This document shows, in pieces, positions 1-64,000 of a stretch of DNA of 64,000 bases; positions within the stretch are counted from its first letter, which is position 1, and each line of letters starts with the position of its first letter. The notes under the pieces are model-generated. The model saw only the letters and a list, made by a program, of their open reading frames with translations. It was not told where the DNA came from and ran no database searches. The translations under genes were made by a program, and so were the position numbers. Origin of the DNA: Guillardia theta CCMP2712 (Eukaryota > Protista > Cryptophyta); contig NW_005434673.1 of assembly GCF_000315625.1 (NCBI RefSeq), positions 1,003,650 to 1,067,649 on the forward strand, given 5' to 3'.

Positions 1-3000
1 TATAGCCCCCTTCACCGCTCCTCGAGCCTTTGAAGTATTCTCCCACTCCTCAATCATGGTCCTCGTCCTCTGCTGGATGTTCTCGTTGGATATCATCTCG
101 ACCAGCTCATTTAGGCCCATGAAAGCATCGATGCAACGTTTGAACATGTCGACCTTCCCGCTGAGAGCCTCTGCACGGCTCGCATCATCATGCACATACT
201 CGAAGTAGCTTCTCATCTCCTCGCATGTCCACCACTTCCCCCGGTACACATTGTGTATGGCCTCCACCTTGACAGAATCAGCAGCGCCCTTCCTTTGCAG
301 GCGGGAGAGGTCGACGAGCAGTTCCTTCCGTTGGTTCTCTGCCGGGCGCAACTTCTTGATCCTCGGGCCCGAGTCCTCTTGCGTCATTTCACTGACTTCA
401 CTGTCATCATCGAAATCTTCATCATCGTCCTCATCATCCTCCTCATCATCCTCCTCATCATCGTCCTCATCCTCCTCCTCTACCTCTTTCTTCTCCTTTT
501 CTGGCTGTTTCTTCGCTTCCTGGGCTGGTTCCTTTGCACTTGCTGCATCCATTTTCGGCTTTTTGGTCCTTGTGTCCTTGACCACTTTCGGTTGAGCCTC
601 TTTCCTGGCAACGCTCTCTGATTTCATCTCGCCTTCCTTGTCTTCATCAACAACATTCATCCTCTCTGCATCATTGAAATCCTCTTCTCCTTCAATCTTG
701 TGAATTGCGTCTGATGTCAGGAAAAACTTCTTCCTATCTCTTCTCGTGATTGTCTTGTAGGTCATCCTTGCGGCCTTGAGCGGACCAATCAGAGGGAACA
801 ACACGGCTCCTCCTAACAGAGCAACGCTCCCCATGAGCACTTTAGACAGTCCCTTGACAGCAAGCATCGGGAGGTTCGTCGACGCTTTAGATGTCAGTCG
901 ACCGCCCTGGCGGGTCTGGCCTTGACCTGCCGCCAGCTCATCCTGCAAGTCCTGACCGAACAAGTCGATTCCTTGAAAGACGTGAATGTCCACATACGCT
1001 GAGTTTGATTTCACGGGCCCAAGGCTGCGAGCTATCAACTCCATCTCATGCTCATTCTGAGCCTGCACGAGCTCTTTCTCCTCCCTCGCCTTCTTCTGCG
1101 CCAAGAGCATCGCCTGCTGCAGCTGCATGTCCGTCAAGAACGCGGGGTCTTGCATCCAGGCGTTGTTGCGCAGGTAGAAGAGACTGTAACTCCCTTGTTT
1201 CGCGGTTCCACTGCGCGATCGAGCTGCTTGCATCCTCTTCCTGATGAAGGCGTGTACGATCTCGAGATGTACCAGAGACATGTTTTCTGGCATCTCTCGA
1301 ATCCAGTTGAACCTGTCATGCTCAAGATCTCCGTAGTCTCTGTAATATGCATCAGGCTGCCAGCCGTAACTGTCACCCAAGAGGTTCAGGAAGTAAGGGA
1401 AGCAGTTGTCAATCTCATCAAGATGAAACTTGAGCGCTCGTTTGTGATAGCACTCTGACTTGGAGACAGCATGCCTCAGGTCCACAGGGATGAAATGAGC
1501 TCGGAAGTCATGGAGGTATTCGTTCAGGGCAGGGAAGATTTCAGAGTGCAGGAAGTCTCTTTCCGGCTTCATATCATCCCAGTCACTGCTGATGTAGAAA
1601 TGAATGGCCTTGTAGCCGACCTGGTCCGAGTCTTCCAGCCTCTTGCCCTTGACGTCTTCGGGGATATAAATGTCGTTCATGTCCACTTGAAGGCTCATCA
1701 TCTTCCCGTGCACGGGGCCCTTGAGCGCGATGTCATCGATGACTCTCAGCATCTCGCACTTGGCGAGTTTGTCGGCTGAGCTCAACTTGCACAGGCGAAC
1801 GAACCTGCGAGCAAGCGCCTCTGGTTTCCAGACATCTTTTCCCATCATGTCGTCAAGGAAGAATATCTCAGCGACGCCTTCTAGGAGGTCGAACTTGTTC
1901 AAACTGATTCGGCTCTCAGGCAGATCAAGCAGGAAGGAGACCTCAGACCGCAGTTGCTGCATGGCGAACTTGCTCTCAGCTATCAAGCTCCGCCCTGGTT
2001 CGTTCTCTTCCTCCTCCTTGAGAAACTTGACCTCTACCGAGTAAGGAGCATGGCGCGAGCCTTGAGGCAGCCTCTTGTGCCGCGCAAGCTTGGTCAGGTC
2101 CTTGGAAACAATGGCCCTCCGCAAGCGCTTCTTGTTGATCTGAACGAGCTTCTCTCGCTCGAAATCAACATCCCAGTGCTTTCTTCTCATTATCTCCGCC
2201 GAATGCTCTTTTTCCCTCACGATCTGTCGCTTCAACATCGCTTTGAACCTCGGAAAGTGCTTGGCATAGCAGGTGTCGCCGTATTCCTTCACGGTCTTGC
2301 TCCCCCAGTGGTGATACCAGAAGTGATCGAGGTGGCATTGAATCGGCTTCGACAAGATCGAGAAAGGCTCTCCGCACTCTGCGCACCTGCCAGACATGTT
2401 CCTACTCTTTCTGAGATTGTTTTCTACCAGTTCTCGACGCAATTCACTCGCATAGTTTTGGTCATAAACTCTGCGCTTCTCCTGCTCAGCTTTCCACTCC
2501 AAATCAAGCTTGCTCAGGTGAGACTCTTCTCTCTCTTGCTCCATCCGTGAAGAGGTCGACTCGTACTCCAGTACAACTCCTGAAGACCCCAGGGAGTGAC
2601 GACGTTGAAGTTTGTACATAACCTTTGACTTCTTCATCCCGATCGACACGTCAGTGAAAGGCGTGTCCAAAGAAAGCGATTTGCTCCTCTTTCTCTGAGA
2701 TACGTGAAACTCCGGCAGAGTCTTTATCCGCATCTCTACGCACAACTCACCAACGGGATCAGATTCTGCAAGGTTGTACAGCAAGAGATTTTGAAGGACC
2801 TTGATGTTTGGTTTCAATTCTTTGAATGCAAAAGAGGCATTTCCAATCAAAGCGTTTGTTCTGATCAAGTCATAGTCCAGGACATCAAAACGAACAATGT
2901 CTTGTTTGTCCAACGAGTGAGCTTCAAACTCGAAGGACTCGTTGAAGTTCGGGTAGTTAGTCTTGAATCTGATTCCTGTCTTCAAGATCCTCTCCTTGAA

Positions 3001-5089
3001 CTCTACACTGACAAACGAATCGCAAAGCTGTTTGGTACCGAGAGGCTTCAACTCTTTCGCTGACAAGATCTTGACAGTGAAGATGGTGTCGGGAGGAAGG
3101 TCAGTTGGCTTCGGGACCAGAGATATCTCCAGGTATACTTCACCCTGGTATTCCGGGTGCAGGTAGTCCTTCAAAGGATACCACTTGCAAACTGTTTCTC
3201 CTACACTGAAGCCCAGGAGGTCGATATCCACTCGTCCGCACGAGTCGTCTTTAGATCCGAAGTCATGATCGAAGCATTCGATGCCCAACGACGTGTCCAT
3301 GGTACTCGAGCTTGTCGGGAAGACAAGGATTTCGTTCCAGCGAGGGTGCAGAGTCTTGAAGATGGTTGAAGTCTTCTTTGTCTGACCCTCGAACCTGGCG
3401 ATCACGTACGGGTCTGAAGTGCCGCCCCAGTCGAGAGCCGGGAGGTTCCTCGCTTCCGAGACTCGAATCCGAAGCTGAGAATCTGTATCTTGCTCGCTGA
3501 GCTTCTTGCGAATGGAGATCTGGATCTTTACCTCCGCTCTAGAATCGGGCAACTGGAAGTTTTCCAGGAGCAACCATCTCTCGTGCAGGTAGTTCAAGGG
3601 GAAGTCCAACAGGTTGAGAGCAGAAGTTCCAATCATCACATCCTTCCTCCATTCCATGTGGTCCATTCCTGTAACGACCAACGCACTGTCCAGCCGATCT
3701 TCGAACCCCTCGAAAACAAACGATTCGTTCCACTCAGGTCTGCTGTACAACCCCTGCTTGAATCGGACCTTGGTCTTCTGCACCCTCCCCTCGAACTCTA
3801 CTTTGAAGTAGGGGTCACATGAATCACTCCTCGCCCTCGGAGGCAGCTTCCTGGCCTCCAGGATGGTAACGCGGATGATGGTATCGAAGTCTTTTAACTC
3901 CCTCATCTTCTTGAGGCTGACCTGGACGTTGATCCTGCCGTAGAAGTCTACCTCCTCGTTCCTCCTCCTCTTCACCTGACTCGGGTCCCCGTCCTTGCTG
4001 AACTTCTGCAAGTCGTGCCATGTTCCACTCCCAACCCCGGCAAGGTTCTCATTCATCAGGTTGATTCGGCAGCTGCCAATCAAGATGTCTCCCAGGATGT
4101 TCTGGTGGAAGCAGTGGATCTCAACAAAGTCGTTGCTCACACTTGAGCTCTGTGCTGGGAACTCAAAGATCTGCCTCCACATTGGCTCTAGAGTGCGCGA
4201 CTTGACATCCGTCTTGAAGACTTGGCTCTTGTACTTGACGATGGCGTAGGAGTCGACAAATCCGTGGAAGCCCAACACGGGAAACTCTTGTCCCTGGATC
4301 AGATGCACAGACAGCAGGGAGTCCGGCTCGACCGGCTTTCTCTTCTCGAAGCACAAGGACACCTCCACCTCAGCTCGGACCTGAGGATCCGAAGGGTCCA
4401 GTATGATGTACCATGACACGATGGGCTCGGAGTCCAACACCATCTTGGAGATGTTGATGTTGCAGCCTCCCATGTACTGAGGGTCGTCCTCCTCCTCCCA
4501 GTCCCAGCACTGCAGCTGCAGCTCTTTCGTGTCTTGGATCTGATTTTCCTCATTGACGGTCCACACCGGGAACTCGAGCGTCTGGTTCCATTGAGGAGCG
4601 AGAGTTCTCATCCTCACTTCCGTCTTGAGGTCTCGTGCTCCCAGCCTGAACAGCAGGTACCTGCAGACACGTCGGGTCAACAGGAACAAGGTCGGTGACT
4701 GCGGAGGCTGCTCACGGATCGCTGAGCCCATCTTCATTGCGAGCAGGAAGATTTCTTGCTTGGATGGCAACAATGCTCAAGACCTTTTGCAATCAGCTCA
4801 GAGAGGTAGAGGCAGAAACTCAGTGCAAGGCTCACATATGGTGAGTCCGCGTCCGGATCGATAGGCTCTTCTTCGCCCTCCTTCTTCTGCTTCTGCCAGG
4901 ATCGCTTTGAGCTTTTACGTCGCAGCAGGACGAGGGAGGCAGGACAAGGCAAGACCAACAACAGGCAAAGATGAGGGAAGATAAGGGGAGGGGAGGAGAG
5001 GTCAGGGAAGGGGAGGTCAGGGGGAGACTGTCATGTACCTTCCTGCGGAAGACCGAGGAGAGGGCGGGAAGGGAAGCACCTCCCCCCAT
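1..5089 (-). CDS. Large multi-C2 (5 C2 domains) protein with degenerate Cys/His finger, DUF4062 (TEP1/NPHP3-like) domain and acidic tract; 3' end beyond left edge
   Basis: Manual minus-strand translation stays in one frame, with no stop seen, from ~4660 to position 1; the ORF track lists no such ORF, consistent with no in-window stop. C2 motifs include LRIRVSEARNLPALDWGGTSDPYV...ECFDHDFGSKDD, VHLIQGQEFPVLGFHGFVDSY and VTILEARKLPPRARSDSCDPYF. DUF4062-like IHFYISSDWDDMKPERDFLHSEIFPALNEY..FIPVDLR..LDEIDNCFPYFLNLLGDSYGW at ~1605-1355. Short 5' exons upstream, proposed start MGGGASLP at 5089. Confidence 0.85.
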
Positions 5090-5357
5090 CTCGCCTACGG
5101 CATTGCTACCGCTATCGCCCCGCCGTCGGAGTGAGGCAGACCCGCGAAATGAGAACGGGACTGTAAAAGAAAGAAAGACAAAAAAGAACGGACCCGTTGT
5201 ATTCCAACAGTTGAACTTCACGTGTAAGTTGAGGAATCACTTGTAAGTGCTTGAACTTCTTTACTTGTAAGTAGTTTAGACTTGCACCTGCTACTTGCGA
5301 ATGGTGGTCATAAGGCTGGTAACGGTTACTAGGATTGCAGTTTCGAGTGCTCCGGTC

Positions 5358-5380
5358 ATTTAGGTTAGGGTTTAGGTTTT
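5358..5380 (-). promoter_or_regulatory. Telo-box-like / degenerate interstitial telomeric motif upstream of the C2 gene
   Basis: TTTAGGTTAGGGTTTAGGTTTT on the + strand contains AAACCCTA on the - strand, ~270 bp upstream of the proposed ATG. Confidence 0.3.
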
Positions 5381-5507
5381 AGAGGCGCCTCTACCTTTGT
5401 ATCATATCTGTTCAGGACAAAATTCGTCGAATTCTACTTGTGACTTGACCGCAACAGCCTAACTGTTGAGCTTCGGAAGATTCAAAGAGTGTGAGTTACG
5501 ATTTAAG

Positions 5508-6773
5508 TTAATGCATCAATTCATTCAACTCATTCAATTCTACTCGTTGCACTCGTGGCCATGCTGCAACCTGCCACCATGACATCACATCCTCTATCGG
5601 AAATCTCACTGTCAGAGAGCGCATGCATCCTCACCGACGCCTTCTGCCCCGGCGTACTGTATCCCCATGAGGCGAAGTACACGTTCACGCGCGAAGAGAG
5701 GAAAAGATCCGAAACAACCTGCCAGTCTCTCAGACAGGAATGAGTTGCTAGCTCGACTTCACATTCTTGATCACTCCTGCGTTGTCATCGAAGTAATGCA
5801 GGCGGTGCTCTGTGTTTGCAAAAATCAACGTAAAGGTAAGAAAGACTTGCAAGGCCGTACCCGGATATTCTTTTGCAATTTCAGACAATGCCTGAACCTA
5901 AAGGACGCCCGTCAGATCAAACAAGGAAGATACAACCTGCACCTTTGTGTCCTGCGATACTTTCACGACTCTGCTTCGCTCCAGCTCGACCCCTGATCTT
6001 TTCAACACCGAGTTGGTGAAATCTTGTTCATTGCTGGTTAGGACGTAAATTTTATCCCCGAAGCTTCTCAAAGCTATGTCAATCCCAGGATACAGAGGGT
6101 TTTTCTCCATCCAATGAACGATGTCGTCTTGTCCAGCAGCCTCCTGTGCTGTGAAGGTGCTGAGCAGGTCGTTCTTTTTGCACTGGTACTTGTGCAACAG
6201 CACGTCTCTCATGAAATCCCAATTTTCAACCATCTCTCCTGCTGACAATGGCCGCTCTCCTGAGGGCGACCGCTTGGCTGTTACGGCTTCAGACACGCAG
6301 AGTCTTGCGGCAAGAACCAGGTCTGCAGGGTCCGAAGCTACGGGCCTCAGTTGCTTCAACTTCTCCTCTAGCCACCTTGGAACATGACCTCCTTCATCAG
6401 CCTCATACTGGCTCCAGTCATAGCCCACCCAACTCTTCCTCACGCCAGCATCCCTTGCGCTCAGATAGGCGCACTCCTGCATGGTTTCAGGCCAAAGCTG
6501 TCTGGCAGCGAGGACTGCGGTTTCAACGTAGTTTGAGACAGTGTTGCAAAGGACTCCATCGAAGTCGAACACGTAAACACTTTGCTCCTGAGCATCACAT
6601 CTCAACGAAAAACTTCCTTCCCTCACTCTTCCACGACTTCTTCCTGGATTGAAGGAGTTGTGTCCTAAAAGTTTCCGTGGCCAACCTGTCCCGCCCGCGG
6701 CAACAAAGCCATTCACACTGACGATAGAGCAGCAACCCGTAAGCAGCAACAGAGCAAGCCCAGCATATCTCAT
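5508..6773 (-). CDS. Plastid-targeted HAD-superfamily hydrolase (cyanobacterial/plant-like)
   Basis: HAD motif I VYVFDFDGVLCNT; hydrophobic signal peptide MRYAGLALLLLTGCCSIVSVNG|F followed by an R/S-rich transit peptide; 3' exons VYFASWGYSTPGQK and VAAWPRVQRVELNELNELMH*. Confidence 0.85.
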
Positions 6774-7166
6774 CCTCGCTCCTCTTCTCCATGCTCGTCC
6801 CCCATTCCCTCTCCTTCCTTCCACACCGCCATTGCCAGGCACCCCCGTCATCGCAATCCTTGTAACAAGCAAGCTTCAAATCCGGGTCCGCCTCAGCCGG
6901 ACCCGCACACTGAAAACAGTCACACTAGTAGTCAAGTTAAGTTAAAGTAGTCCGGTTCAATTCAGTGAACGCGGCGGCCCGGCCGCCGACCGTCCGGGCC
7001 CGGCAGTTTCACACCGGACCTCGGAGTCAGGGAATGCAGCACTGCAGGCATCGAGCCGATGGAGTCAATGTGTGAGTCACAATCATGACAAACTTGCAAT
7101 ATGATTGCCGGAGGCCCGGGCAACGTCGTGCCAATGTAATACGGTTGTATATACTTGTGTCACTAA

Positions 7167-7238
7167 GCGTTCGTAGTGTAGTGGTTAGCACATCAGCCTT
7201 CCAAGCTGGTGGCCCGGGTTCGAGTCCCGGCGATCGCA
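7167..7238 (+). tRNA. tRNA-Gly (anticodon TCC)
   Basis: Cloverleaf: GCGTTCG acceptor arm, D arm GTGT-AGTGGTTA-GCAC, anticodon arm TCAGC-CTTCCAA-GCTGG, T arm CCGGG-TTCGAGT-CCCGG, discriminator A; followed by a TTCTTTTT Pol III terminator. Confidence 0.95.
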
Positions 7239-7517
7239 TTCTTTTTGTCTACATAGATATGACCTCCCACAAGAGCTGCCAATATGGCAGGCTCTATGGA
7301 CATATCTTGCGCACAGTGAGCTACTCCATGCTCCTGTGTCCTTGTTTGCTGCCGTGCTTCTGATTTTTGCTCTCTCTCTTACACCTCCATCCTCTCTCCT
7401 CGCGATCCTTCCTCTCTGTTTCGTGACTCCGATCAACACTCAACCATCCCTTCCCGCACAGAGACTCGCGATCCCTTGCCCTCGACTCGCATTGATCGAG
7501 GCACTGCATTTTGAGGG

Positions 7518-9229
7518 ATGGCGCACCACAAATGCTCAAAGAAATTCCTCGGTATCTTGTGCATAGCCGGAGTTGTTGTCATGTGGGTCGGGTCGTCTGA
7601 GCTTATCCAGATCATTTTTGATGATCGGAATTTCGCGAGACCATTCTTCCTGACTTACTTCTCAACGTCGCTATTCTGCATCTACCTCCTGGGTTTCTTG
7701 TTTTTATCTTCGTGGCGCAATGGAAACAAGGCTCCATCCACCGATGGCAGTTCAACAATAGAGGAGAGCCGTGCTATGTTGCTGGATTCAGCTGCCACGG
7801 AGGAGGATGCGTTGCCGCCGGCAACTAAGCATGAATCCCCGCAAGGATTCAAGACCGGTTGGCAGACGGCAATGCTTGCAGTCCAGTTCGTTCCCCTTTG
7901 GTTTGCTGCAAACTGGACTTTCAATGCAAGTCTATGCACGTGAGCTTTGACAACGTTCAATGGAATCGAGATCAATCACCCCCTATTACAGGAAGTGTGG
8001 AACAGGAACGACGGTTGCATCAAGTACAGTCATAAGGTTTCAATCAATCGCTGAGAAATTTTCTGAAGCGTCTTGAAAGCTCTTCATCGTCGTTCTTCAC
8101 GTTGATAATGTCAGCGTTGGTTCTGAAAGAACATCTTTCTTGGGTCTTTGACTATGTCGAGTTAATGTTAAATGATTTCTATCTTCTGCAGATCAAATTT
8201 TTATCAGTTCTGATGAGTTGTGGTGGAGTGGTACTAGTGACGGAGTTTGATGAGGGTTCGAGTGCCGAAAGCTCATTGCTGGTATGGCAACAAGACGCAG
8301 TGTGCTTTCACTGACTCTGCTAAAATCAGGGAGACGGTTTGTCTTTGATTTCTGCGATTCTTATGGCAGCCTTCACGGTCTTGACGTGCAATCTTTCTTA
8401 TCCTTGTGAAGTCTGAATTGCCTCTTGCAGGTCCAATTGAAATACGTGGTTCCTAACGAAGACGAAGTCCGGATGCCGATGCTGCTAGGTTGGTTGACTG
8501 TCGAGCAAGCCGTGCGAACGTGTCTGATTTGAGGTTATCTACCAGGTTTTCTGGGGCTATTCACTCTGATCATTGGACTGCCGTTCCTCCTCTTGTTTCA
8601 TTACACCGGGTTGGAGAAGTTTGAAGGGGTCAGCCGGCCTTGAGGTGTTTTTAGACGGTAACCCTCCTGCACCCAGATCCCCCTCAATGTTTTGGCGTAC
8701 CTGACTTTCAACGGAGTGGTTGGAACCGTCCTCTCAGACCTGCTCTGGGCGCAGGTCTCTCAGAGCGCTCCGAGTGCCGCTGACATGCGATGGCAGGCCA
8801 TTGTGTTCACTTCTCCGCTGCAGGCAAACCTGGGAGTCAGCCTTACCATCCCCTTGTCCTTCTTCGCCGACGAGGTCTGTGATCCAGTCAAGCTTCGGAA
8901 GGAGCTCACGGTTTGCTGCATGACAGATTGCTCAACGGCACGTGGGTCACAAGATGAAGTGGGAGTACTTCTGCGGGGCGGTACGCGCTACGTTCTGACC
9001 GACTTGTTTCTCTCTCTGACTGATGCGAATTCACTTCAAGGCTCTGGTGTTTGTCTCCTTCGTGGGTGTGAACAGCTATGCAGAAGACCGCAAGGACCCA
9101 AGTAGCCCTGACGTCGACATGGAATCCAACATAGGCCTGGAGGACGTCAGGTGGGCCGCATATTCCAGCCTCGGAGAGATGTCTGACTGCGTTCTCGGCA
9201 GTGGAGGGGATGACCCCGGGGCTGAGTAG
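7518..9229 (+). CDS. SLC35F5/Thi74-like EamA (DMT) transporter, multi-exon
   Basis: LGILCIAGVVVMWVGSSELIQIIF..RPFFLTYFSTSLF, LWFAANWTFNASL, NGVVGTVLSDLLWA, TSPLQANLGVSLTIPLS are typical of the SLC35F5/Thi74 family. Confidence 0.85.
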
Positions 9230-9602
9230 GGCAGACTCGGAGTCTGGCCCTCGCTGATGCCTAAATGTGGCCCATGTAACATAGATTCGGATAAATGAGT
9301 GTTATAGTAGCAAGGTTATAAACCACCGTGGCACAGTAGCCTGAGTCAACTTGCTGCTGGAGCCCGGCCGACTCGGTCATTCAACGGCTGATGACTCGCG
9401 GCTGATGACTCAGTGGCGGCAGGGGCCGGGCCGGGCCGGGCCCGGTGGGGGGGTGGGGGGCGGCCTAGTGGGGGCGGCCGCCGGGGCCCAGCGGCGGCCG
9501 GGCCCGGCGGCGGGCCCCTGGACTCAGTGAGGGGCTGGATGAGGGGCAAGAAATGACGGGAATGAGGGGGATGACAAGGCCTAGAGGCTATATCGGGTGG
9601 AC

Positions 9603-12600
9603 ATGTCGGCGATAGGCGGTAAGCGAAGCGATGGAGGAGGGGAGGAGAGATGTCCGGTAGCAGTAGAGGAGGATGTAGCTTCTGTCCATGTCCGTACAGC
9701 AGAGCAGGAGGTGCAAGCGGACGATGTGCAATGTTCGGAGGTCAGATCCCAAGCACGAGAATCAGTACGGTCCGAGGTTGCAAAGCGAGGAACCAAGAAT
9801 GAGAAGGTCTCTGGTGACTCTTGGGAGCAGCAGGGCCTCTGGTGACTTGAGGTGCTTTAGCATTGAGAGAGTAGACTGATGTCTCGGCATCATCACATCC
9901 TAGTCCCTCAAGTCCGAAACCTTTCTCGGAATGGCATGTCGTGTTAGGAATGTTATTCTCAGCTGCCCATCTACCTTGTTCTCGACCTTCGCTGACAACG
10001 GCTTGAAGGCGAGGACCTAGAGAAGCTGTTGGAGAGGATTCGGAGGAAACACGAGGTAAGGACCATGGGTGGTTCCCTGGTGCAAGAAGCTGACTGGGTT
10101 GTGTGTGTTCCAGTCGCAGCAAGGTGCGTCCAACCCGAGGTCTACAGTAGGGATCGTTCTGGAAGGTGAAGCGACGCGTGGGAGTCTCGATCCCCCGCAG
10201 CTGACTAATGGCTCCTATCAGGCGTCGCTGTGAACCTGGTAGTCCCTCGAAGCCCAGCTGACAAGTGAGCTGCTCATGTTCTTGTCGCCTCCTCTCAGCT
10301 GACACCCTTGGCAGGACGTACAACGGGCTCAAGATTGAGAACGGTGATGTCGTCACGAAGATCGATGGGGCCCCGGTCACCAAGAGCGACGTCGCAGCTC
10401 AGCTCCGAGGGCGAGACATCCCTGGAGAGATCGTGACCGTTTCGATCATGAAAGCTCACAGCAATAGGGAGGTTGACTTCAAGCTGACCAAGGCGGACAT
10501 GCGCTCTGTGCTGCACTACAAGGACCTGTTTCTCACCCTTGGGGAGCTGAACTCTGAGAACTCAGTGATCAAGTCAGAGAAAGTCTCGAAGAAGATTGTA
10601 GAGCTCGAGAACAGGGTCAACAACATCATGGAGTTTCACAGCTTGCGAGACAGCAGCAATCATGCTCATGTAGAAGAGTTGGAGCAGCTCGTGCGCGAAG
10701 TTTCACTTTCCAATCAAGAGATCGCGAACAAGTGTGCGAATCTCGAGGCGACGTTGAGGGCGCAGGAACGGGAGAAGGAGAGCGCTGGCAGAGATTTTGA
10801 GAGCATTAAAGGAGCAGAACAAGAGCTACAAAGGAGATTGAGGGAGCTTGAGAGAGAACGTGACGAGACCAAGAGGCAGCTCGATGGCGCTAGGGTTGCA
10901 AACAACAACTTGCAGTGGACAGAGAAGCAGTTGGAGAGTTGTCGCAGCGAAGTCGAGACTCTCACAGCTGCAAACAACAACTTGTCAGAGCAGTTGAGGG
11001 CGTGCAAGGAGTCGGAGAAGAGCTCCGAGGCAGAGAGGAACCGATCTCGCCAGGACTTCTCCATGCTCAGCCAACTGGTAGAAGACTTGAAGAAGCAAAT
11101 CGATGTGATACCTTGTCTGTTTACTAGGGCTCAGCGTTGACTTGCCTGCCAGGTGATCAGAGGGAATGAGAGCAAGTTGACGAACGACCTATCGGACGAG
11201 AGGAAGAGAGCCCAGGAGCTGGAGGAGCGGCTCAAGGGCGCGGAAGATGTTTTCACCAAGAAGATGAAGGCGGCAGAGGCGGAGGCTCTCGAGATGGTCA
11301 GGTTGCAGCAGCAGGTCAAGGAAGAGGCTCAGGTCAAGGCAGACCTTCAGGTAAGACTCGCCGTCCCGTTTGCCCCTTGTCTTGACCCCCAGCTGCCAGG
11401 CCCAGCAGATGGCTCTGAACCGGGAGTTGAGCTTCTCCAAGGCGACGATCTCGAAGCTGGAAAAGGAGTTGGAAGATCTGTCGTACATCAAGGAGGAGCA
11501 GGCGAAGAACGACTCAAAGAGCATCAAGGACGTGTTCGATGAGTGCGCGAGACTGAAGGATGAGCTCGCGACCCTAAGGCTGGACGCTTCCAAGAACGAC
11601 TTCTTCCTCCAGCAGACGAAGGACCGCTGCTTCTTCCTCGAGCAGCAGCTGGCGGAGAGCAGGGACTTATTGAAGATCACCTCTTCCGAGCTTGAGTGGG
11701 AGAAAGCTGAGAACTATGACCTCAAGGAGAAGATCGCAAAGGGCTCTCGGGGATCCCAGCTGACGTCCAGCATGGAGCCCGTCGAGTCGGCTAAGATGAG
11801 TGTCCTGAGGGCAGAGAACGAAGACCTTCGCAAGAAAGTCGACTCTCTGCGAGAGGAGCGGCGGCAGGTGAAGTCTCGAGGAGGAGGAGGAGGAGGAGGG
11901 GGCGAGCTGACACTGTGCAGGCCAGGGAGACAATGGAGAGGCAGCGGGCCGGCCTGGACGCGCTGCAGCTGGGGTATGGGCAAGCGATCAAGAGCCCCTT
12001 GGACATGGATGCTCGCGTGCGGATCCAGACACTCCAGGTAGCGGTGGAGCAGCGAGACCAGGAGATTCTTCAGCTCAGGAGGCAGCTGGAAGATGCCATG
12101 GTGAAGAAGCGGCAAATCCCGCTCTACTCGGGGCAGCAGGCGACTCCCGACCAGCTGAGTGACGGCAGGAAGGGGAGGAGGGAGGGAGGAGGAAGGAGAT
12201 CGGCTGCATTTCCGCTGTTCAACGCGCGCACGGACGACATACCTCAAGTCGCCACCATCGCTCTTTTCCTCCTGTGCCTGGACAGCCTCGTCATCCATGT
12301 CCAGGATACTTACTTCCATGGCGACAAGGGCGGCGTCCTGGGGTTCCTCTTCATCTGCGGCTCGCTCGCTGCTGTCATCTTTGTGCTCCTCACGCTCTTC
12401 AAGTTCTTCTTGCGGCTGCTGGGGGAGAGAAATCAGGAGGTGAGGAGAGGAGGAGGAGGAGGAGGAGGAGAGGGGAACGCAAGTATCCTGACGGAGGCCG
12501 AGCAGGAGAAGGTGACTGTGCAGGTGATATCGGAGCACGCTCCTTTACTTCCCTTCCAGCAAGGGAGCTACGTCAGCGAGTCCCGTCCTCAGATGTAAGT

Positions 12601-12861
12601 CATATCCTCCCCTCCTCCCCCCAGCCCTTTCCCAGTGCTCTTGCCTTTGGGCTCCTGCTTCTCCTTGCCCCCCTTCTTCCGCCTCCCTGTCCTTCTTCTT
12701 CACTCGTGACCGAGGCAATCGACGCAGGGAGCAAGGAGCAGAGGGAGCGCGCAAGAGCAACAAGAAGCAAGATATCAGGTGCTCCTCCTCTCCCCTCACG
12801 CTCCCAATAACAAGTTTGCAAGATGGTCCAACAGCACCGGCCAACCCCACCACGATGTGTA
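9603..12861 (+). CDS. PDZ-domain, long coiled-coil protein with two C-terminal transmembrane segments (span approximate)
   Basis: PDZ-like NGLKIENGDVVTKIDGAPVTKSDVAAQLRGRDIPGEIVTVSI; E/K/Q heptad-rich exons 10600-12100; hydrophobic segments VATIALFLLCLDSLVI and GVLGFLFICGSLAAVIFVLLTLFKFFL. Confidence 0.7.
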
Positions 12862-13023
12862 GAAAATCATGTAAATGTTTAGTTGAGGTCTATTACAGAA
12901 GTTTTTCCCCATCAAGGCTCCTAAATCTCTCTCCTCTCCTTCCCACCCGTTCGATAGCCCGAAACAGGTGACAAGGTTAGTAGCTGTTGACGAGCGCACT
13001 CCCTTGAGACACTCGCTCTTCCT

Positions 13024-13821
13024 CTAGAACCAGGAGTTCTCAGAGGCCACAGCCCAGAAGAGCAGTCCTCCACCAGCTAGGATCACCTGGTATCAAACAA
13101 CAACCATGTCAGGCAGGAGAAGACAGGACGCGATCTGAAATGTGTTGGAGTGTTTCATCAACATGAACCTGGGACAGATGAGAAGATCATTGCAGTGAGG
13201 ACTCACCGGCAGGACAACGAAGACTCCTCCCTGGTTCACAAACTCGCTGTCTTCCTTCACCTCCTGCTTATCCTTGCCCTGCATGCTTTTCCATTGCTCC
13301 TCGTCGATAGGCTGCGCATACATGACGTTAGCTGATCCTTCCTCTCATCCAGCAAGACACAGATGCATCATGCTCCTCACCTGCTCCATCTTGTTCAACA
13401 GGGAGATGGCAGTGTTTGCCGTCGCCGCGATGGCTGTAGTTCCAATCTTGATCGTCTCCTTTTGCGCCCGCTCCATTGGGGTCAAAACTTGCTCTTCCCC
13501 TGTGGACTTGTCCTCTACTCCTCCTTCTTTCCCCAGCCCGAGAGACGCGATGCGGCTCTCGAGCTCCTCGTCTGAGAGAGTGGAAGAGATCACCTCCTCC
13601 TCCTCCTCCTCCTCCATGGAGTTTGAGGCATCATTGACTGAGGGAACAGAGTCCTTGGACAGGAAGAGAGAAGCACGACGGCGAGGAATTCTAGCGCTGA
13701 CGATAGAGCGGCACAACCCTACGGAAGCATGGGAGGATCGCAGAGGAAGAACGTTGGGAGTGAAGGAGAAGACGCAGACGGCACTCAGACACAGGACAAG
13801 AGCGAAGAGGGCAGACTTCAT
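13024..13821 (-). CDS. Unknown plastid-targeted protein with C-terminal TM helix
   Basis: Signal peptide MKSALFALVLCLSAVCVFS|F, R/S-rich transit peptide, acidic region; last exon VILAGGGLLFWAVASENSWF*. Confidence 0.7.
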
Positions 13822-14393
13822 GGTTGCGGGCAGCTCCCAACTTCTCTCAAACTGCCGCAATAGCAATGTCAAGAAAGTGATGAAAAATCTTCCAACATGT
13901 TTGTAAATCAAGTTCATCATCAGTGATACTGACCTGACAAAGTCATCTTTGTCTAGCTTCTTGTTCCATTCTCTAATTTTCACTGCTCTGTCTACCCCCG
14001 CCATGCCTTGTCCTCTCAGCCTCATCTTACCCCTGTGTCTGCCTCCCTGCCATGCCCTCTCTTCACAAATCCCTCCCTCCTCCCCTCCCTCCCTCCCTCC
14101 CTCCCTCCCTCCCCTCCTGCTCTCCCTCCCTGCCATCCCTCTTATAAGTGCTAACACGTATTTTATTTGCCTCCCACTACCCTACCCCCACATCAAAGTA
14201 TATAATCATTTCCAGTAAACAAAGAGGTAGTGGTACATACCCCTACCCATACTTTTTGGGTTGCACCTGCTTTCAGTATGTTAGGGGGTGGTCAGTCCGG
14301 ATTTTGCGAAATCAATTTTGTAGGATGTGTAGAGCAGCGAAGGGAGGAGGGCAGAAGCGGAGAGCTAGGATGCAAGAGAGAAGAAGAAGGGAT

Positions 14394-14615
14394 GAGCAGA
14401 GCAGAGCAGAGCAGAGCAGGGCAGAGCAGGGCAGAGCAGAGCAGAGCAGAGCAGGGCAGGGCAGGGCAGGGCAGAGCAGGGCAGAGCAGAGCAGAGCAGA
14501 GCAGAGCAGGGCAGAGCAGAGCAGGGCAGGGCAGGGCAGGGCAGGGCAGGGCAGGGCAGAGCAGAGCAGAGCAGGGCAGGGCAGGGCAGGGCAGAGCAGC
14601 GCAGAGCAGAGCAGA
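14394..14615. repeat. Pentamer satellite (GCAGA/GCAGG)n
   Basis: ~220 bp of mixed GCAGA and GCAGG units. Confidence 0.95.
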
Positions 14616-14677
14616 TCGTTGCGAAGCCTCTAGGCATGCAGAAGTGTGTTTATCAGAGTCTGACCATCTCAGAAGGA

Positions 14678-16231
14678 ATGGTAGGGCGAACAGTCCTATT
14701 GGTCACCGTGGCATTAGTTTTGCTACCCACAAGGTGATAAATCAAGTTCCTTGTACACAAGAACCATGTTCTCTGGATCGAGTTGTTGTATCAAAAGCTC
14801 TTTGTACTCTGTCTTCCGTGCATCACCGCGCAAGGAACTTCAGTGAAAGGTTTTGCAGCTCTGGATTCCAGACTCGGGCGGGGTTTGCCAACAATGCAAT
14901 CAGGACCCATCGATGTGAGAACTTTGTGATTGAACGATTGAACGTGACTTGCAGTTGTAGCGTTGTGCTCTGCCGCTGCCAGGAATATCCGCATGGGGCT
15001 ATTCGACTTCCTGAAGCCTGTAGAAGACTCCCTCCCTCTAGTTTCTTCTGATCTCTTGGCTCGCAGCAAGAACAGCAGCGACCGTCGAGTCCCGACGGGC
15101 CATGGAAGGTGTAGGAGGAGCCAGGGGCTCAACATGTCTGAGCAGCCTCACTCGCAGAAGCTGCTGGACGAGGAGACGGGAAAGAACTACTTCTGGAACA
15201 CTGAGACCGGTTGTTCGTCCCCTCCCGCTCCTCCAGTGCTGACCGAGCGAGCAGGAGAGACGACGTGGGACAGTCCGTTGGTGGAGAAGACAGGTACCCA
15301 TGATAGATCCATATCCTCTCCTCGACTCTCCCGTTTCATCCTCGTCTGATGCTGTCTCTGATCGGTTACAGCAACACTTGAAGTGAACAAATTCCGACAA
15401 GTCAAACGTTTGACATTCTCAACCGTCCCACTAGTCAACTTGACCTTCCGGCAGGTGACACACGGCAGACAGAAGCTCTGCCGTTCCCTGTGGACTTGCT
15501 AGCGGGAACATACCTTGAGGGCAGGCAGCTTTCATGTATCTTCCAGGCGTCTCGGGACGGGTCTGTGAAGCTGACGAGAGTGCTGGTCTGCTGATCGCCT
15601 GTAGATGGTCAGCGAGCAAGTTCCATTCCTTGTGCGACAACAGGGGTCCTTGCGTCGTCTACTGCGAGGTCTTCCATGAGTCTACCCGGCGCCCCTGCCC
15701 GCATGCTGACGGACTTGACGAGCAGACGGAGCAGGGGAGCAGGTTCGGAGCCTTCAACCCTGATGGATGGTGCTCCGACGACGACTGTCTGCCCAACTTG
15801 CATCCTCCTCCGATCCTGACCGGGAGCATGCAGATCGCTACAACCTCAACACCTTCCTCTTCTTCTGGCCGGCAAAGGTGCGTCCTCCTCCCGCTGCTTC
15901 TCTCTCGTCAGACCCTCCACCAGGATGGTGCGGGTCCTGTCAAGCTGCCCAAGGTGGGAGGAGGAGACACAGCGCTCTTCGATTATGCTCGGTCTGGGCC
16001 TCACTTCGGTGCCGATGGACTCGTTATCGGTGTGAGCTCCTCCTTCTCCTCCTCCTCCTGCTCTCTGAAGTTACAGCTCACCTTGATGTCGCAGGAGCGG
16101 GACAAGCTGCTGTCACCGGTCTGTTTGCAGGGCCAGACTTCAGCGATAGTGACAAGACGCAAGGACAACTGAAGGTGAGTATGGAGGAAAGACCGCATGG
16201 AATGGCGACGATGCGAAGAGGGACTTGGGGA

Positions 16232-16285
<54 letters not shown>

Positions 16286-16690
16286 GGCAGGAGCAGGAGC
16301 AGGGGCAGGGGCAGGGGCAGGGGCAGGGGCAGGGGCAGGGGCAGAAGGCTGAATAGGATCATGCAGGATGTCATTTCCCGGCTTGGACAGAGTTACGCGA
16401 GGATCCCGAAGGAGTGAGACCAGCGGAAGAGCTGATTGCTCCTGCGCATGCTCACCCTGCTCCTAAGGTTCGGTCAGACGAGCATTCTAGGAGGCGACCG
16501 CGAGAGCGCCCGACTTGCCGAAATGAAGGTGCGTCCTGCTTGCAGCCATCATGCGATGATGGGAGGAAGAACAGGTTTACGCAGCCCCAGAGCTCTTCTG
16601 ATTCAGATTTGTACATAAAGCTTGCCTTCTACACCGTCTCTCTGCTGCCGCCGCCGCCGGCTCACTCCTGCTCGGACTCCTGATAATCCT
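14678..16690 (+). CDS. WW-domain + TLDc-domain protein, possibly with signal peptide (ends uncertain)
   Basis: WW-like LLDEETGKNYFWNTETG/ETTWDSP; TLDc motifs WSASKFHSLCDNRGPCVVYCE, FGAFNPDGW, TFLFFWP, DYARSGPHFGADGLVIG; hydrophobic MVGRTVLLVTVALVLLP at 14678. Confidence 0.75.
16232..16345. repeat. Intronic hexamer microsatellite (AGCAGG/GGCAGG)n
   Basis: Directly visible tandem array. Confidence 0.9.
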
Positions 16691-16734
16691 ACTGCTTCGG
16701 ATACAACCTCCTCCTCTTCCTCCTCCCTCCCTCC

Positions 16735-17370
16735 NNNNNNNNNNNNNNNNNNNNNNNNNNNNNNNNNNNNNNNNNNNNNNNNNNNNNNNNNNNNNNNNNN
16801 NNNNNNNNNNNNNNNNNNNNNNNNNNNNNNNNNNNNNNNNNNNNNNNNNNNNNNNNNNNNNNNNNNNNNNNNNNNNNNNNNNNNNNNNNNNNNNNNNNNN
16901 NNNNNNNNNNNNNNNNNNNNNNNNNNNNNNNNNNNNNNNNNNNNNNNNNNNNNNNNNNNNNNNNNNNNNNNNNNNNNNNNNNNNNNNNNNNNNNNNNNNN
17001 NNNNNNNNNNNNNNNNNNNNNNNNNNNNNNNNNNNNNNNNNNNNNNNNNNNNNNNNNNNNNNNNNNNNNNNNNNNNNNNNNNNNNNNNNNNNNNNNNNNN
17101 NNNNNNNNNNNNNNNNNNNNNNNNNNNNNNNNNNNNNNNNNNNNNNNNNNNNNNNNNNNNNNNNNNNNNNNNNNNNNNNNNNNNNNNNNNNNNNNNNNNN
17201 NNNNNNNNNNNNNNNNNNNNNNNNNNNNNNNNNNNNNNNNNNNNNNNNNNNNNNNNNNNNNNNNNNNNNNNNNNNNNNNNNNNNNNNNNNNNNNNNNNNN
17301 NNNNNNNNNNNNNNNNNNNNNNNNNNNNNNNNNNNNNNNNNNNNNNNNNNNNNNNNNNNNNNNNNNNNNN
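16735..17370. other. Assembly gap (N run)
   Basis: Run of N flanked by pyrimidine microsatellites. Confidence 1.
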
Positions 17371-17559
17371 TAGGCCAACTTCCCCCTCCTCTCCTCTCCC
17401 TCTCCTCTCCTCTCCTCTCCTCTCCTCTCCTCTCCTCTCCTCTCCTCTCCTCTCTTCCTCTCTCTCTCTCCTCTTCTTCTCCTCTTGTCTCCCTTCCCCT
17501 CTGTCTCCCCTTCTTCCTTCTCTTCTTCTCCTTTCCTCCTCCTATCATATTCTATCGAC

Positions 17560-18053
17560 GTGAACTTACGATGCTGATCCAGGCAGCTTGCACTGTCCGA
17601 CGACCTGAAGAGAGCATACAGCCATGTGAACCCCTCCCCCCTCCCCTCGCCTCCCTCGCCTCCCCTACGCCCCCCCCCTCTCCCCCCCCCCTCTCTTGAC
17701 TTCCCTGCATTCCTCCTCCTGTGAATTGACCAATTCTTCAGATCCTGATGTCCAAGTCATCGAGACGAGGGGCAAGGGGAGAGGGCTGCAGGCTGCATGC
17801 GCCATCAGCAAGGGGACGATTGTTTGCGAGTACCTTGGAGAGATTTTGCCGATGCATGAAGCAAGAAAGCGACAGAAGTTGCCTGTGAGCTTGCTGATCT
17901 TGCCGACCATGACATGTTGTAGGAGGTATGATGAGATGACACCTCCGTTGAATTATGTCTACGTGCTCAGGGAGATCTTCATTCGAGGAGGTATGCCTTA
18001 CATCTCTCCATCTACTCTTCCTCCTTTTCTGCTTCCTCCTCGTCCTCCTCGTC

Positions 18054-18089
<36 letters not shown>

Positions 18090-18721
18090 CTCGTCCTCCT
18101 CCTCCTCGTCCTCGTCCTCGTCCTCGTCCTCCTCGTCCTCCTCCTCCTCCTCCTCCTCCTCCTCCTCCTCCTTGGCCTTCTCCTCCGCAATTCAAGTGAC
18201 CATCACAAGGCCGAGAGGTCGCTCTTCGGACGACAGTAGATGCGACTATCTTCGGTCTCTTTTTGCCTCTGCAGCTTTCAAGTTGATCTTTTCACTCAGG
18301 CAGCGTCGGGCGATTCGTCAATCACTCGTGTGACCCCAACATGGAAGCAAAGCCCGTAACCTGCTCCTGCTCCCTCACCGCCCCTCCCTCTCTCCCCCCT
18401 TCTGCTCCCTCTCCCTTCCCCCGCCCCTACCCCTGCCTGCCGCCATCACCATTGAGCATGTGCTGATCACAGTGAAGGTTCGAATCGACGCGGCTCTTCC
18501 TCGCATTCTCTTCTGCGCTAGTCGGGACATTCTAGCTGGGGAGGAGCTGACCATTAGCTACGGAGAAGGTTGTTGACGTGAGCCTTGAGCCGTTTGTGAC
18601 GACTTATCCAACACCAGCAGATGCTCACGGAGGGGGCAGCAAGTGCGTATGTGGGGCAGAAGCATGTCGGGGAAGCCTCCCAAGGGAGGAAAGTTTGTAC
18701 GAGGAAGAGGAGAAGAGGTGA
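17560..18721 (+). CDS. SET-domain lysine methyltransferase with post-SET motif (5' end probably in gap)
   Basis: VIETRGKGRGLQAACAISKGTIVCEYLGE, RFVNHSCDPN, ASRDILAGEELTISYG, post-SET CVCGAEACRGSL; stop TGA at 18719-18721. Confidence 0.85.
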
Positions 18722-18753
18722 AGAAGAGTCGTCACATGAGCCTGTTGATCCGA

Positions 18754-21744
18754 TCAGTACAATTCATCCATGTTACAAGTCCTCAACTTCATCGTCTCCT
18801 CTACATAACTCTGCACGTCAGTTGGCATGCTGCTCTGAAAGTTGCCGGATTCTCTTCGTTCCGTTCACATGTTACCTTGTTCCTTGACAAACAGTCTTGC
18901 TCCTTCAATCCTCTGCGCGTCCTCCTTCGGCTGTTCAAGAAGATCTTTGTCCGCCTTGCATCTGTTGATGTGTTACAGGTTTCCTTCCCTGCACTGAGTT
19001 CTTGGCAGTATAGCTCCCCCGATTGTCTCTTCCATGATTGCCAGTTATTGCTGCATTTCCTTGAGAGTTGACACGCCTCCGACCTCGCTGAGAGATAGTC
19101 TGCTGGTCTCCTTCTTTCAAATTAGTCTGCTTCCCTGCCGCCTGAGAGATCCTCTGCTTGGCTGCTCCCCGCGAGTTGCCCTTGTCACTCAGGTTACTCG
19201 CTTGTTGCTCGACATTCTCGTTCATCACGACATTCGTCGGTTCTGCTTTCTTTTCCAAGTCCACAGGTTGCACATTCACGAGGCCCTTGAGGTTCAGCAG
19301 CAACTTCCGGTCCTGTTCCAATGCTTGCTGACTCTTGACCTCCTTGCCTTTACTTGCTTGCTCGAAATTCTTTGGACCGGAAGAGGGCTGAACTCCGGTC
19401 GTCACCTTGCCGTTGTTGGCTGCCTTGCCCTGGACGGCTCCATCCGCTGGCCTTGGTTTCATCTTTACGCCTTCTTCTTCCACTTCATCAATCTGTTCTT
19501 GCGAGGTGGGTTCTAACGAGCACTCGCTGTCTTTCAGAAACGCGTATTTTACCTAGAACAAAGTTCGTTTCAACAAAATCTCGTGACAACAGCGAGAATG
19601 ATGACAGCGAAGCATTCGAGCCGAAAGAATCTTATGTGTACTAACCGTCAATTGGTCCTTTGAGCCAAAGTTCCACTTCCGCTTGTTCTCTTTGTCATTC
19701 AGGTACGATTTCACGAAGAGATGAAATTCCTATCATTATGGTGAGCATCTTTGGAGCAGAATCACCACAACTACCTCTTGCTGTCCTGTCTCAATTTTCA
19801 GTGTCGGATCAGCCCCTACGGTTACCGGAGGAGTGACCTCGTACTTTGTGATACGAGACACATGGATTATCATCCTGCGACTCTGCTTGCAAGCCTGCAT
19901 GCTGATGCGCAATGGATGCTCTTGCCCGTATCTCTGTATCACTTCATGCAGGATATGCGAAACGATCTTCATAGACTGAGCTGAAGGTGAGCTGTAGACG
20001 ACAGACTGGAGAGCCCTCTCACCTCATCGAAGAAGAATCTACCCATCTGCGGTGACCCGTAGAGCAGAGTGTCCATATAATCCAGCGTGATATATTGGAA
20101 CCCAAAAATTTCCTGAGAACCAACAGCTTAAATGAAGGGTTCATTTGGTAGAGGATAGCCTACCTGAGTGTTGTGATATGTTACAAATGCACCATCCATC
20201 GCACCGATTCTGAGCTGGCACGAGTACTTCAAGAAGGCAGATCGGAGCATGTCATACAACTCTCGTTCAAACGAGTGCCACAGGCCGTATTGTTGGGTGA
20301 TGCGATAGTCAGTGAAGTGAAGGTGGCATTCCTCAGAGGGGATGTCAGGGAGTATATTGTAGCAATTGCGGATAGCGTGAGTGGCCCTTGTCTTGAGATC
20401 GAAGATCTTGTTCTTTCCCAGAACACAGTCCAACTAGGAGAGAATGATCACAATCTAAACCCTAGAAAGACAAGAATTTACCTGCGAGCGTAACATAATG
20501 CCGTTGCTGATAGAGAAATTGTACGCTCCGAGCAAGAGCTCCTCTGGGAATTCAGGCATTTCGTCGCTTCCCAGCGGTTTCAACATCAGCGAGTTGAAGG
20601 TTTTCTTGTCCATGGTCAGCATTCTCTCCATCGCCTTCCCCAAGTCCATCAAGATCTTGTTCCTCTGTTCTTTCTCGTTCTCAGCATTGATGCACATTAT
20701 TCCGTTGTGCGGGATCAGATGGACTACGGCAGGTTTCAACCTGATCGTGGATGTGAACTGATTGGGCATGTTTCGAAAGGCAGAAGAAAATTTGGAAATG
20801 TCCACCGGCTTCCAGTTGGAGAGCAGCTGGGGTATCGAATCAGCACACCGTCTCCTCTACCACAGCAGCAACAACTCACCATGTACGCGTGCGAGTACAA
20901 CCCCGAGATCGAGCTGGTAGAGGCCTGAAATGATGCTCCGTGTTCGGCAGCGAGTTTGTTGAGCTTGGCATCTTGAGACGGAGGGATGAAAGGAGGGATC
21001 CCGGCCCAATTTATCTCATCTGGCTGCGCGATCTTCTTGAGGAAGCTGTCAAAGTGGGCCCCACGGAACTTGCTCGAGAGCGGCACGGGAGTCTCGGTCT
21101 TGGTGCTGATAATCTTCGAGAGCCCATGGGCAAGCTCGGGTACCTCAGCGTCCGGGCCGTGGGCCTCAATTAATTGGAAGCCAACAGGTTTTGGGAGAGC
21201 ATTCCACGTCACGTCCGAGGGGACATACCTCTTCGGCGTGTCCCTCGACAGGTTGTCGCGAGACTTTCGGGCAGTCTTGATGCTGCTGCGGTGCTCCTTC
21301 AGCCATTGCGCTGCCGCTGCTTCCGCTGCCGTCCCTCTGCTGTCCCCCTGCCCGCTAGAGCTCCTGCCGGCACCCTTGACTTCGCAAATTTCGGAGCCTC
21401 CAGTGCCTGACTTCTGATACGAGAACAAAGGCTCCGGAAGTCGGAAAATTCTGAACAAAGAGAAGAGTTCAGAGCGAGACGATTTACCCTGCTTCGCTTG
21501 CTCCGCCTGCGTCGTCTGGTCCTCTTGCTGCCAGCCGACCATCACTGTTCAAACGAGGAGAGGAAACATGTCAACGTACCCCAGACGAGACTTCAACTTT
21601 CGCTGGTTCTTGTCTTGTACTGCTCTCCACCGGTGCATTTGATCCGCTTTGATTGCCTGACTGAGCGGCAAGGAAGGCGAGGAATCTTCTCTCGCTAGCC
21701 GCCCATGGTAGGACACATTTCCTGAGGGCGCTCTTCAGCATCAT
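18754..21744 (-). CDS. PET127: Pet127-family mitochondrial RNA 5'-processing exoribonuclease
   Basis: Family motifs IPPFIPPSQD, FQASTSSIS, LRSQ/MDC, IFDLKTRATHAIR, SFERELYDMLRSAFLKYSCQLRIGAMDGAFVTYHN, IFGFQYI; N-terminus MMLKSALRKCVLPWAASERRFLAF resembles a mitochondrial presequence. Confidence 0.88.
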
Positions 21745-22298
21745 CCTGTGCTGGGATTCAAGATGTCCTCAGATCCTATCTTGCAGTAAATGTGGGTTCT
21801 ATCAGACTCAGAGAGCAGGTGGTTCCTCCGATGTGCAGCTGCAAACTTCGTACTGTCCCTGCACCACGGTTGTAAAGTCCAAATCTTACACAAAATCCGC
21901 TGACAGGTTGAACATGAACAAGCTATCAGGGGCTTTTGGATCCTCGTTTCTACTGGATGACGTTATGAAGTCCCTTGCTTGTCTTGCTCCTCGTTCCGCC
22001 CCCTCCTCGCCTTCTTCTCTCGCCTCTTCCCCTGCTCCTGCCTTCGCAGCCCTGCATAACAGCGGTTCACGTGCCCACATCAGACACTAATGAAAGACCC
22101 CCCGGTGGGGTGGGGTGGAGGTCAGGATGGGGGTCAAGGGGTTGTGAGTCCTAGGCAAATTCGTGCTAAAAGTCCCCAGGTGGGTGGGTTATGATGCCCA
22201 ACCCCCCTGGGGTGGGTACAGCTTCAGAGGTAGAACGACTGGGGGTGATTTTGTGGGTTTGCCAGGGTGGGGGGTGGGGAAAAGCAAAACTTCACATC

Positions 22299-23950
22299 AT
22301 GCAGCGACTGGCAGGGAAGGTTGCAATAGTGACCGCGTCCACTGCAGGTGACAAGGAGGAGGGGAGAATGGGGAGGAGAGGAGGAGAGAAGAGAGTGAGA
22401 AAGAGCGAACCGAGTTGCCATCAGTGCATGTGATCTGGAGAAGACTTGTTGAGGAAGGAGTAATGAAGTAGAAATGCGGTTTCGGAAGGGGCGCAACGAG
22501 ATGTGGGAGGTGGAATTGAGAGACAAAACTCTATGAAAACAATCATCTGTTTCTAGGAGTAGATTTATTGACGATATACGATACAAAGCACTTGTTCCTG
22601 GTGCGCTCAACGCTGTTTGATAGCTGTAGTGGGCCGAAATCTCTACTTTCGCAAACTGACGACGGACAAACTAGGGATCGGACTTGGCATTGCCAGAAGA
22701 CTTGCTCAAGGTTGAACCAACCTTCTCTGTTTCTCAATGTTGAGCTTGTTTGGTCTTCGCAGAGGGAGCAGGAGTTATGATATGCTCCCGTAAACTTGAG
22801 AATGTCCAAAAAACAGTGGACATGCTGCGATCGGAGAACCTCAAAGTGGAAGGAATTCCTTGTCATGTGGTCGGTTGCTCATCAAGATACAAACATGTGA
22901 AGCACAGATGACACGATGTTCACTCAGGGAAAGGCTGAAGATCGTGAGAACCTCATCAAGGCAACTTTGGACAAGTTCGGTACGACTAAGTCCTGGCAGA
23001 CGCCGACCATGCACATGACACAAGGCGTGACAGGAGGAAGGATCGACGCGCTTGTCTCGAACGCGGCAGTGAACCCCGGTGTGATGTGCAAGTGGGCATG
23101 AAGAAGAGCTCACTACTTGCTCTCACAGCGTACGGGCCCCTTCAAGAAATGAGCGAGTCGCAGTGGGAGAAAATATTTGATATCAACGTGAAATCGGTCG
23201 CTCCGTGATGGACCTCTGTGCCCTGAGAGATTATGTTGATCTTGAACTCTGCAGGCTTTTCTCTTGTCAAAGGAAGTCATTCCAGTGATGCAGCAGGTAA
23301 AGGAAGCCGCTCTTTGACACGAGGGTACCCTAAAACTCGATTGAAATAGCAAAAGTCGGGTTCTATTGTCATGGTTTCCTCCATTGCTGCATACACGGCT
23401 ATCGAGGGACTAGGCGCATACTCAATCAGGTGAGTGTCACTCTCCCATGCCGAAGAGATTGTCACTGGTGCTCAGCAAAACTGCTCTGCTCGGACTTTCC
23501 AAGGTCATTTGCAAGCTCGAAGCAAAGCAAGAGGGTTTATTCATCACAGGTCATTGCGCATGAGCAAGCTCAGTACGGCATCCGCTGCAACTGCATCGCT
23601 CCTGGAATCGTCAAGGTGAAAGCTCCTTCTCGAGCCAACCAGAAAGTGCCGACCCACTTGTTTACAGACACATTTCTCTGAAGCTCTCTGGACTGATCAG
23701 AAAGTGCACGACAAAGTCGTTAGACAGGCAGATCGTCGTTGGCTTGCTCATACCTGCTGACGAGGCTGGCAGGTCCCATTGAGAAGATTCGGAGAAGCAG
23801 AGGATATCGCAGGTGCCGCTGCGTTTCTCTGTTCAGCCGACAGCAGCTATGTACGCGTTCATTTGCACTTTGGTGAGAGTCTGAGTCAACTGTCAGATGA
23901 CTGGGGAGACCATGGTGATCGCTGGAGGAATGCTTCCTGCAAAGATCTAG
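22299..23950 (+). CDS. DHRS4: DHRS4-like short-chain dehydrogenase/reductase, probably peroxisomal, intron-rich
   Basis: MQRLAGKVAIVTASTAG-IGLGIA, LVSNAAVNP, YxxxK (AYSIS-K), IRCNCIAPGIVK-T, RRFGEAEDIAG; ends -AKI* (PTS1-like). Confidence 0.9.
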
Positions 23951-24258
23951 AACTGTCTGACAGCCAAGACTAGAAATGGAAATCTTGTGACGTGTTTGTA
24001 TGGCAGACTTGCTTCATCTTAGTTAGAGCAGCGCACTGGGTAATGAATACAGCAACACTACCCTCACGATACGATCTGTCTGAGGCTGACTCGCCTTGGT
24101 GTCATGACGGAGTTCCGCGCAGTCGGGCGGCTACAGCCCCTCATGTTTACCACATGGCCCCTATACTATAGCTGACCCGGTTATAGCTCCCTTGCGACAA
24201 TACGAAAGGGTGTGCTTTCAGTCCATCGAAACAATGCATCTACCATCTCCACCGGACA

Positions 24259-24900
24259 ATGATCCGAAAGGACACGATTTCAAGAGATGCTGTCTGTAAC
24301 CTCGTGCAACTTCTTCTGAGGGGGTGGGTGGGTGAGAGGCCTCGATAATCTTTCTGCGCTTCCTCGTCCCTAGCGCCTGCCATGTCCCTGCCCCAAACCT
24401 ACCACGTCGTCTATCCCCGCAGAAGTACCTCCCAGCTCGCTCTCCACAGAAAGCCCAAGATCTACATCACCTCCAACAAGATCCAAAGCCTTTTCCACCT
24501 CCGTCAAACTGACGCCGCCAGGATGCTGGTACCTTGCTCTCCTCCTCTCCTCTGCCACGCCCCCCCCCCCCCCCCCCCCTCATAACGACAGACCGAGAGA
24601 GCTGACTCATGTCCTACTCTACAGGGCATCTCTTTAACCGCGCTCAAGAACGCGTGCAAGCGGTTGCGGATACCCAAGTGGCCTTACAAGCGGACCTCCG
24701 ACAGCGGCGATGATCACAACGGCGCGAGGGACGCACAGAGCGGCTCGTCCTCCTCAACAGCCCCTCCTGCCCCATCGTCGTCCTTGACGTCGGAGAAGGG
24801 CGAGAGAGAGAGCACACACGGCAGGACATGGACGGGAGGGCGAGGAGGACCGGGGATGGAGACATTGCTTGAGGAGGCCCTTGAGCACGCGGGCTGCTAA
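24259..24900 (+). CDS. RWP-RK transcription factor
   Basis: VVYPRR..ITSNKIQSLFHLRQTDAARML|GISLTALKNACKRLRIPKWPYKR; start may instead be 24382. Confidence 0.88.
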
Positions 24901-25504
24901 TGGTCGGGTGAGCAACAGAGCATTCCGTCGCCTGGAGTGAGAGGGGAAGGCAGGATAGATGTTTAGATAGAAACTGTTAGTGTGCTATAGTATAGTTGTG
25001 TTCCTTTACCAGCAGATGTACTGATGGAGCAAACCGCTGAAGATGTGTTGATAAGAGGAAGTAACTAATTGAGTGTCATGATTTCAAAAAAACGGGAGAA
25101 ACTGAACAGCGCGACAACTGATAAGACTGATCAGCTTCTCATGAGCGTAAATTTCAAATCGATTGTTCAGAGTCGTCTAATCCTGAACTTCACACGCCGC
25201 CGCGGCTGTGGAAGCACTGCCAGCAGGTGGAGCAATGCCGAAGGGAGGAGAAGAGCGTTCGAGGAGGCTGCCAGATCATCCTTTCGATGATCTGAGAGTA
25301 TTGCGACTCAAATAAGCTTGGGCTTGGATCAATGCTTCTCGCAGTGATAATCGATGACATGTCATCGCGATCGACTGAGTGGGTTTGCTCATTTGTGACA
25401 ATCAGGCTGGGATCTCAAATGTCATGCTACTAGCGTGCTATTAGACAGTAAGGAGTTGAACAACCGTACTGAGACATTCGCTAATGCAGCTACTGCCAAT
25501 CTCG

Positions 25505-25780
25505 GCTCAACGTTCACAACCTATTTGATCTGAGGCTTTGCGTAGAAACTGTCTTCTGTTCACAAAGCTTGTAATTCGGCTTCGATCTGAATGCTGAAGG
25601 CATTTCATACATTTCCATGACTGCCTATGAATCAACTTCGATGCACAGAATCTGCAATACACGATGGCACTCGGATCTCTTAGTGTGTGGCCCGGGAGAT
25701 CTCGTCGGGGAGGGGGCGCTGCTGCGGATCAGACTGACATACAGTTGCTCTAGGAGGCTCTGGAGCACGCGGGCGACTAA
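25505..25780 (+). pseudogene. Degenerate RWP-RK paralogue relic
   Basis: Colinear remnants NVHNLFDLR, GIS(Y)ISMTAYESTSMHRICNTRWH and LL*EALEHAGD* mirror the adjacent gene's IQSLFHLR, GISLTALKNACKRLRIPKWP and LLEEALEHAGC*. Confidence 0.65.
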
Positions 25781-25789
25781 TCAGCCTGG

Positions 25790-25847
25790 GAGTATGACTG
25801 CGAGGAAAGACATACAAGGAGTATGACTGCGAGGAAAGACATACAAG
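25790..25847. repeat. Perfect 29-bp tandem duplication
   Basis: GAGTATGACTGCGAGGAAAGACATACAAG x2. Confidence 0.95.
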
Positions 25848-26574
25848 CGTTTTAGTGAAAATTCCGAAGCTTGGCAGGCTGTCCGGTCACAGATTGATCC
25901 AACTGTGATTACTTTTCACACCGTAGTTGCGCTGCAACCATGAGCTTAGACGGACCTGTTAGTGCAAGAGGCATCAGATCAGTAAAGAACTCGAGAGCTT
26001 GTGGTGCTTGCAAGTTACCAGTCATGCCAGTCATATGGCCGCAGGGGGACGAGCATCAGTCAAGTCAGCACTAAAAGCTAGATTCACTCAGATCCGGGTC
26101 CATTGATTCGATGGGACGGTCGCCTAGTACCGTAGGCTCCGAGTGAATTAACTAAAACCCGTGCCCTCGTGACCTCTGGCTCCCTTGAAGTCTGAAAGGA
26201 CATCATTTCGAGCCGTCTCGCCCTCACTATCCGTGATACTATGATATCGCATCCTTTGAGGGGCTCAGTCACTTGAGTTGATCAGAGCAGCGCACCGTCT
26301 CACACTAAAATAATTCACGTTTCAAGTCTTACAGGAGAGTTTTGTTTACTCGGGGCTATCTGACTGGCACGGCTGGCATGCGATCCATCAGTAGTAAAAA
26401 CAATACTTCAAGTAACCAGCCCCGCTGTCCCTGATCGGCGATCGGATCCCAGTGTGACTAAGGACTGAGTCCGACCGTACCGGCGTGGCCCGCCGGGCCC
26501 GGGCAGGGCCCGGCCCGGTACTGTTATTATTAATGAACATCCTGTAACGTTTCATAACGATTGGGAACCGGAGC

Positions 26575-28051
26575 ATGTCGGGGTTGCAGGAGGCGCTAGT
26601 AGCAGCGGGCGGGGAGGAGGAGAAGGAGAGACTCCTGCTCCTGCGACGATGGAAGGACTCCATGTCCTTCCTCACTGAAGATCAGCGATCCTTCTGCATC
26701 CTCCTCTCCTCGTCTGACCCAGACTTTGTGCTCAAGACGTCATCGCCGCTGAAACTCAGTTTCACCCTTCCCGCTTCTTATCCAGCAGTGCCATGCCAGG
26801 TCTGTCTCCTGAACGAAGACATACCTTCGCACATTCGTGTCCTTGTTGACAAGGCCATCAATGCCGAGGCTAAGAAGCTGGCGGGGAAGACGATGGTTTG
26901 CTCCTGTCCTGTCTCGTCCTGTTCTCACCTGCAGCAGGTGCGCGAGCTTCTCAAGTGGTTCGACAACAACACATCCACAATCTTCCAATGTGCTCTGGAT
27001 GTTCACAACGCAAGGACGCAAGTCACCCCGCCAAGAAATGCTACCGCTCCTTCTCCTTCTCCCTGGACGCCCGAGGAGCAGAAGCTGCTGGAGGCCGCCA
27101 TGAAGGAATTCCCGAGCACCATGGAGGCGAGCGAACGCTGGGCGTGCATTGCTTCCAAGGTAGCTGGAGGGAGCAGATCCTTGTCCGACTGATCGCTGGG
27201 GCAGGTGCCGGGGAGGACGAAGAAGGACTGCATTGAGAGGTTCAAGGAGCTCAAGAAAGCGTTGCAAGCCTCCAGCAGCAAGTCGCAACCAGCACCGAAG
27301 GAATCCAAGGAGGAGGAGGCAAAAAGTGAGCAGGAACAGACCAAGACATCTCATGAAGGATCCTCTTCCTCCCAGCGTGAGTGGACGAAGCAGGAGCAGC
27401 AGGCTCTGGAGTCTGCCCTCCAGGTTCGGGCTGTAGCGCTCGGACGTTCCTCCTGGTGACTGAGATTTGCGAAGGAGTTTCCATCGAGCATGGAGCGCAA
27501 AGAGAGATGGACCAAGATTGCAGCGAGAGTTCAGACTCGTTCTATGCAAGAATGCTTCTATCGCTACAGAGTATGATGTTGGCAATGATGAAGAGGTTAT
27601 GTTGATGGTGGTGTTTATCATAATCCTGATCATGATCGTGATCGTGAGGAGGAGTTGGTGGTGCGATGAGTGAGTGGGAGAGGCATGAGAATGAAGATGT
27701 GGGATGGAGGGTTGACGAAGATGCTCTACTGATGTGCGACACGGGAAGGATCTGAAGAGGATGCTTGAGGAACAACTCGTCCAGGCTGCCAAGCAGGTGA
27801 CTCTCGCTACTGTGATGTTGATTCACAATGAGCAACTTGTTGGTTTTGTAGCAAATCAAGATAGAGAAGACCGACAAGAATCAGAAACAATCAGCTCAGG
27901 CAAACTCACTCTCTGCATCCTTTCACTTCACGATTGAGACGGAGGAGACCTCGAGAGCGAAGGTTCGTGTCCCCTCTTCAACCCTTCGTCCGTGATCCTT
28001 TCTCAGGAAGATAAGGGCGAAACCGACAGCGAAGAAGAGGACGACGACGAT

Positions 28052-28089
<38 letters not shown>

Positions 28090-29256
28090 AACTTCTAGTG
28101 AGGACGGGGACGGGGCACCACGATCGCACATCCACTACCTCGGTGAACAGGTTGCGCGGGAGAGCTCGACTGATTTTCTCGCCCCCACAGACACACAAGA
28201 TGGGGCCGACGCGCTGGCAAACCTGACGAGCCATCACAGGTTTACGTTGGAGGGAAGGAGTGAAGGAGCGCTGACGAGGGAGGCAGGGGAATCCAACTGA
28301 AACTCAACGACCTCCTCCTGCTGGGCGTAAGCTTTGCTCAAGTCTCACTGATCAGGGTGCAGTGTGCTTGCAAGCGGTGATGTCGGGCTGAGGGGAGGGG
28401 GGGGCGGCTGATCGTTGTGAGAGCAGGTGCAGTCTGAACTTGGACGTCAAGGGGGGCAGGCGCTCGACCTTCGATGAGGACTGTACTCGATGCAGGATGA
28501 TGCAATCGTTCGGTTTTCGACCAGACGTTCTGCATGCTAACAATAACTGTTGCGGGTGATGATTTCTACTCCTCCTCCTCCCCCCCCCTCCTCTGCGAGC
28601 AGCACCGCGATCGCAACCACCTCTAGCATATATCGTCGTCGTCGTCGTCGTCATCATCATCGTCATCATCATCGTCATCATCATCATCTTCTTCTCCTTC
28701 TTCTTCTTCTTCTTCTTCACCACCGCCACCACAATTCCCATCTTTCTTATTCTTTTGCAGATATATCGATGCTGAGGGTGTTGTTATCGTGGATCTTCTT
28801 CCCCTGGATCTGTGGGTCTCTTGCAGCAGTTGCAACTCAGAATCCGTCAGTCTCTCCTCCTCCTCCTCCTCCTCCTCCTCCTCCTCCTCCTCCTCCTCCT
28901 CCTCCTCCTCCTCCTCCGTCCTCCTCTTCCTCCTCCTCTCCGTCCTCCTCTTCCTCCTCCTCTCCGTCCTCCTCCTCCTCCTCCTCTCCGTCCTCCTCCT
29001 CCTCCTCCTCTCCGTCCTCCTCCTCCTCCTCCTCTCCGTCCTCCCCCCTTCTTTCTTCTTCCTCCTCATTCATCCTCTTCTCGTTCCGACTTTATCCTCC
29101 CTGATCATATTCCTCCTGCTCAGCCCCTCTTCTTTCAAATTGCCTCCTCCTCTCGTACCGACTGAGCTCTGCAGATGGTCAAGGGATTGAGCAGGGGAAG
29201 GAGAAACGAGTTGACTTGTTTCAACTGCCACCAGAAAATGACCATCGGGTAGCCTG

Positions 29257-29291
<35 letters not shown>

Positions 29292-29314
29292 TCCGCTGCT
29301 CCTGCTCCTGCTCT

Positions 29315-29368
<54 letters not shown>

Positions 29369-29826
29369 AATCTGCCCTCCACTTCATTTCGTCTCTGCCG
29401 CTCTCTCCTCTGATCGTCTTGCAGCTATGGTGACCCTGGCTTCACCAAAGTCGGTCCGAGCGAGAGCGCGCAGACAGGAGAGGGCAAGAGGAGCAAAGGG
29501 GAGACAAAGGAGAAGAAGAAGGATTTGCTAGAGCTGGTCCCCGGGAAGCCTCTGCCGGATCGGGGGGCATGCGAGCACTACCGGCGATCCACGTGAGCCC
29601 ACAGAGTAGAGGAAGAGAAAGTGGAGGCGATTGAAGGGGGAGGAATCGATGGAGGGGAGGGGGAGGGGGAGGTGAAGGTGCAGAGGGAGGAGGGAGGAGA
29701 AGGGAGAAAGAGAACGCACAGACTTGCATCCTGATGTTTGAGCAGCCGATGGTTGCGGTTCCCCTGCTGTGGGAAAGCGTATCCGTGCGACATTTGCCAC
29801 GAGAAGGTCTATCATAACCTTCACTT

Positions 29827-29898
<72 letters not shown>

Positions 29899-30556
29899 CC
29901 CTGCTCCTGCTCCTGCTGCTGCTCCTGCTGTTCGTTTACCACAGCCCTCCTGCTCCTCCTGCCCCTTGGTCCCTCCTCCTCTCCTTGACAATCAAAGTAG
30001 AGCGGCGATGGTTGTCCGCCAGGCACGTGGGCGAATAGGATGATCTGCGGGCTGTGCAGGTGAGGAAAAGGAGAGTGGAGGAGGAGGAGGAGGAGGAGGA
30101 GGGGAGGAGAAGGACAGGAGGAGGAGGAGGAGGGGGAGGAGGAGGGGAGGAGAAGGACAGGAGGAGGAGGAGGAGGAGTGAAGGAGGTGGAAGAAGGGAG
30201 AAGAGAGAGGAGGGGAGAAGAAAGAGGAGGGGAGACATGGGGCAACAGGAATTGAAGCAAGTAGAAATGCAGGAAGAACCAGAGTGAGGGGGAGGGCGAG
30301 GAGAGGGAGGGCAAGAATGAGGAGGAGGAGGAGAGTTCAGTATCTCACTTCGAGCAGCATGGAGCAGGGCTACAGCAGCAAGGGGTGCAAGTTCTGCTCT
30401 GCGAGCTTCAGCAAGCCGTCGAAGAGTCACTGGGAAGGAGGGCAAGGGTGCAGAGAAAAGACGAAGATGTCGAACAAAGACAAGAAGAAATTCTCCGGCA
30501 GCAAGTACAAGACCCACTCCCGAAAGTCGGAGAGAGTCGGGCAGAAGAAGAGCTGA
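26575..30556 (+). CDS. RWD-like + 2x SANT/Myb + CHY zinc-finger protein (C-terminal part like the S. pombe SPBC18H10.09 family)
   Basis: LSFTLPASYP (RWD/UBC-like); WTPEEQKLLEAAMKEFP..ERWACIASK-VPGRTKKDCIERF; WTKQEQQALESAL..ERWTKIAARV; PGKPLPDRGACEHYRRS-RWLRFPCCGKAYPCDICHE, RMICGLC, CKFC..HWEGGQGCR. Confidence 0.82.
28855..29045. repeat. Intronic (CCT)n tract with 21-bp higher-order repeat
   Basis: (CCT)n followed by about 6 units of CTCCGTCCTCCTCYTCCTCCT. Confidence 0.9.
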
Positions 30557-30653
30557 GGAGAGGGAGGAGAGAGGAGAGGAGAGGAGAGGAGAGGAGAGGA
30601 GAGGAGAGGAGAGGAGAGGAGAGGAGAGGAGAGGAGAGGAGTAGGCGAGGAGG

Positions 30654-30753
30654 NNNNNNNNNNNNNNNNNNNNNNNNNNNNNNNNNNNNNNNNNNNNNNN
30701 NNNNNNNNNNNNNNNNNNNNNNNNNNNNNNNNNNNNNNNNNNNNNNNNNNNNN
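30654..30753. other. Assembly gap (100 N)
   Basis: N run between (GAGAG)n and (GGT/GGA)n tracts. Confidence 1.
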
Positions 30754-30951
30754 GGAAGTGGTGATGGTGGTGGTGGTGGTGGTGGTGATGGTGGTGGTGA
30801 TGGTGGTGGTGATGGTGGTGGAGGAGATGGTGGTGGTGTAGGAGGAGGAGGAGGTGATGGTGGAGTAGTAGTAGTAGTAGGAGGAGGAGGAGGAGGAGGA
30901 GGAGGTGATGGTGGAGTAGTAGTAGTAGGAGGAGGAGGATCAGCTGTAATA

Positions 30952-33768
30952 CCTGCGTCCTTCTCGCTGCTCTTTGCTCGCTCGATCTCAAACTGGAATG
31001 TCGGAGGATTCAATCAGGATGTGCACAAACCAGCGATGGGGTAAGAAAGGAGCAAGGAGCAAGGAGGAAAACATCACAAAGGAAGGAGAAAAATACAAAC
31101 GACAAGAGAAGAAAATTTACAACAAAAGGGCATGACATTGAACCTGAGCATCTAGAAGAACATTCTCCAACTTCGACTTTGAGATTTCTATCATGTCATC
31201 TTTCTCAGCTGTTGCAGGAAATCATCTCAAGCAAACATGTCAAAAGTTTTGCTTCACCTTCTCCACTCATGAGATCTTTGATCTGAAAGAAAAGAAAGGA
31301 CGTGATCAGATTGCAACAAGAATCCAAGAGGATCGCATGACACAACAATCCGACAGCAAACGCTTTCATCTCACCTCTTCGGGGAGGTTTGTGTTGATGC
31401 TATGTGAGAAAATCTTCATGTCGAACAGGAACGTCGTCAGCTCTCCCTGGGAAAGAACATCACAACCCAGCATAACAAGCAAGGACAACCACCTTGAACA
31501 ACTGATCCGCCCTCTTGTCGTACAGGTCTTGGAGCATCGACGCCTTTCAGACTTGCTCAGCGGGGTGCGAGGAGGAGAGGCAGAGATCTCTGCTATCACC
31601 CAGTGCGTCGGAAACTCCTCCCTGTCAGTCTCGTTGTGCTCGACCTTATGGTGCGCGATCTGTGCATCGTCCTCGATGAACCGAGAGTACCTGCTGATGA
31701 CAGGCAGGAACGTGATCCCAGCTTCGTATCTCCTTGAGATCTCGTAGTCGTCGAAGGAGGAGGAGATTTCGTCGTCCACTGCGATGATGTAGGCGACGTG
31801 AAGGGCTGTGTACAGCTCCAGCCCTAGGGCGGCACAGAGGTCTGGAGGAGGCGAGTGAGGGACGTCAGATTTGTGATTGTAAGACCTCGGTGGAGAAGAT
31901 ATTTCATGTTGATCCTGTAGTCGTCGTCGACATCTTGGGGGATCTGTGGATGAAGATGATTGAGATTGATCCATGTCATGATGATCAAACGAATCATCAC
32001 GTCCCCGTGCAAGTGATGTTTGAGATGATGGTCGATGTGACATAACAGCAGAACAGCAAGTACATGTGATATCACATCTGGCATCGTGAGCAAGATAAAC
32101 TTTGTACCTCAAACTCCATGACGGCTGAGACGGGGAAAATGTGTTCTTTGCACGCAAAGTGAAGGTACTTGATAGACTTTAAGACAGAATCCTGGCAAAT
32201 GAGATAAGATACAGCATGGCAGGAAGGAGAAGGGAGAAGGAGGAGAACAAAACTTTGCAGGAGACGTAAAAACAAGAGTTGAAAGAGAATGCTCTACTTT
32301 GCTCGACCTTGACAACTCAAGTTCCTTTTTCAACAGGAGCTCATCTGCAAAACATGATCAATCCTCAAAAAAAAAAAAAAACAACTGGCAAGCCAAACTT
32401 CGTGTAGTTCTCGAAAGCTCTTTCTGTGATGAAAGAGAAGTCAAAACATTACACCATCGAGAGGTTTTTGCTCCTTTACCTCCAACTTCACGACATCGCG
32501 GTCGCTCCCTCCTGTCTTTATCTGATCGCAAGGAATCAAACATCCAAGATTCCATCATCTGCTCGTCTCACATGACGAGCGCGAGAGATAGCCTGACCCC
32601 TGCTATCTCCCTCCACTTCCGGGCTCACTCTGTTCAGCTCGTACTTCTCATTCATCTTCATCCAAAGCCTCTGCTCCTCATCACTTGCAGGGATTGAATT
32701 CTTGCGCTCCCTCGCCTTCTCCTCCCGACCGTTCAAAGAGCCCCCCCCTCTCATCACAGCATGCAGCTCCTCCATCGCGCTGCTCAACTCCTCCAGCGTC
32801 CTCTCCAGCATCCTGACCCGCTGACTGACGGCACCATCCTCCTTCCTCTTGTCGTCAATGATCCGATTTTTTTCTTGCAGCTCGACATCGAAAGCTTGCT
32901 TCAGCGCATACATCTTCGCCTGGTCTGACGTCTGCGAAGCGTTTTCCCTCTCCGCCTCCAACTGCATCATTCGCTTCTCCAGGTTGTTGTTGCTCCCCAG
33001 CAGGGTCTGCACCTCAGCCTCCGCCCTCTCCAGCTCCTTGCGAAGTGTCTCCTCCATGTCGTCGGGAGGGGACCTCGCATGCGTGTTGGTCCTGGAGACA
33101 TCGTAAAAGAAGCATGTCAAGGCTCGCAGAGAAGGTCCAGGCACACTGACGCACCTATGCTTCGTCGAGGAATGAATGGCGTTGATCAGGCTACCCATGT
33201 GCTCGCTCATTCGCTGCTGCTCCTCTCTAAGCTTCTGATTCTCTTGCAGGAGAATCTCCAGCCGGTCCGGCTGGTCATGCTGCGCCTTGTTCGACTTCAT
33301 CCTCGAGATCTCGAGATTTAGCCTGTCCACCTCATATTGAAGTTCGGCATTCTTGTTCCGTAGGAGCCGAACCTGATCCGAGGACGCGTTCGCTGTGGCT
33401 ATGGCTGCATCGCGTTGACTTTGAACAGCTGCGACCTTGGCTTGAATCTTAGCCATCAGCTTCTCATCGTCGATCCTCCATCTTCCAGACCTCTTCTTCT
33501 TCAGCGCCTGATTCTCCTGCTCCAACCTGCGCACCTTCTCCTCGAGAGCTCGCGTTGAGCTCTTCTCCGTGTGGAGCATATTTAACTTGCCCTCGATGTC
33601 CTCCATCTTCGCCTGCTGCAGCTGCATCTTCAAGTCCATCAGAGTCGGCATAGACGGAGGAGGTTCGTAGCTCAGGACCACCCCAGTGTCGCTTCCTATC
33701 TGGACAAGTGAAGCCTCCGACCTCCTCCAGTCCTCCTTCCTGGTCGTCGAACTTCGCAGAGGTTCCAT
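30952..33768 (-). CDS. Coiled-coil hypothetical protein, multi-exon; 3' end probably in or near the gap
   Basis: Long heptad-rich ORF 32536-33891 (likely start MEPLRS at 33768); downstream exon-like segments such as EISRRYEAGITFLPVISRY and FEIERAKSSEKDA with AG/GT boundaries. Linkage of these segments into one gene is inferred. Confidence 0.55.
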
Positions 33769-33965
33769 CACTCCCCCTAGCGCAGGAGGTCTGACTGGAA
33801 CCTCTCCTACGGATCCTCCTCCTCCTCCTCCTCCTCCTCTCTCTGCTCCCCATTCCCGCAATCCTCCTCTTCCCCAGTCAAGCGCCTGCATTCGATAACG
33901 ACCAGTTGGACTACCCCTACAAGGTCCTGAAGATACCCCACCATTATACTTACAGAATACCCCTA

Positions 33966-34391
<426 letters not shown>

Positions 34392-34535
34392 TCAGAATCA
34401 TGAGGTAACTTGTAAGCAAGAGGAAGGAAAGATTATCATCAATAGGTACACTTCTGTAAGGAATAGATCGAGGGTGAGACAGTGGACAAGTTAGAGGAAT
34501 ACAAACAGAATAGATTATGACTGTTTTTCCTATGA

Positions 34536-37500
34536 TTACACGTATCCACACTCTTCGCATTCGAATCCTCGTTCTCGTTCAAACCCCGACCTGGAACGCG
34601 GCAACATCAGATCATGAAGTGAACGTATCCTCTTCACCTGAGGACGAGACTGCACGACGTACGGGGACCCTCCCGACCAGCATCCCTCGATGTCCTGCGG
34701 CTTTCCTCCCATCGCCCCCTCCACCTCCTCTGCCAGCTTGCAGATGTTCATCACCAACTTGTCCAGCTCGCTAGTCGTCTGAATGATCGGATCCTTCCTG
34801 TACCCGATGATCTCGCGCTCGTAGTCGACCAGGGGCACGCTGTCGAAGAGCCCGGCGCCAGCGAAGTCATGAAGGTCCTCCGCGTCTGAATCAGAGCGGA
34901 AGACGAGTCCTCTTGCTCGCAGCATGACGCTCTTGCTAGGCATGCTCTCTATCCTCAGGACCTCATGGCTTCCCCTTCTGCACACAACACTGAGGGAGCG
35001 TCCTGGGAAGTTGCCGACGATAGCCTCGCCATGGCCCTTTGCGATCTCGATGTAGATCTCTGAAGGGTCCAGGTTGAGCGGGTTGACCGTGTGGACAACG
35101 AACGCATACTCAGCCTCGACGATCTGCTGGAGCAGGACAGCCATTCTGATCCTCTCGTTGGAGATCCCGGCCTTCTTACAAGAGAGAAAAGCTCGCTCGT
35201 TCCACACTGACGACCAGACCCTTTTGATACAGTCTAGCGACTCTTGCTCGTCGACGACGACCTGCCTGAAGACTCCATCTTGAAGGCTGCGAGCTATGTC
35301 GGCTCTGACCTCGTCGGGCACCTTGAGATCGAGGATGATGTTCTTGATGTCTTGCAGCTTACTTGGGATGTCCTCCGCATCGAGAACCCCCAGCTGCTTC
35401 ACAATCTCCGCGTACTTGCGCTGACTGTCCCTGTTATCCTGATGCTGCAAGACGTACTGGAAGACCCCAAAGGGTATCAAAGCTGATTTCGGTGTCTTGA
35501 TCCAGTCTGGCAGCCTCCTCCTTACGTTGAGCAAGTTCATGGTCTTGCCTCCTGCAACCTTCTTGCCCTCCTCAAGAATCTCTGATTCGAGGTAGACGAA
35601 CTTGGACGGAGGTGTCGAGCGCTCTTCCTCCTCCTCCTCCATCCGTCGAGAGGAACCATGTGATGTATGCGAGTCCACCATGTCATCCATCGCTCCTTCT
35701 GCCATCTCGATCGAGACCCGCTGCTCCAGCACCTGACAGACAACATCCTTCCCATCGAAGTCGAGGAACTGATGGAAGGATGCCAGGTCGAAGCAGGACG
35801 CGAACATCACGTGGGTGTTCCTCGCCCTCACAGCTATGTGTGACAGGACGTCAGGAGAGTCCTGCGTTATAACCGCCACCACTCCCTCGGGTATCTCTTC
35901 CTCTCCGCTTACTCGACTTGACAAGAGGACTGTCGGGCAGTCAAAGCTCTTGAACTGCACGTCCTTGACATCGGCGATCATGACAACTCCTCTAGCCCTC
36001 CTGCTTCCAGGCGAGATGACCTGCCATGACGGCAGCACTCCTGACCTGCGGAAGGCCTGAACAGCCTTCTGATGGATGAGAGAAACGGCGAACCCGACTC
36101 CTCCTCGCACCACTCCCTCAGTGAACATGGCGATGTTCCAGGTCTCGGGGGTCTTGTCCGGGTTTCTTCTCCTTATGCTTCCACCCAGCTGCTCGGCTAT
36201 GGGCTGGAATAGGCGGTGACAGCGGTCGGCCAGCTGGCTCAGCATCCTCTCCAGGCGATCGAGATACGCTGCGGCAAGCAGCGCATGCCGGTGAGATTTG
36301 CTCTTCCACTCCTCCATGTTGATCCCCACCGTCTGGAGGAGACTGCTCCAGTCACGAAGAATCTCGACGAGCTCTGAGGTCAGGGAAAGCAGGGAAGAGT
36401 CAAGGTCCTCGTCCACCGAGCTCGACGCTCGTCGTAGAAACAGGCTCCTCATGTTTGAGGAGAAGAAGAGCGTGTAGCAGAGGGACTCAAGCGAGAGCAG
36501 CAGCCAAAGTGCCAAGTCCTTGACTTGCATACTTGAGAGAACTCCCTCCACCATCATCCTGCTCTGATCCTGTAGAGCGATGTCGAGGTAGAGCAGGTCG
36601 CGCACCTTGGGAACATGCTGCTCATGAAGAATTGATTCCCAGAGCAATCGGCGAGCAGCAACGGAGTTGAAGAAGGAGGTGAAAGTCTCCTGGTAGGCAG
36701 GAGAAGGATGGGTCCTCTCCACCTTCACTGCCTCCACAAGAGCGTTGAGATTCCCGGGGAGGAAACCTCTGCAGAGATCATGCGAGTGCTCGAGATCAGC
36801 TCCTGCGTGAACGGATTTGAGGATTTGGAGGTAGTTGCTGAGCTCGTTGATCAATCCATTCTACGCATTAAGGGAAGATGTTAGTGAAGATCAGGTTCAA
36901 GATTTAGAGGAGGCCAAGAAAGGAGTAATGAGATGAACTTTGAGAAGAAGGGAAGAATTTCTTGGACGTACCTTGATGGAAGGAAAGAAGATCGGATCTT
37001 GTAGAATGGGCCTCTCAAATGTTTGCAATCGCTGCTTGTCAAGCCCAAATTTGCTGAGGTGACTGTAGAATGCTTTGAGATCTCCATTAGATTGCAAGAA
37101 TTTGATGTAAGCCTCGCAGATGTAGATGTCATCAGGAGTGCAGTTGTTGTGCAACTTTTGATGCCATTCCTCCATCCACGTTCCCTTCCTCTTCTTGATC
37201 TCGAACTTCCTCATGATCACCAGGATCTCATCTCGGATCCTCTGTCCGTCGCCTCCTCCTCTTGGGATGGTAGACAGCATCATACGAAGAATATCGCGAT
37301 CAGACGCTGACTGTGAGGACTTCCAGTATTTGGCTACCACCTCCGACAGGATTTGGATTTCATCGGCAAGCTCTCTAGGCTTTGTGTTGTGCCTCCTTTG
37401 CCATGAGAGCTGTCTGGTTTGGGAGAATCTGAGCCAAACAAACAAATGTCGCAGCATCTCCCTGCTTTGCGAAGAGGTGATCATATCCCGTGCTGTCCTG

Positions 37501-39331
37501 AATCGCTCCATCAGGCTCAGGCCCCCTCGGCTTTCAAACTCGAGGATGGGCATGATCATAAGCGAGTCGTTGCCAACATCAGCCTCGAAGTCTGTCATGC
37601 CCTTGTGACCCCTCTCGAACCTCGTCAACGGCACGTGAAAGTCACTCCCTCCAGCTGTCTTGTACCATCTGTTTTCCACTGCATCCTTCAGCACGAAGTT
37701 GATAGCGATCGGTAGCGCTGAGTTCTCGCTTGCATGATTCATGTCAGCAATCACTAGTTTGATCTCGTAGATTGGCACTCCTTTGTCGTCCACTCCGGTA
37801 CTATCAAAGTTCGTCTGGACGGCGTTGTTGAGAACGTTTGATTGAGAAGGAATCATGTAGTCTCGTGGTAATTTCCAATCGCCTGTTCAGATTCATGGGA
37901 GTCAGACCAGAGCGCAAAAGAGAAGTGAGAAGAAAAATAGCAAAATGAGATGTGAAAGGACAACAAGGAAGATGATGGTATTAGAGTAAGCGATGATTGG
38001 TCAAGAGAACAGGAAGTGAGTTGAAAAAGAACAGAGGGGAAGGGAAAAGAACATGCCTGGCCTCTCATATCCGACGCTCCAGTGCATAGCGATTGGCTTG
38101 ATATCTTTCCCTGTCGGAATCACTTTGATACGAACAATCTCTCGCTCATCGTCGGTTTCCTTAAGGGCTATCAGCCTAGCTTGAATCGTCTTACCATCCT
38201 TGTCAAGACATTCGAACATGCTCTCATAGATCCTCGTGTCGGGCTCAGCCATCGCCTGAGACGAATTCTCGTCGCTCATCTTATCCGAATTTGTTGTTGT
38301 CGAATGAGGAGTCTGGGAATGATGCAAACCGTCGACCCACTGATTGACCCGAGATAGAGACTTCGCTGAGATGCTCTCGGAATTCTCACTTTGCGGCTGC
38401 GCATGAGAAGCTGACACCTTTACACTCTGTGCAAGGAAGCATCAAACAATGAAATTCCCGTCGACCTGCTGAAAGTTACCTGGTGTTCCCTCCTGTCATC
38501 TCCATCTAGAGCGATCGGCAGATTCGTTCTTTTCGCCAGCCTCTCCTCGAGCGTTCCATAATCTGCTTCACGATCAGCTGAAAACGGTCTTCCTTCACAT
38601 CCTCCATATCGGAAGGACTGCACCAGTCTTGATCTCCTTAAGATGCTTCAAGTGCTCATGGAATGGAGCAAAAACCGAATTTTCTCCCATTGGAAAAACT
38701 CTGCAAGTTGTAAAGTTTAAACTGGTCTGCAAAAGCACAATTCAAACCTCCCAGACTTGCTGTCGAACACTTTGAAACGAATACCCAAGAAATCATCGAG
38801 CGACCCTCCGCGGGTTCCGTCGACTGCGATATGTAACTCTTCATCCATTGGTGTTCGAACCAACTTATCATTCAGGTCTGTTGAACCTTTTGGGAGTTGA
38901 ATACCAAAATCTTTCGTAACAACCTTGGGATGCTCCAGCGAGCTGATGTCCTTCACCACCACACCCCAGTGCATCTCTAACCCTCTCTCCGGCGCCGAGC
39001 ACACCAGCCGAACTCCCCTCTCGTCTTTCAACACCTGCACATGAGCTGTGAACAAACCGTGGCCATCGATGGCTTGCTCAAAGATGGTGGTAGAGTGCCC
39101 TCCTCGCAAGGTCAGACGATTCCTAGCCGCCCTCTCCTTCTGCATCAGGAAAGCTTTGAACTCCGTAGGAGACAACCCTCGCTTTCCGTTTAGGTCAGAG
39201 CTAGCGGGGGGGATCTGATAATTCGGATTCCCGTCGCGGAAACTGAGCACCTGACAAGGACCTCCAAGCAAGACGATAGTTGTGATCAATTGCAGACAGA
39301 AAGAAACATCTCTGTTGGCGAAGAAAGCCAT
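34536..39331 (-). CDS. GWD: Alpha-glucan water dikinase (GWD/R1) with bipartite targeting leader and CBM45-like modules
   Basis: Phosphohistidine motif PDVLSHIAVRARN; WHQKLHNNCTPDDIYICEAY; WLRFSQTRQLSWQRRHNTKPREL; nucleotide-binding domain FRSDSDAEDLHDFAGAGLFDS, DIEG..VVQSRPQV; CBM45-like MHWG and INFVLKD..W..GSDFHVPL. Confidence 0.93.
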
Positions 39332-39839
39332 CTGTGATGTTCTTGCGGTGGAAAAGGCGATGCTGCACTGTAGAAAGATCGAATAAGCACAATGTTTGAA
39401 TGTTCAATAGTTCGATACACATAGAGAACGTTTCAACTTACCACTCGATGATAATGAACGATCAAAAGAGACTAGATGCGTTTGTAGGAAAATAAGGATG
39501 TGGAAGCGAATGGAATACAGAGACACTTTCAGTAAACCACATAGGGGCGAAAATCTTACGTCCTTTGTGGATTGAGTGTAAGACTACTACCTCTATCATT
39601 ATCTAGTTACGTGATCTTCTACATCACTATTCGGGAATGGACTTTCACATCTTGTTACTTGTCGTAACTAGAAACTTCAGCATCATGTTGATCTCAGACT
39701 TATAATCAATTACAAGTGTTCAATTCCATGTTACAAGTGTTCAATTCTTGGTGGAACAATGGAAGTAGATTCATGTAAGTACCACTTGAAGAATGTGCGA
39801 GGAAAAACAGTATAAGATTGCCATAGTTGTTTCATTGAG

Positions 39840-40429
39840 GGAGGAGCAGGAGCAGGAGCAGGGGCAGAAGTAGGGGCAGGAGCAGGGGTGAGAGCAGGAC
39901 CAAGACGAGGACCAGGACAGCATGTTGGGGTGAGAGCAGGGGCCGATGCAAAACCAAGACCAGGAGCAGGAGCAGGAGCAGGAGCAGGGGCAGGCAGGAA
40001 CAGGTGCAGAAGTAGGGGCAGCGGCATCGGTAGGTGCAGCGGCAGCGCCAGGGGTGCACCTAGCACGGGAGCGCCAGAAGCAGGAGCAGGAGCAGATGCA
40101 GGTGCAGGTGCAGATGCAGATGCAGATGCAGGAGCAGGAGCAGGAGCAGATGCAGATGCAGGAGCAGGGGCAGGAGCAGGAGCAGGGGCAGGGGCAGGAG
40201 CAGATGCAGGAGCAGGAGCAGGGGCAGGAGCAGCAGCAGCAGCAGCAGCAGGAGCAGCAGCAGCAGCAGGAGCAGGAGCAGGAGCAGGCAGGGGCAGGAG
40301 CAGGAGCAGGAGCAGGAACAGGGGCAGGGGCAGGAGCAGATGCAGGTGCAGGTGCAGGAGCAGGAGCAGATGCAGGTGCAGGTGCAGGAGCAGGATGCTA
40401 GGAGCAGGCAGGGGCAGGGGCAGGGGCAG

Positions 40430-40470
<41 letters not shown>

Positions 40471-40491
40471 CAGGGGCAGGGGCAGGCAGGG

Positions 40492-40525
<34 letters not shown>

Positions 40526-40710
40526 TAGCAAGAGCAGGAGCAGGCAGGAGCAGATGCAGGAGCAGGAGCAGGAGCAGGAGCAGGCAGGGGCAGGAGCAGG
40601 CAGGGGCAGGAGCAGGAGCAGGAGCAGGAGCAGGCAGGAGCAGGAGCAGGAGCAGGAGCAGGGGCAGGGGCAGGCAGGAGCAGGAGCAGGAGCAGGAGCA
40701 GGGGCAGGGG
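39840..40710. repeat. Large hexamer-family satellite (GCAGGA/GCAGGG/GCAGAT/GCAGGT)
   Basis: ~870 bp of variant GCAGNN units; source of the spurious poly-AG/QE/SR ORFs. Confidence 0.95.
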
Positions 40711-41336
40711 CACCTGTTGTCGGAGGAGCCTGATCAAACTTGCAATGCGGCCAAATGCACCCCCACCCCCATCTTGACTCTTCAAAGAACCCCTACTCAA
40801 AAAATCTTACCCCTACCCCTCCCGCCAACGATACATACCCCTACCCTGTGATATACCCGCATATTTACTGGGCTTTCAACCCCTACTTGAACCAAAAAAA
40901 ATTCTACCCCCACCCCGTGAAAATGGTCCATATACCCCCACGCCATTGACTGCTGCTGTAATTGCGGCAATGTTCGGTGAGCGACAACGATGTTCCTGCT
41001 CCTGCTGCTCCTGCTGCTCCTGCTGCTCCTGCTGCTCCTGCTGCTCCTCCTCCTGCTCCTGAACTCTCCTGTTTATGCCGCTGTTCCTCCTGCACCTGAT
41101 CCCTTGCTCCTGATGCTCCTCCACCCCCTCTTCCTCCTTTCTTTGTGCCTGCCACCCTCCTGCCACTTATCCACAATGAGTGCTCTTGCTTGTACAGCTG
41201 AACCTGTCTATATCCCATCTTCTAGTGGGATTCATGGAGAGACCGTGATGGAAAAAGAAAATGACAACGCAAAATGCAGTTGTTTTCCAGCTCACATTCA
41301 GCTACAGATAACGCTAGGAAGTTTATTGAGCTGAAG

Positions 41337-41510
41337 GACTCGTTCGGACAGAACTCGCTCATCCTTCAGTCCCTGAGCAGCCAAGCATGCGATCTTGTGG
41401 ATGGAGCCATGCCTGGGTGATACCCTCGTCTCTTGGAAGAACCCTGATCATGGATGAACTTTGTTCTAGATGGATGCCCACCTGGACTCCCACTGACGAG
41501 GAGAAAAACT
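41337..41510 (+). pseudogene. Chorismate synthase N-terminal relic
   Basis: Fragments DSFGQ, SCGWSHA (compare T[F/W]GESHG) and FVLDGCPPGLPLT(EE after frameshift) occur in the family order, followed by a GTAAG donor; no intact frame. Confidence 0.5.
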
Positions 41511-41718
41511 GTAAGAACTAGGACGTTGCTTCATATTTTCTCTGATGAATTTCTCTTCTTGCTCGTTGTTGATCTTTCAGTGACCTCTGGGGCAGGTGAC
41601 ATCCCCAAGGATGCCTTTTACTGTCAGGTCGTCGCCGGAGAAGTCTTGCGAGACAATGTTTCTAATCCTGGTGATCAGGTGTACAAGCAGCATCCTGCGA
41701 ACACCAACACTCCTGGCA

Positions 41719-44008
41719 TTATTCCGTCCTGTTAATTGATGAAGATATTTGGATCGGGAGTGCTGTTGTCTTGCTCCGAGAGACCGTAGTATTTGATTCA
41801 ACTAGGTTGTTGAAGAATGAATTTACATATTCAGAGAGATGAGAAGGTTGGCTAGCATGGATAAGTGGGTGAACGATGGTGAGAAGCACTTTAGTCACTG
41901 AAGTCTTCGATCTGGTCTTCAATGAGGGCCGCCTGAGACTTGAATCGCAAACTCTCCACCCTTGCATCGCTCTGACTATCTGCGAAGTGCTCTTGTCAAA
42001 ATCATTGTTGTGGGATATGTGTAAATTTGACCCACCTGGTTGACCCGCCTGCGGTTCTATAATACAAGGTACAATGGGTTCGTCGAAACCCTCTTTGAGC
42101 ATCTCTCGTGAGGGACGCTTGTACTTGCTGCTTGCTTGTCCGTTCTGCAACGTGAACGATGTCAACTCCTGCAGACACGATCTCTGAATAGCAGTCAGCC
42201 CAACGTCGGTCCTGTACGAAGCAAAGCGTAGGGGATGGAGAGGCAGCATGTTGACGAGGTCATCTGTCCTTGCCGTCGAGAAGGCTCGAACCACCTCGCT
42301 CTTCATGCGGTTTGCATAATTCTCGACAGAAAACATGGTTGGCTTGCAAAGAGGAACAAATTTCGCTTTCACTGCGTGCTTGTTGCAAAGTGGGATGGCC
42401 CGGCAAGATATTGAGACAGCGCATCGACTAGCATTTGTCGCCGCCTTCCCGCTCATGTTGTCATTGTGATAGGGGTTGTCGCTGGGATTCCAAGACGAGG
42501 CAACGAGCTCCGCTTCCGACAAGTAGCAGCAGGCTTCCGCTATGTCTTCAATCTCACTGTAGAAGGTGGGAAAATTTTCAAAGAGATAATCCAACAGAAT
42601 CTTCTCAGTCAATCCTGCTTTCTCCACCACCTCTTCCAGGTTTCCTGTGCCGGCTGCTATCTCCGTGCCCTTGTTAGGATTCACCTCGTCCTGTGATGCC
42701 TCTGAGGGATTCTGAGTCGGGCTTGACTTCTTGTGGAGAATTTTCCCTAACGCGTGAAAAAATGTATGAGAAGATTCTCTACCATACCCAGCTGAATCAG
42801 CGACTGACAGTGGTCTCGAATGTGCCCGATTTCGCCTCCCACCAGCGCATATCACCTGGAGCGAATTGATTGCACTGCGCATATCACCATCAGCCCACTG
42901 TACAACTGAGTCAACTACACTCTTTTCTGAACCAACACGAGCAGCACTCATGATTCTTTCTATACCCTTCTTCAAGAAAGTCTTGGCTATCGGATTCATC
43001 TGAATGACTTGAACACCCGGGAGGCCAAAGATGCATTGCGGCCAGGCAGCAAGACCTCGTTCGTTTGACTGATGATCTGTGTGAGTGACAACCAGAAGAC
43101 ACCTAACATGATTGAAGAACTGAACGAGCTCTGCCCTCAGCCGACTCCTTTGATGCTCCATGTGCATGTAAGGGACCTCGTCGAGGAGAATGAGTACGCC
43201 CGCATGATCGATCCCCGACTCTCCTTCGTTGTCGAACGTGATGATTGAATTCGACAACTGTCGACTTGAACGCAAGAAGCGCACTAGGTTGTCCAGCTCT
43301 GACTCATACTCTATCTCCAAACTCTGCACTCGATCATAGGAGATCGTTGGCTTGCTCTTCCACTCGACGACCTTGAGGCCCTTCTGGCTGGCCATCAACC
43401 GGACTAACGATGACTTTCCACATCCACTCGGCCCTCGTAACACTAAAATCTTGTTGAAGAGCTTGTGGCCCGCTCGCAGACACTCCATGCTCCGGTCAAG
43501 CCATGTGCTGAATTCAGATATCTTGGCTGAGTTGATAGAGAGCTCTTGCATGTTACCGGGAGAGAAATGATCTGCCCACATGTTCGTGATGGGAGCATGT
43601 TTGCTGGTTCGTGCTGTGAGGAGCAACAGGAATCAGGATGCTTACAACCAGAAGATTTGAAACGTTTACCTTCCGCCTCGAAGTCTTCAGTAGCATGCCC
43701 ACCTCTGGAGAATACAAGCGTTCGCTGGCGCCCTTTACCACTATCAAGGAGTCAGCACGATCATAAGGCCTTGATCAGGATAGAGTTCAGCAGCACCTAG
43801 TTGGTTTGCGAGTTTCATTTGACCTCTGGGTTCTGATTCTCCCTCCTCCTCCTTCTCCAGGATCCTCGTCCTCAGCAGCTCTCCCTTGAGGTTTTCGGCG
43901 TCTCTTCCTTTTGATTCGAGCCTCTTCCTCTGAATCAGAGTCTATCACAACTGTTGCTTCCTCCTCCTCCTCCTCCTGCTTATCTTGTCGGCGCGACACC
44001 CTCGGCAT
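41719..44008 (-). CDS. RAD17: Checkpoint clamp loader Rad17/Rad24
   Basis: MWADHFSPGNMQEL, Walker A GPSGCGKS, Walker B LILLDEVP, GDMRSAINSLQ, FFHALGKILHKK, YLFENF; 5' exon MPRVSRRQ with basic NLS KRKRRRK. Confidence 0.9.
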
Positions 44009-45528
44009 CCTGTTACTTCCCCACCATGGAACTGGAAGCCTGACTGGAAGCAGGGATCCACGTCGAGAGTCCGACGCAGACTCCGGTCCGGCACCGCCGG
44101 CCGCCTGGGCCCCGGCAGCCCAGGCCCGGGCCGCCGCTAGACTGGTGACTCGGAACTTGACAGTGCTTGAAGCAGTCACTCGGAGACCAGACAAGTTCAC
44201 GGACCGGTCGCGGGCGGCCCGACCCGGCCGCCGGGCCTCGACCTTCAAGCCTTGCTGCTGAACAGGGCCCGTGAGTGACAAATTAAAGATCAGTACGAGG
44301 ACAATCAGGAGAGTCGAGAAGGCTTGACCCTGAGCCAAACGGCGCCGGCGAGAAGAGAAAAGACAGCGAGAACCAAACCTATTCTTGGAGGCCTTGAGCT
44401 GACGAAAGATCCTGGACCGGATACGTTTGCAAGTCGGATACTTGAAAGCGCAGCGCATCGTCCTGCAAGAGTCCATCAGTGCTGGCCGCCCGGCCGCTGA
44501 TGGGAAGATAGGCCATGCTGAAGTCCAGGATTAACCCATGCCATCCGCGGCCTCCAGCCTAGTAGCCTTCAGTTGCGGAAGTTCAAAGTTAATCAGCGGC
44601 GAATCAACCTCCACCTCACTGGCCCTGAGAATCTATTTAACCCAAGATCCACCAAAGACTAACTCTCAGTACACCTGAGATCCTTACACCAACCTTATTC
44701 ACCTCAACGATACACAGCTGTGCTGTCTCTAACACCTTCACTGATGGTGATAGAACTCTCAGAAGAACCACACAACCGTTGAACACCGCCAACACCTCGG
44801 CTTTATTCACAGCAGTCACCTTCCCTTCACGGTCCCTTCCAGCCCAATTACAATGCACACCGCCCTGGACACGTGTCCTCCTAACCCCCTTTTCACTGCC
44901 TGACCCTCAGGCTCGTCGATTCCTTAATTCCAGACCTATGTCAAAGCCCACTTCCATCTCGCTGAGCTTCGTCCACCGATGAGACGCAATACCCTGAACT
45001 TCTCGCCGTCTTCAAGAACTTATCCGAGTTCTTACAAAAGTCCCCTACATGATGATCATCACTGAGGGCCATCACGGTATTTTTAGTAAGTTCAGGTCCC
45101 GGCAGTCCCGAGTCTGAGCTTCACCGGGTCAAGCTTGCTTTTAGACCGATTCAGAGCGGGGATGAGGGTTCCAGAAAAAATGTGCGCGGCAGAGGCGGGA
45201 GAGAAGGAAGGGAGAGGTGGGGAGGAGGAGAGGAGATGAAGGCAGAGGGACAAGCGAGGAGAAGAGGAGAAGCTTTGAGGGGAGATGCCTACAGCCGAAG
45301 GATGCGAGGCCTCACGTACCGAGCATGTTTGCGAATGTGGTTGCAGATGTATGTGCTGGTCATTTGAGGGGGGTTGGTCCCCTTCCTGCCGAGTGTCGCC
45401 TTGGGGGAGCATCTGATTGGTTTCACTTTGCAGGGCTACGTTGCTTCAACGTGTTGCGCCATGGCGGGTTGTGCCCTCTGATCGCGGCGCCTGTGTGATG
45501 TAATAAGTGCGGTTGCAACGGTCCAGAG

Positions 45529-48500
45529 ATGGCTTCGGGTTGTGACAGCGCTATGAACGAAGAGCCTTTCAAGTTGTCCCCTGTGATGACTGAGACGGAA
45601 TCCAAGGAGAAGTTGGAAACAAGCAAGCAGGGCACTCCTCATGATGCTCCAGAAGAGGTTGAGAGAGAGCCGGCAAAGGAGGCCCCTGCGGCTGAGGAGC
45701 CGGGAGCAAAACAGGGCAGCGAAACCAAGGCCTCAAACGAAGACAACCCTTCTTCCCAAAGCAAGGAAAATGGAGACGCGCCAAAGACTGAAGAAGGTGG
45801 AACGATCAAGTCAGGGTTGTTGCCACTCTTAACAAGCTTCTGCACAGATGAAACCATGGCGGACGAGCGAAGTGAAGCCTCGGCAGCCTTGTCGACCCCT
45901 CGCCTCGGTGTGCGGCAGGTGAATCAAAAGGATGAGGTGTGATGTCTCCTCAGTCTCCTCGCACAGTTGTCTGAGAGCTCTGAGGGGAACCTTTCGCCCG
46001 CCACGCGCAAACTTGTTGATAGTTTAGCGCAAGGCTCGGTTGAAAACATGGAAGGTATTAGGGAGACACGATGCTCGATTTGAAATCATGACACTATCTC
46101 TCTTGCTCAAAGCAGCATTAGATGCAGAGATTGCCAGGAACGAAACAGTCGAGGAGAAAGAAGCCCCTCCCACATCGCAAGGGGAAACAGGAAACAGCGA
46201 GGAGGTCAACGGGAACATTCTGAAGAATGTTGCTCAACAACTTCAGCAATCTATCGCAAGCTTCCCGGTGATTGGCTACAGCCTATTTGCTCCCGATGGA
46301 GTGAAGTGACTCTTGCCCTCAGGGCTCAGGCGGAGGTGGTGGTCCTGTTCACATCTTCTACCCCAACGGACAGGTATGATCGCTGAAAGAAGTCTCATAG
46401 AGCTCTCAAATTGACATTCTTGCTCTGCCAGTTTCTGCAAGTAGGGCAAAACCTTCAAGTGTTGAACAGCAGCAGTTCCAGCCAAGCACAGCAGGTTTTT
46501 CTGAAGGATTTCACTTGAGTTCGCTCACATAAGCGTCTCGCACTCTAGGCTTCAAATTGCACACAAACCCCACAAGTGAGTCTATTCACCTGCCAATGAC
46601 ATCGTTTAGTCTTCACAGGTTGTCTACTATCTGCCGACTGGAACATCAGCCCCGCAACAGCAAGTCTTGTTCTACGTCCCCGGGCAAACAAATCAGTTTA
46701 GAGCTCTTCCAATGGGTTTGCCCCCACAACCAGTTCATGTTGGTTCCTTCTGTTCTCCTCGTGAGACATTGAGTTCATCTTCCTCAGAAGAAGGCAAATC
46801 AAGGAAACGGAGATTCCAAATCGCATGCGGGAGAAACATCTACGATCGAACCTGTGTCCAGCAGTGATCCTAAGAAGTCTTCTACCGAACCGGCATCGAG
46901 AGATCATGAGTGCAAAGGTGCATAGCAGATATGAAGGTGGAAGTTGGAATCCTTGCTAAAACAGATATGTTGTTTCAGATGCAACGGCCATTTCATCAGC
47001 TAACGGCAGCAGGTGGTCTTCGTTCAATCCTTTGTTTCAACTGAACTTGAATTTGATCAGCGTTGCCGATGGAAGAAATCTTCACGCTCAGGTGACGAGT
47101 ACTCATCAGGAGGCCGAATATGCAATATCCACCACCACACTCCTTTCTTATCTCCTACCTCTCCCATAGCCACCGAGTCCGAATCCAATCTTACAGACTC
47201 AAATGACTAGCAGGTTGGGGGACAAGCGGTCCAACCCGTACTAATCCAGCAGCCGGGAGGATCATTCGTAGTCTACGGCCAGGTTGAGAGGTGCTCGCTG
47301 CTTAATGAAATATAACATGTATCTGTCAGGCAACCCAGTTCATGGTTGGTCAAGGAGCTCAGGCTGCTGCTCAGAAGCCTGCGGGCTCCCGACATCACTC
47401 GGCGGAACAGTCCAAGGCAGATGCGCAAGGAAACATGTCGAAGAATGTGAACGTGTCCAATCGTCCAAGACGGCAGACGAGAGGACGAGGGCGAGGAGGA
47501 AGAGGAGGGAGAGGAGGCCGTGGGCAAATGCCACAGACCAGAGTTTTCGACCAGGAAGGGAACGAGATCTCCAAGTTCAGCTCTCCAAACTACGATGACC
47601 CGGACCTCCGCTTCGGAGCGTTTCTGCTCAACAATGTGTCCAACCGAGCACTAGTGGGCCAGCAGGAGGAGAATGACGGGGACGATTTCGATCAGAGCCA
47701 AGAGTACGATCAAATGGAAGACTCGTCGGCCCTCGCTCTCCTCTGCAAGACCCTCTACAAGGCACGATGCGGGGAGCTGACCCATCCCACCAAGTACGTC
47801 GGGGTATGGAAGCTTCCTTCGGGCAAGTACAAGTCTTGCATCTGGAACTTTCGCAAGAACGGCAGCGGTAAGTGCCGGTACCGACTAGGGATCTTTGAGA
47901 ATGCAGTCGACGCCGCCATGGCTTACGATCGCGCGGCAATCTATCTGAAGGGAAGTCGAGCAGTGACGAACTTCCCGCACGACGAGGAGAGGGATGAAGC
48001 GGATATCCGACATATGCTCGAGTCAGAGGCCATCACAGACTCCGACATCATGTCGGGATCGGAAAGTGATCTGTCGGAGGACAACGAGGTTGTCTGGGAC
48101 GGCCAGCAGGCGATCAAGAGGAGAAAGCGACAGCTGAATGAGGCAGAGGACTCGAGCGAAGCCAACAAGATACGCAAGGCGATGTACCTCGGGGTGTGGA
48201 GGAAGGACGACGGTCCATGGCGAGCGACTCTGAGGAAGGGAGAGAACGGTCAGAAGAGGACACAGCACCTAGGGTTCTTCAAGTCGGCGAAGGCTGCTGC
48301 CCTGGCATACGATCGAGCTGTGGTTGCCATCAATCGAGAGCGAGCCAAGACGAACTTCCCTATCACTGAGGAGCTGCTGGCTGCTTCTCGCACCAAGATG
48401 GTGGAGCCAGAGCACACTGCTCACACTCTAGCGCAGGCCTGGTCGGGCAGCCAGGAGGCAACGCACGTGGAGCTGCAGATGCTGCATGGGAAGTACCTCG

Positions 48501-49096
48501 GGGTTGAGAGGACGACGAAGGGAGATTGGGAAGCTTGCATCTACGTGGGAGAGAACCTTGGAGGAACGGCGCGGCCCAGGAAGCTCGTGGCCGGGGTGTT
48601 CAACCATGCAGTACAGGCTGCAAGGTGGGGTGGAACCTGTCTACTCGTTGCTCCTCTGCTACAGTGCAGGGCCTGACGCTGAGCTGCAGAGCTTACGACA
48701 AAATCGCGCTAGCCATCTTCGGCCGAGACTGCGTTACCAACTTCCCTTACTTCAGTCCAACCAGGAGGGAAAATGTCCAGGACGGCGATATGGTGACGTT
48801 TGATAACGCTCCTCTGCTCTCGATTGACGTCGCTCGCCTGGCAGGTTGTGGATGGAGCCGAAAATCGTCCTGATTCTCAAGCACTGGATGGGGAGAAGGT
48901 AGAGGATCAGGGGGAGGAGGAAGGCATGTCGAAACCAGCTGTGAGCGATTGTGTTATGAAGGAGGAGGAGGAGGAGGAGGAGGAGGAGGCCCGGGAGGAG
49001 GAGGAGGAGCCGAAGACATCGCGGAGTGGTAGATCTGGCTCTGGATCTCCTTCAAACAAGAAGATGGATGTAGAGGAGGAGAAAGCAAACAAGTAG
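45529..49096 (+). CDS. Transcription factor with three AP2 domains, Q/P-rich region and RGG box
   Basis: KYVGVW..LGIFENAVDAAMAYDRAAIYLKGSRAVTNFP; YLGVW..HLGFFKSAKAAALAYDRAV..KTNFP; YLGVE..GVFNHAVQAAR|AYDKIA..VTNFP. Linkage of the upstream exons (45529-47340) is inferred. Confidence 0.85.
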
Positions 49097-50277
49097 AGTG
49101 AACCTGTCGTACTAAAGAATGAATGCAAAGTGAACTGCGTGCCCTCAGTGTCGTTCAACTACTCTCGAAACTTCATCAGTTCGGAAAGATTGATTGCAAA
49201 GTCAATTAGCTAATGCTTGTTTTCCTCGGGATGCCGAATCCAGAACCCCCTTCCCCACAAACCTGCCAACCTTTCGGGACCCCTCCTTTTGGGTACCCCA
49301 CCCCTCATTTGACCACATTGTAAGGGCCTTTCAACGGTAATCTTCGGGCCGTGTTCATGTACCCTACCCAGTTCGACCGAATCACGCAGGAGTCGGTGGC
49401 CGTGGCACCAGGAATGTACCGTGAGGGGTAGGTCATTCACGGACCGGTACACTCAAGGACAGGTTTCTGGGAATACTGTGGGGTGGTGTACAGAAATAGA
49501 TATGACAGGGGTGAATACGAAGGACCCTAAAAAAAGAAAAGGTACCGTTGTCTGAGTACCCTATTTATGAAGTAGAAATCGGGGGTAGGGGTTACAAAGT
49601 CAATAATTTTGACTAGAAGCACAAAGGACAAGGAGGGGTACTTGGAGAAAGAGTGATGCCTGCAATGAGAAAATGGTGGGTACTTTGAAGTAGAAAAGAG
49701 GGTAATGCTGTATAATGGGGGGTCATGGCAGGAAGCAGTGGAGTAGCGAGGGATTTTGATGACGGAGGGGTGGTCAGGTGTACCCTGGGAGGAAACACGA
49801 GGGTAGTGGTACCACCCACCTCTGCATTTGATTACGAAAGTAGTGTTATTGATGGGGTATTGTCGTATAAGTTGTGTAGGATGAAGGGGGTGGGGGTGGA
49901 CTGATCAACCCATGACCATGGTTACATGGCCGAGGGGTTGGAATTTTATCATGGAAAATATGGACCACCGGCAGCGCATGGATCGTCAGGAGATGGCAGG
50001 ATACAACAGAAGAAGGGAGGCAAGAGGGAAAGGGAAGATGAAAGGGAGGAGAGAGAGATGCTGTGAGGGAAAGAGAAGAGGAGAGTGGTAGATTCAATGT
50101 GAGATGGATTGGAGGAGCAGTTTGTAGGGGCAAGAAAGTACCTGAATGACAAGAATATAGAATTTCGACTTTGATGTTGTTCTGACAGATGTCGAATACA
50201 GAAATGATAGCTTGTACCGTCGCAATCTCTAATTTCTGAAGGAAAGCGAGGAGGGAGAATTCAGCTGTTTCAGAGGC

Positions 50278-53200
50278 ATGAAGGCAACGGCTCGGGCTGA
50301 CTTGCAGAACGGGCATCATGTGCAAGGTGTTGAGGAGGACGGGCATCCTGCAGCAGAGCATGCGGACTACCCGTCAGACCAATTGAAGGCGGAGATAACT
50401 TACTCGCATTCTGATGCTACTGAGACGGAAGGGGAACAAGACGGGTCAGTTTCTCAGGATCAAGGATCTCAGGAGCGTGTTGATGTGTCCCCGAAGCTCT
50501 CAGCACTTGTCCTGAAGGGACCAAAGGTCATCCGTCATCGTCACGCATTTCACGTTTTGATGCAATCTTGCAGAGAGGCGGGAAGAAGCACTCAATCATA
50601 GCGGAATGGAAGCGAAAAATCTTTGGGATCGGACCGCCGGTATGGCGCGGAAGCTGAGGTTGCAACAGGCTGATCCTTGCCTTCCTGCAGAGACTGGGAC
50701 AACCAGGATCCCGCCTGATCCATCCCTTCTCCCCTTTCGGACAGTTCATGACCGCAACCTCCTCCTTCTTCTTGCTCTATGTAGGAGTCACGACTCCGGT
50801 TTCGCATGATAGGAGCTGGGGAGGAGGGCTGACGATACTGTGACAGGTAACGATCGGATTCTTCTGGAATGTTGAGGATTGCTATAGGATGCCGACGCTT
50901 GACTTGGACATGATTGTGGATTGTTTCTTCAGTGAGAGGAGGAGGGAAGTGCCCGTTGCATGTCATGACACACTCTACAGTGTTCGAGATCGTCTGCAAC
51001 TTGTTTGTTGGTGTTTCCGTGCAAGGAGTGTATCGAGACAGGCTGGTGGTGGTGTGGCAGGAATATCTCAGGGGGACTTTGTTCTTCGACCTCTGCACTT
51101 CGATCCCTGTCTCAATTATCGAGTACGTCTCGCTGCAATCATGCTACATCGGGAAAGCAAGCAACTCGAACAGCAACTCCCTCAAGTTCATCCGCGTCTT
51201 GAAGCCTCTGAGGATCTTCAAGATGCTCAGGGTGATGAAGACAAGCAAGCTGGTGGGCGCTCTTGACATCCTAGAGTCCATCCTCCGCCCTCCTCCGCTC
51301 ATCACCACCATGGTCAAGCTCTTCATCCTCATTTTTGTGATGGTCCATCTCTGCAGCTGCCTCTACTGGCTGATCAAGGAGACGTTCTCAACCGAGGAGG
51401 AATATCATCTGTGGTTGAACCATCATGGGCTAGACGACGATCCGTCTCTGGCGCAGAAGTACATCATCTCCGCCTACTTCATCAGCACAGTCTTCACGAC
51501 TGTCGGCTTCGGCGACATTGCAGCGGAAAACACGGCAGAGAGGCTGGTGATTATCTTGATCATGTTCCTTGGCAGCATCATCTTTGGCATGCTCATCGGA
51601 GAGGTTCAGAGCTCGATGTCGCACATAAACAGATTTGCAAGGGACAGGCTCAGGCTGTCGCAGGAGGTCAAGAGCTTCCTTCGGTCCAAGGAGACGTCTC
51701 CAGCTCTCGAGCGAGTGCTCCTGAGCTACTTATTACAGGACTGCTCGTCACGTCAGGCATTCGAGGCTCAGTCCAAGTCCATCTCGCTGCTCCCCGTGGG
51801 CTTGCAGATGCAGATCGGGCAGCACCTGCACCAGAACATCCTCAACAGGATTCCTGTGTTCATGAGCATCGTGCACGAGAGCAAAAGCTCCTTCCTGGTG
51901 CAGCTCTTCATGGCGATGAGGGTGGAGACGCATGCTCGGGACCTCCCGGTGGCGAGGATGACGGAGAAAGCAGACCGGCTGCTGCAGATCCAGCGAGGAA
52001 CGGTCCGGGTGGATCTGAATCTAGACGGGCCCACCCTCTCAACCCTCAACCCTGGAGATTGCTTCGGTCAGTTCGCTCTGTACGACGACGTGACGTGGCA
52101 GACCGAGCAAGGTCTTCCAGCGACTTTCCATGCTCTCGACTTTGTGGAGCTCCTTGCGCTCCATCGCGAGGACTTCCTCGTGATCCTCCGCAAGACTCCT
52201 TCCGATCTGATCATTCAGATCGACGACTTTGCCAAGAACGAGAAGAAGATGAGAGAGAAGCTGCGCAGTCTTGGGGCAGACAATATCTCCATCCTTCGCT
52301 GGGTTCAGCTGTATGGGAAAATCCTGCGGCGAGTTCGTTTTGAGAGGACCAAGAATGCAGGATTTGACCTGGGGAGGAAGAGGGAGAGCGTGAACTATGC
52401 AAGAAATATTCACAACTTCTCGGTTGTAGAGAGGCAGAACGAATGTTCGAGTCAAGACAACTCCGCAGAAATTCTCAAGGCCATCAACCTCCTCAAGGAT
52501 AGTCAGGTGCTCCCCTGCCCCTCCTCCTCGTTCTACTCCTCCTTTTCCTCTCTCCCTGTACTCCCCCTTCCCCCGGTGTCCCCCGCTCCTCCGCATCCTC
52601 AGCTTGCTTGCCCTTCCTCCATGTCCCTCTGCCTCCTTGCCTGCCTGCCTGACTGCAAGCTCTCTTGCCATGCTGGTAGTTTCGCTCACTTGCCGCAGGA
52701 TCGTCTCAACGACAAGGTTGAGACCTTGCAGACGAGCGTGAAGACGATGAAAGAAGATTCTGAGGCACTTGACAAGAAAATCACGACGAGGATGCAGGAG
52801 ATTATCGAGTCCCTCCCTGCCTCCAATCATCGTCGATCAGGCTCCACATCTCCCACCGTCATCCTCTCCTCCTTCCCCATTCTCAACAATCCTTCGGCGA
52901 GGAAGAAGGAGAGAGGTCGAAGTACCAAGCAGGAGGATCGGCCGACGTTCCTGCAGGCGAGCAGCGACATCGTCTTGAAGCGATCGGAAGCGGACATGAG
53001 AGTCTTAGAGGTACAAACCTTCATTGATACCACTCGTGCCATCCTCTTTTCGTGTCGTTCTTTTTGCTTTTCTCCTCCCCTCCTTCGTTCCATCATACTC
53101 TCCCTTGAGCTGTGCCTATCCTATCCACCCTTCTTTTGCTTCATCGTCCTCCATTTCTTCATCTTTGTCCTTCCATGCCCACTTTGTCGTTCACTCACAC

Positions 53201-53572
53201 GAACGCCAGAACCATCTCATGACCGCAGAAGATTCATGGATGCTTCCGACCTTCCGGAGTTCCGAACAGGAGGACAGAGGAGCCTCGAGGAGGAGAAGGA
53301 GGAGGAGGAGTCCCAACGCAAAGCTCTCGCCTCACTCTAAAAAGTTCCTGGCTGATCTCTTTCCGGATGTCTACCCCAAGGAGGAAAGCAGTGCAGCAAG
53401 GAGGGAGGGAGTCAAGGCAGGTATGGAGAGGAGGGAGGCAAAAGTCAGAAGCGGGGCACAGGAGGACGGGCCCAGTCACAGCAGCAGCGTTCACAGGAGG
53501 GGGATGGTCCAGAACATCGGCATGGAGAGGCTAGAGGAGCCACATCCGTTTCGAAGACACTTCTCGAGCTGA
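50278..53572 (+). CDS. Six-TM K+ channel of the KCNH(EAG)/CNG class with cyclic-nucleotide-binding homology domain (3' end uncertain)
   Basis: S4 LKFIRVLKPLRIFKMLRVMK; pore TTVGFGDI; S6 IMFLGSIIFGMLIG; C-linker; LNPGDCFGQFAL; FDLCTSIP. Confidence 0.9.
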
Positions 53573-53785
53573 CTCTTTTACATCATGTTATTTATGTCTA
53601 ACATTGTCTATTCACAAATATCTTATCCCTTCCACCAGATCTTAATCATGAATTAATTCAATTAAATGTTCATCTGTCATCCCCTTCCCCAAATTCTCCT
53701 CCCTCCCCTCTCCTCGCTCGTCCTCCGACCCCCTTCTCCTCCCCCGCATCTCCTTATTTCCTTGCAATTCTCTCCTGCCAATTTC

Positions 53786-55220
53786 TCTAAACGAACCACT
53801 TGCCCGTCTCTTCCCTGCCTGCGCCGCAGCTGCTCGGCTGGAAGATTTCCGCTATGCTGCCACAGGAAGGATTAGCATACAAGTCTCCTGAGCATCATCA
53901 TCATCATCATCTTCTTCTTCTTCTCTAAGATCATTGAATTTCGTCATCACAGTAGTTCTAGTCATCATTGTCATCATACCAATCCTTACCTTCCTGTACT
54001 TGGAGAACTCCCTTGCGAGCATCCCTCGATCGAGAGCTTCTTGAGCTGCTCCAAACGGTTCATGAAGTCGAGCTGCTCCTGGGCAGTCACATCCTCAACG
54101 CAGCCTTCCCCTCCTCCTCACCTGCTCCTGCCGATTCAGCTTCTCATTGTACTCCTCAAGCTTCTCCAGGCACAGCAGCTGCTCCTTCCTCCTGCTCGGC
54201 TCAGTCAACGTCTGAGAGCAGTCAAGACAGCTCGCCTCATGTCCTCCTCCTTCTCCTCGACGTCCAACAGTCGCATCATCTGATGTTCTGCCTGCCAGGA
54301 GGGTGAGCAAGAGAGCTGCTGCTAACCTGCATGCTGCTACTTTCTTGTCGACGATGAGGGCAGCTGACTTTGCCGGATGCATCACGACGACATGGCCGGA
54401 GTCGATCTCGGAAACCAGGTCGACCCTCAGCTGTTGCAGTTGTGAGCAAGAGACGAAGATGAAGGGAGGAGGGATGCGAGGAGGAAGATGGCAAGTACGA
54501 GAGTTAAATCAGCAAACAATTTGGGAATAGATACGAACATATCAAGAGCAATCAAGTTTTCCTGACTGCCTTGTCCTTGAGCAGGGAGAAATAAAAACAC
54601 TTGATATCAGAATTCACTTATACAGGCACAGAGCATCGAGAAGGTGTCGAAACAAGAACAGGAAGCTTACTCACTTGATCGACATGATGCTTCAAAGAAT
54701 TGTTTCTACCAAGAAAGTTTTTGCCGTTGGGAGATGAAGGAAGGGAGCGTTTCGGAGACGACGGGGTGCTTTTGTTCCAAATGAGGCTCATTCTGATTTA
54801 AAGTCAGTCCAATGCTGTATTGGCGAATAAAATCAACCTTATCAATCCAAATCACAACCGTTACTTTCTTTGAAGACCAGCCAACTGTGTATCCTCCTGT
54901 GAGATAGATCTTATCGACCATGTACCATCACATTATTGACAAAATCAATGAAACCATGCCGTCAGTAACATTTTCCTCCGGTCAGACGATGTTAGCACGT
55001 TTTCTTAGCTCGGAGAGACTATCCTTTCTGAGGTGCTCTTGCTCTTTCCCGAATGCTGCTATCACCTCTGCTCCTCCTGCTTTTGCTTAACCTGCTCCTA
55101 AATTCACCCCATCGCTTTTCTTCGTCCTCCTCCTCCTCTCCCCCCTCTGCTCTACTTGCCTCTGCTCCCCCTCCTGCTTCTCTTGCCCATTCTGCGCTGC
55201 TCCCTGCTCCTTGGCCCATC
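53786..55220 (-). CDS. Hypothetical multi-exon coiled-coil protein
   Basis: AG/GT-bounded exon-like segments such as EQLLCLEKLEEYNEKLNRQEQ and EQLDFMNRLEQLKKLSIEGCSQGEFSKYRK; no recognisable domain. Confidence 0.4.
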
Positions 55221-55844
55221 ACTAATACTTCATCGCAAACAGAAGCTCAGTACCCCACCCCCTTCCAATCTTCGAACCAAACTTAGCCGACTTTTAGAAT
55301 GTTCTTTGTGAAAAGTTGCCCTTACAAATTTGAAATTTCACCTATTCACCATAATTATTTTGTAATAATTTTGGGCCCCCTTTGGTGATATCCTGCACTG
55401 AGAGTGACCGTTTAGGGTCAAGGGGCCAGTCATCAAGTTGACTCGGCAAGTCCTGGCCGTGACCCGGGCCTGAAAGCTCGGCCGGCGCGCGGCCCGCACT
55501 CCGGGCTGAGATCCGACTCGGATCATCAAGTTTTCTCAGTGCCGCTGAGCCAAGCTTCGTCAAGCGGACTCAGTGAGACCCGGCCGGTGGCGGCGCCGGT
55601 CCCGCCGCCGGGCGAGTCCCGGGCGGTGGCCCAGAGCCAGTGTCGGACCAACCATTTCACAGAGTCCGTCAGTTTATTACTTTCAAACATCTTTTGCCCG
55701 GCAATGCAGGCACTGCGGCACTGGTCGTAGAATCATGCTAAGACGGCTTTCGCATAGATTGGCATGGGCTTCACAGGCATGGGCTGCTTGCCCCCGGTTG
55801 CTGTTAGAAGTACAGACTTGCTTCGACCTGTCAGTTTTGCAGTT

Positions 55845-57104
55845 TCAGAGTTGGAATTGTCGAGAGCAAAGAGGGGGATCACCTGTGCTGGGCAAGTTGG
55901 CGCCTGACTTTGTTTTCGACTTGTCTGAGTTCGAATCCATGCTGGATAACTCTCGATCACCCATGCATGGAGGTTTGGGGCCTGGACGGTCAGGGATATC
56001 AAAAGGTGGCGCGACAGCTTTTGGGGAGAGGAGCCTTTCGAGTTTCTTGAAGTGCTTCACGTGGTTCTCAATTGTCGAGGGGGTCAGGAGCTCTTGGTGT
56101 CGCTGGGTTGCTATCCTGCTCCTCTTGTTTCCCCTAAGCTCCTCTGGTTGTGCGTAACCACGAAACGAAGCATACTTGCGTTTGAGAGCATCTGCATTGG
56201 AGGAGCCACCATTCGAGGTCTTCCCGATCATTTTTCTCTGCAAGGTGGAATTCCAGTGATTCTTGATAGCGTTGTCTGTGCGGCCTGGAATGAGCTTCGC
56301 AATCGCAGTCCACTTGTTTCCGTGAATTTTGTGCGCTTTGATGATCAGGTCATCTTCCGCATCCGTCCATGGGCCTCGGTTGATGAAAGGATCGAGCTGA
56401 TTCTTGTACCTCTCCCTGCATTGTTTCGGCGTACGATTGGGAACCTGAGTTCCGATCATAGTCCAGTCTTTGATCCCGAATTTCAGAACGAAACGGAGAA
56501 TTGTAGCATCCTCCTCATACGCCCAGGGCCTTCGCTCCTCCCCCTTGCCACTCTTTGTTTTTTTCTTATCGCTATCCGAGGAACTGCTGCTTGTCCGCTC
56601 CGAATCAACTTTTGGTCTTTCTTTCTCATCTTCGCTGGATGTTGAAGATGAACGATTTTCCATGTGGTGCACCATCTTCAGATGCTGTTCAAGAAATGAA
56701 TCCTTTCTCATCTCTGCTGGTACAAAACTATCGTCTCGATGTGCCGCCATGCTATGTGAGTTAGACTTTGCTTGCTCATCCGGCTTTGGTTTGACAAGTC
56801 CAGGAAATACAACATTGAACTTTGGCAAATGTGGAGGTGCTGTCGTGCATGATTCCTTCACCTTTCCCCCTGATTCACTTGGAGTCTGAGATATTTGCCC
56901 GATGCTATCCACCTTGTCCTCGCTGTTACGCTTGGATGTGGAGTTTGCGCGACCAACATCTTTTCCAGGAGACAACTGGCGTGCTTGTGCTTTCATTTCA
57001 ACACCGGCAAGAGTTTTCAGTCGCTTGGAGGGAGAATTTCCTTCCTTTGAGCTTGCTTCTTCCAGACATACAGAAAGCAGGGCTTGGAAAGCTGCATTAT
57101 CCAT
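55845..57104 (-). CDS. R2R3-MYB transcription factor (single long ORF)
   Basis: [35 protein letters not shown] / [39 protein letters not shown]. Confidence 0.92.
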
Positions 57105-58901
57105 CTCGAGTATTTCTGTTCCTTGTCGGAAGGAATCGTACTACCCAACTCCTGTAAGTGTGACCAGATGAGTTTAAAGAGAGAAGATTGAAGCTGCTGG
57201 GCGGGAAAGATTCAAGGGATGTGACGTGCGCGGTTGCAGGATTGATTAGCACTCAGTCAAGGGAGGAAGAGGAGATAGAAGGCGGAACAAAGGAAGTAGA
57301 GCCTGTGACGGGGGAGAGGAGGGGGCCTCGATGCGAGGTTGCGTCAAACTCCGTCAGGATCGGGTACCAGGCGGTGGGGTGGTGAAAGGTTCAAAACGTT
57401 CCATGGGGGGTGGGGGAGAACGAAAGTCAAGATTCAGTGGGGGTGGGGGGTACCATTACAAGGGGTAGATGCAAGTATTGTTCGGAATAGTGGGGAAGAC
57501 CCAGGGTAGTATGTAGATATAGAAGGGGTAGTCATTAAATATGACTGCTCGGTGGTGGGTGGAGGGTGAGTTGGTATTGCAATATCAAGGAAGGAGGAGC
57601 ATGAGGTAGGGTAGGGTAGGTAACGGGTGACGTGGGATAAGGTAATAACGAGGATGGGGCTCAGGCACGGGTACTTTTTCAGCTAAATGGGGGGGGTGGA
57701 GAGTGAAGTACACTTCTTGTGGATAGCGTTTGCCATGAGGTACCCGGGAGGACATGGAGGGCGGGACTCGAGCGATCCCGAAGCTGGGGGGTGGGGTACT
57801 TGATGCCTGCACAAGTTGCCAGGGGGGGACAAGATACCCGTTTAGTTGACTGGGGGAATGTGGGTGGTACCCAAAGATATCACCTAGGGACCCTAGGGAG
57901 GCTGCGAAAGTAAAAAGATGGTGGGGTAGGTCAAACCTACTTTTTTTGTTTCGCTTACACGACTATACCAGGGGTCGGGTAGTCCTCGGACTCGGCCAAA
58001 AGCTGATGAGGGGTAGTCACGAGGGCAATGGGTAGGTGGTGGTCACTATAAAGTACGGGTTGTCATTGAGTATTGGGATGTGGTGAAAGGACCATTTTAA
58101 AAGGTTTGAGGACTCACTAGACAGTTTCGCCGATGAGGGTGGGGTAGTCAGATAAGCAGTATCAGGGTACACAACAATGGGGGACTCAGTTCAACTCATT
58201 GGTCATGGGGTGGGGGTGGGTGAGGTACCAAGAAAAAATTCCGTACAACAGTTTTAAACTAAAATCTTTTTTTCCTGGTCGTTTTCTTCCGTCGCTGGCA
58301 CGCTTCAAGATCGCTCAAATATCTAAAGAAAAATTGAAATTTGAGAATGATTTTGTAGAAAAGTCAAAATCCCTTGGCTACCATACCCCCTACAGCCCCG
58401 GGGTATATCTAAAATGTACCATCCCTTCCCGCCGCCATTGCCAAAGAGACAGTACCCATCATTATCCCTATGAAGGAGGGGTGTTTCCCCCGGATAATGG
58501 TAGGGGAAAGGGGGTAGGAGGCTACCCCAAATTCAATTGACAAGTGTAACACTAGGGGTGGGTCCTCAGAATGACACTAGGTACACAGGGTGGGGTCATT
58601 TTAAAGTTCTGGGTTTCGAGCCCACTTTACAAATACCTTGCGGTCTATTTTTATTGAAATTTGTTGATTGAATTTTACGGTCGACACTTCGCAAGCCTTG
58701 GACCCCGACACATCCGCGCTTTACTCAAAGTTAAGTTAAAAATCAGTACGAGGACAATGAGGACACATCTCTATACTGTCTAGGTGGTTTTCAAATTGGC
58801 GTGTACGACGGCAACTGAACTGTGAAAGGATGGACAGACTGAGATTCATGCTCTCTTCACTTGTGTACAAGAATATTACAGGGGAGGTGGAGCTGATGGT
58901 A

Positions 58902-61900
58902 TCACATGACTTGACTGATGATGCTCTGCTGACTCATCAGGCTCGTAACCTTCATCTGCATGCGCTGCATCTGAAGCTCGATCGCCTCCAGCAGCAGCTT
59001 CTTCATCCTCATCGTCTCCTCGTGCGCCAGCACCATCGCACGGACCTGCGACGAAAGTCAGACCAGCTCCTGCCCTCTCCGAACTTTGGCAGACCCTGGT
59101 GGAAGTGAGGAGGGCGGCGCGGCATGCCTGTGTCTGCATCCTCCACACTTGCTGATGCTCCCCTCCTTGTTCTTTCTTTTCTCTCTGCTCCATGTGCCCT
59201 CCCTGCTCCGCTCTCTCTCCCTGCTCCTTCTCCCCTCCTTGCCGCTCCTCCTGCAGCACGTTGTCGATCACTGCAGCGGTGGCTTCAGGGCCCAGCAGGT
59301 TCTGGAGGAAATGTGCTCTCTGTGCAACCAAGTCCCCGTCGAGAGAAGACCTTTCCCCGTCCTTCAACCGCATCCTCTCCGACCGGAGCGAGGACGCAAA
59401 CGGCGTCTCGTGCAGGGGGATGGAGCTGAAGAAGATGGCGCAGTCAGCGGCAGGTCGGTCGTTGAGCTCCTTCCCTATCAGGGCCCACTTCGGCCCGTGC
59501 TTTCTGTACGCCTCCTCCAGCCTCTGCAAGTCCCTCTCGGTCCACAGGGGTCCAGGGCTGTCTTCCTCCTGGCATGTGTGGTTGATGATGCCGAGGGATT
59601 CAAGGAACTGGAAGATGCGAAGGATGTCGGTAGCGTGCCCGGGGATGCGACGCAGGAATTCCCTGACGTGTAACTTGGGTGGCCACCTGAGCGGGCTGTC
59701 GGAGGAGAACCGAGACTGGAGGTCCTGCTTGTCGGCCTTGCCCTTCGACTTGCCCCCCTTCGTCACGCTCGACCTCCTCTTTCCTCCTGCTCTCGATCGA
59801 GTCCGTGCCTCCACCTCCTCCCCTCCATCCTCGTCTCCTCGGTCGTTGCTGATGCTGTGGGAGAAATAGCCCGCGAGATATTCGCACCACAACGTCACGA
59901 TGGCGTCGCGGTGCCACTTGTACGCCTGATTGACCTCAGTTCCTCCTCCTCCTCCTCCTCCTCCTCCTCCTCACCTCTGGTGTCTTGCTCGGGTGCTTCC
60001 CCTCGAAGTACTCAGGCACCCCGACCCTCTCCATCTCATGGATCGCGCCCATGTCGAACCAGGACGCTTGCATCGGCAGGATGAGGGGATTGGTCTTCTC
60101 CTCCTTCACCTGGCTCTGTGCTGCCTCCCCATGGATTGTCGTGCCCTCTCCGCAGAGCTCCAGCTCGGCGTCAGGGTCGAACGCTGGCAGGTCCCAGAGC
60201 TGGGGTTCTGCCCTGTAGGAAGCCTCCAGGTCCTGCTGATCCTCCCAGCACTCATGCTGGAGGGAGAGCACGCGCTCTGCCGTCTAGTCAGCCTCTGGCA
60301 TGCAGGACAGGCATACTTCTCACGGATCAGTTTCTTCTTCGACTTGGTCATCTCTTCCTGTTCGGCCCGTTTCTTCTTCGACGGCGACACCTCCTGCTCC
60401 ACTTTCTTCTTCTTTGACGGTGAGCTGAACTCGCTGCTCGGCCTTCTGGACTTCGACTCCAGCTTCTTCGCCAGAGTTTTGATCCTCAGCTTCAGCGCGC
60501 TTACACTTCTGTTCGGAAGCTTCCTGGCAATCTCCTCCCACTTCTTTCCCAGCTGCAGGCCACGACATTACATCCTCGCCAACCCCTCAAGCTCAAGACC
60601 TTTGAGAACTCGCTGAGCAAGACAGCATCCTCCTCCTCCGTCCATCTCGACTTCTCCCCCTGCAATCCCCTTTAGGCATCGGGACATGTAACACAGAGTC
60701 CACCATCTCCGCTACTTCATCCTCCGGGTCCTCTGGAAGGTAATCATCCTCGTTCATCCACTCGTTGAACTGCAACGAAGTTTACGTCTGTCCAGCAAAC
60801 GTCCTCCGCGTACCTTGTCTGTGTCTTTCAGCCACCTCACGCAAACCTTCCAGAACTTTCTGACGGAAGTCGCGCACATGTCTCCTTCCACCTCTCGCTG
60901 GGGAACCCACTCGTCGTAGCTGTCGGGGTAGAACCACCAGTGCACGTAGGCGATCGGCTCCTTCTTCGTCTTCTGGCGGTCAAGCTGTAGAGCATCTCAG
61001 CATGTCAGTGTCTCGCTCCTCCATCAACCTGTCGACAGAACGTCTCCTCAGTCTCCTTCATGTCAGGAGTGTCGTCGATGATCTTTGAGCAGCAGTTCAG
61101 CGATATCTCAGGAGGGAGCTACAGCCTCCTCCTCTACCTGATGAGTAGCAGCCCGCAGGTCTGACGTCAGCTTTGCTCCTCTCTTTTGCGCAATCGCTTT
61201 CAGCTTCGATACCTCCTGCCATGACGCTCAGGCGGACCTCCGATCTTACAGCTCGTCGTCACATTGGCAGACAGCTTGAGGTTCGGAGAGAAGTAGATCA
61301 CAGGGAACCGAAGGTGCCCAGCGTCAATGAGCTGGAGCAATTCGCAGTGAGAACCACAAGCATGCAATCAAGAGACATACGTTCTGTCTGATGCTCATCA
61401 ATAGCGAGATGTGAGCAAAATCGTCTTTGCTCTGCGTGTCCGCCATTAAAATGGAGAGGACCGAAAGTTCAGACTGGTCAACCTCTTGGGAAAACATCGC
61501 TTTCTTGAAATCAGCCTCGTCCCAAGTCTTCTTCTTCATGTAGTCGATGACCTGAAGGTTCGTCAGAGTGGTTTCATTCAACTCCCTCACTCGCCATGGA
61601 GAGCATGAGACAGAGTGCTCCATTCTCCCGGAAGTCTTTGAACAGTCGATTCGGAAGCTTCGCCATCAAATCTCTGCACGTGGAGCAGATCAAGACGAGA
61701 AAGGAAAACCAGAGACAGTGGAGACAAAGGGAGGAATGGAGGAGAAGGAGGAGAGGGCATGTTGAAATAGGATGAACAAGAGCGACACAATGGGGGTGGG
61801 TGGGTGGGTGGGGGAGCAATGGCACAGCACGTGTCTTCACCTCTTCGCTACTCTGGCTTGCCGGCCCAGATGCAGATCCAAGCTATGATGAAGAATAGCA

Positions 61901-62300
61901 GCAAGCTTTGCGAGAAGAAGAAGAGGGAGCCAATCAGGACAAGCGCGAGAAATAGAGTGGGAACAGGGGGAACATACCGTAGCCAGATATGCATTGCTGT
62001 TTCGAACCTGAGGAATAGACGACCGAGTTAACGATGAGATGTCTCTGTGAACAATGAGCGATGATCTCACTGTATCACTCTCCGCAATGATGTTCCGTCG
62101 AAGAAGGCACTTCCTCACATCATCATATCTGTCACAAACATCAGCGGTGCTTCAAAATTTGATCGTTACTCATATACCTCTTCTGGTACCATTTCTCTTC
62201 AAAATCTCGCAGAAACGCTTTCCCAAAAGATCCACCAGACTTCTTCCTCACCTTCACGGAAAGTTATTGATGCCGATAGCAAAGTTGTCGACACAAACCT
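58902..62300 (-). CDS. SMARCC: SWI/SNF core subunit of SMARCC/BAF155-170 type (MarR-like, chromo, SWIRM, SANT, C-terminal coiled coil)
   Basis: RKKSGG..; KLPNRLFKDFRENGALCLML; VHWWFYPDSYDEWV; WKVCVRWLKDTDK-FNEWMNEDDY; SWIRM PMQASWFDMGAIHEMERVGVPEYFEGKHPSKTPE, ILRIFQFLESLGIINH; SANT WTERDLQRLEEAYRKHGPKWALIG; LLEAIELQMQRMQMK. Confidence 0.88.
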
Positions 62301-63296
62301 TCGGTATATATGGATCTACCACTGCTTCATTGACAGGGATTTGCATCGAAGACTCAGCATACTGACAGAAACTTCAGAAAGAAACAATCTCCAGAAACGA
62401 AATGACTTGTTGAGCAAGAGTAAGGGATTGAAAGGTTTGCCCGTCGGGAGAGATGTAGACGTAGCGCCTGGGAGCAAACAAGGTCAGAGCGAATCAAGTC
62501 AGGTTACAAGCTTCACCCTTTCTCGTCTTTTGGCACTCTGTCCCAGCCTGTGAGATCCAATAGCTCAACGACAGATCTTTGCAAGCAAACTTCCTCTTTC
62601 ACCTTCCCCTAGCCTGTCGATCCACGACAACTGAAGACAACAATTCAACATCCAACATCGTAAGGAGGGTTCGAATTCACCTTGGGAGCGCTTCCTTTTC
62701 TTGAAGGTGTGAATCTAGGGAAGCTTGTCATGCTTACATCTGGCTTATATCTCTCAGCACAGCACCTCAGCCCGGCCTGCTTGTTCTTTTTCGATGCCTT
62801 GTTCGGACCCTTGACAGGTTTGCTGCAAAGTAGATGGTGAGTCTTGAAATATGTTCTCATATGTTATCACGTCTTTGAAGAAGAATTCCCCGACAGTGAT
62901 TGGGAGGAATCGTGCTCTTCTATGTCAACAGGCAGCACATCTACATCTTCCAGCTCCATGTCTACAGGAAAGTTGCCACCGACTTCCTCCATTTCCTCTT
63001 GGTATGAAACTACGCAGTTGGTGAGGGAGATTGAGGAGTAAAAGCCAACAACGTCAACGCACCTGCTTGCGGAGCTCGTATCCGATGTGATTCTACATCC
63101 AGCCATTCATTCTCCTCATCCATTCCTAGAGATTGGTCGTTCAAACTGCTTGCATTGACCTCCAAGTTCCTTTACCTCCGACGTAGTGGATGTGAACGAA
63201 GTTTGCGTTGATGTCGATGACCTCGGCTTCCCACCATTCTCCCTCTGCTTCCACCTCCACTTTAGACCCCTTCCTCAGCTTCGTCTGTTTCTTCAT
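62301..63296 (-). CDS. Tudor/Agenet-like domain exons, possibly the N-terminus of the SMARCC gene
   Basis: KLRKGSKVEVEAEGEWWEAEVIDINANFVHIHYVG|MDEENEWLDVESHRIR; same strand as SMARCC, with exon-like segments continuing toward it. Confidence 0.6.
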
Positions 63297-63930
63297 CTAC
63301 ACAAAGTCAGCATTCTGAAACGGAGTACTTGAAGTGCAATTCGCCTTTCCTTTCTATTGTCTGGTTCAAAAGCCATCCTTCTACAAATCATTTCTGTTTG
63401 TATACTCAGCACACTATCTTATATTCTTCATTTTTCTGTGTTCATATCTGTCTGCCAGGATCATGTTTTAATCTAACAAATCATCCTCCACATTTAATCC
63501 CCTCGCCTCTCTGCTCTTCTCTGCTCCTCTCCGCTCTCTCCGCTCCTCCACTCTGATCCTCTCTCCTCTCTCCTCTCTCCTCTCTCCTCCCCCACTGTTC
63601 GCTCCGCCCTTCCTGTCCTGCTGCTGTCTTGCTACAAGCTCCATCTTGCATTACGAAGTTCAAAATTGGGGGTAGGGGACCTTCAGACATGGTAGGGGTA
63701 CAATGTAATATAAGTCACTACCATCCATATGTCCTATGAGGAAAGGGGTGCGCAATCAAATCGGGAGGTGGAGGGTTGTATGACAGGGGTAGTCCAACGA
63801 GGGGTAGAGAAAAAGCGGGAATCAACGGGTGGGTGGGAATATTCGCAACAGGGGTAAGAAAGGTGAGAAAGTAGGGGGTGGTCCAGGGTGATACGGATTT
63901 GAAAGATGGATACTCGATGAGCGAGAAAAT

Positions 63931-63934
63931 GAGA

Positions 63935-64000
<66 letters not shown>
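63931..64000. repeat. (GC)n(GA)n dinucleotide microsatellite
   Basis: Directly visible; runs to the window edge. Confidence 0.95.

Follow-up and report, generated by a model that had tools for sequence, protein, structure and literature searches.

The minus strand at the left end of the window (the 64,000-nucleotide stretch of Guillardia theta CCMP2712 DNA that was analyzed) raised a question: do the C2 domains and the DUF4062-like block encoded there belong to one protein and, if so, what kind of protein is it? A preliminary description of window positions 1–5089 had posited a long exon that was missing from the list of open reading frames. This exon is real. A minus-strand frame without a stop spans positions 4776 to 1 (1,592 codons), and it escaped the list because it exits the left window edge. 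Followed into the left scaffold flank (JH992965.1, to the end of L004), the same frame contains no stop for at least 3,871 codons counted from position 4776, or ~11.6 kb. That a single transcript is made from the gene, which had been put forward for confirmation by RNA-seq, is borne out by one spliced contig (X1; 12,317 nt, depth 263) that covers the gene and continues 7,607 nt past the left edge; its record 1 lies on window positions 1–4658 unbroken, with no joint. Identical GT..AG joints occur in X1 and in another spliced contig, X2, the two deriving from two runs and two studies. Genomic contigs from a third study (X6) are identical to the gene sequence; only 17 reads were found in the sampled 6% of a raw RNA-seq run (X11). 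At least 3,891 residues of the protein were read; the total of ~4,100 is an estimate, the stop codon falling in the final ~769 nt of the transcript. We thus take window positions 1–5089 of the minus strand to encode residues 1–1,612 of one giant, transcribed G. theta CCMP2712 protein, and we attach a probability of about 0.8, as a joint figure, to our best explanation as a whole.

Position 5089, previously given as the end coordinate, proved to be exactly the ATG (5089–5087) once three introns are removed. The coding part of exon 1 (5039–5089, minus strand, as are all features below; defined by the spliced contigs) encodes MGGGASLPALSSVFRRK. The 5′ untranslated region extends to at least 5116, and no in-frame ATG lies upstream of 5089 after the preceding stop. 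Intron 1 (4893–5038; 146 nt, GT..AG), whose joint is present in both the X1 and X2 contigs, is followed by exon 2 (4834–4892), intron 2 (4782–4833; 52 nt), exon 3 (4714–4781, again from the spliced contigs), and intron 3 (4659–4713; 55 nt); introns 2 and 3 each read GT..AG if the cut is moved by 2. Exons 2 and 3 complete the first C2 domain, which begins at 4838. The window part of exon 4 (1–4658) belongs to a single exon that runs on for at least 6,838 nt past the left edge with no stop. In the reference annotation, the gene is represented only by a C2 fragment of 106 residues and, in the WD40 part, by a 284-residue model. GUITHDRAFT_131635 is the adjoining gene (100% identity).

The protein opens with a predicted N-myristoylation-type motif, MGGGAS (Gly2, Ser6), and a basic patch comes next. 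Two relatives have the same motif in the same position (P0004, MGAGAS; P0007, MGAAVS), and the MGxxxS start plus polybasic stretch common to both supports, at the level of sequence, the membrane targeting that had been suggested for this protein. Five tandem C2 domains had been suggested as well, and Pfam confirms them (five stretches; 279.3 bits, E 1.6e-84). C2-1 (4387–4838; residues 36–150) is split by introns 2 and 3 and has N, D, D, E, and Q at the Ca2+-ligand positions; C2-2 (3982–4320; residues 173–285) and C2-3 (3532–3882; residues 319–435) are degenerate at these positions (G, D, H, N, L and A, D, D, M, V, respectively), and C2-5 (2737–3087; residues 584–700) has G, D, D, D, and A. Only C2-4 (3142–3480; residues 453–565), the best C2 match, has a complete set of five acidic ligands (D, D, D, D, D), a set also present in P0003 and P0004. 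Ca2+ sensing, a further element of the preliminary description, is therefore plausible for C2-4; for C2-1, C2-2, C2-3, and C2-5, with their incomplete ligand sets, it is not.

Two small elements separate the C2 array from the DUF4062-like block. A Cys/His cluster, GRCAECGE...C..H...C..H (2263–2394), is conserved in alignment A3. In the AlphaFold2 model (pLDDT 71), it takes the shape of a small beta knuckle flanked by two long helices, and zinc binding is possible; searches of the PDB by sequence and by fold returned no match for it. An alpha/beta domain follows (1714–2043; residues 932–1041), with a ferredoxin-like beta-alpha-beta-beta-alpha-beta order in the AlphaFold2 model; Foldseek rows for this domain were weak only (E ≥ 0.02).

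The DUF4062-like block had been placed at ~1605–1355. The Pfam DUF4062 match covers residues 1061–1142 of the open reading frame (window 1351–1596), and its score of 22.3 bits (E 1.5e-4) is below the gathering score of 24.7 bits. The homology is nonetheless firm: when solved structures were searched with phmmer, the sole match was the TIR-like domain of human TEP1 (11gz_A, E 3.9e-15), and an exhaustive search returned 5,150 proteins at E ≤ 1e-3, of which 996 reach E ≤ 1e-10; almost all of the matches fall on the DUF4062 block. Using Pfam, the TEP1 crystal, the relatives, and the model, we assigned the N-terminal two-thirds of the DUF4062/TeTIR domain (betaA–betaD, residues 1074–1225) to window 1162–1617. 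The N-side model contains four strands only, with a poorly predicted tail; in a fold search with it, TIR, NDT, and SEFIR folds ranked top (Z 6–7.6). SLVHLEI and SLFYLR (1165–1182), already singled out as TEP1-like residues, are genuine family motifs, and the former contains the catalytic Glu1192 (1261–1263), a Glu present in all 50 sequences compared. The long charged helix after betaD (1033–1131; residues 1236–1268) is the last part for which canonical family members can be aligned; their alignment ends at approximately residue 1281.

TeTIR domains are described as 200–350 residues in length and “invariably directly upstream of the NACHT” (10.64898/2026.09.21.753143). In the G. theta protein, by contrast with the TEP1/NWD family, ~1,500 residues (about 1282–2753) are inserted between betaD and alphaD of the TIR-like fold. 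The gap between the two TIR-like flanks is 1,567 residues, versus a median of 35 in 33 canonical proteins, and within the insertion there is no alignment to any of 87 canonical DUF4062-NACHT proteins. The end of the domain (alphaD, a beta-hairpin, and alphaE) comes after it: residues 2771–2822 alone match residues 160–211 of the TEP1 crystal (E 0.0018), their sole PDB match, and profile A1 matches residues 141–216 of the same crystal (E 3.8e-15) and the APAF-1 NOD (6e-10). Judged by these alignments, the TIR-like domain is split in two by the insertion.

The first 331 residues of the insertion lie in the window (1–993). A hydrophobic, Gly/Pro-containing segment, VLMGSVALLGGAVLFPLIG (784–840; Kyte-Doolittle 2.13 over 19 residues), has a similar counterpart in P0002 and may form a helix or hairpin inserted into the membrane. 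It is followed by a Lys/Glu-rich, then poly-Asp/Glu low-complexity tract (331–558) and by a helical “YRGKWW” module (1–324; residues 1505–1612) that is 40–43% identical in P0002, P0008, and P0012. This module contains the residues VYRGKWW..GLNELVE, which had been read as TEP1-like; that reading must be given up, as they belong to the insertion. The true TEP1-like linker (VYKDYPCFYNGLDGEG...GLEDFG) lies ~3.5 kb past the left edge. The rest of the insertion, with its PH-like stretches and a sixth C2 domain, is also on the far side of that edge.

Is there a NACHT domain beyond the edge? The preliminary description had anticipated one, together with repeats, just left of the window, and had allowed for a stop with no P-loop there. 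A NACHT-type NTPase and repeats are both encoded in the same open frame, although the NTPase is 1,275 residues (3.8 kb) away, behind the insertion. It has a NACHT-type P-loop (GEAGCGKS) and a Walker B motif (VLIVLDS), and neither Walker A nor Walker B varies in alignment A1. Pfam NACHT scores 19.9 bits on the G. theta sequence, below the 26.7-bit cut-off; canonical relatives (E 8e-21 to 1e-39) pass the Pfam cut-offs for NACHT and DUF4062, and some also those for HTH_NWD1 or APAF1_C. NWD1/APAF-1-like helical domains lie between the NACHT domain and the WD40 propellers (WD40, 211 bits; TEP1 second propeller, 135 bits). From this order of TIR-like, NACHT, helical, and WD40 domains, we conclude that the protein belongs to the TEP1/NWD clade of STAND proteins; its N-terminal arm is predicted to target membranes, and its effector domain is split. 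With TEP1, NWD1, and NWD2 it shares a TIR-like domain with the catalytic Glu, ERD and DLR motifs, and an FY(F/L)R strand; the linker Y-P-C-x-Y/W...GLExFG; and the NACHT P-loop and Walker B, the NWD1-type helical region, and WD40 repeats that include the TEP1-type second propeller. In contrast to them, it is without TROVE/VWA, and its front comprises the myristoylation motif, five C2 domains, the Cys/His knuckle, and the ferredoxin-like domain.

The active site differs, too. DUF4062 has now been shown, in two bioRxiv preprints of 2026, to be a TIR-like NADase domain (10.64898/2026.05.01.722283; 10.64898/2026.09.21.753143), and there are six residues at which mutation abolishes the NADase activity of TEP1 (10.64898/2026.09.21.753143). 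Two of these six are changed in G. theta (C959 to His, R976 to Ser), rendering an enzymatic output doubtful. All five clade members carry His at the C959 position; at the R976 position, four of the five have Ser, and all 45 canonical proteins have Arg. W943 and R908 (TEP1 numbering) are also replaced, and the RWG loop is RHA. It is possible, if tentatively so, that the same architecture houses a non-enzymatic TIR-like domain and acts as a membrane- or flagellum-associated scaffold like NPHP3 (N-myristoylated, ciliary, with an inactive TeTIR), in housekeeping or trafficking rather than in defence or cell death. Other points besides the substitutions accord with such a scaffold: G. theta is a flagellate; long colinear conservation (~40% identity) fits a conserved cellular function better than a fast-evolving receptor; and NWD1, NWD2, and NPHP3 displayed no NADase activity in vitro (10.64898/2026.05.01.722283). 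NPHP3, a myristoylated UNC119 cargo (PMC8246649), resembles the G. theta protein in its N-terminal myristoylation site and in a TeTIR-like domain beside a NACHT-type NTPase within a membrane- or cilium-targeted STAND scaffold (10.64898/2026.09.21.753143). However, NPHP3 has lost the catalytic Glu (10.64898/2026.09.21.753143), which all five clade members retain, and the Cys-to-His change, being uniform in the clade, suggests that the active site was remodelled and has not simply decayed. NPHP3 also has TPRs, absent here, in place of WD40 repeats, and has neither C2 domains nor the insertion.

On our preferred reading, that of a membrane-targeted STAND protein of the TEP1/NWD clade, the myristoyl-basic motif would hold the protein at the membrane together with those C2 domains that act independently of Ca2+, and C2-4 would contribute Ca2+-dependent binding. 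The WD40 propellers would keep the NACHT domain off until ligand binding; its oligomerisation would then cluster the TIR-like domains at the membrane, where they would either cleave NAD+ (or a related nucleotide) or serve purely as a scaffold. A role in immunity or cell death may be conjectured from the analogy with TEP1, SARM1, and bacterial Swarozyc. Swarozyc (DUF4062 plus an auxiliary domain) and plant TNLs likewise join a TIR-type effector to a sensing or oligomerising module, with clustering as the proposed activation; the sensors of both differ from that of the G. theta protein, and both are without a membrane arm. Swarozyc also has no NACHT, and TNLs have a canonical TIR, NB-ARC, and LRR.

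We consider it unlikely that the C2 array is instead the working end of the protein, which would then be a ferlin- or E-Syt-like Ca2+-regulated tether or fusion/repair factor whose STAND module gates assembly and whose TIR-like domain is vestigial. The closest solved C2 structures are those of myoferlin, dysferlin, otoferlin, synaptotagmins, MCTP2, and E-Syt2; a role of this kind would be well served by the six C2 domains, the PH-like stretches, and the hydrophobic segment; and in basidiomycete NLR candidates, the N-terminal C2 has been interpreted as an effector that targets membranes (Dyrka et al. 2014, PMC4986451). In ferlins, MCTPs, and extended synaptotagmins, too, only some of the tandem C2 domains bind Ca2+. 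Against this, five of the six C2 domains lack a full Ca2+ site, the ferlin similarity is confined to single C2 domains, and FerA, DysF, SMP, and a C-terminal transmembrane anchor were not found in the parts of the protein seen; those families, for their part, are without a STAND module.

The relatives L001 and L002 are colinear with the G. theta protein over its whole length, insertion included (23–42% identity), and such colinear relatives were found in metagenomes only. The fragmentary annotation and the abundant low-complexity sequence of the insertion might suggest that the long frame does not encode one functional protein, having arisen through faulty assembly or annotation or as a fusion, now in decay, of a multi-C2 gene, filler, and an NWD-like gene. 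This is highly improbable: it is contradicted by the length of the single open frame, by one spliced contig across the gene with the same introns in two independent studies, by the third-study genomic contigs, and by two environmental relatives (~40% identity) that keep the order of parts and the insertion.

The architecture had not been recognised from described proteins, and our searches agree: among the best 150 of the 5,150 matches of the exhaustive search, C2 arrays were confined to the small clade, and full-text searches of one literature library did not return the 5xC2-DUF4062-NACHT-WD40 combination. NLRs whose N-terminal effector is a C2 domain have been described before, in a few basidiomycetes. 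Compared by domain types, these fungal proteins and the G. theta protein are alike in being repeat-containing NACHT/NB-ARC STAND proteins with a lipid-binding C2 at the N-terminus; in the fungal proteins, one C2 is the only effector and DUF4062 is absent, whereas the G. theta protein has five plus one C2 domains and a TIR-like domain.

A minus-strand reading frame that opens at window position 4776 contains 1,592 codons and not one stop before it reaches position 1. Because it runs off the edge of the window, it is absent from the ORF list, and the long exon that the preliminary description reported as missed by the ORF track is indeed this frame. What are its limits, and is it expressed? Transcript contigs from two studies (X1 and X2) align to window positions 1–6000. 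They are spliced across three GT..AG introns on the minus strand (intron 1, 4893–5038; intron 2, 4782–4833; intron 3, 4659–4713) and have no splice joint within 1–4658; a third data set (X6) proved to be genomic DNA, unspliced and identical to the window. Once the introns are removed, the first in-frame ATG lies at window 5089, exactly the end coordinate proposed earlier, and the protein begins MGGGASLPALSSVFRRKKQKK. One X1 contig of 12,317 nt (depth 263) crosses the joint-free stretch as a single transcript and reaches 7,607 nt past the left edge. This is one expressed gene.

The frame was followed leftwards on scaffold JH992965.1 of G. theta CCMP2712, two loci of which have identity to the window across 7 kb. 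The first, that of the neighbouring gene, adds 4,493 nt on the left; the second, reached via a C2 fragment of 106 residues in the annotation, adds 6,838 nt. No stop interrupts the frame in any of this DNA: counted from window 4776 it has 3,871 codons, and the protein counted from its ATG has 3,891 residues. A colinear relative on a metagenome contig (L001) is ~235 residues longer, and ~769 nt of the G. theta transcript remain; the full protein should thus comprise ~4,100 residues. In the reference annotation, just two pieces represent this ~12.6-kb gene: the 106-residue fragment, which covers the fourth C2 domain (scaffold locus L003 13294–13611, equal to window 3163–3480), and a model of 284 residues within the WD40 part (scaffold locus L004 18980–20318). 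That an expressed gene of ~4,100 codons is nearly missing from the annotation constitutes a substantial gap, and protist STAND/NLR surveys built on the G. theta reference proteome will consequently have missed it.

On L001 and a second metagenome contig, L002, the gene is split into several same-strand ORFs in differing frames. This arrangement suggests that the environmental relatives have more introns than G. theta, where ~11.6 kb form one exon. If introns abound in G. theta genes generally, a single exon of that size would be unusual.

The preliminary description suggested that a NACHT domain and repeats may lie just beyond the left edge. Both were found there in the same frame, but not adjacent to the edge: the P-loop lies 1,275 residues (3.8 kb) to its left. 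A linker (VYKDYPCFYNGLDGEG...GLEDFG) starts at residue 2788 and is followed by Walker A (GEAGCGKS, residue 2887), Walker B (VLIVLDS, residue 3023), helical domains and, from ~residue 3448, WD40 repeats that score 211 bits over seven stretches in Pfam (135 bits for the second propeller of TEP1). Pfam did not identify the nucleotide-binding domain outright, as PF05729 (NACHT) reached 19.9 bits, under its cut-off of 26.7, and AAA_22, AAA_16 and NPHP3_N were all sub-threshold in the G. theta flank; a PDB sequence search with the NACHT region alone gave no match. In the family alignment of the linker-NACHT side (A1), however, the G, G, G and K of Walker A and the D of Walker B are invariant, and the profile made from it matches the APAF-1 NOD (E 6e-10). 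Proteins that do pass PF05729 align with the region itself at E values from 8e-21 to 1e-39. One frame and one transcript contig hold the whole tripartite layout, with an effector at the N-terminus, a NOD in the centre and repeats at the C-terminus. At the level of sequence, this domain order and these alignments establish the protein as a member of the TEP1/NWD STAND clade.

At the other end of the protein, the five tandem C2 domains of the preliminary description were recovered by Pfam (PF00168) as five stretches in the window that score 279.3 bits, the cut-off being 22. A sixth C2 domain (26.1 bits, Pfam) lies beyond the edge, inside the insertion discussed below. The nearest solved C2 domains are those of myoferlin, dysferlin, otoferlin, synaptotagmins, MCTP2, E-Syt2 and PKC. 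In Ca2+-binding C2 domains, loops 1 and 3 supply five acidic ligands; in synaptotagmin-1 C2A these are D172, D178, D230, D232 and D238. By motif alignment, C2-4 (window 3142–3480) has DDDDD at the five canonical ligand positions, as do the relatives P0003 and P0004, and it is the only one of the five in-window domains with the full set: C2-1, C2-2, C2-3 and C2-5 are degenerate, with one to three of the five Asp residues each. From motif reading, the N-terminus (MGGGAS) fits the Met-Gly-x-x-x-Ser myristoylation pattern and is followed by a basic cluster; myristoylation-type starts also occur in P0004 (MGAGAS) and in another relative, P0007 (MGAAVS). We infer that the C2 domains, together with the basic patch and a myristate, would anchor the protein to a membrane, with C2-4 as a plausible point of Ca2+ input.

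The DUF4062-like block that was reported at ~1605–1355 stands on its homology, not on its Pfam score. PF13271 matched ORF residues 1061–1142 (window 1351–1596) with 22.3 bits, under the cut-off of 24.7, which is passed by the clade members P0003 (26.2 bits) and P0005 (27.6 bits). A PDB sequence search with the block had a sole match, the human TEP1 TIR-like domain (11gz_A, E 3.9e-15). Exhaustive protein searching returned 996 proteins at E<=1e-10, and the block matched the N-termini of hundreds of proteins of 1,000–2,000 residues at E 1e-15 to 1e-19; the canonical matches that were scanned with Pfam carry DUF4062 (48–56 bits), NACHT, HTH_NWD1 and APAF1_C. A word-based protein search with residues 1000–1592 found one match only, which was TEP1-like, probably owing to acidic low-complexity words and a protein beyond the length filter. 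NCBIfam, run on the C-terminal 600 residues of the in-window frame, gave only noise. An AlphaFold2 model of the N-terminal part of the domain, the structural check proposed earlier, has four parallel strands, betaA-betaD (pLDDT 70–94). Its top fold neighbours in VIA-align are TIR, nucleoside 2-deoxyribosyltransferase and SEFIR domains with Z of 6–7.6, under the tool's decisive level; Foldseek returned nothing at E<=1e-3.

Residues 720–1050 are also conserved across the clade in the alignment. In their predicted model, a Cys/His knuckle sits in a helical hairpin, and an alpha/beta domain of ferredoxin-like type comes after it; neither a PDB sequence search of the middle region alone nor a fold search yielded a family for these parts. 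Against the PDB, Foldseek gave no significant match for either AlphaFold2 model (residues 720–1050 and the N-part of DUF4062), the TEP1 entry being seemingly later than the library.

Is the active site of the TIR-like domain retained? DUF4062 (TeTIR) is a TIR-like NADase with defined key residues, and this activity was shown for proteins of the TEP1, NWD1 and NWD2 type (DUF4062/TeTIR-NACHT-WD40) only in 2026 (preprints 10.64898/2026.05.01.722283 and 10.64898/2026.09.21.753143). TEP1 requires F902, R914, R942, C959 and R976 for NADase activity, besides the catalytic E1008 (10.64898/2026.09.21.753143). With the numbering of the crystal chain anchored on R908, R954, R976 and E1008, the catalytic residue corresponds to G. 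theta E1192, in HLEIV, and is invariant in all 50 aligned sequences. R914 and R942 are likewise kept as Arg, and F902 is conservatively replaced by Tyr. C959 reads His in G. theta, with His in all five clade members, and R976 reads Ser, with Ser in four of the five (Arg in 45/45 canonical proteins); W943 and R908 are changed to His and Asp, respectively. The alignment thus indicates a catalytic centre that is kept but remodelled by residue changes, rendering NADase activity uncertain; given C959H and R976S, we put the chance that the output is nucleotide cleavage at about one in three. A clade in which the Glu is kept but the Cys has become His and the Arg Ser constitutes a natural test case for the residues that set substrate choice in TeTIR domains.

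The gap from the end of DUF4062 to the start of the linker and P-loop is 1,567 residues in G. theta vs. a median of 35 in 33 canonical relatives, and of 87 canonical proteins not one has an alignment within G. theta residues 1285–2745. The TEP1 crystal construct spans both sides of the gap. Chain residues 2–128 correspond to G. theta 1074–1206 and chain residues 160–211 to G. theta 2771–2822; the second match is the sole one in the PDB when G. theta is searched alone (E 0.0018), and has E 3.8e-15 with family profile A1. The two matches place the insertion after betaD (FYLR) and before alphaD. Only alphaD, a hairpin and alphaE adjoin NACHT, with betaA-betaD ~1,567 residues upstream: the TIR-like domain is, as read from the sequence, split. 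TeTIR domains already have extra helices at the insertion point, and the domain has been stated to lie invariably directly upstream of NACHT (10.64898/2026.09.21.753143); in G. theta, by contrast, only the last third of it does. The protein is an exception to the stated contiguity, in which a loop of a TIR-like fold holds ~1,500 residues, whole domains included.

Two other readings of this region were considered. A complete domain on the N-side, with AYVDIHVFQGIDLFG as its betaE/alphaE, was rejected because that stretch is modelled at pLDDT 30–50 and the canonical hairpin aligns on the C-side. A decayed second DUF4062 before NACHT was discarded, as just ~50 residues separate the sixth C2 domain from the alphaD element.

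Within the insertion are acidic tracts, a hydrophobic Gly/Pro-rich segment (window 784–840, minus strand) and a helical module with VYRGKWW..GLNELVE (window 1–324, minus strand) that is 40–43% identical in P0002, P0008 and P0012. The preliminary description took the last motif to be TEP1-like; it is instead part of the insertion, in the region where 0/87 canonical proteins align. For this module, taken from the homologue P0008, the ESM Atlas offered fold matches with a query-normalised TM of 0.35 or less, too low to give the module a fold. Candidate PH domains were downgraded to “PH-like”, with 17 bits in L001 and nothing in G. theta. A weaker hydrophobic stretch at residues ~1858–1876 (in L004) has four consecutive cysteines (RPCCCCSIPLLLMLFL) and could be a palmitoylation-type site. 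The edges of the insertion are alike, each having an FY(L)R or FLSLR strand and then a charged helix that ends ...V..Y. The first such element (residues 1219–1281, window 994–1182) aligns to the canonical protein P0039 and the second (residues 2753–2795, L004 ~16901–17029) to P0065 and P0035, in both cases at the same part of the canonical proteins; the similarity may reflect a partial duplication from the insertion event.

The exhaustive search returned no copy from G. theta itself, its best match being 37–40% identical; the closest proteins, P0002–P0006, are 37–42% identical and all metagenomic. DUF4062 is accompanied by five C2 domains in P0003 and P0004, and by three C2 stretches in the more distant P0007 (E 1e-36). 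Colinearity of the L001 and L002 contigs with the G. theta protein covers its whole length as far as the WD40 part, insertion included; the family is conserved, and no accident of G. theta. The best 150 DUF4062 matches include other proteins with N-terminal extensions, and in those that were scanned the extensions held TROVE/DUF5920 (TEP1 orthologues), HEAT repeats or nothing recognisable, and never C2. The preliminary description did not recognise the architecture among described proteins, and our full-text literature search likewise found no published description of 5xC2-DUF4062-NACHT-WD40; the nearest are a few basidiomycete NLR candidates with an N-terminal C2 (PMC4986451).

The earlier reading of the gene as encoding a candidate Ca2+/lipid-sensing STAND protein is largely right, once corrected for the distance to NACHT and the assignment of VYRGKWW. 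In the mechanism that we propose, NACHT oligomerisation gated by the WD40 repeats would cluster the TIR-like domains at the membrane, and the output would be nucleotide cleavage or else scaffolding, a role that has been proposed for proteins of the NPHP3 type. Only analogy suggests a part in immunity or cell death; we know of no STAND-based defence or death pathway in the cryptophyte algal lineage. A further version holds that the TIR-like domain is a truly “split” catalytic unit. The insertion, with its hydrophobic hairpin, PH-like stretches and a C2 domain, would be a membrane-binding part of ~1,500 residues that keeps the halves apart, and Ca2+/lipid or NACHT oligomerisation would join them into the active fold. 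We consider this version improbable; if true, it would be a new way to gate a TIR-type nucleotide hydrolase at a membrane.

The cryptophyte protein and its environmental relatives indicate that a large arm for membrane targeting can be joined to the TeTIR-NACHT-WD40 module of TEP1, NWD1 and NWD2, making membranes and Ca2+ a possible site or input of activation. The family should interest students of STAND/NLR evolution and of the newly defined TeTIR enzymes.

The product of the neighbouring gene (window 5400–6872, minus strand) is 100% identical to GUITHDRAFT_131635 of G. theta CCMP2712, a 370-residue hydrolase of the HAD superfamily that starts like a signal peptide (MRYAGLALLLLTGCC). According to transcript contigs, the gene has at least four very short introns of 44–64 nt (5569–5632, 5717–5760, 5810–5860 and 5896–5940, minus strand), and its orthologue in Hanusia phi is 74% identical. 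A tRNA-Gly gene (anticodon TCC; window 7167–7238, plus strand) separates the HAD gene from the one that follows. Further along, window 16001–18000 has a G+C content of 0.39 vs. 0.50–0.57 in the rest of the window.
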